Translations under genes and position numbers: made by a program
The notes under the pieces: generated by a model
What the model was told of the DNA's origin: nothing
The model's input: only the letters and a program-made list of their open reading frames with translations
Databases searched by the model: none
In this document: one piece after another, positions 1-64,000 of the stretch
Layout of the letters: every line of letters starts with the position of its first letter
Numbering within the stretch: the first letter of the stretch is position 1
IMG/VR virus record: IMGVR_UViG_3300009509_000016
From: a virus
Reading direction: 5' to 3' (one strand)
DNA length: 64,000 bases

Positions 1-8646: not shown

Positions 8647-9962
8647 AATTCCAAAAATATCTAACAGAAAAATATTGGGGAAGGGTTGAATCTAGATGGA
8701 CAGGCATGAATCTAGAGATTTTTGAGAACCCATCTAAGAAGGAATTTTTAGATGCTGCTGCTATTGGTATAGTCGAGAAGTATGTTAGGTTTATTGCAGA
8801 CCCAAAAAGAAAAAAGGTTTATATATGGAGTGCCAATGCTATTCATGCTGATATGGTTCCAGAGATTTATAATAAATCATATGCCAATGTAATTTTTAAA
8901 GTGCTCCCTGGAACTGCTAAACAACAGGGGGGAAGATGGGTTATAATAGCCACTGATGAAGTTGAAGTTACTCCTGATAGATATAATTGGATCATGCAAC
9001 ATGATTGGTCATGGGCAGATAGATATATTGAAGTTACTCCATGGATAAAAAAACTTCGTATAGGTAAAGCATATGAAAGTAAGCTGGAAAAGTACTTGAC
9101 AGAAAAGTGGGTTCATAGTACAAATATAAAACCTTTTGGAAAGACATTATTTGTTGAAATTTTTCAGAATCCTTCAAAAGCTGAGTATAGAGATGCTGCC
9201 AAGGCAAGTAAAACTGGTATTATTCCTGCCCTGAGAGGAAGACTGGCAACAGGCTTTATTACACCTCAAGGGGATGTATGGCTATGGAGAGGGGATGTAT
9301 GGCACTATGATCTTCCTCAAGATGCACTTAATAAAATAGGAAAAGGTGCAAAAGGATTTCATTTCGGATTTAGTGAGAATGAAGTTTCCTTATATAGTGG
9401 TGAGTTTAAACAAATAACAAAAAAGCTTGCATTAAAATTAGTAGATAGATTGGCCAAGATAGAGCCTAAGCTAAAAACTGCACAAATATTAATAGATGAT
9501 ATGTATCTAGAAGATTTAGAAGGATCAGTAGAAGAAGGCAGAAATATTCCTGGTCACATGGGATCTGGACCGGATGTATGGGATATATTATTAGAGCCAC
9601 AAGATACAGCACCAGAAACAGATGTTAAAGGCAATTACATATTATATCATGGAACAGTTCTTAGCACTGCCAAAGAAATTATAAAGACAAAATTAGTGAA
9701 ACTATCTAAGGGATGGGGAACAGGTGTAACAACAACACCATGGGAAGCAAAAGGCTATGCAGGAATGAAGAGAATAGATGTTGGTGGTCTTAAGACAGGA
9801 GAAAAAGCAGCAGTCCTTCAAATGGTAATAGATAAAGACTGGTTTCATAAACAGGTTATCCAAAGAGAAATTGGTGGACACGGTAAAAACGAATTTTTAA
9901 TAAGAGGGGATATTACACCACAAGCTATTAAGAAGATAAAAATCTGGAGAACCTTTCCATGA
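8643..9962 (+). CDS. Fusion protein: two copies of the paralog domain plus C-terminal H-Y-E-type ADP-ribosyltransferase-like region
   Basis: MKFQKYLTEKYW...FENPSKKEF..; internal second copy ...LEKYLTEKW...FQNPSKAEYRD...VWLWRGDVWHYDL; C-terminal NYILYHGTVLSTAKEII (YHGT as in diphtheria toxin/PARP/Tpt1). Confidence 0.7.
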   Translation: MKFQKYLTEKYWGRVESRWTGMNLEIFENPSKKEFLDAAAIGIVEKYVRFIADPKRKKVYIWSANAIHADMVPEIYNKSYANVIFKVLPGTAKQQGGRWVIIATDEVEVTPDRYNWIMQHDWSWADRYIEVTPWIKKLRIGKAYESKLEKYLTEKWVHSTNIKPFGKTLFVEIFQNPSKAEYRDAAKASKTGIIPALRGRLATGFITPQGDVWLWRGDVWHYDLPQDALNKIGKGAKGFHFGFSENEVSLYSGEFKQITKKLALKLVDRLAKIEPKLKTAQILIDDMYLEDLEGSVEEGRNIPGHMGSGPDVWDILLEPQDTAPETDVKGNYILYHGTVLSTAKEIIKTKLVKLSKGWGTGVTTTPWEAKGYAGMKRIDVGGLKTGEKAAVLQMVIDKDWFHKQVIQREIGGHGKNEFLIRGDITPQAIKKIKIWRTFP

Positions 9963-10456
9963 GATTTGAGCAATATCTAATAGAAACAGCAGTCAAAAAG
10001 CCTATAGTTTATCATGGTTCATATACAGATAATATTAAAAAATTTTCTACCAAGAGAAGATTAACAGAAACAGGTATTAGACATTTTGGTTCTTATTTTA
10101 CGGATTCTAGAGATATGGCAGAGACTTTTGGTAAGTATCTTTATAAAGTTCAATTGCAGTTTACAAAAATTATTGATATGACTAAATGGCCCCCATTGAG
10201 TGCAGATGATAATTTTATTAAATCATTACCAGGATTGAAGCCACAGGAAATAGATAATTATTTAAGATTTGATTATCGTGGGAAAAATTCTCCATATAAT
10301 GTTGTTGAAACTTTAGATGGAAAATATGATATACTGAAACGATGGAAAAAAATGGGGTATGATGGGATTGCCTTCTGGGAAGAACATTTTAGCAAGAAGG
10401 GAATCACTTATGTACCTTTCTTCCAAAGACAAATAGAAATATTGGAAAAATTATGA
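9959..10456 (+). CDS. Putative PARP/DT-like ADP-ribosyltransferase with CTS-like N-terminus
   Basis: MRFEQYLIE...IVYHGSYTDNI...GIRHFGSYFTDSRDMAETFGKYLY resembles the PARP H-G-S ... GIYFAD...Y motifs. Confidence 0.55.
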   Translation: MRFEQYLIETAVKKPIVYHGSYTDNIKKFSTKRRLTETGIRHFGSYFTDSRDMAETFGKYLYKVQLQFTKIIDMTKWPPLSADDNFIKSLPGLKPQEIDNYLRFDYRGKNSPYNVVETLDGKYDILKRWKKMGYDGIAFWEEHFSKKGITYVPFFQRQIEILEKL

Positions 10457-11868
10457 GACTAACAACTTTCCTTATAAATGAAGCAGCAGAAGCATTGAGA
10501 GATTGGAATAAGTACGTTAAGAGGAATAGAATGCTTGCCAGTGCCGTTATAGTACTTAAGAAAATAGCATCTAAGGGCTATAAAGCTTTTATAGTTGGTG
10601 GAGCAGTACGTGATATTGTGCTTGGCAATCAGCCGAAAGATGTAGACATTGCAACCAACATGCCAATGGATGAACTGGCAAAAATATGGAAAGTTGCCGA
10701 TATTGGTAAGTCAAAAGACTTTGGAATTGTCATAATTAAAGAAGGTGGTACTGTATTTGAAGTTGCACAATTTAGACAAGATGGGAAGTATATTGATGGT
10801 AGAAGACCTGAATCAATTCAGATTGCAGGTTCCTTTAAAGAAGATGTATCAAGAAGAGACTTCACCATTAATGCAATGGGCATTGATGCTGATGGCAATA
10901 TCATAGACTATTTTGATGGAAGGAAGGATATTAAAGATAAAGTTCTGAGAACTGTTGGAGATCCTATGAAAAGGTTCTCAGAGGATAAGTTACGAATCAT
11001 GAGAGCAGCACGTTTCTCTGCTCAACATGGTCTTGATATAGAACCTGCTACACAAAAAGCTGCAAAGAAGTTATCTCAGGACATTACTAAACTTCCTATG
11101 GAAAGAATTAAAGATGAGATATTTAAAGCAGCAAAGCTAGAGGGCAGCAGGTTTGCAGTCTATTTGCAAATTTTAGATCAATTTAAAGTATTGAAGTTTA
11201 TCTTACCGGAGTTAGTAACTCTTAAGTGGATTAAACATGCACCAGCACATCATCCAGAAGCACCTACAGTTTGGGGTCATGTGATGGCAGCACTTAAAGC
11301 CAGCAACACAACAGATCCTATAAAGAATCTGGCAATTCTACTTCATGATGTTGGAAAGACAATTACTCAAGGAGTAAAGGCAGGAGTCCCTACTTACTAT
11401 GGTCATGCAGAAGCAGGTGTTAATTTAGTTAATAGTATAGCTGATAGATTGAGAATGTCTAATAAAGAGAGACAGGCACTTCTTTTTGCAGTAGGGAATC
11501 ATATGAAGTTTCATGATCTATTTAAAATGAAACCATCTAAGATTGCCAAATTGGTTAATGATGAAAATTGGGATGTCTTAGTAGCAGTTGGTCAAGCCGA
11601 TGCATGGGCAAGGGGTCCAGAGTTTAAACATTATAAGAAATGGGAAGAGATGATTGACCATGCTATACAAATCAAAAACAAGTGGGGTATTAATCAAGTT
11701 AGCAAGATTAATGCCATTGTTGATGGTAATCAGATTATGAGACTAACAGGACTCAGGCCAGGACCAAAAATCGGAGAGATTAAAAATAAGATCCTGGAAT
11801 GGGTAGTTGATAATAACATCACTGATCAACAAGAGATAGAAAATAAGATCAAAGAATTAGCTTCCTAG
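10453..11868 (+). CDS. cca: CCA-adding tRNA nucleotidyltransferase / poly(A) polymerase family with HD domain, carrying CTS-like N-terminal extension
   Basis: GGAVRDIVLGNQPKDVDIAT class II nucleotidyltransferase head motif; C-terminal HD region (LLHDVGK, GHAEAG); about 30-aa N-terminal extension MRLTTFLINEAAE. Confidence 0.85.
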   Translation: MRLTTFLINEAAEALRDWNKYVKRNRMLASAVIVLKKIASKGYKAFIVGGAVRDIVLGNQPKDVDIATNMPMDELAKIWKVADIGKSKDFGIVIIKEGGTVFEVAQFRQDGKYIDGRRPESIQIAGSFKEDVSRRDFTINAMGIDADGNIIDYFDGRKDIKDKVLRTVGDPMKRFSEDKLRIMRAARFSAQHGLDIEPATQKAAKKLSQDITKLPMERIKDEIFKAAKLEGSRFAVYLQILDQFKVLKFILPELVTLKWIKHAPAHHPEAPTVWGHVMAALKASNTTDPIKNLAILLHDVGKTITQGVKAGVPTYYGHAEAGVNLVNSIADRLRMSNKERQALLFAVGNHMKFHDLFKMKPSKIAKLVNDENWDVLVAVGQADAWARGPEFKHYKKWEEMIDHAIQIKNKWGINQVSKINAIVDGNQIMRLTGLRPGPKIGEIKNKILEWVVDNNITDQQEIENKIKELAS

Positions 11869-11951
11869 TTTACAATCCAAAAAAAATTTGCTAGAATTGT
11901 GGACAAAACCAGATTTTACTATAATGGAATAGTGAAGGGAGACAAATATGT

Positions 11952-12701
11952 ATGATAGAACCTCAAGTGAAGCTTGCTGCTAGGTTGTGGACCAAAGTAG
12001 GATTGAATGTTCTAGATGAGTTTGAATCAAAAAATTGGAAACTTTCTTTTCAGGATATTACGGATACTTTCAATGAAGCCTTTTGGTGTTATGACATTAG
12101 GTTTTTCTTTAGTGAGAGTCCTGCCGATGATGGACTTAGAAGATATGTAGAAGGTGGGCTTTTTCACTATGATGGTCTTATAGAAGTTTTTCTAACCCAA
12201 AAGTTTTATACCTTTCTACAGAAGCTAAGATTCAAAAAAGATTATATGGCTAGGTGGATAAACTTTGGGAAGAATTTATTTCTAGAGGAATATCTTGAAG
12301 TAGTCTCTCATGAACTTCTTCATAGAAAGCAGTGGGAATTGGGAATGAGACATGGAGTAGAAACTGCCAGTAATGGAGAAGAGTCTATAGAACACTTTTC
12401 TGATTATACAGAAATTCAAGCCCATGCCCAAGATACAGCTTTAAATATTTTAATTAATAGATCTCTAATGTCACAGTATTATTATATTGGTTGTTATAAT
12501 GATCTATTCGGTAATGACAGTTCTATCTATAAAACCTTTATGAAGAATCTCCAAAGATTTTTGGGAATGATGATAAAAGATCAAATTCATCTCCTATTCC
12601 AAGAAAGCACTCCTTCACGTAAAACTTCTCAGAATAATATAATCTCATCCTTTTATCAGCTTGATCATCAAAATATTTACACATGTCTGCAATGTCAATG
12701 A
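11952..12701 (+). CDS. Hypothetical protein with HExxH motif (possible SprT-like metallopeptidase)
   Basis: VVSHELLHRKQWELGMRHG; 3' 164 nt overlap the convergent helicase gene, so true stop/extent uncertain. Confidence 0.45.
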   Translation: MIEPQVKLAARLWTKVGLNVLDEFESKNWKLSFQDITDTFNEAFWCYDIRFFFSESPADDGLRRYVEGGLFHYDGLIEVFLTQKFYTFLQKLRFKKDYMARWINFGKNLFLEEYLEVVSHELLHRKQWELGMRHGVETASNGEESIEHFSDYTEIQAHAQDTALNILINRSLMSQYYYIGCYNDLFGNDSSIYKTFMKNLQRFLGMMIKDQIHLLFQESTPSRKTSQNNIISSFYQLDHQNIYTCLQCQ

Positions 12702-14031
12702 TCTGTGCTCCATCTACTTTTTCAATATGCTTACGGAGAGATCTTCCTATTGATTGAAGCACTCTGATCTTGCTCTTAAAAGGTGCTGCCATTATGAGGT
12801 ATTTGAGTGGTGGTATATTGATGCCATGCTGGAATTTTCCATAAGTAGCAATCAGCACCAAGTCCCTTCTTTTAATAGCTTCTTGTCTCCAGAACTCGAC
12901 TTCCTCATTAGTTGAAGTCTTACCTGATATAAATACTACCTCTTTATTAAGATTAGCTTCTTTGAAAATTCTCTTGAGAATTTGCCCCTCAAGGTCCACT
13001 CTACCTACAAGTAGCAGTACTGTTGAATCTATCTGTTCAACAATGTCTGTAAGTAGTTTCATTCGATAGGGATGGTTGAAGATATCATCTCTCACTTCAG
13101 GATAACGTCCACCATATTTTTCATAGTACGGATCATCATAGTCAATATTAATTACATTTACATTGCACTTTGCCACATAGCCCCATTTGGCAAGAAGTTG
13201 TGAGGGATAGTCTTTAATAACAGGACCAAGGTAAGCTTTGACATTCCAGTTGTCCATATATCCTGCATGTAGAGTTCCGGTGAATCCTAGCCTGTATTGT
13301 GCTCTTGTTGCCTTACCTAAAATTTTTCGTATTTGAAAAGCACCTGCTTGGTGTGTCTCGTCTATAATTATTGTATTGTATAGATTTATAAACTTAAGAT
13401 ATTTCTTTTTTGAAAGAGTGTGCCATGTTGATATAACATATGGCTTATCAAATTGCTTTGCTTTTTCCCAAACAGAGCCAATATCTTTTAGATCAATGCC
13501 ATAGTCTTTAAGATCACCAATGAATTGTGTAATTAAATTAGTTGATGGTACTATAACAATCTGTCTTTCACTTATTCTAAAGTCTCTTAGGATCTTCATT
13601 ATATAAGCAATCATCAAGCTTTTCCCACTAGCAGTTGCAGATCTAATTATACCTTTAGTGGTTCTTATTGCACCATCTATACAGTCTTGTTGATAATCAT
13701 ATGGGCAGAGATTGAGATCGAATTTATAGTTTAGAAGTTGCCCTCTGAAAAGTCCTGATACATCAGGATCTACATCTAGTGTATAATGAGACCAATGTTT
13801 TTTGTGGTGTCTCACAACATCCATGAGAAGACCATAAGGCACACTTCTGTTTGGCTTAAGGAACATGGATGCTCTACCATCCCATCCACCTCTCTTAAAT
13901 TGTGGCATGTGATAATAATTAGGCACGAAATCCGATAAGGTTTTATGAAGGTCTTTGAGGTATTTTTCGTCTTCAGTATTTATTTGGATTCGAAGTGGAT
14001 TGGTGTCAAGCTTTTTAATCTGTACTATCAA
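12538..14031 (-). CDS. uvsW: SF2 DNA helicase, UvsW-like
   Basis: Walker A ATASGKSLM, DExH box IIIDETHQ, helicase C-terminal domain; immediately downstream of UvsY-like gene as in T4. Confidence 0.75.
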   Translation of the reverse strand: MIVQIKKLDTNPLRIQINTEDEKYLKDLHKTLSDFVPNYYHMPQFKRGGWDGRASMFLKPNRSVPYGLLMDVVRHHKKHWSHYTLDVDPDVSGLFRGQLLNYKFDLNLCPYDYQQDCIDGAIRTTKGIIRSATASGKSLMIAYIMKILRDFRISERQIVIVPSTNLITQFIGDLKDYGIDLKDIGSVWEKAKQFDKPYVISTWHTLSKKKYLKFINLYNTIIIDETHQAGAFQIRKILGKATRAQYRLGFTGTLHAGYMDNWNVKAYLGPVIKDYPSQLLAKWGYVAKCNVNVINIDYDDPYYEKYGGRYPEVRDDIFNHPYRMKLLTDIVEQIDSTVLLLVGRVDLEGQILKRIFKEANLNKEVVFISGKTSTNEEVEFWRQEAIKRRDLVLIATYGKFQHGINIPPLKYLIMAAPFKSKIRVLQSIGRSLRKHIEKVDGAQIIDIADMCKYFDDQADKRMRLYYSEKFYVKECFLGIGDEFDLLSSFPKIFGDSS

Positions 14032-14032
14032 A

Positions 14033-14479
14033 TTATATGTTTCCTTTTAATGAATCTAGAAAGTTCTTCATATTCCACTGCTGCTTCTCCATTCCAGCAA
14101 CACACATCTTGAAGAACTCTACCTTCAACTTTTGCCTTGCTAAGATTTTTTTCATATGAATTACTTTTGAGTCTTGAGGAATGTAGTAGGCTTTTATCTC
14201 TGTTTTATCTAGTTCTCTATCATCATTGAATCTATAGTAGTTATATCTTTGGCCAATTAATTTTTCTAGCAGTCCTTCTAAGTATTCATATTCAGCTTGT
14301 GCCTTAACTAATAGATCTCTAAATTTCACTACCCAGAAGGTATTGTCTTGTAACTTTTCGGCAATATCTAATTCAGAGAATCTAACCATCTCATCAATTT
14401 GATATTCGTTATACAGTTCTTCTAATATTTTTTCTCTTATTTCTTTTTCTGTTGGTTTTTTATCTTCTGACATATGCAT
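14033..14479 (-). CDS. uvsY: UvsY-like recombination mediator
   Basis: 148 aa; pattern DRELDKTEIKAYY / YNYYRF resembles T4 UvsY DRYEKSEMKTVL / LDYYSG; adjacent to uvsW. Confidence 0.55.
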   Translation of the reverse strand: MHMSEDKKPTEKEIREKILEELYNEYQIDEMVRFSELDIAEKLQDNTFWVVKFRDLLVKAQAEYEYLEGLLEKLIGQRYNYYRFNDDRELDKTEIKAYYIPQDSKVIHMKKILARQKLKVEFFKMCVAGMEKQQWNMKNFLDSLKGNI

Positions 14480-14570
14480 CCTCTTATATATTTATTGCTA
14501 TTTTCCTGCATTATAGCATAAATAAACCCAGAGGTTAACATTTCAGTTCAAATAGTTTATAATCAAAAAT

Positions 14571-14705
14571 ATGACAAAGCAAACTACATGGTGGGAAGAG
14601 TATAATGCTAAATGCCTTGCCTGTAAGAAGAAGTGCAAGCAAAGTGCAAAAGTAAAAGTAGTAGTTTGTCCTCTATATGAACCAAAGGAGAACGGAAAAG
14701 ATTAA
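14571..14705 (+). CDS. Possible 44-aa zinc-ribbon peptide
   Basis: MTKQTTWWEEYNAKCLACKKKCKQSAKVKVVVCP...; TAATG overlap with gp41 start; sigma70-like TTAACA-17-TATAAT upstream but no RBS. Confidence 0.3.
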   Translation: MTKQTTWWEEYNAKCLACKKKCKQSAKVKVVVCPLYEPKENGKD

Positions 14706-16072
14706 TGTCCTTTACAGAAACTATCCTCATCAAGTCCCTATTACTTGATAAAGCTTACCTAGCATCAATAGCAACAGCAGTCGAAACAGCATATTTATCA
14801 TCACCAGCAGCAGCAGATATATATGGAACTGTACTTAACTATTTTAATAGGTATGATGATATACCACCTCAAGATATTATAATAAATGAAATAGAAGATG
14901 TAGAAAGACAGGAACGAGCAAGAGATTTTCTTAATGAGATAAATGCTATTGAGTTTGATGTTGCTAGACAGTATGAATACTTAATAGATAAAACTGATGA
15001 ATGGCTTAGAGAAAAGGCAATGAAGCAAGCCATTCTGAAGTCAGTGGACCTCATAGATGATAAGGACTATGGATCTATTAGGAACAATATAGAATCAGCC
15101 TTGGGCAAGACCATCAAACTCAAGCTAGGCTTAGATTATTTTGGCACACTACGAGAACGAATAAGTAGGATTAGAAAATTTTCTGATAATAGACTTCCTA
15201 CTTACTATCCTATTTTTGATGAATATCTTAATGGTGGTTTTCCACCATATACCCTTTCTATTATAGTTGCTGCTATTCATGGGTTCAAGTCAAATACATT
15301 AGCTAACATTATGGCACGTCAAGTTCTTGCAGGACATACTGTTGCTTTGCTAACTCTTGAAATGTCTGAAGATGCCTTTGCCCAAAGGTTTGATAGCATT
15401 CTCTCTTGTATGGATATCAATAAGATTTATAGAGGGGATGAAAACATACTTAAGCTTTATAGGAAGCTAAAGAGCATTTCCCAGAGAGAGGGTTTGGGGA
15501 AGCTCTACATTAAAGAATTTCCTACTGGTGAAGCTACAGTTCTTGACTACAAGGCTTATATAAGAGAGTTGGGATTGAGAGATGTAAAGCTGGATGCAAT
15601 TTATGTTGACTATATAAATTTAATGAAGCCAAGTTATGGTGGATCTAGACATGATTTATATGTGGATGTCAAAAGGATTGCAGAAGAGCTAAGAGCATTG
15701 GGATTTGTTTTCAACATACCTATTATTTCAGTAAGCCAATTAAACCGTCCAGGTACATTGACAGATTTTAAATCTGTTTCTTTTAGCTATATTGCAGAAA
15801 GTATGGGTATTCCTGCAACAGCAGATTTTATAGCAATCTATGGTGTTGATGAAGATAAACTAGTTTATGAAAATGAGATCCACTATAAGATTGAAAAGAA
15901 TCGTTTAGGTGGACGTGTTGGTGAGGTTGATCAATTTTATTTTGATGCAAGAAGTTTGAAGATGTATGATTCCTCAGAAGAGAATTTGTGGATAGAAGAA
16001 GCTGCACTCTCACATGATCAAAGAAGACTACGTGGAACAGGAGGGAATGGCAATGGACACAATGATGTATAA
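14705..16072 (+). CDS. gp41: Replicative DNA helicase gp41 (DnaB family)
   Basis: KRIAEELRALGFVFNIPIISVSQLNR...IAESMGIPATADFIAIY aligns with T4 gp41 KAIAEELRALAVETE...IAESAGLPATADFMLAV. Confidence 0.9.
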   Translation: MSFTETILIKSLLLDKAYLASIATAVETAYLSSPAAADIYGTVLNYFNRYDDIPPQDIIINEIEDVERQERARDFLNEINAIEFDVARQYEYLIDKTDEWLREKAMKQAILKSVDLIDDKDYGSIRNNIESALGKTIKLKLGLDYFGTLRERISRIRKFSDNRLPTYYPIFDEYLNGGFPPYTLSIIVAAIHGFKSNTLANIMARQVLAGHTVALLTLEMSEDAFAQRFDSILSCMDINKIYRGDENILKLYRKLKSISQREGLGKLYIKEFPTGEATVLDYKAYIRELGLRDVKLDAIYVDYINLMKPSYGGSRHDLYVDVKRIAEELRALGFVFNIPIISVSQLNRPGTLTDFKSVSFSYIAESMGIPATADFIAIYGVDEDKLVYENEIHYKIEKNRLGGRVGEVDQFYFDARSLKMYDSSEENLWIEEAALSHDQRRLRGTGGNGNGHNDV

Positions 16073-16514
16073 AATAGAAGGTATGCCAGGAATCAATGTT
16101 GAACGAATTAGACCCGATGCTTTCATGCCAGAAAAAGCCTACCCAGATGATAGTGGCTATGATATTCGTATCCCTCAAGGTTTACAATTCCATGTAAATG
16201 AGTTAAAATTAGTAGAAATAGGAATAAGAATAGAACTTCCTAGAGGATGGGAATGTCAAGTTAGATCTAGATCCAGTTTACCTCTTAAGCATGGTTTGAT
16301 CTTTGCTTTAGGTGTTGGAACTATAGATAGTGGATATAGAGGGGAAATAAAAGTACCCCTTCTTAATATCAGTGATATGCCTGTTCAGCTTGAAAGAGGA
16401 ACAGCAGTTGTTCAGCTAGTTTTCCATAAGCTGGATAATATGTATATAAGGGAAGCACCTGTTTCTCTTGATACTGAAAGGGGAGAAGGAGGTTTTGGAA
16501 GTACAGGCTTATGA
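16053..16514 (+). CDS. dut: dUTPase
   Basis: GYDIRIP..., GVGTIDSGYRGEIKVPLLN dUTPase motifs; AGGAGGG RBS 8 nt upstream of ATG 16053 (track ORF starts 16014, overlapping gp41). Confidence 0.8.
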   Translation: MDTMMYKIEGMPGINVERIRPDAFMPEKAYPDDSGYDIRIPQGLQFHVNELKLVEIGIRIELPRGWECQVRSRSSLPLKHGLIFALGVGTIDSGYRGEIKVPLLNISDMPVQLERGTAVVQLVFHKLDNMYIREAPVSLDTERGEGGFGSTGL

Positions 16515-16717
16515 TTAGATGGATGTTACAAATAACAGTGATGTTGATAGATATAGGACTTGTGGTTTTATGTTATTTCACTTTACGTGATCTTCCTCTG
16601 TGGTTTAGTATTCCTTTTATTTACCTTGTTTATAAAGCTTGGAAAGATCAAGGTGGTGCAATAGCATGGACACATAGAAAGGAATTTATGGAGAATGCCA
16701 AACGACTTGGCCTATGA
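16511..16717 (+). CDS. Small membrane protein (68 aa)
   Basis: ATGA overlap with dut stop; two hydrophobic helices. Confidence 0.45.
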   Translation: MIRWMLQITVMLIDIGLVVLCYFTLRDLPLWFSIPFIYLVYKAWKDQGGAIAWTHRKEFMENAKRLGL

Positions 16718-16895
16718 AATGCTGAAACAGATGCAGCAGATGAATCTTCACCAGGATACAGGACCGTTTAGAGGAATAGGTGACCTCATTAATTTTATAG
16801 GTTTGATTGTTGTTGGTGGTTTTATATTACTTTGGTTTTTAAGAAAAGCTGTGATGGGGGTTATTGAATATGTCAGAGAGAAAAGAATTAAATAG
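16695..16895 (+). CDS. Small membrane protein (66 aa)
   Basis: C-terminal TM LIVVGGFILLWFL; overlaps neighbours. Confidence 0.4.
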   Translation: MPNDLAYEMLKQMQQMNLHQDTGPFRGIGDLINFIGLIVVGGFILLWFLRKAVMGVIEYVREKRIK

Positions 16896-17511
16896 GTATA
16901 TTGTATTTGAAGGTAATGATGGTAGTGGAAAAACAACTATAGCAGAAACAATTGCTCAAAAGCTTAGGGGAGATGTTGTTTATACCAAAGAGCCAGGATC
17001 ACCACACTTGAAATTCTGTAAAGATGTACGTCAATTAATCATCCATGGTAAAGAACAGAATTTGGATGATATCACATATGCCCACCTTTTTTATGCAGAT
17101 GCACATGAAAATTTAAGACAGATAGTAGAACCTTCACTGAAAGCAGGTAAGTGGGTTGTAAGTGATAGATCTGTCCTAAGTAATTTGGCATATTGGCCCA
17201 TCAATGTACAGTATGTTCACTTAAAACATCATGATTGGTTTGCAGATTTAAACCCACTGATTTTTTATTTATATGTAACACCGGAAGAATGTTTACGAAG
17301 AATTACAAGTAGAGCTAAAGAAATGAATGAATTTGAAAAGTCACATGTAGTAGATAAGCTTGAAACAATACATTGGAGATATGAGAATTTAGTTCTTGAT
17401 GAAATACTGTCAAAGGAACTTACCTATCATCAAATTAATAACATGAGACCCATTGAGGATGTTATTGATGTTGTATGGGGTTTAATAATCTCTAACTATA
17501 AGGAGGTATGA
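16864..17511 (+). CDS. tmk: Thymidylate kinase
   Basis: P-loop FEGNDGSGKTT and LSDRSVLSNLAY match dTMP kinase signature. Confidence 0.85.
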   Translation: MNMSERKELNRYIVFEGNDGSGKTTIAETIAQKLRGDVVYTKEPGSPHLKFCKDVRQLIIHGKEQNLDDITYAHLFYADAHENLRQIVEPSLKAGKWVVSDRSVLSNLAYWPINVQYVHLKHHDWFADLNPLIFYLYVTPEECLRRITSRAKEMNEFEKSHVVDKLETIHWRYENLVLDEILSKELTYHQINNMRPIEDVIDVVWGLIISNYKEV

Positions 17512-17512
17512 A

Positions 17513-17974
17513 ATGGATCAGTTGTTGAATACAGGAACTAATTTGTTGGCTTATGTTCCTCCACTGATGGTAGTTGTGTTGGCAATTGTTGGAATCAGGT
17601 TTGTAAAAACACTTATCAAAGTGGGTGAGGTCTGGGAGAAGGATGAGGAACTGGCAAACAGATTGAAGAAGAGTTATATATGGCAACTTGCAATAATGAC
17701 TCTTGCTCTCTTCTTTCTTGTTTTTGCTGGCTTTTTTGCCTATGGTCCTGGCAAAAGACAGAAGACAACTGACTATCAAAAGTCAGGATGGATGGAACGA
17801 GTAAAAGAACTTCCTGATGAAAAGCCTATAGCTGTTATCACTCAGGAAGGTGAAGCAAACAAGGATAAAACTGGCACACTTCCTAAAGTGGCTTCAGAGG
17901 AAGAATACAAGCAAAGTAAGGAAGAAGCAGATAAAGAAATAGATGAAATTCTAAAAAGAAGACAAACACAATAG
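17513..17974 (+). CDS. Membrane protein with acidic C-terminal tail
   Basis: Two TM segments (LMVVVLAIVGI, LAIMTLALFFLVFAGFFAY), K/E-rich tail. Confidence 0.55.
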   Translation: MDQLLNTGTNLLAYVPPLMVVVLAIVGIRFVKTLIKVGEVWEKDEELANRLKKSYIWQLAIMTLALFFLVFAGFFAYGPGKRQKTTDYQKSGWMERVKELPDEKPIAVITQEGEANKDKTGTLPKVASEEEYKQSKEEADKEIDEILKRRQTQ

Positions 17975-17989
17975 AAAGGAGAATATGTT

Positions 17990-18880
17990 ATGAGAAGATT
18001 CAAAATGTTGATGTTGGTTTTAATGGTTATGGCAATGTTTATTGCCACTGGTTGTACTGAGAGGGTTCCACCTGGATTTATCGGAATGGTTATGACTCCA
18101 GGTGGTTTGACTGGTGAAGTTCTTGCACCAGGAAACCATACTTGTTACAACCGTGATAGAATGATCCTCATTGAGTATGTTGAAAAGGCATATACAGAGC
18201 CTTTAAGCATTCTTTGTGACGATGATCTTAACTTTAAATTTGATCTTAAGATTCGTGTTATGACACTTGCCGATGATAACAAGGCAGTTATGGAACTTTT
18301 GGGCAAGCAGGGTTCTCAGATCACATGGGATGGTGATATAGGTGTTTTGCCATTTGATATTCTGTATAAAACATATGTTGCTGATCCTGCAAGATCTATA
18401 GCAAGAGGGGTTGTATCAAAATATAAGACAACCGATATTCGTAATGCTAGAGATGAAATTACAAAAACAATTACAGAAAAACTTACTAAATCTGTCCAGG
18501 GTACACCTGTAAAAATTACCCTCATAGCTACCTCAAATTTCGATTATCCTGATGTTATCACTAAAGCTGTGGAAGATAAGAGAAGACGTGAAATTGAAAT
18601 CGAAACTGAGAAGGCAACTCAAGCTATGGAAATTCTTAAGCTGGATAATAGAAAGATTCTGGCCCAGAAGAGAAAGCAGGTTCGTGCTACTGAAGCAGAA
18701 GCAGAAGCAGTTTATGTAACTGTTATGGGTAAAGCATTAACCTCTGATTACCTCAAATTGAGAGAAATTGAGAGGGATATAACTCTCTATGAAAAAGTTT
18801 CTCCAGGGGATAAAGTCATAGTAACTGGCAATGGTAATGTTACCCCTTTGATTGATGTTACACCTGCTACAAAGAAATAA
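17990..18880 (+). CDS. SPFH/Band-7-like lipoprotein
   Basis: Lipoprotein signal MLMLVLMVMAMFIATGC; C-terminal EAEAEA coiled coil typical of SPFH proteins. Confidence 0.5.
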   Translation: MRRFKMLMLVLMVMAMFIATGCTERVPPGFIGMVMTPGGLTGEVLAPGNHTCYNRDRMILIEYVEKAYTEPLSILCDDDLNFKFDLKIRVMTLADDNKAVMELLGKQGSQITWDGDIGVLPFDILYKTYVADPARSIARGVVSKYKTTDIRNARDEITKTITEKLTKSVQGTPVKITLIATSNFDYPDVITKAVEDKRRREIEIETEKATQAMEILKLDNRKILAQKRKQVRATEAEAEAVYVTVMGKALTSDYLKLREIERDITLYEKVSPGDKVIVTGNGNVTPLIDVTPATKK

Positions 18881-18897
18881 AATTTGAAAGGAGAGAA

Positions 18898-19614
18898 GTG
18901 GGAGGGGCAACCCTCCCCTCTATTAGAATTATGCCAGAATATACTTTTAATGAATTATACAGAAGGTTATCTGCTCAAGAAGAACTTATTGTTAGTCTTA
19001 GTAGTAAGGTTGATAAGCTTACAGAGATAATAGATCTTCTCAGACGAACTAAGAAAAGAAATCATGTTTATCTAGCTGGAAGCATCTCAAGAGATGTTAG
19101 AACTTATGAGTGGAGAGAAGAGTTTGAAGAATTAATGAGGGATGATCCTAACTTTGTTATAGTGAATCCTTGTAAGAATAAATTCAATCAGAGCATACGA
19201 GACTTCCAGGGAGACAATACTGCTTTCATTAAAGAAGCTGTTGCTAGATCTCAGGGCATCTTGAAGCCTAAAGACTTTCAACTTATAAGCATGTGTAATA
19301 TAATGGTAGTTAATCTTGCAATCTATGTTCCATCAAAGCAACCATTAGGAACTGTCTTTGAGTGTTGTTGGGCAAGGGACACTTTGAATATGCCTGTTAT
19401 TGGTATTCATGGAAATGCAAGAAACTGGACTCCACCTACTTATGAGGAACGAATTAAGATTGCTCAAGAGTATTTGGAGACAGGGAGTGTTGATCATATA
19501 CCAATGGAAAATATTTATGTGAAGCATTCATGGATAGATGATGCAGTATCATCATGGGTTGAGTCTGTTCCTGGAGCAGTTCAGTTTTTGAAGGAGTTCT
19601 TTGGAGAGTATTAA
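18898..19614 (+). CDS. Nucleoside 2-deoxyribosyltransferase-like (Rcl/DNPH1-like) protein
   Basis: HVYLAGSISRDVRTYEWREE resembles the NDT/Rcl family N-terminal motif; GTG start with AAGGAG 4 nt upstream, alternative ATG at 18931. Confidence 0.5.
   Translation: MGGATLPSIRIMPEYTFNELYRRLSAQEELIVSLSSKVDKLTEIIDLLRRTKKRNHVYLAGSISRDVRTYEWREEFEELMRDDPNFVIVNPCKNKFNQSIRDFQGDNTAFIKEAVARSQGILKPKDFQLISMCNIMVVNLAIYVPSKQPLGTVFECCWARDTLNMPVIGIHGNARNWTPPTYEERIKIAQEYLETGSVDHIPMENIYVKHSWIDDAVSSWVESVPGAVQFLKEFFGEY
18900..18917 (+). other. GC-rich hairpin with GCAA tetraloop at 5' end of next gene
   Basis: gggaggg-gcaa-ccctccc, 7-bp G:C stem, in otherwise AT-rich DNA between SD (18888-18893) and ATG 18931. Confidence 0.4.
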
Positions 19615-20295
19615 ATGTTAACCACAAAACAAATACGAATGCTAGTATTGCTAGATAATAAGATTCGTGTTTGTAAAAAATGTGACCTGCATAATAACGG
19701 TAGATGTAAGCCATTTTATACAAAAGAGTCCAGGTATGCTATAATTGGTGAAGCACCTGGATCTAATGAGGTAAGGGATAATGAACCCTTTACCGGAGCA
19801 GCAGGTGATATATTGTGGGAGACCATGGCTGATCATGGTTTGGAGAAAGATAAATTTCTTATAATTAATAGTGTCAATTGTAGACCTGTTGATGAAAACC
19901 AATCATGGAAGAATGGTAAGCCAACTGAAGATCAGCAAGATACTTGCAGGGAATGGGTTAGAAAGTATATAAGAGTATTTGAGCCAGAGAAAATATTAGT
20001 ATTAGGTAATTATGCAATGTATAGTGCATTAGGACATGGACAAGGAATTATGAAACTTAATGCAACTATTATTGATGAGAACCAAGTAAATTTTGCTCTG
20101 GCAGGTACACTTGGATATGATAATGCTCCTTATGTTTTAAGTGTTCATCCTGCATTTTGCATTTATAGAAAAGATGAGGGATTGCAGATGCTCTCAGAGA
20201 GTATAGCAAGATTTAAAGAAATAGAACCACCTTCACCACCTATGCCTGATTTTGTCACCGACTTTTTAGAGGATGAAGAGTTATGGAAAATCTAG
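19615..20295 (+). CDS. Uracil-DNA glycosylase, family 4 (4Fe-4S)
   Basis: CKKCDLH Cys ligands, motif A IIGEAPGSNEVRDNEPFTGAAGDIL, motif B SVHPAF. Confidence 0.8.
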   Translation: MLTTKQIRMLVLLDNKIRVCKKCDLHNNGRCKPFYTKESRYAIIGEAPGSNEVRDNEPFTGAAGDILWETMADHGLEKDKFLIINSVNCRPVDENQSWKNGKPTEDQQDTCREWVRKYIRVFEPEKILVLGNYAMYSALGHGQGIMKLNATIIDENQVNFALAGTLGYDNAPYVLSVHPAFCIYRKDEGLQMLSESIARFKEIEPPSPPMPDFVTDFLEDEELWKI

Positions 20296-20558
20296 ATGTT
20301 ATGGTAGATAGAGAATTTTTCTTGTATAAGCTTAAACTAGAACCAGGAGAGATATTAATTATAGAAATCCCCTCTAACCTGTATTTCAAAATGAATAATG
20401 TTCAGAAGATAGTTGATATAGCAACAAGTATGCTTAGAAATGTAGGACTAAATAATCCTGTTTTGGCTACACCAGATGATATAAAAATTGGTAAAATAAC
20501 TCCTACTCTAATAGAGCCAGAACCAGAAGGATTTGATGAGGGAGATTTTGAACTGTGA
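20283..20558 (+). CDS. Hypothetical protein (91 aa)
   Basis: ORF coupled to neighbours. Confidence 0.5.
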   Translation: MENLDVMVDREFFLYKLKLEPGEILIIEIPSNLYFKMNNVQKIVDIATSMLRNVGLNNPVLATPDDIKIGKITPTLIEPEPEGFDEGDFEL

Positions 20559-20794
20559 GTCATAAGCATTTCTTCTTTCCAAAACATATACGGTCAAGAC
20601 TACTGGAATTTTGCTTGGAATGTGAACATCATGAAGCAGTTCAAAGGGAACGAGTAGTAAGTTATTGTAAGCTAGAAAATTGTTACTCTGAAAATTCTGA
20701 TTGTGTTCTCGACAAGGCACTGGATGAATTTCTAGAAAGAAATGAAGTAAAATCAATTCATATAATTAATAAAGCATTACATGGGAGAAGCTAA
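20555..20794 (+). CDS. Cys/His-rich small protein (79 aa)
   Basis: CLECEHHE...CKLENC...C; ATGA overlap upstream. Confidence 0.5.
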   Translation: MSHKHFFFPKHIRSRLLEFCLECEHHEAVQRERVVSYCKLENCYSENSDCVLDKALDEFLERNEVKSIHIINKALHGRS

Positions 20795-20994
20795 TGGCTA
20801 AAAATTTTGTAGTATGGCAATGGGGAGATAGATATGTAAACCATGGTAGAGTGGTTGAGGATGCAGAGCATGTTGTTCTTGTAGAGATAAGAGATGTTGA
20901 TGGCAACCTCCATCAATTGGCTCTACCAAAGGGAAGTTTTAGGTTTAAGTTCTTTAATACTGAAAAAGAAGCAAAGGAGTTTCTTGATAGTTAA
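20794..20994 (+). CDS. Hypothetical protein (66 aa)
   Basis: TAATG overlap on both sides. Confidence 0.5.
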   Translation: MAKNFVVWQWGDRYVNHGRVVEDAEHVVLVEIRDVDGNLHQLALPKGSFRFKFFNTEKEAKEFLDS

Positions 20995-23648
20995 TGTTTA
21001 TTAATACCTACTATGAAACAAAAGAATCAACCATGCATATATGGGAGATGGTTGATGGAGTTTCCAATTATAGAACACAATATTGGATTCCATATGTTTT
21101 TCTTAGAGCTACAGGTGGAGATGTAAAAACAATTGATGGTCACCAAGTAGCTAAGAAGACTTTTGACTCCTACCAAGATTATTACTCTTTCTGTAAGGAA
21201 AGGGCAAACGTATATGAGAATAAGGTTAGACCAGAGATACAATTCTTGGCTGAAACCTATCATCAAATACCGGATGATGAAATAGAAGTTCCTAAGCTTA
21301 AGATTTATTCTCTTGATATAGAAGTTGCCCATGAAGATAGTTTCCCGAATACTAGGAATCCAGAGTTTCCTGTAGTTCTGGTGACTTTATATGGTGGAGA
21401 TAGATCTGTAACTTTTGGAGAAAAAGAGTATACTGGAGAACTTCCTAAAGATACATATTACATTCAATGCAATGATGAATCAGAGTTATTACGAAAACTC
21501 TTTGCCTATATGAACAAGTATCCTTGTGATGTCCTTACAGGATGGAATATTTATAATTTCGACTTACCATACTTAATTAATAGATCTAAAAAGTTGTTTG
21601 GGGAAGACTCTAAGATCTTTGCAGGTATGTCACCTATTAATATAGTTAGAGTATGGGATTCTGAAAAAGGTGATACTAATATAGATATTGCTGGAGTTAC
21701 AATCTTAGATTATTATGATATCTATAAGTGGTATGGGCCGAACTTAGAATCATATAGACTAGACTATGTTGCATACCATGCATTAGGTGAAGGTAAAATA
21801 GAGTATTCTCATTATGAGGATCTTAGAGAAGTTTATAGAGAGGACTGGAATCTTTATGTTACTTATAATATAACAGATGCAAAAAGGGTATATCAGTTGG
21901 AAGAGAAGTGTGGTTATATAAAACTTGTGCAGTCTCTTTCTCTTCTAACTAAATGCCCAATGAAATATTATCACACAATGACTCAGTTAATTGAAGGTGC
22001 TCTTCTTACTCACTATAGAAGAAACAAGATGTGTGCTCCTATTTTTATTGGTGGTTTTCAAGAGACCTTTGAAGCTGCATATGTCAAGGAACCACAACGT
22101 GGCAAGCATGAATGGATAGTTGATCTTGATATAGTATCTTCTTATCCAACAGCAATCATAACATTGAATATGTCAACAGAGACATACTTTGGAAAGATTG
22201 TGGGATTACCTGAAGATCAAGTAATGGAGTACACTAAACAGAGAGAATTTCCAGACTTTGATATGTTTAAGGATGTGTCAGGTATTGTTAATTTTCGTGG
22301 TCCAAGAAGAGACAAGTTTAATGAATCATTGAAAAGGAAATTGTTAGCTATTGCTCCGAATGGTTCTGTATTTACTACCCATAAAATAGGAACACTTGCA
22401 GAAGTACAGAGAAACATCTTTGCCAAACGAAAAGAAGTTAAAGGTAAGATGATTGAGCTTAAAAAGCAATTGGCCGAAAAGGAAGATCAGAAGATGAAGG
22501 AAAGAGCAAAGCAATTGTTTGATCTTCAGTGGGCCTTAAAGATCCTTCTCAATGCTATGTTTGGAGTTACTGCTGTGCCTTATAGCAGATACTTTAATAC
22601 AAGCATTGCAGAAGCTATTACAGCTTGTGGTAGGCAAACTATTAAAGCAGGTGAGAGATATGTAAATGAGTATCTTCAAACAAGGTGGGTTCATGATGAA
22701 GAGTTTATGAGCATCCTTTATGATGAAATGTATGATCCAGACCTTGATAAGGATATGATTGAGCATACTGAGGATACAGATTGGGTTGCCTATATAGACA
22801 CTGATTCACTCTTCATTAAGATGGGAGAGTTTCTTAAGAGAGTTGTATCAGCTAAGAGCAAATGGGCAGACCTCAATGATGAAGCCAAGATAGAAAAGGT
22901 GAGGAAATTATCTCAGTGTATTGAGAAAATTGTTAATGAAAAATGTTTCGTCAACATACAGAAAGCAGCATACAATTCTCCGGTAGATGATTTCACTATC
23001 CTCTTCAAACAAGAGATAGTTGCCAAAAGTGCTATCTTCATTATGAAGAAGAAATATGCTTATTGGGCAGTTAATGAAGAAGGAGCACCTTGTGATAAGA
23101 TATCAATCACCGGATTGGAAATGGTTAGATCTGATACTGCTGAAGCTGTGAGAATAGTGCTTAAAGAAGTAGTAGATATGATCTTGAGAGATGCTACTGA
23201 CAAAGAGATTATAAAGAGAGTAGACGAATGTAGAGATAGTCTGAAGAAAGTGTTCCCAGAGGAAATAGCAGCAAACATAGGCATCAACAAGCTTGATAAG
23301 TATCTAACTAAAGAGGGATGGAGAAAAGGTGCTCCTTGGCATGTCAAAGGAGTTTGGAATTATAGAATGCTGTTGAAGGAACTAGGTATTGAGAATGAAT
23401 ATGAAGACATTCCTAACGGCACAAAAGCTAGAGTTGTTTATGTGAAGCCTAATCCTTATGGTGTCGAGACAATTAGTTTCTTACGTTGGCCAAAGGAATT
23501 TGATAAAGTTGTTCAAATTGATTATGAAACAATGATAGACAAGTTCTTTTTAAAGAAGATTAAGACACTATTGAAGCCAATGGATAAAGAAGAATTGATA
23601 GATGGTATGGCAAAAGAACGATTGGGTATATTCTTTGAGGGGATATGA
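20994..23648 (+). CDS. gp43: DNA polymerase, family B (T4 gp43-like)
   Basis: 884 aa; exo I LDIEV, SYPTAII, YIDTDS polymerase motif C, KILLNAMFG motif. Confidence 0.9.
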   Translation: MFINTYYETKESTMHIWEMVDGVSNYRTQYWIPYVFLRATGGDVKTIDGHQVAKKTFDSYQDYYSFCKERANVYENKVRPEIQFLAETYHQIPDDEIEVPKLKIYSLDIEVAHEDSFPNTRNPEFPVVLVTLYGGDRSVTFGEKEYTGELPKDTYYIQCNDESELLRKLFAYMNKYPCDVLTGWNIYNFDLPYLINRSKKLFGEDSKIFAGMSPINIVRVWDSEKGDTNIDIAGVTILDYYDIYKWYGPNLESYRLDYVAYHALGEGKIEYSHYEDLREVYREDWNLYVTYNITDAKRVYQLEEKCGYIKLVQSLSLLTKCPMKYYHTMTQLIEGALLTHYRRNKMCAPIFIGGFQETFEAAYVKEPQRGKHEWIVDLDIVSSYPTAIITLNMSTETYFGKIVGLPEDQVMEYTKQREFPDFDMFKDVSGIVNFRGPRRDKFNESLKRKLLAIAPNGSVFTTHKIGTLAEVQRNIFAKRKEVKGKMIELKKQLAEKEDQKMKERAKQLFDLQWALKILLNAMFGVTAVPYSRYFNTSIAEAITACGRQTIKAGERYVNEYLQTRWVHDEEFMSILYDEMYDPDLDKDMIEHTEDTDWVAYIDTDSLFIKMGEFLKRVVSAKSKWADLNDEAKIEKVRKLSQCIEKIVNEKCFVNIQKAAYNSPVDDFTILFKQEIVAKSAIFIMKKKYAYWAVNEEGAPCDKISITGLEMVRSDTAEAVRIVLKEVVDMILRDATDKEIIKRVDECRDSLKKVFPEEIAANIGINKLDKYLTKEGWRKGAPWHVKGVWNYRMLLKELGIENEYEDIPNGTKARVVYVKPNPYGVETISFLRWPKEFDKVVQIDYETMIDKFFLKKIKTLLKPMDKEELIDGMAKERLGIFFEGI

Positions 23649-24235
23649 TGATATATAGAAGAAAAAAGTGGAAAATAGAAGATTATATTTATGGAATTAA
23701 AAGGGAAGCAGATATTGACTATGGATTAGAAATACAAGGAATTGAACACATATGGCACAATAAAGAAACATATGAAGAAGTAATGAAAATACTAGAAGCA
23801 GGTGGTAAAATAATAAAAATAAAAGAATCATTTAAAGATGTTGATTTTGATGCATGGTGGGATGGTATTTATTCTGAAATATGTTCAGAATCAATAAAAC
23901 CAAAAAGAGCAAGAGAAATTCACGATTATAGTAAAATACGTTTTAGGGTATCACTTATAAAAGAACAGAGTATCAAAAATCATATGGTTTATTACTGGCA
24001 ACCTTGGCCTGATGGATGTTTTTGTTTTAACATGACAATGAAAGATCTTCAATGCTTTCTGGATACAGATATGAGATTAAGACAAGAATGGGGTATTTTT
24101 GAACGTACCTTCACTATAGAAGGAAGGAAGGAGTTGTTTATTGAATTTCCATTATCATATGTAGGTTTCTATGAATTAAAGGAGGGATCGGAAAATGCTT
24201 ATTATCAAAGCCTATGTAAATCTAGAAGAGATTGA
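23645..24235 (+). CDS. Hypothetical protein (196 aa)
   Basis: ATGA overlap with gp43 stop; very A-rich codon usage. Confidence 0.5.
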   Translation: MMIYRRKKWKIEDYIYGIKREADIDYGLEIQGIEHIWHNKETYEEVMKILEAGGKIIKIKESFKDVDFDAWWDGIYSEICSESIKPKRAREIHDYSKIRFRVSLIKEQSIKNHMVYYWQPWPDGCFCFNMTMKDLQCFLDTDMRLRQEWGIFERTFTIEGRKELFIEFPLSYVGFYELKEGSENAYYQSLCKSRRD

Positions 24236-24515
24236 AGAAATTCATATTCAAAACACTGGCAACTGTGTAGATGAGAATATGCAATTGTATGAGTATCGAA
24301 TCAGATTGCCAGAGGGGTATGATGATTTTCCTATCTTTCATATGAGGGAGTTAGGATGGAGGGCATTAGCAACACAAGCAATAGATGTGATTGAGAAAGT
24401 TATACCTAGGAAAAGGAAAAAGAAAAAGAATGAAAAGAAAAAAGACTTCTGGATATGTGGAGATTGTGGAGCACAGAGACCGGATTGTATATGTGGGAGA
24501 AATGAAAATGTCTAA
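24195..24515 (+). CDS. Hypothetical protein with C-terminal zinc-ribbon (CGDCGAQRPDCICG)
   Basis: AAGGAGGG RBS before ATG 24195. Confidence 0.5.
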   Translation: MLIIKAYVNLEEIEEIHIQNTGNCVDENMQLYEYRIRLPEGYDDFPIFHMRELGWRALATQAIDVIEKVIPRKRKKKKNEKKKDFWICGDCGAQRPDCICGRNENV

Positions 24516-24945
24516 CCATTGGGATAAAAGGTGGATGGATCTTTGTGATCTTGTTGCATCCTGGAGTAAAGATAGAAGCACAGGTGTAGGTGCTGTTATT
24601 GTAAATGGCAGAAATGTTCTTGTGGCTATAGGATGGAATGGTTTTCCACGTAAGATCAATGATGATGTAGATGCTCGACATCAGAGACCAGCAAAATATC
24701 TCTGGACTGCTCATGCTGAAGAGAATGCAATAGTTAATGCTGCAAGTAAAGGAATAGCAACAGAAGAATGTAGGATGTATATTAACTGGTATCCCTGTGC
24801 TCCATGTGCAAGAATGATTATACAGTCTGGTATTGTTGAGTTAATAGGCAATGAGCCAGATTGGGATCATCATAGATTTGGTGAGGATTTTAGAGTGGTG
24901 AGAGAAATGCTTGCAGAAGCAGGTGTGAAGGTGAGATTTATATGA
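24502..24945 (+). CDS. cd: dCMP deaminase
   Basis: HAEENAI...CRMYINWYPCAPCARMI cytidine/deoxycytidylate deaminase zinc motifs; start chosen at ATG 24502 with GGGAGA RBS (track ORF 24391 is extended upstream). Confidence 0.8.
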   Translation: MKMSNHWDKRWMDLCDLVASWSKDRSTGVGAVIVNGRNVLVAIGWNGFPRKINDDVDARHQRPAKYLWTAHAEENAIVNAASKGIATEECRMYINWYPCAPCARMIIQSGIVELIGNEPDWDHHRFGEDFRVVREMLAEAGVKVRFI

Positions 24946-25685
24946 GTAATAAAAAGAGAATAAAGAAAAAATCGGTGGATGAGAATATCAAAAACCATTT
25001 AACTAAACAGGCAAAGAGGGCTTTTAAAGATAGTTCTCAAATAGATTTTGATCATGCTGTTAAAACTTTTAAACGAATGAATATAGCTACAAGCCTAGCA
25101 CTTGAAGCTTCCCTGAAAAATAAAACATCACAATCTCTAGTTGCTCTTATGATTGAAGTTTATGATGAAATAGAGAGATCATTTCGTAATATGCAAGAAC
25201 AAATTGGAAAGAGGGTGACATGTAAAGCAGGATGTTATTATTGTTGTTATCAGAAAATAGGTATTACGATGCCAGAATTTTTAGTAATAGATAGTGTAAT
25301 AAAAAATTCAGATGTATTACCTATCAATAAAGACAAAATAATGGGAAGCACAATAGTTTCTATTCATGATAATGAATGGAAATATTTTGGTGATCCATGT
25401 GGTTTTTTGGATAGAAATATATGCACTATATATCCAGTAAGACCATTAATGTGTAGAGCTTGGCATGTTTTTAATTCTAGTGAAAACTGTAGAAAAAAAT
25501 ATTTAGAAAAGGAAGACTGTGATGAAATTTATACTGATTTGATTTTTCATTGTGGTGTTATTCAGGAATCTATAACATATATTTGTTTGAAATTTAAATT
25601 AACAGGATTTATTCAATTAGAAAAAGCAATGATACATTCTTTCCAGAATAATATTTTTCAGGATTGGATAAATAAAAAAATATGA
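24942..25685 (+). CDS. YkgJ/FliB-family (PF03692-like CxxCxxCC) Fe-S/Zn domain protein
   Basis: CKAGCYYCC and CTIYPVRPLMCRAW motifs resembling CxxCxxCC ... C.IY..RP..CR of the putative zinc/iron-chelating domain. Confidence 0.55.
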   Translation: MSNKKRIKKKSVDENIKNHLTKQAKRAFKDSSQIDFDHAVKTFKRMNIATSLALEASLKNKTSQSLVALMIEVYDEIERSFRNMQEQIGKRVTCKAGCYYCCYQKIGITMPEFLVIDSVIKNSDVLPINKDKIMGSTIVSIHDNEWKYFGDPCGFLDRNICTIYPVRPLMCRAWHVFNSSENCRKKYLEKEDCDEIYTDLIFHCGVIQESITYICLKFKLTGFIQLEKAMIHSFQNNIFQDWINKKI

Positions 25686-25927
25686 CAAAGCTTAAATGGA
25701 ATAGGCATAAAGTACCAATGGCAAGTGAGGATGAGAATTATCACCCACCTGCCTTTGAACGTCCAGGACCAAGGCAAGTTTTTAGATCAATTAATGAATG
25801 TTTTCGTTTTGGAAGACATGCAGGTAAAAAACTAAGACGTGTATTGTGGGAAGATAAAGGTTATATTTCATGGGCATTAAAAAAAGATGTTATATCAATA
25901 GAACTGGAGGATGTAGTAAATGACTAA
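25682..25927 (+). CDS. Small protein with DUF3820-like motif
   Basis: FGRHAGKKLRRVLWEDKGYISWAL resembles the FGKYKG..L..D..YL.WL motif. Confidence 0.4.
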   Translation: MTKLKWNRHKVPMASEDENYHPPAFERPGPRQVFRSINECFRFGRHAGKKLRRVLWEDKGYISWALKKDVISIELEDVVND

Positions 25928-25959
25928 AGGCAAAATTGTAACAGCAAAAGGATTGGAGG

Positions 25960-26745
25960 ATGAAGAAATTGCAATTGGATAGATATCAAAAAATGCTAAA
26001 GGTACTTCTTATCAAGAAGTGCCGAATGATAAAACATAAGATGATGAGAAGGTTTGCTGTGCTTGCATTGAAGAATGCTCCTGAGTATTTTTGGACTACA
26101 CAAGCATCTACAAGTGGCAGGTTTCATGCAGGTGAGTCACTAGCAGAGCATGTGGTTTATTGCCTTGTCTATGGTAAAGACCATATTCGAATGATTCAAG
26201 AGGGTAGGTATCCATGGAATGACCAGCAAGAATCAATCTTCTTTACTGCTCTTGTCTGCCATGATCTTTTTAGATCCGGTATGCCAGGACGTGAATTAAA
26301 AGATGATGAAGGAAATTTTAGAACTGATGATCTTCATGTACTTTATGCTCCAAGAGCATTAAAATTTCTTGACCTGTATATTGGCAAAGAAGATAAAACT
26401 TGGTATGCTAAAAATAATTTGCCATGGGCAAAGATAGAAGATGCTATGGCAGGGCATTATGGTCCTTGGTCTCCAATATCATCTCTAGATCCCACTGTAG
26501 ACAGGGATTTCAGGGACATTTCTCTACATGTTTTCTTAGTTGATTATATCGTTTCCAGAGGGTGTCTTAGGGTAGTATCGGAAGAGATAGACGAACTGAA
26601 GAGGAACTGGACCCTATATCAAGCAGGGGAGATAGACTTCTTTGGTATACCAAAGGGTTATCCAGAAAATACTAAAGACTGGAATAGAAAGATAGCAAAG
26701 AAGCAAAAAGAAGATAGATTTAAAGAGTTATATGGAGATGAATGA
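25960..26745 (+). CDS. HD-domain phosphohydrolase
   Basis: H...H (RFHAGESLAEH) and HD (LVCHDLFRSG) motifs; start uncertain (poor RBS at 25960). Confidence 0.6.
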   Translation: MKKLQLDRYQKMLKVLLIKKCRMIKHKMMRRFAVLALKNAPEYFWTTQASTSGRFHAGESLAEHVVYCLVYGKDHIRMIQEGRYPWNDQQESIFFTALVCHDLFRSGMPGRELKDDEGNFRTDDLHVLYAPRALKFLDLYIGKEDKTWYAKNNLPWAKIEDAMAGHYGPWSPISSLDPTVDRDFRDISLHVFLVDYIVSRGCLRVVSEEIDELKRNWTLYQAGEIDFFGIPKGYPENTKDWNRKIAKKQKEDRFKELYGDE

Positions 26746-26980
26746 ATGTGACCTGAGAGGACACATTCTACACACAGAATATCATCCACCTTGTGCTGCA
26801 AGGAAAAGCTTTGCTTGTTCCTTTGTTTTTAGTACAATGGGTTTTCCTCCACCTTTCCTTTTCACATATAATATATTCCCAGAAGTTAATACATGAAAGC
26901 CACGTCTGATGAGACCAAATCTAAAAACCTTTAACCAATCATCATCAATAGCTTCCTCACCAAGGTATCTATTAAATTTT

Positions 26981-27664
26981 TTAATATCCATAAACTGACT
27001 CATCAACATCTGGGTAGTCATGTATCTGATCTGAGTGTTCTTCAATCCACTCATTATCACCATAAGCACTGAGAGGATCTGTATCAAGAGGTCCGGTTTC
27101 TCTACCCATTGGGATGGTTCTTGACATATCACTATCCTCTGAGAATCTGTAAGGCTTAAGAATAAAAGACCATACCATTTTCTTCAATTGAAAGATCTTT
27201 TCTTCTTCACCAACATCAACAATCTCATATGCTCTGTTGTTCCAATGAGTAATCATGACATCTCCAGGAAGTGGCTGATACCCTGCACTTACATCTCTGG
27301 AAAAAGTTATCTTAGGTGTTGCTGCATACTGGATCATTTCTTCTGACACAATACCGAAAGTATTTGTCATAGTTATTTCTTCAGTTGGTTCGTAAATAAG
27401 TTTTATTTGTCTTGGAGGTAAATAGGAAGTTCTTGTAGTTTCACCATAGAGCCTATCCATAGTTCTATTAACATCAGGATCAAGCATATAGTAATCAGCA
27501 CTGATTCCTGCAATATCTGTGTACTCTGCTATTACAGATTCGAATAGCTCATGTTCTACATTATCTTTTAGATGTTGCAATTCCCATGTGGGAATATTTT
27601 TTAAGAATCCTGGTTTCTCCGGTAAATATGTTTCACCATCAAACCTAGTTGTTGTTCTTCCCAT
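26981..27664 (-). CDS. Hypothetical protein (227 aa), likely virion/morphogenesis
   Basis: Coupled minus-strand ORF downstream of terminase module. Confidence 0.55.
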   Translation of the reverse strand: MGRTTTRFDGETYLPEKPGFLKNIPTWELQHLKDNVEHELFESVIAEYTDIAGISADYYMLDPDVNRTMDRLYGETTRTSYLPPRQIKLIYEPTEEITMTNTFGIVSEEMIQYAATPKITFSRDVSAGYQPLPGDVMITHWNNRAYEIVDVGEEEKIFQLKKMVWSFILKPYRFSEDSDMSRTIPMGRETGPLDTDPLSAYGDNEWIEEHSDQIHDYPDVDESVYGY

Positions 27665-28147
27665 TTATTTCCTCTCCATCTTTTCTAGTATATCAACTAG
27701 AAAGTTATATATCTGATCTTCAGAAAGACGGTCTGCAACCTGTATTGCAAGATAGGCTAGATCTTCATGTTCCAATGCTGGATAAAGAACGTGAAGTGCT
27801 TCATGTATAGCTGATACTACTAAATATCCCCTAGGATCTAATATAAATAGAGCTTCACATCCCTTAATTGGTTCTTCTAGCATCCAGAAATGACCATCAT
27901 CTGCTTCATTGCACAGAAAATGAACCAAGACTTCTTTCATTTGAATAAGTCTTTTAACTTGGTTCAGTAGATACAATGCCACACCTTTTGTGATTTCAGT
28001 GAAGTCTGGATGTACTCTGGCAGTCAGTTCACAAAGCTCACATGATCCCTCACAATTGGAACATATTTTACAGTGTGGGCAAATATATTCATCTTCTTTA
28101 CCACATTTACCACAATTCAATTCCATATCCATCAAAAGGTTCTTCAA
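27665..28147 (-). CDS. Zinc-finger protein (multi-Cys N-terminus)
   Basis: CGKCGKEDEYICPHCKICSNCEGSCELC. Confidence 0.55.
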   Translation of the reverse strand: MKNLLMDMELNCGKCGKEDEYICPHCKICSNCEGSCELCELTARVHPDFTEITKGVALYLLNQVKRLIQMKEVLVHFLCNEADDGHFWMLEEPIKGCEALFILDPRGYLVVSAIHEALHVLYPALEHEDLAYLAIQVADRLSEDQIYNFLVDILEKMERK

Positions 28148-28883
28148 GTCTTAGTTGTTCTTCTAGCCTTTCTATTTCAGTATCAGCTTCACTAATTAGT
28201 GAAGATCCATCCATAGTTATTCCTACATTACCTATAGATGTGAATCCTTCAAATTTTCTTCTTATCAATCCTAATGTCTTTTTAGATAGTGCAGTTGCAT
28301 AGTCATATACCCAGACTTCATCATATAGATTTCTAGCAACATCAGATTCAAGAACATATGCACGTACTAAAATAATTCCAGGGGAGTTCCAGTTAGTTCC
28401 CTGGATAGTCATAGTACCACCAGATGGTGGTGGTGGATTTATTTCTATTTGATTTGTATATCTATGGTATCTAAAATTATATGCATCAGGTATATATTTT
28501 CGTAGGTCTTCCAGGAAGTTTCTTGCAATATGGTATGATAAAATAGAGTATTCTCCCTGTGTATGTGTAATAAAATCATACAATCCTTGGTTATATAAAT
28601 AGTTTTCTATAGTAAAAAGAGTGTTAATACTACCTGCTTGTTCAGTAGAATAATTAATAACTTCTACAACATCGTCTGGTAAATCATACATTGTTTGACC
28701 AGCAGAAAGAGGAAGTGTGAAGTATTTTTCAGTTGTTGCAGCACCTACTGCCCATTTTTTCCATTTCTGCACAGTGTAATTAATATGATCAATAACAGTT
28801 GCATCATCTAGTTCTACTTTAACTACAGGATGCCCCAAACGTCTTTTTATTCTTTCTACTAGTTCGTCTTTGGTTATAGCCAT
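28107..28883 (-). CDS. Hypothetical protein (258 aa), possible head-completion/neck protein
   Basis: Immediately downstream of terminase large subunit. Confidence 0.55.
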   Translation of the reverse strand: MAITKDELVERIKRRLGHPVVKVELDDATVIDHINYTVQKWKKWAVGAATTEKYFTLPLSAGQTMYDLPDDVVEVINYSTEQAGSINTLFTIENYLYNQGLYDFITHTQGEYSILSYHIARNFLEDLRKYIPDAYNFRYHRYTNQIEINPPPPSGGTMTIQGTNWNSPGIILVRAYVLESDVARNLYDEVWVYDYATALSKKTLGLIRRKFEGFTSIGNVGITMDGSSLISEADTEIERLEEQLRLEEPFDGYGIELW

Positions 28884-28888
28884 TTAAA

Positions 28889-30496
28889 TTATCCTCCAAA
28901 CATTACCTTTGAATCATCTAACCAACTCCAGTCTTCTACTTCTGTGTCTATATCGGTTAGAATGCCCCAAACATCATCTTTCTCTTCTTTATTTTCTTGT
29001 TGTTTTACAGATCCATCCTCATTCAATGTATATTCTTCTTCGAAAATGTTCATCTCAAGGACAAAGACTGCCCAATACAATGCAGAAATGAGATCATCAG
29101 GCATTTCCTTTCCAAAGAATTTTCCATTTTCTTCGACAAAGGAAGTTAATTGATCTAATGTTTCTTCATCAACTAGATCTAGACTACCATCTTCAATAAG
29201 TCTTTTCATTAAAAGAACTGCCATAGGTTTGGTAGATTTTGTAGCTCTAATACCAAGATCCTTTGTTTTAGATCCAGTATTAACTAGATTTTCGTTTTCA
29301 TATTCCCACCACAGTCTATTAACAACAACTGCACCTTCTGCATTATTTTCAACCATTGTATATGCATTATTGTAATAATACGATAGTCTATTGACAAGTT
29401 CAGAGAACTTATAGACATCTATCATGTTATTCCAATAAACTGCAACTTGTCTCATCTTAACAGGACTGAGAGTTACTAGTTCAAGAATTTGTACTGCTGA
29501 ATAGTGTTCTCCAGTTCCCTTTCCGGTATCAACACCAAGGATATATGAAGATCCTTCTTTTGGTTTTTCATAAATGTAAAGGTGACCATTAAGATCTTCT
29601 ATAAGAGGATCTTGGAACCTCTCCACTATGATCTCCAGAACATCAGGATCAATAACAGTGCTTGCAGATCCAAGAAATTCAACTTCATGTTCTTGATTGA
29701 ATCTCTGCTTACTGCCAAGGTTCTTAAGCTCTTGCTCTGCCCACTTCTCATCTCTGCCAGGAACTTGTCTCCAGTTGACCTTGGTGGTTTTAAATTCATT
29801 ATCCCCTCTTTCTGCTTTTACCCAGAGTTTATGGAAGAGGTTATGCATACCATTAGGAGTGGAGATAACAATTACTTTTGATTGTTTTGATGCTGATATA
29901 GTTGGATAGTTTGCTGCCCAGAAATCTTTTGCCATATTTTTAGGAACGAATGCAAACTCATCACAAATCAGGAGGTTCATGGTTTGGCCACGAAAAGCAT
30001 CTTCTGTTGTTGCCGATATCATGATTTGAGTTTCATTATCAAAAGTAACACCAGTTTTTTGATATTCTTTAACTCCAGGCTTTAACCAAGTAGGTAATCT
30101 CTCATACATCTTTTTTAGCCTGTTAAGAATCATCTTTGCACTGCTTTCTTTATTTGAAACAATACCAATTACTTTATCTGGATTAAAGATAGCATACCAT
30201 AATGCATAGACACCAACAGCAGTTGTTTTTCCAGACTGTCTAGCTAATAAACCTATATTGAATCTGTTTTTTTGGAATTTTTTCAGGAGGACTTTTTGAT
30301 AGTCATAAGGATCAAAGACAATCTCCCCACGGTCAGGATGGACAATCTTTACATAGGGAAGAAATTCATTGATATCTTTCATGCAGTTTTGTAGTGCAAG
30401 GATCTGCCAATCTTCGAACTCATGTTCTTCGAAAGGTCTCTTTACAAAACTGTCATATCTGATTGCCAAACAAAACCCTCCTACATAACTCTTCAT
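28889..30496 (-). CDS. gp17: Terminase large subunit (T4 gp17-like)
   Basis: Walker A LLARQSGKTT, VTFDNETQIM, LICDEFAFVP align with T4 gp17 LSRQLGKTT, IELDNGS, IEDCAFIP. Confidence 0.9.
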   Translation of the reverse strand: MKSYVGGFCLAIRYDSFVKRPFEEHEFEDWQILALQNCMKDINEFLPYVKIVHPDRGEIVFDPYDYQKVLLKKFQKNRFNIGLLARQSGKTTAVGVYALWYAIFNPDKVIGIVSNKESSAKMILNRLKKMYERLPTWLKPGVKEYQKTGVTFDNETQIMISATTEDAFRGQTMNLLICDEFAFVPKNMAKDFWAANYPTISASKQSKVIVISTPNGMHNLFHKLWVKAERGDNEFKTTKVNWRQVPGRDEKWAEQELKNLGSKQRFNQEHEVEFLGSASTVIDPDVLEIIVERFQDPLIEDLNGHLYIYEKPKEGSSYILGVDTGKGTGEHYSAVQILELVTLSPVKMRQVAVYWNNMIDVYKFSELVNRLSYYYNNAYTMVENNAEGAVVVNRLWWEYENENLVNTGSKTKDLGIRATKSTKPMAVLLMKRLIEDGSLDLVDEETLDQLTSFVEENGKFFGKEMPDDLISALYWAVFVLEMNIFEEEYTLNEDGSVKQQENKEEKDDVWGILTDIDTEVEDWSWLDDSKVMFGG

Positions 30497-30530
30497 CTAT
30501 ATTTATATGTAGGAGGGCAATATTTAAAAA

Positions 30531-32108
30531 TTATGGTCTTCTTTGGGGTGTTTTTGCTGCTTGTGTTGGGTTCCCTTTCTTCTGCATTTTTTCAAGAATT
30601 TGTAATTGGACTTCATCTCCCTTTAAGAAGACAACTAAAAGTTTTGCTTCATTTCTTAGAATAGTATCTAAATAAACATCACGTTCAGTTAGATTATATA
30701 TGTGCTTCATTGTTTCTGTTGTATATTTCATATCCAGATCTAAGCCAGTGTGTCTATGAACAAATAGAGTGCCATTTCTGAAATTGCCATCAACTACTTC
30801 TATCTTAGGGACTCTGCTATGAGCAAAGCTATTTATAATTGCTTCTCTTATTTCTTTGGGATCATGATCTGTTCTTACAAGATCAACAGTTGTCATTGTT
30901 TCCATCAATCCCCATAGATAGAGGTTAAGTTTGTCAATCATTTCTACAGTGAAGAAGTCTTGGAAAAAGAACCAGTCCATATATGATTGCATTACTTCTA
31001 GGCACTTATCCCATCCCTTCATTTCTTTGGTATCCCAATTTTCTTTCTCTTTGATGCTTTTACAATCTTCCCATTCATATCCATATCTTCCTTTGTTCCA
31101 TCTTTCTTCTATATCATAGAACATAGTTGAGCCAACAAGATAAGGATTAAGTTGAGTGGGGTTTTCTGCTTTGATTCTTGCATTACTATCATTGAATGAA
31201 GCATGATCTGCTGTTGAGAGGATGCCTTTGTCGAAAAGCATTTTCATTATCTTCTCATGAATAATAGTTGCCCATCCCTCATTCATGAACTGAGTTCTTA
31301 TTATTGGCCAGAGAAATCTTCCCTCTTCTCTCAATACTTCTAAAATATCTTTCTGCCAATTTTCTAGTATCCTGGAGTTATCAATAATCCATCTAAGAAT
31401 GTCTTCAGTTGGTTCAACAGGATTTTTTAATCTTAATTGTCGTTTAAGTCTTTCATTGTAAATTTCTATATCAGCTATTTCTAGCTTCTTTGGTTTGTCT
31501 GGAGAATCCAGAGGAAAGTCCCTGAACTCTGACTTTCTTTCAAAAGACCTTTGCATTCTTTTTTGATGATATATTCTTTCTCTCTTTTCATCTTCAGTTT
31601 CATTATCAAATGGACTACTATGATACTGTATTGAGTGACCAGCATCTACAATTTTTTCCACTTCCCTAACACCAAAACGTCTTTCATAATCCAGGAATCT
31701 TCTCTTGGCTTCACTCATGACATCTAAAAAATCCACTCTCATTTCCTTAAACCATTTGTTCATGGTGAAGAAAGTGACATGACCAAAGACATGTGCCATG
31801 ACTGTACAATGAACAGGGAAGGTGTTAGAGTTCATTAGATATGCTCTTGCAGGATTTCCATGGACAACAACTTCATATGGAAGACCTCTACCTATTTTTT
31901 CATGGATGGTTCTTAATCTCTCATAGTCCCTTCCATACTTCCAGTTGGAAATTTGTTGAGGACTTCTATATGCCATGATCTCAAGCATCTTCATATCAGG
32001 CACAACATCAAATTCAATTGGCAGGTATGTCAGTTTAAGTTCGTCAGTGACAAACTTTTCTATAACTTTCTCTACCTTTACTAATTTCTGTAGCTCTTGT
32101 TTTTTCAT
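30531..32108 (-). CDS. spoVR: SpoVR/YcgB family protein
   Basis: 525 aa; ATGA-coupled directly downstream of PrkA and DUF444 genes in the conserved bacterial order; size matches YcgB/SpoVR. Confidence 0.75.
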   Translation of the reverse strand: MKKQELQKLVKVEKVIEKFVTDELKLTYLPIEFDVVPDMKMLEIMAYRSPQQISNWKYGRDYERLRTIHEKIGRGLPYEVVVHGNPARAYLMNSNTFPVHCTVMAHVFGHVTFFTMNKWFKEMRVDFLDVMSEAKRRFLDYERRFGVREVEKIVDAGHSIQYHSSPFDNETEDEKRERIYHQKRMQRSFERKSEFRDFPLDSPDKPKKLEIADIEIYNERLKRQLRLKNPVEPTEDILRWIIDNSRILENWQKDILEVLREEGRFLWPIIRTQFMNEGWATIIHEKIMKMLFDKGILSTADHASFNDSNARIKAENPTQLNPYLVGSTMFYDIEERWNKGRYGYEWEDCKSIKEKENWDTKEMKGWDKCLEVMQSYMDWFFFQDFFTVEMIDKLNLYLWGLMETMTTVDLVRTDHDPKEIREAIINSFAHSRVPKIEVVDGNFRNGTLFVHRHTGLDLDMKYTTETMKHIYNLTERDVYLDTILRNEAKLLVVFLKGDEVQLQILEKMQKKGNPTQAAKTPQRRP

Positions 32109-33457
32109 GTACTAGCCCTTTCAAATAACATGTGCTTGAGTGCAGGATAAACATGGTTCTTGTTTTTGATTATACATGCAAGAACTCTTTTATTTGGATC
32201 TTTATAGAAGACTGTTCCTTCTTCTTTTGTTTCAGAAAAATTGAATTTCTTCTTAAAATAACTCATCAAACCACCTTGATAACCAATTGCTGATGCAAGC
32301 TGTACAGCACCGAAAGGACCATAATCTTCTAGATTTTCATCCAAATTGATTTCAGTATATGCCAACATATTGATATTTTTTCTTAGCATTATATCAACTT
32401 CTTCCATGGTTCTATCAGGATCAAAGTCTTCACCATCACTGATATAAACAGAATAGATGTTCCATTCATCAACAGGAAATTCTGTTTCTATTAGATAGTT
32501 AACTTTTTCAAAAGCAGTATAACAAAAAGTTCCACCACTTTCACCCTTATAGAAGAAGTGATCTTCATCAACACGTTCAGCATGTGTGGTATGAATGATG
32601 AAGACAATTTCAACAAACTCATATTTCTTCTTTAGAAATTCTGTTAACCAGAAGAGCATAGATCTGGCTAGATACTTTTTATTTTGTGTCATTGATCCAG
32701 AGGAATCCATCATTGCAAAGACTACAGCATTGCTATGAATCTCTACATCTTCTTCTATCTGCTTATACCTTAGATCATCGTCTTCAAAATAAACACCACC
32801 AGTTGGTGGAATATCAACCAGAGTGTTAGTTTTGATTAGATGAATTGCTATTTCAAGATCACCTTCAGCTTGCTCTAGACCAGCATATGCTGTTTCTTCA
32901 GTACATCCGGTTTCTTCTATAATATCTTTAACAAAGATATTTGTTCTTGCTATAGCTTCTTTTAGGGTTCTAAGCTTATGGATTCTTGAGAAAGCACCTT
33001 TCTTTGTAATTGATTCGAATTTCCATCCTTTAGGAATCAATTGTTGTGCTTTTGTCTTTTCTTCAATCCATGGTAGACCAAGATCCTCAAACATTATCTG
33101 AAGAAGATAATCAATATCAACTTCAGTTTCCATGAAATCTATTCCTGGTCTGTTTCCAGCTTTTTTCCCATCTTGCTTTTGCTGCTTACGTTTTTGATCA
33201 ATGACATCTCCAGGTTTTGCTGGACCTTGACCAGCACCACCACCACCTTTACCGATACCATAGATAAATCTATAATCACGTAAACCTTTAACAGGAATAC
33301 GAACTATTTTTTCCCCTCTTTTAGTGATAATAGAGGAATCAGCAATAGCATCTCTTACATTCTCTCTAATTGCCTTATCTATCTTTTGTCTATGTCTTTC
33401 GGCATCCTTTCTACCCTTTTCGGATAGACTCCAATCATCATGGACAATTATTGCCAT
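32105..33457 (-). CDS. yeaH: YeaH/YhbH family (DUF444) vWA-domain protein
   Basis: 450 aa; MIDAS-like FAMMDSSGSM vWA motif; Gly-rich KGGGGAGQGPAKPGD segment; partner of PrkA. Confidence 0.8.
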   Translation of the reverse strand: MAIIVHDDWSLSEKGRKDAERHRQKIDKAIRENVRDAIADSSIITKRGEKIVRIPVKGLRDYRFIYGIGKGGGGAGQGPAKPGDVIDQKRKQQKQDGKKAGNRPGIDFMETEVDIDYLLQIMFEDLGLPWIEEKTKAQQLIPKGWKFESITKKGAFSRIHKLRTLKEAIARTNIFVKDIIEETGCTEETAYAGLEQAEGDLEIAIHLIKTNTLVDIPPTGGVYFEDDDLRYKQIEEDVEIHSNAVVFAMMDSSGSMTQNKKYLARSMLFWLTEFLKKKYEFVEIVFIIHTTHAERVDEDHFFYKGESGGTFCYTAFEKVNYLIETEFPVDEWNIYSVYISDGEDFDPDRTMEEVDIMLRKNINMLAYTEINLDENLEDYGPFGAVQLASAIGYQGGLMSYFKKKFNFSETKEEGTVFYKDPNKRVLACIIKNKNHVYPALKHMLFERAST

Positions 33458-33498
33458 TTATACCATCCTTTTTGTTTTAATTGGTAAGAAATTACCTG

Positions 33499-35460
33499 TT
33501 AGCCTTCTCTTCTTAGGATTTCACCTACGAATGCAAGCAGGTTATTTGCACAATGATCACAATAACCATTTTCTAGTAACCTATCAATAGCTTCAACTCT
33601 TCTTCTCTTTGTTTTCTTGTCAGTCTTAGAAGGATCTGCCAGAGTTAGGCTTACAACATTCTTGAGGTCAGACATTAACTTCTTCTCAATAGCTTCTTTT
33701 AGAGAAGGATAAGATTTGAAGGTAAACTTCTCTCCCCTATCTTGAGCAGAAGATTTGTGTACAAAGATGCCATTTCGGAACTCAGCTTTGGAATTGACCG
33801 GAATGTTAATTAGCTCTTCAATAGACCTCATTAACTTTTCATCAGGATCAGTATATTCACCTGTGATACTGTCATGCACCTTTTGCTTTAAACAGAAGGC
33901 TTCAACATTTCTCATGTAGTTATCGAATAATGTATTTGCTTGCTCTTCATAAGCATGGAGGAATGCAACATTGACTTCCCTTTTTGCAATCTCTTTGTAC
34001 TCAGAACTTACACTGTCTTTCTCACCAATTAACATTCCTTCGAAACGTGATTGATCTTCATCTGAAATTCCCACATGATGTGAGAAGTGATCTCTTAGTG
34101 CTCTTATTGCATCAATAGGATTGATACAATTTCTTTCTTCTCTTGCACCAAGGGCAACATTGAGAGCATTGATAACAAAACGTGGAGAGATACCAGACAT
34201 ACCTTCTCCCTGTGATCTACCCTCTTCTCTAAGAGCCTTAACATCAAACTCTTCTTTTTTGAAATCATCTACAATTTCATCATTGTAGATTTTCATCTTC
34301 TTTACGAGATTGTCTACCTTGGCAGATTGAACGAGTCTTGAAAGAACTGCCCACTGTGCTGCTACCTTTAATGTATTGGGAGCAATATGCACATTGGCAA
34401 AATCTGACTCTGCAATCATCTTTTGATAAATCTTAATTTCATCATCTACCCTTACATTGTAGGGAACCTTTACAACATACATTCTATCGTGGAGTGCTTC
34501 ATTCTCCTGCTTCCCTCTGAATTTATCAAATTCAGTTTGGTTAGTATGTGAAAGGAGTAGAGTATCTATATATATCTGAGGAAATCTAGGTGCCTTGATT
34601 ACCTGCTCTTGAGCAACAGTAATAAGGACAAAGTGAAATTTGATATCAGCTTTTAAGATTTCGATATATTCAACCAAACCACGGTTAGCTACTTGCAATT
34701 CACCATCAAATTGATATGCTTTTGGATGTGATTCACCATGTCTTGCAAGTTTTGCCATGTTAACAGAACCAATTAGTTCTGATATATCTTGTGATTTTGG
34801 GTCAGATGGTTGAAAAGTACCGATACCAGTTCTTCTTTGTTCGGAAAATACCATAGTTTCAACTTGCATGTCTTCCCATTTTATTGAACCATCTTCATCA
34901 GTATAGTCATTATCAAGACGATATTGACATACAGGGCAAAGATTACCTTCAATCTTTACACCAAGTTCTTCTTGCCACATTGGTCTATCCCATGCAGGAA
35001 TAAGATGTAAAGGATCTTCATGCATAGGGCAACCTTTTATTTTATATGCAGGGATATCGAATAATTCAAGTCCTCTTTTCATCCAGTAAGCAATAGTGCT
35101 TTTACCAGATGCAACAGGACCAACAAGCATTAAAATTCTTTTACCTGTTTCAGTTCTCTTTGCAGAAGCATTGAGGAACCTCATCATATCATGAATGGGT
35201 TCATAAGAACCATATATTTTGTCATTGAAGAAATTGTATTTAACGATGTCTTCATAACCTCTAGTACGATGTTCTTCAGGTAGGTCTTCAGTACCATAAG
35301 ACATCATCATGCTATAGATACGTCCAGGGGCAAACAGAGCAATCCTTGGATCTTTCTTCACCATCTCCAAGTATTGTAAACAAGTTCCTTCCCATTGTTC
35401 TCTTTTATATTTCGGTCTCTGTTTTTCGATTATTTCTCTTAGCCTATCCATATCAGCCAT
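33499..35460 (-). CDS. prkA: PrkA/YeaG-family serine protein kinase (AAA+ N-domain)
   Basis: Walker A LMLVGPVASGKST; DRMYVVKVPYNVRVDDEIKIYQKMI aligns with E. coli YeaG DRVYIVKVPYCLRISEEIKIYEKLL; 653 aa. Confidence 0.9.
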   Translation of the reverse strand: MADMDRLREIIEKQRPKYKREQWEGTCLQYLEMVKKDPRIALFAPGRIYSMMMSYGTEDLPEEHRTRGYEDIVKYNFFNDKIYGSYEPIHDMMRFLNASAKRTETGKRILMLVGPVASGKSTIAYWMKRGLELFDIPAYKIKGCPMHEDPLHLIPAWDRPMWQEELGVKIEGNLCPVCQYRLDNDYTDEDGSIKWEDMQVETMVFSEQRRTGIGTFQPSDPKSQDISELIGSVNMAKLARHGESHPKAYQFDGELQVANRGLVEYIEILKADIKFHFVLITVAQEQVIKAPRFPQIYIDTLLLSHTNQTEFDKFRGKQENEALHDRMYVVKVPYNVRVDDEIKIYQKMIAESDFANVHIAPNTLKVAAQWAVLSRLVQSAKVDNLVKKMKIYNDEIVDDFKKEEFDVKALREEGRSQGEGMSGISPRFVINALNVALGAREERNCINPIDAIRALRDHFSHHVGISDEDQSRFEGMLIGEKDSVSSEYKEIAKREVNVAFLHAYEEQANTLFDNYMRNVEAFCLKQKVHDSITGEYTDPDEKLMRSIEELINIPVNSKAEFRNGIFVHKSSAQDRGEKFTFKSYPSLKEAIEKKLMSDLKNVVSLTLADPSKTDKKTKRRRVEAIDRLLENGYCDHCANNLLAFVGEILRREG

Positions 35461-35944
35461 TATCTTCTCCTTGTTCTAGTTGTTTCACATCAGGGGCAGA
35501 ACCCCCACCTTTGCCTTCTCTGAGTATCTTTAGAATACTCTCTCTATCAGTCACAAGTATTTGTTGTGTGCCTGATCTACCACTACCGATTTGCTTGATT
35601 TGAATTTCCTTTTCCTTTAACCTTAACACACTATTTCTGATTTGTAAATATGCCTTGTTATATTCGTCAGAAATAATAGAGTTAGCAGCATTAGTTACAG
35701 CATTGATAAGCTGTGCCATAACCTCTGCTTTCCTTGCACTTACTTTTCTTGTTTCCTTGGCATCATCTTCTAAGATATCTAGAATACGGTTTGCTCTGGA
35801 AATGTTATCAGAAAGGACTTGATCAGGGTTTGACTCACTCTTAAACTTATTTATAGAAAGACTGCCTGTAATCTCAGCAATCTCTGCTTCTAATATTTCC
35901 ATCTCTAGTTCTTCAGCTAGTTTTTCTTCATTAATTTTCGGCAT
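35453..35944 (-). CDS. Hypothetical protein (163 aa)
   Basis: AAGGAGA RBS; first gene of transcription unit continuing into prkA. Confidence 0.55.
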   Translation of the reverse strand: MPKINEEKLAEELEMEILEAEIAEITGSLSINKFKSESNPDQVLSDNISRANRILDILEDDAKETRKVSARKAEVMAQLINAVTNAANSIISDEYNKAYLQIRNSVLRLKEKEIQIKQIGSGRSGTQQILVTDRESILKILREGKGGGSAPDVKQLEQGEDNG

Positions 35945-36019
35945 AAAAATTCTCCTTGGTCATTTCTTATTATTTATTATAATACATGGCAGTATCTATG
36001 TAAACCTAGGAGAGAAAAT

Positions 36020-36051
36020 AAAAAACCCCTGTGAGCCTAGACCCACAGGGG
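36020..36051 (-). terminator. Rho-independent terminator after major capsid gene
   Basis: Stem cccctgtg(36026-36033)/ccacagggg(36043-36051); on minus strand followed by TTTTTTATTTT. Confidence 0.75.
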
Positions 36052-36077
36052 TAAACTTACGTGATGTCAGTTAGACA

Positions 36078-37295
36078 TTACGGAAGGTTGACTACCTTAA
36101 TGTACTGATAGTAGTTCTGTGAACCGAATAGCAAGTCAGTGGTACAACCACCGTAAATTGCATATCTGCTCATCAAACCTACTGTTGGTTGGAATGAGTC
36201 TTCAAAGGTTGCTCTCATTGCAAGTAATTGGATATAAGGTAGATAGATAACACCAGCATCGTACTCAGACGGACCCTTGTAACCTACGATAACTTCGTCT
36301 TGGGTTGCAAAAGTATCACGGTAAACAGTGATTCTACCGTCAAGAGAACCAAGTCTAGCTACTCCGGTTGGAGCAGTGCTTGCATCACCAGGAACAGGAG
36401 CAATGGTGAAGGAAGGCATGGTTTCAAAAGCAACTGCTACGTTTGGTGAAACGATTATAAAGTTACCGGAACCACGTCTAGTGTTAATTGCAATTTGGTT
36501 AGTCTTTCTGATAACCAAATTCCAGAGGTTTCTGTATTTCTCAGCTTCCCACCTACCGTCAACTGTTACTGTATCATTGTAATCAAATTTTGCTGAAGTT
36601 GCAACGGATGCAGTTGCAGCACATCTGATTTCATAGATCAATTCACGGTCAATTTCCTGGGTGATTTCGTAAGCCAAGATATCCATCATTTCCTCTTCGA
36701 TATCGAGACCATGCATAGCCTTGAGGTCTTGTGCAACTTCAAGGGACCATCTTGATCTCAACTTACGAGTTTTTGCTTCTACCTGTTTCTTTTCAACTGT
36801 CATGTTGACTTCTTTGATTGCAACACCACTACCGATACCTAGACCTTGCCCTTGATCCCAAGGGGTTGTCATATTGGAGCCTAGAGCTTCACCAGCAGTT
36901 GTTACAACTGAACCAGTGTAAGATCTATCAATAGTGTTGTACCCTAGTTCCACACCAGGAGGTGAAGGTGTACCTGCATAGGTTTGACCTGCTCTGAATC
37001 TCAAAGCAAATGCCAATCCAACAGGACCAGTCAATGGCTGAACACCCACGATTTCATGAGCTACTAACTCAGGAAATGTACGTCTTACCATAGGTACTGC
37101 AATTTTATAGAAGTCACCAGAAGTAGCATAAGGACCACTTCTTGCAAGGGAACCTTCAGTATAACTTGATTCCATCAAGTAGTTATGTTCGTTCTCAAGC
37201 ATAACAGCAGTAGACTTCATAACTTTAGGGTTAGTAATCTTCTTGCCCTCATTGAGAACTTCTTCCCACTTTTTAACTAATTCTTTTACGTTCAT
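36078..37295 (-). CDS. gp23: Major capsid protein (T4 gp23-like)
   Basis: KIAVPMVRRTFPELVAHEIVGVQPLTGPVGLAFALR, EVAQDLKAMHG, GNFIIVSPNV, VGYKGPSEYDAGVIYLPYI align with T4 gp23. Confidence 0.9.
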   Translation of the reverse strand: MNVKELVKKWEEVLNEGKKITNPKVMKSTAVMLENEHNYLMESSYTEGSLARSGPYATSGDFYKIAVPMVRRTFPELVAHEIVGVQPLTGPVGLAFALRFRAGQTYAGTPSPPGVELGYNTIDRSYTGSVVTTAGEALGSNMTTPWDQGQGLGIGSGVAIKEVNMTVEKKQVEAKTRKLRSRWSLEVAQDLKAMHGLDIEEEMMDILAYEITQEIDRELIYEIRCAATASVATSAKFDYNDTVTVDGRWEAEKYRNLWNLVIRKTNQIAINTRRGSGNFIIVSPNVAVAFETMPSFTIAPVPGDASTAPTGVARLGSLDGRITVYRDTFATQDEVIVGYKGPSEYDAGVIYLPYIQLLAMRATFEDSFQPTVGLMSRYAIYGGCTTDLLFGSQNYYQYIKVVNLP

Positions 37296-37317
37296 ACTCA
37301 GTTTCCCTCCTTATTTA

Positions 37318-38139
37318 TTACCACTTCTTACTTCTTAGTACTTCTAGATACTCCTTAAATGGAGAATCTTTTGTTTCTTCTTCCTCATTGAGAAGTTGTT
37401 TATCATCTTCTACTTCAGAGTGACCTTCTTCCATTTCTTCTTCTTCCTCTTCTTCTTCCTCTTCGTCACCCTCTTTCTTCTTTTTCTTTTTCTTCTTCAT
37501 TTCTTCGTCTTCTTCTTCTTCCTCTTCTTGCTCTTGAAGTCGAATAGACTCAACAATGAGGTCGAACTTTCTGTCTATCTCTTCAAGATCAGTGATGCCT
37601 TCCATTAGATCATGAACTCTGAGCTTTTGGGTTTCTGTGAGTCCATCACTTTTCTTTCTGAGATACATTTGAGCTTCAAGCTCTTGTTGTTTCATTTCAA
37701 GATCCAACTTGTCTGCCATAAGTTGATCAATCTCACCACGATGCTTAATGATCTCTTCTTTAGCTTCTCTCAAGAGATCCTTAATTTCTGCATCAAGGAG
37801 ACCTTCATCAATGGACAGTCTTAGCTTGAATTGCTCAATTAGGTCACTATAGAGTTCACCTTTACGTGCAAACTCCATAACCTTGTCAGGAATGACAAGC
37901 TCTTCTTCCAAGATGCTGTCAACAAAATTGGAGAACTTTGATGTGATGTCTTTCTTATATTCATCAAATCTTTCTTCCATTTCTGCAATCAACTGGTCTT
38001 TCTGTTCTGAAAGCTTTTCATCAACCTGTTCTGTTGCTCTAGCTTCAATAACAGTTTCAAGACCTTGTTTGATTTCATCTTGTTTACCTTCTTCAAGCTT
38101 GTCAACCCCTAGCATTTCAAGAATTTTCTTTAGATCCAT
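37318..38139 (-). CDS. gp22: Prohead scaffolding protein (gp22-like)
   Basis: Acidic coiled-coil protein with poly-Glu/Lys tract between protease and MCP genes. Confidence 0.7.
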   Translation of the reverse strand: MDLKKILEMLGVDKLEEGKQDEIKQGLETVIEARATEQVDEKLSEQKDQLIAEMEERFDEYKKDITSKFSNFVDSILEEELVIPDKVMEFARKGELYSDLIEQFKLRLSIDEGLLDAEIKDLLREAKEEIIKHRGEIDQLMADKLDLEMKQQELEAQMYLRKKSDGLTETQKLRVHDLMEGITDLEEIDRKFDLIVESIRLQEQEEEEEEDEEMKKKKKKKKEGDEEEEEEEEEEMEEGHSEVEDDKQLLNEEEETKDSPFKEYLEVLRSKKW

Positions 38140-38214
38140 AATAATCTATATCCTCCTTTATAATGTGTTTGTTGACAAACTTATGCTCCTGTCATATAGT
38201 ATTTATCCTATATA

Positions 38215-38254
38215 GATTTTAAAAAACAAAACCCCAGATTTGTTGTCTGGGGTT
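38215..38254 (-). terminator. Rho-independent terminator after prohead protease gene
   Basis: Stem aaccccaga(38230-38238)/tctggggtt(38246-38254); minus-strand T-run from 38215-38229. Confidence 0.7.
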
Positions 38255-38286
38255 CAAAATGTAATGTCTCTGTTTTTGGAATTTAA

Positions 38287-39039
38287 TTATGCTGGTTCTG
38301 TATCATAGCTTCCACACTTAGGGCATTTAACTTCAAATGTTTTGGCACCTATCTTTTTCTGGAACCTCTTTCCACATTCCATGCATTGCATTGGTGTTTT
38401 TTGTTCATTTAATTGATCAAGCCATTTACCGAAATATTCTTGTCTTCGTAGCATATCTTCTTGGATCTTATCTATTTCTTCCTCTTCCATATCTTCAGTT
38501 TTTCTATCAGGACAGAAACAATGATCAGGATATTGCCATGTCTGTGCTTCATATATACCGTTAACCCATGATGGATTATTTGAAGGATCTGTTACTAAAT
38601 CCCATGTGATTAGTTTATAATCTTCATTAACATATCCATCTTCAGCAACAGTTCCTAGACCCCTGCTGGAAATACCAAGGTTACCGTTCCTAACAAGAGT
38701 TTTTGCAATATTGCCTAAAGGTGTATCAAGGATTTTAGAACGTCCATAGAGATCATTGCCTTTCCATTCTAGAGATTCGGTTAGAATAGCTATCCTTTCT
38801 GGATTTATCTCAGGGGAAGGTGGGTGACCTAATTCTCCCCAACAAGATCCTCTTGAAACCTTCTCCATTATTTTATCAACTTCTCTTTCCAGTAAATCCT
38901 TTTTGTATTTTCTGCTGTTATTATTTTCAATCTCTGCACTACTGAAAATACCAACAACAAACATGTCTTTAGATCTATTGCCTTCTTGCACAGCAATATC
39001 ATGACTCATTTCTGTAATAAGCTTGAATTGTTTGTTCAT
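38287..39039 (-). CDS. gp21: Prohead core protease (T4 gp21-like) with C-terminal zinc ribbon
   Basis: CWGELGHPPSPEINPERIAILTESLEWKGNDLYGRSKILD...GISSRGLGTV aligns with T4 gp21 ALGELNHPPRANVDPMQAAIIIEDMWWKGNDVYGRARVIE...GVSSRGLGSL. Confidence 0.85.
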   Translation of the reverse strand: MNKQFKLITEMSHDIAVQEGNRSKDMFVVGIFSSAEIENNNSRKYKKDLLEREVDKIMEKVSRGSCWGELGHPPSPEINPERIAILTESLEWKGNDLYGRSKILDTPLGNIAKTLVRNGNLGISSRGLGTVAEDGYVNEDYKLITWDLVTDPSNNPSWVNGIYEAQTWQYPDHCFCPDRKTEDMEEEEIDKIQEDMLRRQEYFGKWLDQLNEQKTPMQCMECGKRFQKKIGAKTFEVKCPKCGSYDTEPA

Positions 39040-39041
39040 TT

Positions 39042-39356
39042 TTATTCCTCTTCCTGTTGTTTTTTCTTCAAAGCCTTGGCAACTCTTTTTCTCATTGCCT
39101 TTTTAGTTTCATCATCTTCATCATCAGCACTCTCTAAATCACCTTCAGGCTCTTCCTCTTCTTTATCACCTTCAGGCTCTTCTTGAGGATTTAAATCTTT
39201 TTGAAGACTGAGTTTATCTTTAAGAAATTCATCCCTTCTTTTCTTAACCACATCGGCTAGTTTGTCTTTTGCATCAGAAAACTTATCATTTTCGAAATCA
39301 TCTAATGCAGCTTTTACTTTTTCATCATCTATAGGCATAACTATTACCTCCCACAA
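39042..39356 (-). CDS. Small acidic protein (prohead core protein-like, gp68 position)
   Basis: 104 aa, E/D/K-rich, between gp67-position gene and protease. Confidence 0.5.
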   Translation of the reverse strand: MWEVIVMPIDDEKVKAALDDFENDKFSDAKDKLADVVKKRRDEFLKDKLSLQKDLNPQEEPEGDKEEEEPEGDLESADDEDDETKKAMRKRVAKALKKKQQEEE

Positions 39357-39399
39357 AAATTTTAGTATTCACAAAGTATTTATAATTTTATTTCATTTT

Positions 39400-40104
39400 T
39401 TAGAGATTTCTCTTATTTCCTATTGCATCACCATAAGCAGTTGCCATAGGTAATAACTTGGCAATGGGCAATTTTATCTTTAATGCATTAACCTTACAAC
39501 CAGTGCAAGCTATTAACCCACTTAGAAATCTATGGTGACCGTCAATAATAAAGTTATCTTCACTAATAACAAAGAATGATTTTTCGGTAATAAACTCATT
39601 AGATGCTTTAACACCGAATTGTGCAATTGCTCCCATTGACTTGTCGTAGTAAACTTGTCTTTGAATTGGTTTTAGTTTACTTATAGGAACCTGTGTAATT
39701 CTAACATCTATTACATCATCTTTTAAAGATCCATCTCTTAATCCTAATTCTAACCATTTTTTAGCAGCAAGTCCAGATAGTCCGGTAGGAAATGGATTAT
39801 GTTTTACTAAAGGATCTTTTGCCAGTGGCTTATTGATGTCAATTGTTCCTTTCTCTAGCCTAGCTTTAAACTTGTCAACATCTTTATCATCAATAACAGG
39901 CATGTCCTTTCTTTGGGTTTTACCAATTTTAAAAATGCTTTGTGCCTTTTTAAAATTTGTATCAAAGTCAGGAATTTCCTTATCAAGATCTAATCCTTTT
40001 TTCTCAGCAAACTTTCTTGCTTCTTCAAGACTGATCTTATCTACTTCCATTTTTCCTGCTGCTTGTCCACCTGCTTGCTCTGTTAGAAATTTTTTAAATC
40101 TCAT
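39400..40104 (-). CDS. ParB-like nuclease domain protein with CTS-like N-terminus, at T4 gp67 position
   Basis: MRFKKFLTEQ N-terminus; ISKLKPIQRQ and FIIDGHHRF ParB/sulfiredoxin motifs; ATGA overlap with portal stop. Confidence 0.65.
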   Translation of the reverse strand: MRFKKFLTEQAGGQAAGKMEVDKISLEEARKFAEKKGLDLDKEIPDFDTNFKKAQSIFKIGKTQRKDMPVIDDKDVDKFKARLEKGTIDINKPLAKDPLVKHNPFPTGLSGLAAKKWLELGLRDGSLKDDVIDVRITQVPISKLKPIQRQVYYDKSMGAIAQFGVKASNEFITEKSFFVISEDNFIIDGHHRFLSGLIACTGCKVNALKIKLPIAKLLPMATAYGDAIGNKRNL

Positions 40105-41708
40105 TAGAATCTTCCTCCGAATCCCCCTCCACCTTCACCTTCTTCTGGTGGTTTTTCTCTGAAACCATATTCCATATCTTTCTGGATACCTTCAGCATTC
40201 TCTTTAATCTCTGTTTCATCCCACTTGAGATATTTCTTCATGAGATAGTATTTTGACATTTCCTCATTATTAGCAAGAGCATTGTAATTATCGAATCTCT
40301 GTGCCAAGAACTGTTGTGCCATTTGTTCCCTGTAATGAGATGGTGAAGACATTGTAATCGAAACCTTATTCTTGGTTATACCATATTCTTTTTTCATCCC
40401 TTTAAATTCAAGATGTAGTAAGAATAGATCACGAAACTCTTTACAGAACTGCATTTGTTGCTTCTCCAGAAACTTGGACCACTTTATTTCATCTCTAGAG
40501 ATTTCTCCAACTGATGTTCCACCAAATAGAATTTGGCTTTCTTGCTTTTCTTGTTGTGCTGTTACTCTGCTCATAGGATATTTGAGAGCACGATATAGCT
40601 TTCTTGCAAAGTAATATATATCATCAAGTTCTGCAAAGCCAGCAGGATTACCACCAACTGTCTCAACACTTGATCCTCTTCCATCTGCTGATTGAGGTAA
40701 CCAGAAGTTTTCCAGGATTGCCATTACGTTTGGCTCTTGAGTTAATCTACCTGTCTCTGGATTATAGGTTTGCTTTTTATAGAATTTTGTTTTGATCTTT
40801 TCGACAAACTTTAGAGCTTTGTCTTTTGGCATGTTACCTGTATCAATTTTGAAAACGAACCTCTCAGGTGCTCTAATGATACGGTATATAACAAGGGATG
40901 TCTCTAGTAGATTTAATTGATTGTAGGGGATTCTAGCATTGTCTAGATACCCTATTATATCCTTTCTGTTAATACCATAGATACCTGTTGTTACCATGCC
41001 TATCTGTTCAGGTTCAAATACAATGACTTTATCATCTTTATCTGCTTCTGCTCGACTTATAGGCATCTTTGACCTAGTGGAAAGATATTGGTAGTAGCAA
41101 AGTGTTCTTCCTGTTTTCTTGTCATAGTCATAGTCCATGGTAAGAGTAGGAAGTTTTTTAATACCAACAATACCATCACTAGGCTTTTCTTTATTGATGA
41201 GCCTTTCATAGTAAACTCTTCCATCAATGAAATAGGTTCTGAATAGTTCTTGGATAATATCTGCTATATCAATTCTATCATAGAAGAGACTTTCAAATTC
41301 CTTATTCAAATTATCTACAATGTTTTTGTTAGTTGATAGTTTCTTGTCATTAATTACCAAGTCTAACATTCTGCCTTCTTCATTGTCCTGTGTTGCTTCA
41401 TTCATTGCATCTTCAAGAACATCTGCAACTTCAGGCATTTTTGACATTCTTCTATATTCTTCGACTTTAGCAACTTCATTGGCAAAAGCTTTATTAATGT
41501 ATTTGTTATAAAAAAGGTTGAAAGATCCTAAAGAGGTTGATCCAAAAGCATCGGCAAGAGCTATATCTTCTATACCTTCACCCTGTCTTAGATTCCAGAG
41601 TGCATCTGAAACGGCAGAGTCTCCCTTTTTTGCAAAAGAAGATATTGCTTCAATGATTTGAGTTTCTGATAATGTTGGTGGTGATAAAAACCTGTCAAGT
41701 ATTCCCAT
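40104..41708 (-). CDS. gp20: Portal protein (T4 gp20-like)
   Basis: DIIGYLDNARIPYNQLNLLETSLVIYRIIRAPERFVFKIDTGNMP aligns with T4 gp20 [45 protein letters not shown]. Confidence 0.9.
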   Translation of the reverse strand: MGILDRFLSPPTLSETQIIEAISSFAKKGDSAVSDALWNLRQGEGIEDIALADAFGSTSLGSFNLFYNKYINKAFANEVAKVEEYRRMSKMPEVADVLEDAMNEATQDNEEGRMLDLVINDKKLSTNKNIVDNLNKEFESLFYDRIDIADIIQELFRTYFIDGRVYYERLINKEKPSDGIVGIKKLPTLTMDYDYDKKTGRTLCYYQYLSTRSKMPISRAEADKDDKVIVFEPEQIGMVTTGIYGINRKDIIGYLDNARIPYNQLNLLETSLVIYRIIRAPERFVFKIDTGNMPKDKALKFVEKIKTKFYKKQTYNPETGRLTQEPNVMAILENFWLPQSADGRGSSVETVGGNPAGFAELDDIYYFARKLYRALKYPMSRVTAQQEKQESQILFGGTSVGEISRDEIKWSKFLEKQQMQFCKEFRDLFLLHLEFKGMKKEYGITKNKVSITMSSPSHYREQMAQQFLAQRFDNYNALANNEEMSKYYLMKKYLKWDETEIKENAEGIQKDMEYGFREKPPEEGEGGGGFGGRF

Positions 41709-41709
41709 G

Positions 41710-41859
41710 TTATTCCTTTACCTCATTTTGTGCCATGGCATTACTGATATCAACCATTAGCCCTTTCATATTAAATACTGTAAGCTTGTTGCCAAATTCC
41801 TGTTTGAAAAAATCGTCTAAGATTCTTTGAATGTCTTCAGCCAATTTGTCTTTATACAT
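41710..41859 (-). CDS. Small protein (49 aa) translationally coupled to portal
   Basis: MYKDKLAEDIQRILDDFFKQEFGNKLTVFNMKGLMVDISNAMAQNEVKE; GGAGGG RBS; TAAcATG junction with portal. Confidence 0.5.
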   Translation of the reverse strand: MYKDKLAEDIQRILDDFFKQEFGNKLTVFNMKGLMVDISNAMAQNEVKE

Positions 41860-41860
41860 G

Positions 41861-42232
41861 TTATCCCTCCAATAACAACTTTTCTTTTTCCTCTAGTTGT
41901 TTTTGTTTTTCTTCATCTAGAGTGGGTTTGATTATTTTAACGGCAGTTCTTGCAACATCTACCGGATTATGCATTCCAAGTTCTGCTAATATTTTAAGAG
42001 CTATTACATTCTTTGTTTGACCTACTTCACTTTGAATCATAAATGCCCTATCATGCATAGCTTCTGCATTATCTGCAATTACGTTAATAGCACAGTCAAC
42101 AAAGGGGTAGTTTTCATTTCTAAGTTCATTGAATCTAACACCTTCTCTGAAAAAGACACATTCTCTTTCACATGGCTTAAAATTTTTGAAGGGGCATTTG
42201 CCCAACAATTTATCTTTCTTTCTATTTAACAT
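41861..42232 (-). CDS. Hypothetical protein (123 aa)
   Basis: Coupled ORF. Confidence 0.5.
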   Translation of the reverse strand: MLNRKKDKLLGKCPFKNFKPCERECVFFREGVRFNELRNENYPFVDCAINVIADNAEAMHDRAFMIQSEVGQTKNVIALKILAELGMHNPVDVARTAVKIIKPTLDEEKQKQLEEKEKLLLEG

Positions 42233-42241
42233 ATTATCTCC

Positions 42242-42874
42242 TTACTTTACTTTTATTCCATTCTTCTTTGCATTATCTATTGATTCTTGTGTCATTGCAA
42301 CAGGAATATTTGTAGCACCTAAAAATCTAAGAAGAGTAAACCTATGATAACCATCTTTGAAACTTACGAACCCTTCTTTTGTGACTTCTATTGCAGGACA
42401 CTTTATACCACCAAAGTTTTCTTGTCTTTCCTTTTTATCCAGTAGTAAAAAGTGAACTAGTCTAGCATATTTTCCTCTTATTTTTTTGCTTTTAGCTATT
42501 GCTGGTACTTTTCCTTCAAATTTACCAAAATCATTTTTATAATCATTTTCTCTGACATGACCATGCTCACCATGATTTGCAAAAACAGAGTCTATCCAAA
42601 CTTTCTTTTCATCTATAAATCTTCCAGGCAAAACCATCTGATCTAAGATTTCTTGAACATTTATTCTTGCAATATCATCTGCTGTTATCTTAGGAAATCC
42701 AGTTGATGCAAGTTTTTTCATATATTGTGTATGTGCTCCCTTAAGTCTCATGTTACCACAATTAGAGCACACATCTGCAAGAACTTCTGAACCATCTCTG
42801 GGAGGTCCGAAATTACCTACTTCTATTCTAATTGTATAATTTTCACTTTCCTTTTTACAAACAAGACATTTCAT
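42242..42874 (-). CDS. ParB-like nuclease domain protein with N-terminal zinc ribbon
   Basis: CLVCKK...CSNCGN; DGYHRFTLLRFLG ParB-like motif. Confidence 0.55.
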   Translation of the reverse strand: MKCLVCKKESENYTIRIEVGNFGPPRDGSEVLADVCSNCGNMRLKGAHTQYMKKLASTGFPKITADDIARINVQEILDQMVLPGRFIDEKKVWIDSVFANHGEHGHVRENDYKNDFGKFEGKVPAIAKSKKIRGKYARLVHFLLLDKKERQENFGGIKCPAIEVTKEGFVSFKDGYHRFTLLRFLGATNIPVAMTQESIDNAKKNGIKVK

Positions 42875-42884
42875 TTTTTACTCC

Positions 42885-43745
42885 TTAAATTCTGGTCTGT
42901 AATGTGAAGTTCTGGCCTTTTGGTCTCCATGAACTACCACCACCTGCTGAATAAGTATTACCATGGTTGTGGGGATTACCACCACCAGTGGGTGTACTTA
43001 CTTCACGAAAACCTGGACCTGCTTCATTATCACCAGAACCACCAGAACAGTTATCATTACTAATACCGTGGGTATGTGAGGGCATTTCAGAAATAGTCAA
43101 AGTATGATTTCTAGTGGCATGAATGTGTGTTGGTTGTGACCAAGTACTTCCTGGCTTTGCTGCCCCACCTGCTTGACCACCAGCAGCAGTTCCCTTTGTT
43201 ATATAGACAACATCATCATCAACTGTTGTTACTATTGAATACCCAAGAACAGCAGTATTTTTGTAGAAAAGAATTGATTCTCCTGTTGGTACAGATGCAA
43301 TTCCTGCTGTTCCACCACTTCCCCATGTTACATCACCAAGGGCATTTATTGCTGTTAAGATTTTTCCAGCAGCAGGTCCACCACTTTGAACTTTTAGGCT
43401 ATTGGTTGTAGTTAGAAAGGCTACATAAGCATTTCTCATTACTACCAAATCCCTACCCAAAGTTGCATCTCTACAATCGAAATCTTGACCTACTGATAAA
43501 TCTACACCAACTGTTACACTTCCATCTACTTGTAGGTTTTGAATGAAATGAGCTAATGGACCCTGTACCTCAAGATTATTGAATACAGATAAATTTCGTC
43601 TAACATCAATATCTCTTGCTTCGATGTCATTTTGGAAATTTACATAACCTGTACCATCTGTAATAGTAGCAGCAAGAGTACCATCCTGTGCTCTTATATT
43701 GTCTGTGTTTAGTGGACCTCTCATAGTCCATCCATGACTTTCCAT
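42885..43745 (-). CDS. Tail-fiber-like protein with HxH metal-binding motifs
   Basis: Gly-rich; THIHATRNHT, SHTHGISN, NPHNHGNTY HxH repeats as in T4 gp37/gp12 fiber tips. Confidence 0.55.
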   Translation of the reverse strand: MESHGWTMRGPLNTDNIRAQDGTLAATITDGTGYVNFQNDIEARDIDVRRNLSVFNNLEVQGPLAHFIQNLQVDGSVTVGVDLSVGQDFDCRDATLGRDLVVMRNAYVAFLTTTNSLKVQSGGPAAGKILTAINALGDVTWGSGGTAGIASVPTGESILFYKNTAVLGYSIVTTVDDDVVYITKGTAAGGQAGGAAKPGSTWSQPTHIHATRNHTLTISEMPSHTHGISNDNCSGGSGDNEAGPGFREVSTPTGGGNPHNHGNTYSAGGGSSWRPKGQNFTLQTRI

Positions 43746-43748
43746 AAA

Positions 43749-44099
43749 TTACTCCACTGATATTAGATTTCTTATATAAAATTTGAACGTACCTGTAGCA
43801 AAGTTATCAGAACCAAAGGAAGCTGATACTGTTACAGATCTTAATTCAGCCTTGTTTCTATTATTATACAACATATTATCATGAGATGTTAAGTTAATTC
43901 TTATCTCAGAACCAGTAATTGGGTCAGTAAACATAGTCCAATTCTTAATAACTACGTCTTCAGTTAAATCATCTATCCTCCAATTAACACCACATACAGG
44001 TGTTGTGAAGGTAGAATTTCTTTTAAATCTGCATTTTAATATTGCAGCAGACCCTTCGTTAACACTATCTGTTGATGTTGACCCGACTAATACTCCCAT
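43749..44099 (-). CDS. Hypothetical protein (116 aa)
   Basis: AGGAGAAC RBS. Confidence 0.5.
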   Translation of the reverse strand: MGVLVGSTSTDSVNEGSAAILKCRFKRNSTFTTPVCGVNWRIDDLTEDVVIKNWTMFTDPITGSEIRINLTSHDNMLYNNRNKAELRSVTVSASFGSDNFATGTFKFYIRNLISVE

Positions 44100-44107
44100 A
44101 GTTCTCC

Positions 44108-44215
44108 TTACGAAACAAACTCAAACTCTACTTCGTTCTCTGTTAAGGAATATTCCATATCGTTTGTTTCTATTTCAAATTGGACTTCGTTCTCTACTAA
44201 ATCAAATTCAATCAT
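44108..44215 (-). CDS. Possible 35-aa acidic peptide with internal repeat
   Basis: MIEFDLVENEVQFEIETNDMEYSLTENEVEFEFVS; ATGA overlap with upstream gene stop, RBS of next gene follows its stop. Confidence 0.35.
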   Translation of the reverse strand: MIEFDLVENEVQFEIETNDMEYSLTENEVEFEFVS

Positions 44216-45030
44216 TTCAATGCACTCAGAGGAACTTCAACAGTACCCACTAAAGCATCTATAGCATTAACTGCTAATTGTGCTTTTTGGTTATCTGGTC
44301 CCGAAAATCTAATAATTTCTAATTTTCCTTTTCCACGTTTGAGCATAGAACTAATAAGCTTAAGATATGGTGGAGATGAATCATATTTCTTAACAGCATT
44401 CATATCAACACCTACACTATCTCCCCTTTGAAATCCTCTTTCATTTAATGCCTTGGAGATCCTGCTTTCTTGGGTAGCTTGCTGTTCTTCTTCTTTCTCA
44501 CCACCAAGCTTCTTTGCAAGCTTAGATTTCTCTTTCTTTTCCTTCTCTTTCTGCTTCTTTAACTCTTCTTTTTCTTTTTCCTCTTCTCCACTTTTCTTAT
44601 TAGATGTTCCACTAGCAAGAGTTTTAATATCATACTTTGGTTCTTCTTTTAGCAGTTTGAGAGTTGCTTTAACTTTCGGTGCTTCTTCCTCTTCTTCCAA
44701 TCTTTGACCACCACTTCTCATTACTGCTTCTACCTTTATAGGATGCTCAAGGAAAGCTGTTCCTCCCCATGGTTGCATGAAGGTATCAGCACCTACCATT
44801 TCTAGTTTGAGTGTGGCTTGATATTTATCAGGAATATCACCTTTTATTACCTCATCAAGTGCAGGTATTTCTACTCTTACAACATTTCCATCCTCAACTA
44901 TTGCTGGAAAGCTGTAGATAACATTTTCATAAAATAAACTTAAACGTCCTGATAATGCATTGGGATCAACACCTTTGACATTTACATCAAACTCGACAAT
45001 CTTTCTTTTTGTTACATTAATTTTTATCAT
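44212..45030 (-). CDS. Hypothetical virion protein with K/E-rich low-complexity segment
   Basis: 272 aa. Confidence 0.55.
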   Translation of the reverse strand: MIKINVTKRKIVEFDVNVKGVDPNALSGRLSLFYENVIYSFPAIVEDGNVVRVEIPALDEVIKGDIPDKYQATLKLEMVGADTFMQPWGGTAFLEHPIKVEAVMRSGGQRLEEEEEAPKVKATLKLLKEEPKYDIKTLASGTSNKKSGEEEKEKEELKKQKEKEKKEKSKLAKKLGGEKEEEQQATQESRISKALNERGFQRGDSVGVDMNAVKKYDSSPPYLKLISSMLKRGKGKLEIIRFSGPDNQKAQLAVNAIDALVGTVEVPLSALK

Positions 45031-45032
45031 AA

Positions 45033-45245
45033 TTAATCCCCATTACCATTCTGAGTTCTAATAGCAAGTACTCTCATATATTTATCAGATTTCTCTTCAT
45101 CTACTCTAATTCTTTCAACAGTTACACTTGGTTTTCTTTTTGGGGGCATGTGGATTCCACCAACACCACCACCTATAAAGGGAGCAGGAGCAGGTTTACA
45201 ATCTACCCATCTATACATTCCCAATGTTGCAATTCCGACTGACAT
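45033..45245 (-). CDS. Hypothetical protein (70 aa)
   Basis: Coupled ORF. Confidence 0.45.
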   Translation of the reverse strand: MSVGIATLGMYRWVDCKPAPAPFIGGGVGGIHMPPKRKPSVTVERIRVDEEKSDKYMRVLAIRTQNGNGD

Positions 45246-45247
45246 AT

Positions 45248-45517
45248 TTACTCCTTAACCTTATGCCTATAAACTTCTATTTTATTCATGGCAGATTTAG
45301 CTACTATATTAATTTTGTTTAGTTCATCTTCTAGTTGTTTCAATTCTCTTCCTGCAACAGCTTTTGTAATTTTTCTTAAAGACTTTACATCGTTTGCTGC
45401 TGAAGAAATTTTATCAGTGACTTTGTTTAGAGAACTCCAAGCACCTCTAAGCTCTTGTGTTGTCTGTTCCTGTAATAAGTACTCTTTTAATTTTGTCATA
45501 CTTTCACCTGCTTCCAA
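45248..45517 (-). CDS. Small coiled-coil protein (89 aa)
   Basis: Coupled ORF. Confidence 0.45.
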   Translation of the reverse strand: MEAGESMTKLKEYLLQEQTTQELRGAWSSLNKVTDKISSAANDVKSLRKITKAVAGRELKQLEDELNKINIVAKSAMNKIEVYRHKVKE

Positions 45518-46017
45518 GTTGTAAACTTGCCAGGACCGGAACTATTAACAGTAATGTCATATTCTCCGATCACTCCATTATTAGTCCCTACATTTGCTGC
45601 TGTATCATAGATTCTTATTCTTGCTGCAATTAGATTACAGTCAGCATCGAATGTAGTCTGATCTATATAAATGTTCTCATGAACAAGACCAAGTATTCTC
45701 TTATGCTCATCAGACAGGGTATCAAAGTCATTTGCCCATATTCTAGTTATCCCTGTCTTTCCCCATGGGAAATAAGTTTTGTGATATACTGCCAGGAACC
45801 AGTCACCGGAAACATTGGGAGTGAAAGTAGCTTCATAATGACCACTGCCCAATTCAGTATATGTAACAATTATAGTTGAGCTAACTTCATTTCCATTAGG
45901 ATCAAAAAGATCTTCATTAAATTCACTAGCACTTAATCCAGGCACAAGATTATTGTTCAGGTCTGTAACGGAAAACCCTCTTACAACTGGTTGACCTACT
46001 CTTCCAATTCTTGCCAC
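45496..46017 (-). CDS. Hypothetical beta-rich structural protein (173 aa)
   Basis: Coupled ORF. Confidence 0.55.
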   Translation of the reverse strand: MARIGRVGQPVVRGFSVTDLNNNLVPGLSASEFNEDLFDPNGNEVSSTIIVTYTELGSGHYEATFTPNVSGDWFLAVYHKTYFPWGKTGITRIWANDFDTLSDEHKRILGLVHENIYIDQTTFDADCNLIAARIRIYDTAANVGTNNGVIGEYDITVNSSGPGKFTTWKQVKV

Positions 46018-46029
46018 AGAATACCTCCA

Positions 46030-46671
46030 TTATCTAAAATCCCTTTTCTCCAGTACTGTTAGTTTGGCATATCTAATTGCAGCAGAGGTAGAACCCCTCA
46101 AACGTGCTGCAACAGTGTAAATATTATTTCCCTGTCTTAGATTCACATTTGTATCAATGCTACCTAATACCCATGTATTAGCTGTGTTGGGAGCACTGAA
46201 TGGTGGTGATATTAGTGTTTGAATATCACCAGAACCATTAAGATCTTCAGCAATTAAAAATTGTACTTCAGTTCCTTGTGTTCTAATTGCACCTTCTAAT
46301 CTTATCACCACTAATGGCAGTCTCTTTACAGGTACAATTGTTGTGGGGTTTACTACAACACCACCAAGTTCTTGCCAATTGGTAGTTTCTGTAATTGTAA
46401 TTAACTCATCAATAACTTTATTGCTTCCATAAACAATCTCTACACTATATGGAGCACCTGTATGTGAAGCAATGACACCATCTAAGGCAGTTTTTTGTGG
46501 ACCTGATAAAGTTATAGGAGTTACTATATAACAAGCATCATTTGCTTCATCTACATGAATATGTTCTAAAAGACCTTCACCACCAAGAGCAATTATTTCA
46601 CTTCTCAATCTTCTAATACTTACTACTTGATTCGGAAAATCGTTACTTATAGAATATGTATAAACTGCCAT
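46030..46671 (-). CDS. Fiber/decoration-like paralog (MA.YTYS family, member 4)
   Basis: N-terminus MAVYTYSISNDFPNQ shared with 46672 and 47271 genes. Confidence 0.6.
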   Translation of the reverse strand: MAVYTYSISNDFPNQVVSIRRLRSEIIALGGEGLLEHIHVDEANDACYIVTPITLSGPQKTALDGVIASHTGAPYSVEIVYGSNKVIDELITITETTNWQELGGVVVNPTTIVPVKRLPLVVIRLEGAIRTQGTEVQFLIAEDLNGSGDIQTLISPPFSAPNTANTWVLGSIDTNVNLRQGNNIYTVAARLRGSTSAAIRYAKLTVLEKRDFR

Positions 46672-47271
46672 TTAGTCTAATCTCCTTAACTCCAAGAATG
46701 CTTTAAATATTTTCCAAGCTTCTTCTCCACCTTGTTCTTTACCACATTCAATATCCCAATGATAATTTCCAGGTGTTACGATTGTTATAGGTAGAAAACC
46801 TGATCTTGGTATCCTCTCTTCTGGATCTGCATTTGGAACTTCTTCAACATGCTCTGCTTTAGTTACTATATTATTTTGTTGTACTCTCATTCTGAAATTA
46901 ACTGCTCCACTATCAATACCATATATCACAGACCAGAGAAGTCTATAATTTGCTGGTGGAACCTCTGAAGCTGATAAGCTTAATACAATTGTATATGCAG
47001 AAGCAGTTGATGTGAATGTTTCAATTCTTTCCGTTGTTAAAGTTTTAAAACTTTGGAATGGTAAACCACTGTGAACGGCAACTAAATTATTTAAATCTGT
47101 TTCTCCTGTTCCTGTCAAGGCTTGAGTAAAAGTTATATTAACATTACCCTCATGTGAAGTAGACTCTGTAAGAGGAATACTAATGGATGATCTTATTTCA
47201 TGGTTTAGCCTTGATAAATCAACTATGTTATTTGGAAATGCAGTTACAGGATATATATATGTTTGTGCCAT
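46672..47271 (-). CDS. Fiber/decoration-like paralog (member 3)
   Basis: MAQTYIYPVTAFPNN; tandem with paralogs. Confidence 0.6.
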   Translation of the reverse strand: MAQTYIYPVTAFPNNIVDLSRLNHEIRSSISIPLTESTSHEGNVNITFTQALTGTGETDLNNLVAVHSGLPFQSFKTLTTERIETFTSTASAYTIVLSLSASEVPPANYRLLWSVIYGIDSGAVNFRMRVQQNNIVTKAEHVEEVPNADPEERIPRSGFLPITIVTPGNYHWDIECGKEQGGEEAWKIFKAFLELRRLD

Positions 47272-47996
47272 TAACTAATCCTCCAAACTAATAATCTTGC
47301 ACGTCTTATATAGAATGTATAACTACTATTAGCACTACGGTAATCTATATCTATATTTTTAACTCCAGAAAATGATGTTTTGATTATAAATCCTGTAACT
47401 GGAGTATAACCGTCAGATAAGTCACCTAAACTTGAATCATGTGCTGCTTCAGCTATAGTTTCTGAGTCATTGATTTGGACTCTTCCAAATCCAGGATGTC
47501 CATCTGCCCAAAACTCAAAATACCATTGGATATAGTATGTTCCTTCTGGTAAACTACTAGTAGTTAGTCTCAATTTTTGTTGGTAACTTTCACTTGTTGT
47601 TGATGAATCACTTTCAGATGTATTTTGCTGGAACTCAGAGCCAAAAATTCCACTTCCACCACTTACACCTGCTATTTGTGTATCTGTATATGCCATTGAT
47701 TGTGCTAATGTAGCACCACTTGCATTCTGAACCCATGTGATAAAATCTTCCAGAGTGCTAGGACAGGGGGTTCCAGAATGTGCAGCAACGATATTATCTA
47801 ATGCTGTCTGTTCGGCACCTGACAATGCAGAGTCAAAAACTATAGAAACATTATCTTCACTTGCAGAAAGACCAATAGATATATGAGTTAGACCAGTAGT
47901 TATTCCACTTCCTGCTGATGTTACTTCATCTGTCAAAGTCTTTAAGCATATATCGTTTCCGAAATCAGCAGATAATGAATATGTATATGTTGCCAT
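47271..47996 (-). CDS. Fiber/decoration-like paralog (member 2)
   Basis: C-terminus ...TTSSLPEGTYYIQWYFEFW...IRRARLLVWRIS parallels 47996 gene. Confidence 0.6.
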   Translation of the reverse strand: MATYTYSLSADFGNDICLKTLTDEVTSAGSGITTGLTHISIGLSASEDNVSIVFDSALSGAEQTALDNIVAAHSGTPCPSTLEDFITWVQNASGATLAQSMAYTDTQIAGVSGGSGIFGSEFQQNTSESDSSTTSESYQQKLRLTTSSLPEGTYYIQWYFEFWADGHPGFGRVQINDSETIAEAAHDSSLGDLSDGYTPVTGFIIKTSFSGVKNIDIDYRSANSSYTFYIRRARLLVWRIS

Positions 47997-48736
47997 TAAC
48001 TAACCCTCCAAAGAGCTATTCTTGCTCTACGAATTAACATAGTATCTCCACCACTATTAGCCCTAAAATCAATATCTATTGTATTAACACCTGAAAGAGA
48101 TTGTAATGCAAATCCAGTAATAAGTATATAATCAACTTGACTTGAATCATATCTATCTTCATTCAAATCAGTTGTGTCATTAAGTTGTGCTCTTGACCAT
48201 CCATGATTGTTATCACCATTAAATTCCCAACTGTATTGAATCATGTAGGTTCCTGCTGGAAGACTGGTGGTGGTAAGCCTTAATTTTTGTTGATATGTAG
48301 CACTGGTTGTTGATGAAACTCCCTCAGAAGTAGCTTGCTGATATTGAGTTCCAAAAACACTGGCAGCAGGTTCTTCAAATGTTGGTGCTGCTGATGCTCC
48401 TTGAGATTTCAGAAATGTTCCATCAGCACCAAGTGCTAATTCCTGAACATGACCGGAACCATCTGAATAGAAAACCTTATAGTTTCCTGCTTCATGGTCA
48501 AGAACATTTGTCATTTCATGTAGTCTGTTATGTTCTGGGACACCACCTAATAATTGCCATGTAATTGGTGAGTGGTCAACTAACACCCATATAGAATGGT
48601 CATTTTCTTGTACTGCAATCTTATGCACATCATCAGCAGTAAAGCCAGTTGCAGCTAATCTTTCAGCAGATGTAGCATAAGTCCAAGTATTTATAACATG
48701 TATATCATCCCCTGTTAATGCACAGTGAAAAGCCAT
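47996..48736 (-). CDS. Fiber/decoration-like paralog (member 1)
   Basis: C-terminus ...TTTSLPAGTYMIQYSWEF...IRRARIALWRVS. Confidence 0.6.
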   Translation of the reverse strand: MAFHCALTGDDIHVINTWTYATSAERLAATGFTADDVHKIAVQENDHSIWVLVDHSPITWQLLGGVPEHNRLHEMTNVLDHEAGNYKVFYSDGSGHVQELALGADGTFLKSQGASAAPTFEEPAASVFGTQYQQATSEGVSSTTSATYQQKLRLTTTSLPAGTYMIQYSWEFNGDNNHGWSRAQLNDTTDLNEDRYDSSQVDYILITGFALQSLSGVNTIDIDFRANSGGDTMLIRRARIALWRVS

Positions 48737-48748
48737 AATTTACCTCTC

Positions 48749-49234
48749 TTAACAACCACCTTTCAGGATTAGATTTCCTGATTGTGTGGCAATAATTTCT
48801 ACTGTCCTATCTGGACAAATTTCATTCCCTCTATAACATCCACCTGTCAGCAATATATTATCTGGATTGCTTGCCCCCAAAGCAACACTTTCCACATAAT
48901 ATCTTGTGGTCAAATGATTATCTAAAGTTGGGGCTACACCTGATACCGGAGCAGTAAATGCCAGTCTAGCATCAGTTGGCATATATATTTCCTGAATAGG
49001 ACGTAAACTTGCTGTTGCTGGTTTGGGAACTATAACAGTGGCACCTGTATAGTATTGAACTGTAATATCTCCATTGTCTACTTGCTGTAGAAACTCTTGG
49101 CTATATTGACAGTAGAGAAGATAGTCGTGTATGGAAAGTGCTGCACTTAGACCAGGACTTATAGTTTGAAAGTTCGGTAAAGTAATTAAAGCACCTGTAT
49201 TATTTGTCAAAATATAATGTGTTGCAATTGACAT
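48749..49234 (-). CDS. Hypothetical structural protein (161 aa)
   Basis: Coupled ORF. Confidence 0.55.
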   Translation of the reverse strand: MSIATHYILTNNTGALITLPNFQTISPGLSAALSIHDYLLYCQYSQEFLQQVDNGDITVQYYTGATVIVPKPATASLRPIQEIYMPTDARLAFTAPVSGVAPTLDNHLTTRYYVESVALGASNPDNILLTGGCYRGNEICPDRTVEIIATQSGNLILKGGC

Positions 49235-49935
49235 TATAACAAATCTACCCTCTCAAGAATCATTCCAGCAAGAACTATATAGGCATCTATGTTACTTACT
49301 TTTGCCTGTATAGTTACTTTATCACCTGCATAGAGGTTTACCAATATTGGTGGGAAGGACGTAGTTATAGATGTATTTGCATACCTAGTCCATCCGGTTA
49401 CCTCAGTATGTTCAGCAGGTACACCATTTAGATTTGCCCTTACCCAATATTGTATAGTTGTTGTTGGGTAATTAGCATAATTCCATGTCACGAAAAAGTT
49501 GAATTTATAAACTCCATCCTCACCAACTGTTGCTCCTGCACTTGATGGTACTGTTGTTATTTCCAGGTTTCTTGGTGTTGGTCTTCTAGGACCACTATCT
49601 TTGAAAACAACATTCTCATACACACCAGCAGCAGAAAGGGATAAAGATGTAAGCCTAGCTAATTCTATATAAGCTGGAATATTTAATTCCTCAAATTCCA
49701 GTATATAGTTTACTGCTTCAACTAAAGGCAAATCTCTCAAACCATCATTGATTACAATATTTCCAGCAGAGACATGTTGAGTTAAAAAGTCTGAAGAAGC
49801 TATTTCAAAAAGTTCAAAATAGTCTGTTAAAACTCTTGTGGAGTCTGGGGTTCCACTTGGTGAGAATGAGAACCCCATATCCTCTATATTAATTGTCCCT
49901 GCTGTTACATTTTTTGCAATTATGGTTATTGACAC
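49234..49935 (-). CDS. Structural paralog B (233 aa)
   Basis: N-terminal region ...SAGNIVINDGLRDL shared with 49939 gene. Confidence 0.55.
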   Translation of the reverse strand: MSITIIAKNVTAGTINIEDMGFSFSPSGTPDSTRVLTDYFELFEIASSDFLTQHVSAGNIVINDGLRDLPLVEAVNYILEFEELNIPAYIELARLTSLSLSAAGVYENVVFKDSGPRRPTPRNLEITTVPSSAGATVGEDGVYKFNFFVTWNYANYPTTTIQYWVRANLNGVPAEHTEVTGWTRYANTSITTSFPPILVNLYAGDKVTIQAKVSNIDAYIVLAGMILERVDLL

Positions 49936-49938
49936 TTA

Positions 49939-51411
49939 TTATGCCCTCCAAGCAATCTCCACCATAAACATTGGGTCTGCACATGGTCCATTATCTACAT
50001 ATGACTGTAGAAAATCACCAGCAGTCAAGTCAACATCAATTGTGGTATCATGTGCTCCTTGAGCAGCAGCAACAGTAAGGTCAGCTATGTTTGCAACAGC
50101 ATCATTTTTTCTTACATGAAGTTGTGCTGATGCAACTGCACTAAACTCTCCTGCCAAGCTCACAATAGTTGCATTTCGTGCCATTCTAAGACCACTTTGA
50201 CTTGATGCAACAGTGCCAGAATAATGGTTCAAGTACTGGTTATTTGAATTACCTCTTCTACCAAAGGCAACCATTATTCTCTGTACACTGAGCCATTTTG
50301 ATCTGGTAGCATCATATGCATAAAGCAATCCATTGATTACTGCTAGTTGACCTGCACCTAGTCCTGATAACGGAGCAGTGCCTAGATCAGAAAGTTCTAA
50401 TGGGGCATATCCACCATCAGCAGCACTAAGCTGTACTGATCCTGAATCAACATATACGGTACGTCCACCACCTGGAGTTGGATAATCATAAGCATCATCT
50501 AATCCACCAGCAGCACCAGAAACGGTAGCAAGATTTGCTATATGGTCTTCAATATTACTGAAGACTGCTTCTGCATCATCCGGTGCTCCTAGGTATGGGT
50601 ATGTACCCTCTACATCAATTTCTGATGCATCATGCTTATTTGGCCCACCATCTAAGTGGGCATTCCAAGCTGTTGCAGATGTTTCAAGAGATGTAATTCT
50701 TGCATCAAATCCTGCCCAATCAACATCAGCTATTTTTACCCATGTATCTGTTGGTGTGTAAACATATATGGCTTGCTTACCATCACCATCATCTTGGATC
50801 ATAACTGCATCATTTGCTGTTGGGGTTAAACTGAAAGTCCATACTCCAGCAACATTCTGATAGACTGGTTCTCCAGCAGCACTAAGATTGATTACTCTTA
50901 GATCTACTAAACCAGCAGTTACAACCGGAGTCCACATACCACTTATATATTTGTAGATATATGTATCATCTGTATCTACATAGAAGTCACCTTCATTAGC
51001 AGTGGGTGGAGTTGAATACAATCCAAGAACTCTTGCATATACAGGCTCTAGCCAATGGAGATTAGCAAAGTCTGGAGCATTTGCAATGTTAGTCCAATCA
51101 ATTGTAGATTGTCCTGGTGTTTGAAGTTGTGTTTTTGTATAATGGTTAGCTCTTACATCCTCTATATGTTCAAAGGTAAGATACCATACACCGTCAGCAG
51201 CACTTAGATCGTTACTTCCATCATTGATAACAATGTTGCCAGCAGAAGCAACAGCAGATCTAAGATCATCACTATCTGCAATCTCTTCGTAAGTGAAGAA
51301 ATCTGAGAATGTGATTGATGCACTGGCAGGTACGGATATACCTAGATCATCAAAGAATATTGCTGAACCACCATTATTCTTTACGATTACTGTCCACATT
51401 GGTACTGCCAT
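49939..51411 (-). CDS. Structural paralog A (490 aa, fiber-like)
   Basis: N-terminal ...SAGNIVINDGSNDL; long Ala/Gly/Thr-rich beta protein. Confidence 0.6.
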   Translation of the reverse strand: MAVPMWTVIVKNNGGSAIFFDDLGISVPASASITFSDFFTYEEIADSDDLRSAVASAGNIVINDGSNDLSAADGVWYLTFEHIEDVRANHYTKTQLQTPGQSTIDWTNIANAPDFANLHWLEPVYARVLGLYSTPPTANEGDFYVDTDDTYIYKYISGMWTPVVTAGLVDLRVINLSAAGEPVYQNVAGVWTFSLTPTANDAVMIQDDGDGKQAIYVYTPTDTWVKIADVDWAGFDARITSLETSATAWNAHLDGGPNKHDASEIDVEGTYPYLGAPDDAEAVFSNIEDHIANLATVSGAAGGLDDAYDYPTPGGGRTVYVDSGSVQLSAADGGYAPLELSDLGTAPLSGLGAGQLAVINGLLYAYDATRSKWLSVQRIMVAFGRRGNSNNQYLNHYSGTVASSQSGLRMARNATIVSLAGEFSAVASAQLHVRKNDAVANIADLTVAAAQGAHDTTIDVDLTAGDFLQSYVDNGPCADPMFMVEIAWRA

Positions 51412-51435
51412 ATTCCTCTTTTCCTCCTGTTTTTC

Positions 51436-51888
51436 TTATATTCTTGCAGCTACTTCTATATTAACAACCGGATAGTCTACATTTCCACTTGTGACTTCCA
51501 GAAAGCATTGAATATAGTCTCCTGCATCTAAATCTATATTTAGTGAATTTATACTCCCTATTGTTTGATTATTAAATGTCAAAGAAGTAATATCTGTGGG
51601 AGAACCATTTTTTCTAATGTGGAAAATACAATCAGATATATTTTCAGTCTTTGCAGAAAGTGCTGTTATTACCGAATCCCTTGACATTAAATAACCATTT
51701 ATATTAGAAGGTATTTTACCTTCAATTCTTAACCATATATCAGCTACGATGTTTCTATGGTCATGTGTAAAGGAGAAGACTTCTCTAAAAACACTTATCC
51801 ATTTTCCTCTTGCTATATCATAATAAAAGAGCACACCATTTACTTGCTTGAGAACACCATCCTTACCTACTATAGTATCTCTTAACAT
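51436..51888 (-). CDS. Hypothetical protein (150 aa)
   Basis: Coupled ORF. Confidence 0.55.
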   Translation of the reverse strand: MLRDTIVGKDGVLKQVNGVLFYYDIARGKWISVFREVFSFTHDHRNIVADIWLRIEGKIPSNINGYLMSRDSVITALSAKTENISDCIFHIRKNGSPTDITSLTFNNQTIGSINSLNIDLDAGDYIQCFLEVTSGNVDYPVVNIEVAARI

Positions 51889-51903
51889 ATTTCTCTCCTA
51901 TAT

Positions 51904-52659
51904 TTAGATCTTGTAGCCAGTAGATTTGATCATTGCTTTTAATTCGGCTTTGATCTTTTTTGCTTTATCTCCCCTCCAACTTGAAGCATTGCTAAGGAAA
52001 TATAATACAACTGATTTTGCTGAATCCATGTAATACATATCAGTTATCTTGTCTAATGAATACATTGCTTCAAGATAAGGCTTTGCAGCAAAATTAACAT
52101 TTTTCCAATCCATTTTAATTTCTTTTGCAATTTGCCATAATGGTCTATGTGCTTCTGATAAAGACTCTGCCATTTTGCTTTTCTTTTTCTTTATGATTTC
52201 CCTTTTTACTTTTTCAGGAAGCTTGTCTGCTTGAGCCTTTGTGAGATATCTTCTTTCATCATCTCCCATTCCATGTGCCTTGCCACAAGTCTCATCAATA
52301 TCATCTGATTCTTTCATGAAATCATATTCCTGATTCTTGTAGTCAACTTCAAATTGCATTGCATATCTCATGGCAAGCTTTTCTCTGTCTTTAGTTGGAA
52401 ACATAGTTGCTGGCTTGTCTCCTGGACTACCAAACTCTTTCACGTATTTCTTAGCACCTGCATCTAACAAATACATGAATAGCTTTGCAGCAAGCTTTCT
52501 ATCGTATATTCCCTTCTTCATCTTCTTTGTGAGATTCTTAAGTTGAGGAATAAACATCTGTTTGTATAGCTGATAGTCATTATCAATATATAATTCTAAT
52601 TCTCTCATTTCCGGTGTTAGCTCACCTTCATTAAGGCTTACAAACTCTCTAAATTTCAT
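51904..52659 (-). CDS. Hypothetical protein with CTS-like N-terminus (MKFREFVSLNE)
   Basis: 251 aa. Confidence 0.6.
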   Translation of the reverse strand: MKFREFVSLNEGELTPEMRELELYIDNDYQLYKQMFIPQLKNLTKKMKKGIYDRKLAAKLFMYLLDAGAKKYVKEFGSPGDKPATMFPTKDREKLAMRYAMQFEVDYKNQEYDFMKESDDIDETCGKAHGMGDDERRYLTKAQADKLPEKVKREIIKKKKSKMAESLSEAHRPLWQIAKEIKMDWKNVNFAAKPYLEAMYSLDKITDMYYMDSAKSVVLYFLSNASSWRGDKAKKIKAELKAMIKSTGYKI

Positions 52660-52671
52660 CTGTCTTCTCCT

Positions 52672-53391
52672 TTAATCTTCTACAGTATCGTAATCTATTC
52701 CTATGGTATCTAGAAATGTTTCAAATGCCCAAACATCCTTTTCTTTATCACCAAAGTTTACTACCCATGTTTGCCCTGCTTTAATTGTTTTAGGTAGTTT
52801 CTTTTTGCTTGTTGATTCATATTCTTTTTGTACTTCTCTTATATTAACTGGTTTTCCAGTGGCATTGTCTTTTTTAAGAACTACTAGGATATCTATTTTC
52901 ATAGCTTCCAAAATACGTTTTGCTGGTTTTCCCTCATTCAGCATAACCTCTTTAAACTTGGAAATGCTTTCTTTTATACCTCTTTCTTTCATTACCCTTT
53001 CCAGATTAGCCAATATAAGTTCTTGTCTTTCTTTATTCACATCAGATATTTTAGGTCTTTGTAAAACACGTTTTGTTCTTTCGTATGCTTGCTTAATAAA
53101 TTCATCTGAGTCTTCTGCATAATCAAGATATACATAACCAACATTGGATGGATGTACTCCATGTTGTTTTGCTAATTGCTGTGCTTTACCTCTATTTTGT
53201 GCAGATCTAATCTTCATATAAAATCCACTTGATTCAACTCCCTCTGATATAGGAACACATATCTTTTTCTCCTTGTTCCATTTATATCCTTCAGGACAAC
53301 CTGCACCAACAACATCAACTGTACCTTGTGCAAGTGGTTGAGCTATATTAGCAGTTGTTGTAGTTTCCTCTAACCATTTTTCAAATTTCAT
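52672..53391 (-). CDS. Hypothetical protein with CTS-like N-terminus (MKFEKWLEE)
   Basis: 239 aa. Confidence 0.6.
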   Translation of the reverse strand: MKFEKWLEETTTTANIAQPLAQGTVDVVGAGCPEGYKWNKEKKICVPISEGVESSGFYMKIRSAQNRGKAQQLAKQHGVHPSNVGYVYLDYAEDSDEFIKQAYERTKRVLQRPKISDVNKERQELILANLERVMKERGIKESISKFKEVMLNEGKPAKRILEAMKIDILVVLKKDNATGKPVNIREVQKEYESTSKKKLPKTIKAGQTWVVNFGDKEKDVWAFETFLDTIGIDYDTVED

Positions 53392-53926
53392 ATTTCTTCT
53401 CCCCTTCCTTTTGATAAGAAGATCTGCTATATTGTCTGTCTATCTTAATTAATATATCTTCCTTAACAACACCTTCTCCACCTTCTTCCTTTTCAATATC
53501 TTCAATGCCATGCATTGTTGCTTCAGGATCTTTATCTCTTTCTATATTAATTTTTGCCATTGGTTTAGTAGGATCTTCTCTCTTACGAGAATACCTAAAA
53601 ATTCTTTTTCCGAAATGTGATTTTAAAACTTTATCATCTTCAAGAGATGGATGATAGTTTCCTATAAACTCCATCCCCTTAGCTCTTTCAAACTCATCCC
53701 ATTGCCACTCATCTTTAGGAAAGAAATTTCTATATGCACCACCAGGAGCATTAATTGTTTGTTTTGTATATGGTCTGCCAATTAATATATTACCAGTAGG
53801 ATGATCATCATCACTAGCAGTGGCACCATATTCTATTCCCTTGTTTATAAAAATACCTGTATCTGGAAGACCTCCGGTAATAGTTGCTTCATTAAGAAAT
53901 CTTTCTAGTTTTCTTAAAATGTTCAT
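53381..53926 (-). CDS. Hypothetical protein (181 aa)
   Basis: N-terminus MNILRKLERFLNEA (second N-terminal motif class). Confidence 0.55.
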   Translation of the reverse strand: MNILRKLERFLNEATITGGLPDTGIFINKGIEYGATASDDDHPTGNILIGRPYTKQTINAPGGAYRNFFPKDEWQWDEFERAKGMEFIGNYHPSLEDDKVLKSHFGKRIFRYSRKREDPTKPMAKINIERDKDPEATMHGIEDIEKEEGGEGVVKEDILIKIDRQYSRSSYQKEGEKKYEI

Positions 53927-54633
53927 AGTGTTTTAAGTCTCCCGAAACTTTTCTCTCCCCATGGCTCTTTTTCAGCAATATCATCCCAACTTTTTTGCAC
54001 TTCATTATCAGCTTCTCTTTTATCTTTTGCCCAAAACATCTCTCTGCTTGTATTAATATAATCTGCATATGGATCTACATAGAACCAAAATCTTTTGGCA
54101 AACTTTTTATCAACCTGATTTTTTAGGGAGAGGATTAGTCTGGGATGCATTTTTGAGTGTGTCTTTTTAAGAAGATCATTAAGAGTTTTTACATTAAGCC
54201 TTTTCCATTTGGCATCATGATCAGCTTCTAAAAAGAAGATATCAATATTTGATAGATCTACTTTTGCTGGAGCATCTGTAGCTTCCCATGCAAATTCGAC
54301 TTTATCTTTTTTAACATCTGGTCCTGGTAATTGTGGTGCAGGAACACCCATCCCTGTTCGTTCTTGTCTATCAATACATGCATTACACTTAGGACACCAT
54401 ACTTGGTTCCTAGGGCAAATTTTCTGCTCAATAGATTTGCCCACAGTACCAACAACAACAGCTTCTAGAATATTATCAATTTTTTCTAGAATGCTTTCAC
54501 TGCCAGAATAATGCCTATACATACCAAGGCATTTTCCAACAGCTTGTTCTTGTGTTGCTCCTTCATCCTTTACCATTGGAACACATCTACTCATATAATC
54601 ACTTTGGCTTTCTCCAGGTTTTACTTTAGGCAT
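53923..54633 (-). CDS. Hypothetical protein with zinc-ribbon (236 aa)
   Basis: CPRNQVWCPKCNAC; internal SILEKIDNILEA motif. Confidence 0.55.
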   Translation of the reverse strand: MPKVKPGESQSDYMSRCVPMVKDEGATQEQAVGKCLGMYRHYSGSESILEKIDNILEAVVVGTVGKSIEQKICPRNQVWCPKCNACIDRQERTGMGVPAPQLPGPDVKKDKVEFAWEATDAPAKVDLSNIDIFFLEADHDAKWKRLNVKTLNDLLKKTHSKMHPRLILSLKNQVDKKFAKRFWFYVDPYADYINTSREMFWAKDKREADNEVQKSWDDIAEKEPWGEKSFGRLKTL

Positions 54634-54642
54634 ACGAACTCC

Positions 54643-54927
54643 TTAAGGCTTAGGTATAGGATTTTTCAAGCCCTTAAAATGCAATACTAATTCTAAAACA
54701 ATCCATAGTACAATGGGAATTGCTGCTCCAGCCATTCCCCAAATTCCAGCTTTAACTTTCAGTATAGCCAAATCAATTCTAATTTTTTCAAAGCTTCTCT
54801 TTACACAATCCCTGAACTCTGCCATGTCTTTTCTATCTTTATCCCTGCATTGGTTTAGTCGTTCAAGTTCATGGAGCACCAATTTACTGTACTCATTCCA
54901 TCCATTTTCCATGTTTTTAAAATTCAC
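54643..54927 (-). CDS. Small protein with C-terminal TM
   Basis: AGIWGMAGAAIPIVLWIVLELVL. Confidence 0.5.
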   Translation of the reverse strand: MNFKNMENGWNEYSKLVLHELERLNQCRDKDRKDMAEFRDCVKRSFEKIRIDLAILKVKAGIWGMAGAAIPIVLWIVLELVLHFKGLKNPIPKP

Positions 54928-55174
54928 TCCTGTTTTTCAATTTGAAATCCGGTGGTGTTCCTTTTGGTTCTCCAGATGGTAAATCTTTAAGTATCTGTTT
55001 CATTCTGTGAATATTCTCTGAGTCACCATTAGGCATGACACAACTATCAGGATCATCCTCTATTTCTACATTCATTTCCAATGGCAGAGGACACGAATTT
55101 TCTTCATCACATATAGGAATAACAAACTCTTCTTCTTCAAAAAATACAATCCTGAGCATTTCAATTATACTCAT
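54917..55174 (-). CDS. Small acidic protein (85 aa)
   Basis: First gene of minus-strand block. Confidence 0.45.
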   Translation of the reverse strand: MSIIEMLRIVFFEEEEFVIPICDEENSCPLPLEMNVEIEDDPDSCVMPNGDSENIHRMKQILKDLPSGEPKGTPPDFKLKNRSEF

Positions 55175-55312
55175 TTAATACCTCCCATCACTCTTTGAAC
55201 AAAGTTATCCCATAGATCAGTTCATTAATATTTATAAAATTGCTTCTGTTAAATATAAATATCATATAGGAAATATAATAAATACTAGTGAATAAATAAC
55301 TGAAAAATGTAT

Positions 55313-55422
55313 AGGTGGTCTTCCTCACCTTTAACAAATAAGAACCATGAGTCGTTTCCTTTGTGTGTGGAAACATTGACACCATTTATAAATATACAAG
55401 AGAGGGTTAGAGAAGACCACCT
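55313..55422. promoter_or_regulatory. Divergent intergenic control region bounded by an 11-bp inverted repeat
   Basis: aggtggtcttc (55313-55323) and gaagaccacct (55412-55422) flank about 88 bp containing TTGACA (55372-55377). Confidence 0.3.
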
Positions 55423-55455
55423 TCATTTAATTTCAGAAATATAGGAGGAACTGGA

Positions 55456-56658
55456 ATGTCTGTAATTAACAAAATTGATTTTCTTCTTGGTGATGGATTT
55501 CTCAGGGAAGCAACTGAATTTCAAAAATTCTTTAAGAAGAAACTAAAGCAGTATGGTGCAAATTCACCTGCTGATCTACCAAACGATAAGAAGAAAAAAT
55601 TCTTCGATGAGGTAGATAGAGAATGGAAAGGCAAGAATGAAAGTCTTTCAGAAGCAACCTTACAATCCATCATGATGCAGTTTGGTCCTTATGCTGCTGC
55701 AAAGAAAATGGGTATCTTGAATCCTAAGCAGTCTGGTCCTGATACAGGTGTTGTTAAAGCATATCCTGGATCTGGAAAAGAGCATTTTCACCCAGACAAA
55801 CAAGATACAAAAATTCCTACCAAAGACAAGGGTACTGTAAAAAGCTATCCTGGATCTGGCAAGGAACATTACCATCCCGACACCCAAGACACAAAAATCC
55901 CTACCAAAGACTCCGGTGTTGTAAAATCCTTTCCTGGTGGTGGAAAAGAACATTTCCATCCTGATAAGCAAGATGAAAAAATTCCCACAAAAGACAAGGG
56001 AGTTTTGAAATCTTATCCTGGCTCTGGTAAGGAACATTTCCATCCTGACAAACAAGATGATAAGATCCCTACTAAGGATAAAGGCACTGTAAAGTCTTAT
56101 CCTGGATCTGGTAAGGAACATTTTCATCCTGAAACACAGGATACAAAAATTCCTACTGCTGATAAAGGTACTGTTAAGGGATTTCCAGGAGACCATCTGG
56201 TAAGACATAAGGGAAAAGGTCTTATGGGATTCAAACAAATGTCTGAGCAGGAAGATTTAGAGGATATCCAAGATAAGTTCGGGCCAATGAAGTATGCAGA
56301 AGAAAAGGGACTAGTTGACAAGAAAAAGAAAAAGAAAAAGAATGCTGTGGATGATGTTATGAAAGATGAAAATAAAAATATCTTTGAAGCATATCAAAGA
56401 AGCATCCTTGTAACAAATGAAGAATGGCTTGAATATGAAAAAGCCTATGGTGAAGTACTAGACGAAAAGTGGGCAAAGAAAGTTAAGATAGAAAAAACCG
56501 GAGAACATGCTGGAAAATCTGTCGAACAGTTGAAGAAAGAAATTGAAGCACTAAAAGGCAAACCTGGAAACAAAGAGAAGATGGGTGAATTGCTCTTTGC
56601 ATTGAGATCAAAGACAGGATGGAAGAAAGGCAAGGGTGCTGCTGGTCTAGGTGGTTAA
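55456..56658 (+). CDS. Repeat protein (400 aa) with five 28-aa tandem repeats YPGSGKEHFHPDKQDTKIPTKDKGTVKS
   Basis: N-terminus MSVINKIDFLL; His-rich repeats; K-rich C-terminus. Confidence 0.7.
   Translation: MSVINKIDFLLGDGFLREATEFQKFFKKKLKQYGANSPADLPNDKKKKFFDEVDREWKGKNESLSEATLQSIMMQFGPYAAAKKMGILNPKQSGPDTGVVKAYPGSGKEHFHPDKQDTKIPTKDKGTVKSYPGSGKEHYHPDTQDTKIPTKDSGVVKSFPGGGKEHFHPDKQDEKIPTKDKGVLKSYPGSGKEHFHPDKQDDKIPTKDKGTVKSYPGSGKEHFHPETQDTKIPTADKGTVKGFPGDHLVRHKGKGLMGFKQMSEQEDLEDIQDKFGPMKYAEEKGLVDKKKKKKKNAVDDVMKDENKNIFEAYQRSILVTNEEWLEYEKAYGEVLDEKWAKKVKIEKTGEHAGKSVEQLKKEIEALKGKPGNKEKMGELLFALRSKTGWKKGKGAAGLGG
55747..56205 (+). repeat. 84-bp in-frame tandem repeat (5 full copies plus partial)
   Basis: Repeat units start at 55747, 55831, 55915, 55999, 56083, 56167. 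Confidence 0.85.
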
Positions 56659-56676
56659 TCCATAAGGAGGAATCAC

Positions 56677-56862
56677 TTGAACAAACTTGAAATGGTCTGG
56701 AAGGAGATTGAGTATACCGATAGTCTTCTCCTAGAGAAGACTTTTACGGAAGAAGAACTTCTAGATTATCTTTCCGAAAATCCTAAAGAAATCAATAAGT
56801 TAGAAGAAGATAACAGATATTCCGATATGATTGCTAAGTTCAAAGAAGGGGGATTATTGTGA
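56677..56862 (+). CDS. Hypothetical protein (61 aa)
   Basis: ORF. Confidence 0.45.
   Translation: MNKLEMVWKEIEYTDSLLLEKTFTEEELLDYLSENPKEINKLEEDNRYSDMIAKFKEGGLL

Positions 56863-64000: not shown

Follow-up and report, generated by a model that had tools for sequence, protein, structure and literature searches.

Why would a T4-like phage keep a complete bacterial three-gene module among the genes that build and fill its head? PrkA/YeaG, YeaH/YhbH (DUF444) and SpoVR/YcgB form a triad that is conserved across many bacterial phyla, and for which kinase, protease and scaffold roles have all been proposed. We addressed this question in an uncultured T4-like phage (IMG/VR record IMGVR_UViG_3300009509_000016), within a 64,000-nucleotide stretch that we refer to as the window, where the unit of interest occupies positions 30531-35944 of the minus strand. 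The features needed to follow the argument are these:

28889..30469, minus strand: large terminase (T4 gp17-like; Pfam Terminase_6N, 7.6e-23); the ORF finder listed 28889-30496
30465..30518, minus strand: conserved, putatively regulatory hairpin between spoVR and terL, with a 13-bp stem and TATAAATA in its loop, followed by UUUUGUUU
30531..32108, minus strand: SpoVR/YcgB-family protein, 525 aa (Pfam SpoVR, 2e-86); 4-nt overlap with the end of the DUF444 gene
32105..33457, minus strand: DUF444 (YeaH/YhbH) protein with a vWA domain, 450 aa (Pfam DUF444, 1.8e-86)
33499..35460, minus strand: PrkA/YeaG-family AAA+ protein, 653 aa (Pfam AAA_PrkA, 3.6e-112; PrkA_C, 1.2e-73)
35453..35944, minus strand: orf163, probable small terminase (TerS, T4 gp16-like), 163 aa, from family profile tests; 8-nt overlap between its 3′ end and the beginning of prkA
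35971..36004, minus strand: promoter-like region upstream of orf163, from consensus matches only
36025..36052, minus strand: intrinsic terminator-like hairpin (12 bp, 7 of them G-C, then a T-run) directly after the major capsid gene
36078..37295, minus strand: major capsid protein (MCP, gp23-type; Pfam Gp23, 1.3e-99), the upstream neighbor of the unit

The identity of the triad and its architecture are essentially certain. A first-pass annotation, made from the sequence alone, had named the three families and their bacterial gene order and had placed them between the gp23 capsid and gp17 terminase genes. Pfam E-values of 1e-73 to 1e-112 uphold the family assignments, open reading frames of 653, 450 and 525 aa lie on the minus strand exactly where it had put them, and the flanking Pfam matches agree with the proposed location. 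Together, the ORF positions and Pfam matches give prkA-yeaH-spoVR, adjacent on one strand in the conserved bacterial operon order. Its description of three contiguous, translationally coupled genes is correct for duf444 and spoVR, which overlap, but not for prkA and duf444, which are separated by a 41-nt spacer, and it overlooked a fourth gene, orf163. The interval thus holds orf163, prkA, duf444 and spoVR, all on the minus strand, with overlaps at two of the three junctions. Genes for a scaffold, an S77 prohead protease, a T4-type portal and a gp13-type neck protein also flank the unit, and the best match of the MCP in isolated phages is just 37% identical.

The domain searches that the annotation had proposed recovered PrkA, PrkA_C, DUF444 and SpoVR. 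PrkA is covered nearly end to end by AAA_PrkA (375.4 bits, model positions 2-358 of 358) and PrkA_C (248.4 bits, 1-255 of 255), at a Pfam gathering threshold of 25 bits, and it matches PDB entry 9xip, "Serine protein kinase," at 1.4e-126. Its ATPase motifs are intact: the Walker A sequence is GPVASGKS, the Walker B acidic residues, sensor-1 Asn and conserved Arg residues are present, and G114, P115, K120, S121, E264, E267, N307, R326 and R375 are invariant in our alignment. The Walker A motif and the DRMYVVKVPY...EIKIYQKMI block singled out in the first pass do align with phage and proteobacterial-type PrkA, and of 164 residues with at least 95% conservation across bacteria the phage protein keeps 152. 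We considered whether the protein is an equivalog of E. coli YeaG; the NCBIfam model PRK15455 scores it at 313 bits against a cut-off of 576, which makes it a family member only. Among AAA+ proteins, PrkA belongs to clade III and has a pore loop (PMC13001217). Neither kinase nor protease activity has been robustly established for the family, and even the Bacillus proteins are in dispute as to which activities they have (PMC13001217, PMC9512850).

DUF444 scores 291 bits against a Pfam cut-off of 27 and retains 74 of 92 bacterially conserved residues. The MIDAS motif that had been read from its sequence (DxSxS...T...D) is complete, with D251, S253, S255, T310 and D341 all kept. As a candidate TIGR02877 equivalog, the protein fell below the cut-off (1.4e-94; 317 bits versus 468). 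SpoVR reaches 290.8 bits (cut-off 27). The SpoVR_C domain is just sub-threshold in the window protein (25.1 versus 27.6 bits) and was recovered from each of the 41 lineage members, at best with an E-value of 8.5e-15. The fold of SpoVR is predicted to be zincin-like, with H106-x3-H110 and with E142 on the next long helix. We rejected its classification as a canonical HEXXH gluzincin metallopeptidase: HVFGH stands in place of HEXXH, so that the canonical catalytic Glu is missing, and because the Val is conserved family-wide the protein should not be filed as a canonical zincin.

The fourth gene bears on where the triad sits. Searches with the single orf163 sequence gave no match. When treated as a family, seven of ten members matched phrog_445, "terminase small subunit," in PHROGs (best 2e-5), and three matched phrog_735. 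Alignment with hhalign paired the family with T4 gp16 (E 0.013 and 0.0074) and with the C48C1 TerS (E 0.0084), which share the motif S-x-R-x-x-EV, and a family HMM ranked T4 gp16 and the C48C1 TerS as the top two of 2,036 ORFs (E 0.032 and 0.018; next 0.87). These E-values are individually weak, and the probable assignment of orf163 as a gp16-like TerS takes its weight from the convergence of the tests. Its dN/dS is 0.14. Because orf163 appears to be a gp16-type small terminase, the triad would be placed inside the terS-terL pair: terS is coupled to prkA, not directly upstream of terL, which follows 5 kb downstream after the triad.

The first-pass annotation had seen no terminator between these genes and took the triad to be co-transcribed with the late structural genes. 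That argument fails, since the unit has a terminator-like hairpin at either end: a strong one after the capsid gene and a conserved one with a U-run before terL. The post-capsid hairpin folds with a dG of -26.6 kcal/mol (z -5.1), which none of 200 shuffles equaled. It is the best terminator-like site within 28-40.5 kb, recurs in two related loci (L004 and L006), and is the predicted upstream boundary of the unit. Just downstream of it, TTTACA-17-TATAAT is the region's best candidate for a sigma-70 promoter, at 11 of 12 positions by consensus matching only. This match overlaps a AATAAATA element containing the T4 late-type core ATAAATA, 27 nt before the orf163 start codon; reading the sequences of 11 related loci, we found an ATAAATA core ahead of the orf163 homologue in nine. 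In order, then, come the capsid-gene terminator, the promoter, terS-prkA-yeaH-spoVR, the hairpin with its U-run and terL (signals as predicted), and the four genes look like a transcription unit of their own with their own promoter-like elements.

The hairpin before terL carries TATAAATA in its loop at 30500-30507, a 5′ arm (CCCTCC) complementary to a Shine-Dalgarno sequence and a Shine-Dalgarno-like 3′ arm (GGAGGG). It folds at a dG of -25.4 (z -4.2; 0 of 200 shuffles fold equally well), and its design recurs with differing sequences in L004, L005, L006, L007, L008 and L021. TerL likely starts at the TTG at 30469 (M-AIRYD...), not at the ATG chosen by the ORF finder at 30496. In its homologues an ATG start codon occupies the corresponding M-x-IRYD position, immediately behind the hairpin, and matches of the window TerL to other TerL proteins start at residues 15-18. 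In T4, genes e, soc, 49 and I-TevI carry a late promoter within a hairpin whose pairing masks the ribosome-binding site. The element here would work similarly: a stable hairpin upstream of terL is predicted to pair a CCUCC-type stretch with the Shine-Dalgarno, and (T)ATAAATA is positioned so that transcripts from there would lack the pairing stretch. Unlike the T4 device, the terL hairpin also bears a U-run, with which it may act as a terminator. We found no gp55-like sigma factor within the window's part of the genome. On read-through transcripts the hairpin would hide the terL ribosome-binding site, with a late-type promoter inside or beside it; because of this masking and this promoter, the arrangement suggests that the terS-triad unit may also be transcribed when TerL must not be made.

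We next consider how widely this arrangement is shared. It recurs on many independent viral and metagenomic contigs: it occurs on 17 IMG/VR loci, an identical PrkA is present on at least 24 contigs, and the same slot is occupied on phage contigs 219 kb and 195 kb long. Trees of MCP, TerL, PrkA, DUF444 and SpoVR contain the same subclades, and pairwise distances of the triad proteins correlate with those of MCP or TerL (r = 0.86-0.94). The triad is no one-off: it characterizes a T4-like lineage that is widespread though uncultured, and in which it has been inherited vertically. It is under strong purifying selection, with dN/dS of 0.05-0.08 (0.063 for PrkA, 0.077 for DUF444), the same as TerL. 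The three proteins keep 78-93% of bacterially invariant residues, with replacements that extend across the phage clade, for example at DUF444 PFHF336-339 and at SpoVR H55 and D112. Triad GC content (35-37%; GC3 23-30%) equals the phage's own, and some PrkA and SpoVR homologues in the lineage contain inteins. The triad is a host-derived auxiliary module: phage core genes lie on both flanks on many independent contigs, selection is purifying, and the genes nest within cellular homologues. One 270-kb contig, L116, whose PrkA shares 66% identity with that of the window, carries the triad among accessory genes, and no MCP, TerL or TerS was found within 10 kb of it. More generally, the gp23-to-gp17 interval varies among relatives, holding an adenylosuccinate synthetase in L021 and several-kb inserts in L012-L016, and homing endonucleases and inteins are common nearby.

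The phage sequences are monophyletic in all three protein trees (bootstrap 99, 89 and 96), and in each their sister group consists of operons from Desulfobacterota/Spirochaetota. Because they form one clade with this sister, the trees point to a single old capture of the whole prkA-yeaH-spoVR operon by an ancestor of the lineage, in which it came to lie between terS and terL and has since been passed down vertically. The bacterial operons (L029-L037), on contigs of up to 5.3 Mb, are tight units of these three Pfam families, ordered as in the phage; in those bacterial loci that yielded all three genes, the order is prkA-duf444-spoVR. Identities to the phage proteins are 57-60% for PrkA, 38-42% for DUF444 and 36-41% for SpoVR, and the Walker motifs, Cys/His clusters, MIDAS and SpoVR H/E/D residues are common to both. 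Unlike the bacterial operons, the phage copy lies between terS and terL behind a predicted phage promoter, replaces bacterially invariant residues across its clade and scores below the NCBIfam equivalog cut-offs; within 6 kb of the bacterial operons we found no matches to this phage's head or packaging genes. The nearest bacterial loci have a GC content of 51-66%, compared with 35% for the phage triad. Since their genomes are high in GC, these bacteria are probably not the present host. In bacteria, the three genes show cofitness of r > 0.7 in six species, and the triad serves metabolic adaptation in bacteria that do not sporulate (10.1101/072470).

PrkA is rare among sequenced phages, as the first pass had anticipated: 17 of 50,697 phage records carry it, and it is absent from the other T4-like phages of that collection. 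Phage-borne modules are already known, having been annotated in Thermus phages and in the Ralstonia phage RsoM2USA. The Thermus phages phiYS40, TMA, phiLo, Lalka8/27 and MN1 encode PrkA, DUF444 and SpoVR as here, annotated as a serine kinase, a vWA protein and SpoVR, and in Lalka8 and phiYS40 the triad lies near head genes and TerL, resembling the window. Their gene order, DUF444-SpoVR-(X)-PrkA, differs from that of the window, to which PrkA is 33-38% and the other two proteins 23-34% identical; they form a separate clade, indicating independent capture, and their host is Thermus. The regions around their triads contain no match to the window MCP, TerL or portal, and we therefore regard these phages as unrelated to ours. 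The Ralstonia jumbo phage RsoM2USA (ORF30-ORF28) and the huge phages LR756502 and LR756511 have the module in bacterial gene order and, unlike the window, outside a terminase operon. The PrkA proteins of RsoM2USA and LR756502 share 27-30% identity with that of the window and are of the proteobacterial YeaG type, without the CPxH...CPxC insert. The RsoM2USA SpoVR is reported to be 56% identical to a Vibrio protein, and LR756502 has no SpoVR adjoining the pair. The LR756511 PrkA (33% identical) branches apart from both the YeaG type and the T4-like clade. Unrelated phages have captured the whole triad independently at least three times.

What might the module do? The explanation toward which we lean, with modest confidence, is that a once-captured and vertically inherited module provides an ATP-driven protein-remodeling machine that overrides the host's starvation system. 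PrkA, YeaH and SpoVR would act as one machine that remodels or processes proteins, with PrkA as its AAA+ motor, YeaH as a vWA/MIDAS adaptor and SpoVR as a zincin-like, metal-dependent partner. During infection, the phage-encoded version would take over from, or override, the host's resident starvation/stationary-phase module, such that slow-growing, nutrient-limited hosts stay productive for the phage. Counting against host reprogramming, such a function would be expected among early genes, not in a terminase operon.

That location speaks for a role in morphogenesis or packaging, which we judge unlikely. Here the phage would have adopted an AAA+/vWA/zincin-like machine, as a chaperone or for processing, whose substrates are its own proteins (prohead, scaffold, portal or terminase, for example) and not those of the host, echoing the part of PrkA, YhbH and SpoVR in building spore cortex and coat. 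The triad lies between terS and terL, with terS coupled to prkA, across most of the lineage; late-type cores precede the unit as they do head genes; Lalka8 independently acquired its triad between portal/minor-head genes and TerL, and that of phiYS40 is ~1.2 kb from TerL. The clade-wide replacements are also compatible with new partners, yet most functional residues match those of the bacterial proteins, and in non-sporulating species the triad serves metabolic adaptation. The association with head genes breaks down in L116 and in MN1, phiLo, RsoM2USA and the huge phages, whose triads are not beside annotated head genes, and PrkA is missing from the other T4-like records in the collection. In a further and, in our estimate, unlikely reading, the triad would be no metabolic add-on: PrkA as unfoldase, YeaH as vWA adaptor and SpoVR as non-canonical zincin would form a dedicated, ATP-driven protein-processing machine that the lineage built into its terminase operon, acting on the prohead or packaging apparatus or dismantling defined host complexes at a set time.

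Another host target, namely degradation or sequestration of host defense or stress proteins, or late amino-acid scavenging by ATP-dependent proteolysis, strikes us as quite unlikely. An AAA+ motor, a vWA adaptor and a zincin-like fold would suit targeted protein processing, and diverse large phages have acquired them convergently; however, SpoVR lacks the canonical catalytic Glu, protease activity of PrkA alone is questioned (PMC13001217), and none of the four proteins matches the defense-system models of PADLOC, a library that does not include anti-defense proteins. Passive carriage of a horizontally acquired operon without benefit is very improbable. The variability of the gp23-to-gp17 interval, with its interspersed extra genes, homing endonucleases and inteins, would fit such cargo. 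Against it stand TerL-level constraint, GC content fully adjusted to the phage's, repeated capture of the entire triad, and retention of three co-diverging genes in a lineage whose MCPs fall to 61% identity. We argue that the three proteins constitute one portable functional unit with a generic, valuable activity, given at least three captures of the complete triad by unrelated phages, TerL-level constraint within the terminase operon of one widespread lineage and the predicted zincin-like nature of SpoVR.

Phages offer small, tractable settings in which the activity of the triad could be probed, and the Thermus phages are culturable. Were the triad such a dedicated processing machine in the terminase operon, the phage context would reveal the long-sought biochemical function of YeaG/YeaH/YcgB and PrkA/YhbH/SpoVR as assembling or remodeling large protein shells, spore integuments and capsids alike. 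A caution for viromics also follows: viral spoVR matches have been read as "sporulation" auxiliary metabolic genes, whereas the spoVR of this phage is one of three genes in a module that, in its bacterial form, functions in non-sporulating species too.

The proposed machine has possible analogues. MoxR/vWA pairs and CobS-CobT of T4-like cyanophages consist of an AAA+ ATPase plus a vWA adaptor. By analogy, PrkA and YeaH would resemble the MoxR-type pairs RavA-ViaA and CbbQ-CbbO in coupling an AAA+ motor to a vWA/MIDAS partner; unlike in those pairs, PrkA is not of the MoxR clade and has a large kinase-like C-terminal domain. With SpoVR included, a further parallel may be the AAA+/zincin proteases FtsH and YME1, which likewise join an AAA+ motor to a zincin-like fold, and the PrkA AAA+ domain falls in the classic clade III like YME1 (PMC13001217). 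In contrast to FtsH and YME1, the phage module makes its zincin-like protein as a polypeptide of its own, in which HVFGH stands where those proteases have HEXXH.

The first-pass annotation placed a complete bacterial PrkA (YeaG)–DUF444 (YeaH)–SpoVR (YcgB) triad in the interval 30531–35944. The ORF list and Pfam searches confirmed the three genes at this position, with all three families recovered; a fourth gene within the interval, orf163, had been missed.

Genes of the interval
35453–35944, minus strand: orf163 (putative terS), 163 aa; overlaps prkA by 8 nt at its 3' end
33499–35460, minus strand: PrkA, 653 aa; AAA_PrkA (3.6e-112) and PrkA C-terminal domain (1.2e-73), both full-length in Pfam
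32105–33457, minus strand: DUF444, 450 aa; Pfam DUF444 (1.8e-86)
30531–32108, minus strand: SpoVR, 525 aa; Pfam SpoVR (2e-86), with SpoVR_C slightly under the cut-off

NCBIfam returned the same three family names at scores under the equivalog cut-offs, and we therefore regard the triad proteins as family members, not as E. coli or Bacillus equivalogs. Judged by sequence, they are bona fide members, and the operon is of the bona fide prkA-yeaH-spoVR kind. A sequence search of the PDB gave no match for DUF444 or SpoVR, and a literature search found no publication on PDB 9xip. Family and operon kind are already known: annotation of copies carried by phages goes back to phiYS40, and in ocean viromes the spoVR of viruses was classed as a "sporulation AMG" (PMC8940887). 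What is unusual is the architecture of the module in the window.

The triad neighbors genes for a portal, an S77 prohead protease, a scaffold, a Gp23-type capsid protein, a T4-type TerL, and a gp13-type neck protein, and this neighborhood, read from its gene content, is unmistakably that of a T4-like phage. Pfam and neighbor assignments bore out the earlier placement of the triad between the gp23-type capsid gene and the gp17-type TerL gene, and a PolB-type DNA polymerase and helicases are encoded elsewhere in the window. Among isolated phages, no capsid protein exceeds 37% identity to the one encoded here, and the phage collection held no DNA near-identical to the window. An origin of the arrangement in flanking bacterial DNA or in chimeric assembly was rejected, as the synteny repeats on dozens of independent contigs.

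Other features of the window were recorded alongside. The capsid gene (36078–37295, minus strand) is richer in GC (GC 0.42, GC3 0.33) than the remaining window (0.36), and the prohead protease (38287–39039, minus strand) carries a C-terminal zinc-ribbon extension (residues ~209–247) with two CxxC pairs; we know of no comparable extension in T4 gp21. On the plus strand, an ART-PolyVal ADP-ribosyltransferase adjoins a tRNA nucleotidyltransferase of the CCA-adding type (9959–11868), and further genes encode a 552-aa phrog_850 "RNA-binding protein" (523–2181), an SPFH/Band 7 domain protein (17990–18880), and a TnsA-like endonuclease domain protein (62270–62734). The window contains no tRNA genes.

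As a single sequence, orf163 had no match in domain and family searches; a homologue nevertheless lies upstream of prkA in most related loci that cover the position, and the family so assembled was more informative. PHROG 445 ("terminase small subunit") was matched by seven of ten family members (best 2e-5) and PHROG 735 by three. Profile-profile comparison aligned an S-x-R-x-x-EV motif between the family, T4 gp16, and the annotated TerS of phage C48C1 (E 0.007–0.013), with a C-terminal motif also aligned against C48C1 TerS and in the first gp16 comparison. When the family HMM was run over 2,036 phage and bacterial-locus ORFs, T4 gp16 and C48C1 TerS ranked as the top two (E 0.018 and 0.032 for the two TerS matches, 0.87 for the third match). 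A tblastn search of isolated phages with an orf163 homologue yielded nothing at E ≤ 1, and Foldseek with the orf163 model (pLDDT 64) returned only non-specific helical matches (E > 2). Several weak signals thus agree that orf163 is probably a gp16-like small terminase, in which case the triad is inserted between terS and terL. This assignment replaced a mere impression that orf163 begins with a T4-like capsid-targeting sequence.

The first-pass annotation had proposed to gauge how rare the triad is in viruses; PrkA occurs in only 17 of 50,697 phage records. Close relatives of the window PrkA were found at 17 loci in IMG/VR, where, if the locus is long enough, the order is protease, scaffold, MCP, terS, PrkA, DUF444, SpoVR, TerL, neck protein; an identical PrkA is present on at least 24 contigs. 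More distant members (PrkA 63–65% identical), carried by phage contigs 219 kb and 195 kb long, keep the triad in the same gp23–gp17 slot, sometimes with extra genes interspersed. A 270-kb ENA contig (L116, 10001–15322) carries a triad with PrkA 66% identical among accessory genes, with no head or terminase gene nearby. The gp23–gp17 position is typical, not obligatory. The neighbors in L116 include an Asn synthase, a DNA methylase, PhageMetallopep, Peptidase_M24, a PAS-domain protein, Rad52, a ClpB-like AAA+ protein, and a radical SAM protein.

Trees of MCP, TerL, PrkA, DUF444, and SpoVR recovered the same groups, and the triad proteins diverge in step with MCP and TerL (correlation of pairwise distances, r = 0.86–0.94). 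Among cellular operons, those of Desulfobacterota and Spirochaetota MAGs come closest (identity 57–60% for PrkA, 38–42% for DUF444, 36–41% for SpoVR); there, tight prkA-duf444-spoVR operons lie on contigs of up to 5.3 Mb and nothing within 6 kb matches the head or packaging genes of the window phage. In neighbor-joining trees (100 bootstraps, modest samples), the T4-like phage sequences were monophyletic for PrkA, DUF444, and SpoVR (bootstrap 99, 89, and 96), and for all three proteins their clade was sister to that of Desulfobacterota/Spirochaetota. The triad has the GC content of the phage (35–37%; GC3 23–30%), and the nearest bacterial loci have 51–66%. Trees and composition fit a single ancient acquisition of the complete operon, inherited vertically since then.

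Other phages hold copies of separate ancestry. Thermus phages (phiYS40, TMA, phiLo, Lalka, MN1) form their own clade with the order DUF444-SpoVR-PrkA, RsoM2USA and the huge phage LR756502 have copies of the proteobacterial YeaG type, and LR756511 stands apart from both; phages have therefore captured the whole triad at least three times. Enterobacter phage LAU1 (L111, 1–3308), a prophage-like record of 30 kb, was rejected as a true carrier: its YeaG/YeaH genes lie at the extreme end and probably represent host DNA that flanks the prophage.

Our searches for regulatory signals, in which promoters and terminators were called by pattern, gave the following candidates.

Candidate signals bounding the unit
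36052–36025, minus strand: terminator-like hairpin directly 3' of the capsid gene, the best of the region (dG −26.6 kcal/mol, z −5.1)
upstream of terS, minus strand: sigma-70-like promoter match, TTTACA-17-TATAAT (11/12), the best of the region, downstream of the terminator-like hairpin
30465–30518, minus strand: hairpin between spoVR and terL, 13 bp and then UUUUGUUU (dG −25.4, z −4.2)

The triad had been described as lying between capsid and terminase genes with no intervening terminator; terminator-like hairpins instead flank the unit on both sides (36052–36025 and between spoVR and terL). A AATAAATA element overlaps the sigma-70-like match, 27 nt upstream of the terS start, and the loop of the spoVR–terL hairpin holds an exact copy of TATAAATA. 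The 3' arm of that hairpin, GGAGGG, would be the Shine-Dalgarno sequence if terL starts at the TTG at 30469, and a CCUCC-type stretch within the hairpin pairs with it. Since terL homologues begin with ATG at the equivalent M-x-IRYD position, right after the hairpin, the ATG called at 30496 in the ORF list is unlikely to be the true start. Hairpin, ATAAATA, Shine-Dalgarno, and U-run recur upstream of terL in six relatives (L004, L005, L006, L007, L008, L021), a design kept despite differing sequences, with (T)ATAAATA inside or beside the hairpin.

On the sense strand of the structural-gene block ATAAATA occurs 11 times, five times in intergenic positions against 0.5 expected (p = 7e-5), and these five lie 17–61 nt upstream of orf104, the scaffold gene, the capsid gene, terS, and terL. 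Reading upstream sequences by eye, we saw the ATAAATA core precede terS homologues in 9 of 11 loci. None of 20 further window ORFs searched resembled a gp55-like late sigma factor, so the late-promoter assignment is one of motif position only. Three exact TATAAATA copies also lie in the intergenic region from which the structural and rightward blocks diverge (54928–55455), at 55229–55236 (minus), 55254–55261 (plus), and 55387–55394 (plus). We read the arrangement as a unit of putative promoter(s), terS-prkA-yeaH-spoVR, and a hairpin or terminator, while translation of terL would for the most part use transcripts from its own late-type start.

Comparison with a 97%-identical relative gave a dN/dS of 0.063 for PrkA, 0.077 for DUF444, and 0.051 for SpoVR, compared with 0.051 for TerL and 0.14 for terS. 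Among residues conserved in at least 95% of 19–22 bacterial homologues, the window retains 152/164 in PrkA, 74/92 in DUF444, including the entire MIDAS site, and 49/63 in SpoVR; a handful are replaced across the whole phage clade. Two Cys/His clusters of PrkA, CPxHEDPL...CPxC (C144, H147, C175, C178) and GYCxHC (C634, C637), may be zinc sites. They are common to the phage lineage, Thermus phages, and sampled non-proteobacterial homologues; the RsoM2USA protein, which is of the proteobacterial YeaG type, lacks them. For SpoVR, one structural model predicts a zincin-like fold; Foldseek of this model against the PDB found no significant match, and none of 41 SpoVR homologues matched a peptidase family when scanned with Pfam at E ≤ 5. 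PADLOC defense-system models did not match the terS-triad proteins. Inteins or LAGLIDADG domains occur in phage-lineage PrkA (P0057, P0082, P0088) and SpoVR (P0281, P0289, P0355) and in the portal of one contig (L117, 1–1109). In several Chloroflexota and Acidobacteriota loci (L049, L050, L058, L060, L089), SpoVR is split by a 0.9–1.2 kb insert at approximately residues 281–297, close to the invariant NEGWA motif.

Cofitness of yeaG, yeaH, and ycgB is conserved in six bacteria (r > 0.7), where the phenotypes concern the use of nitrogen and carbon sources (10.1101/072470), and Bacillus PrkA is required for sporulation and stress tolerance. What PrkA does biochemically is contested: the B. subtilis protein was reported to hydrolyze casein in an ATP-dependent manner (PMC9512850), whereas pure B. 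anthracis PrkA, assigned like YME1 to the clade III AAA+ proteins and equipped with a pore loop, had neither kinase nor protease activity (PMC13001217). We envisage PrkA as an AAA+ motor, YeaH as a vWA/MIDAS adaptor, and SpoVR as a zincin-like partner, which would together form one protein-remodeling or -processing unit. On balance we lean toward the phage using the triad as bacteria do, imposing or bypassing the starvation-adaptation program of slow-growing hosts. The terS-triad unit would be transcribed while TerL must stay off, as the predicted masking of the ribosome-binding site by the terL device suggests, and such masking would fit a triad role that begins before late morphogenesis.

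A role in morphogenesis or packaging, also raised at first pass, draws on the location of the triad between terS and terL and on its head-module location in Lalka8 and phiYS40; we consider it unlikely, since the location of the triad in L116, MN1, phiLo, and RsoM2USA speaks against it and no other T4-like record in the phage collection contains PrkA. Some other proteolytic or anti-host activity strikes us as less probable again, and neutral cargo as highly improbable, given that both the strength of selection on the triad genes and their repeated independent capture contradict it. Several elements appear to be new: in the searchable literature we found no description of a lineage-wide, vertically inherited triad insertion between terS and terL, of regulatory signals belonging to the terS-triad unit, of a common origin near Desulfobacterota/Spirochaetota operons, or of a zincin-like prediction for SpoVR.

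Two features of the window lineage invite comparison with T4. T4 genes e and soc carry a device that limits translation to late transcripts, and the predicted terL hairpin resembles it. In T4-like phages terS and terL are normally adjacent and overlapping, whereas in the lineage of the window the triad lies between the two.
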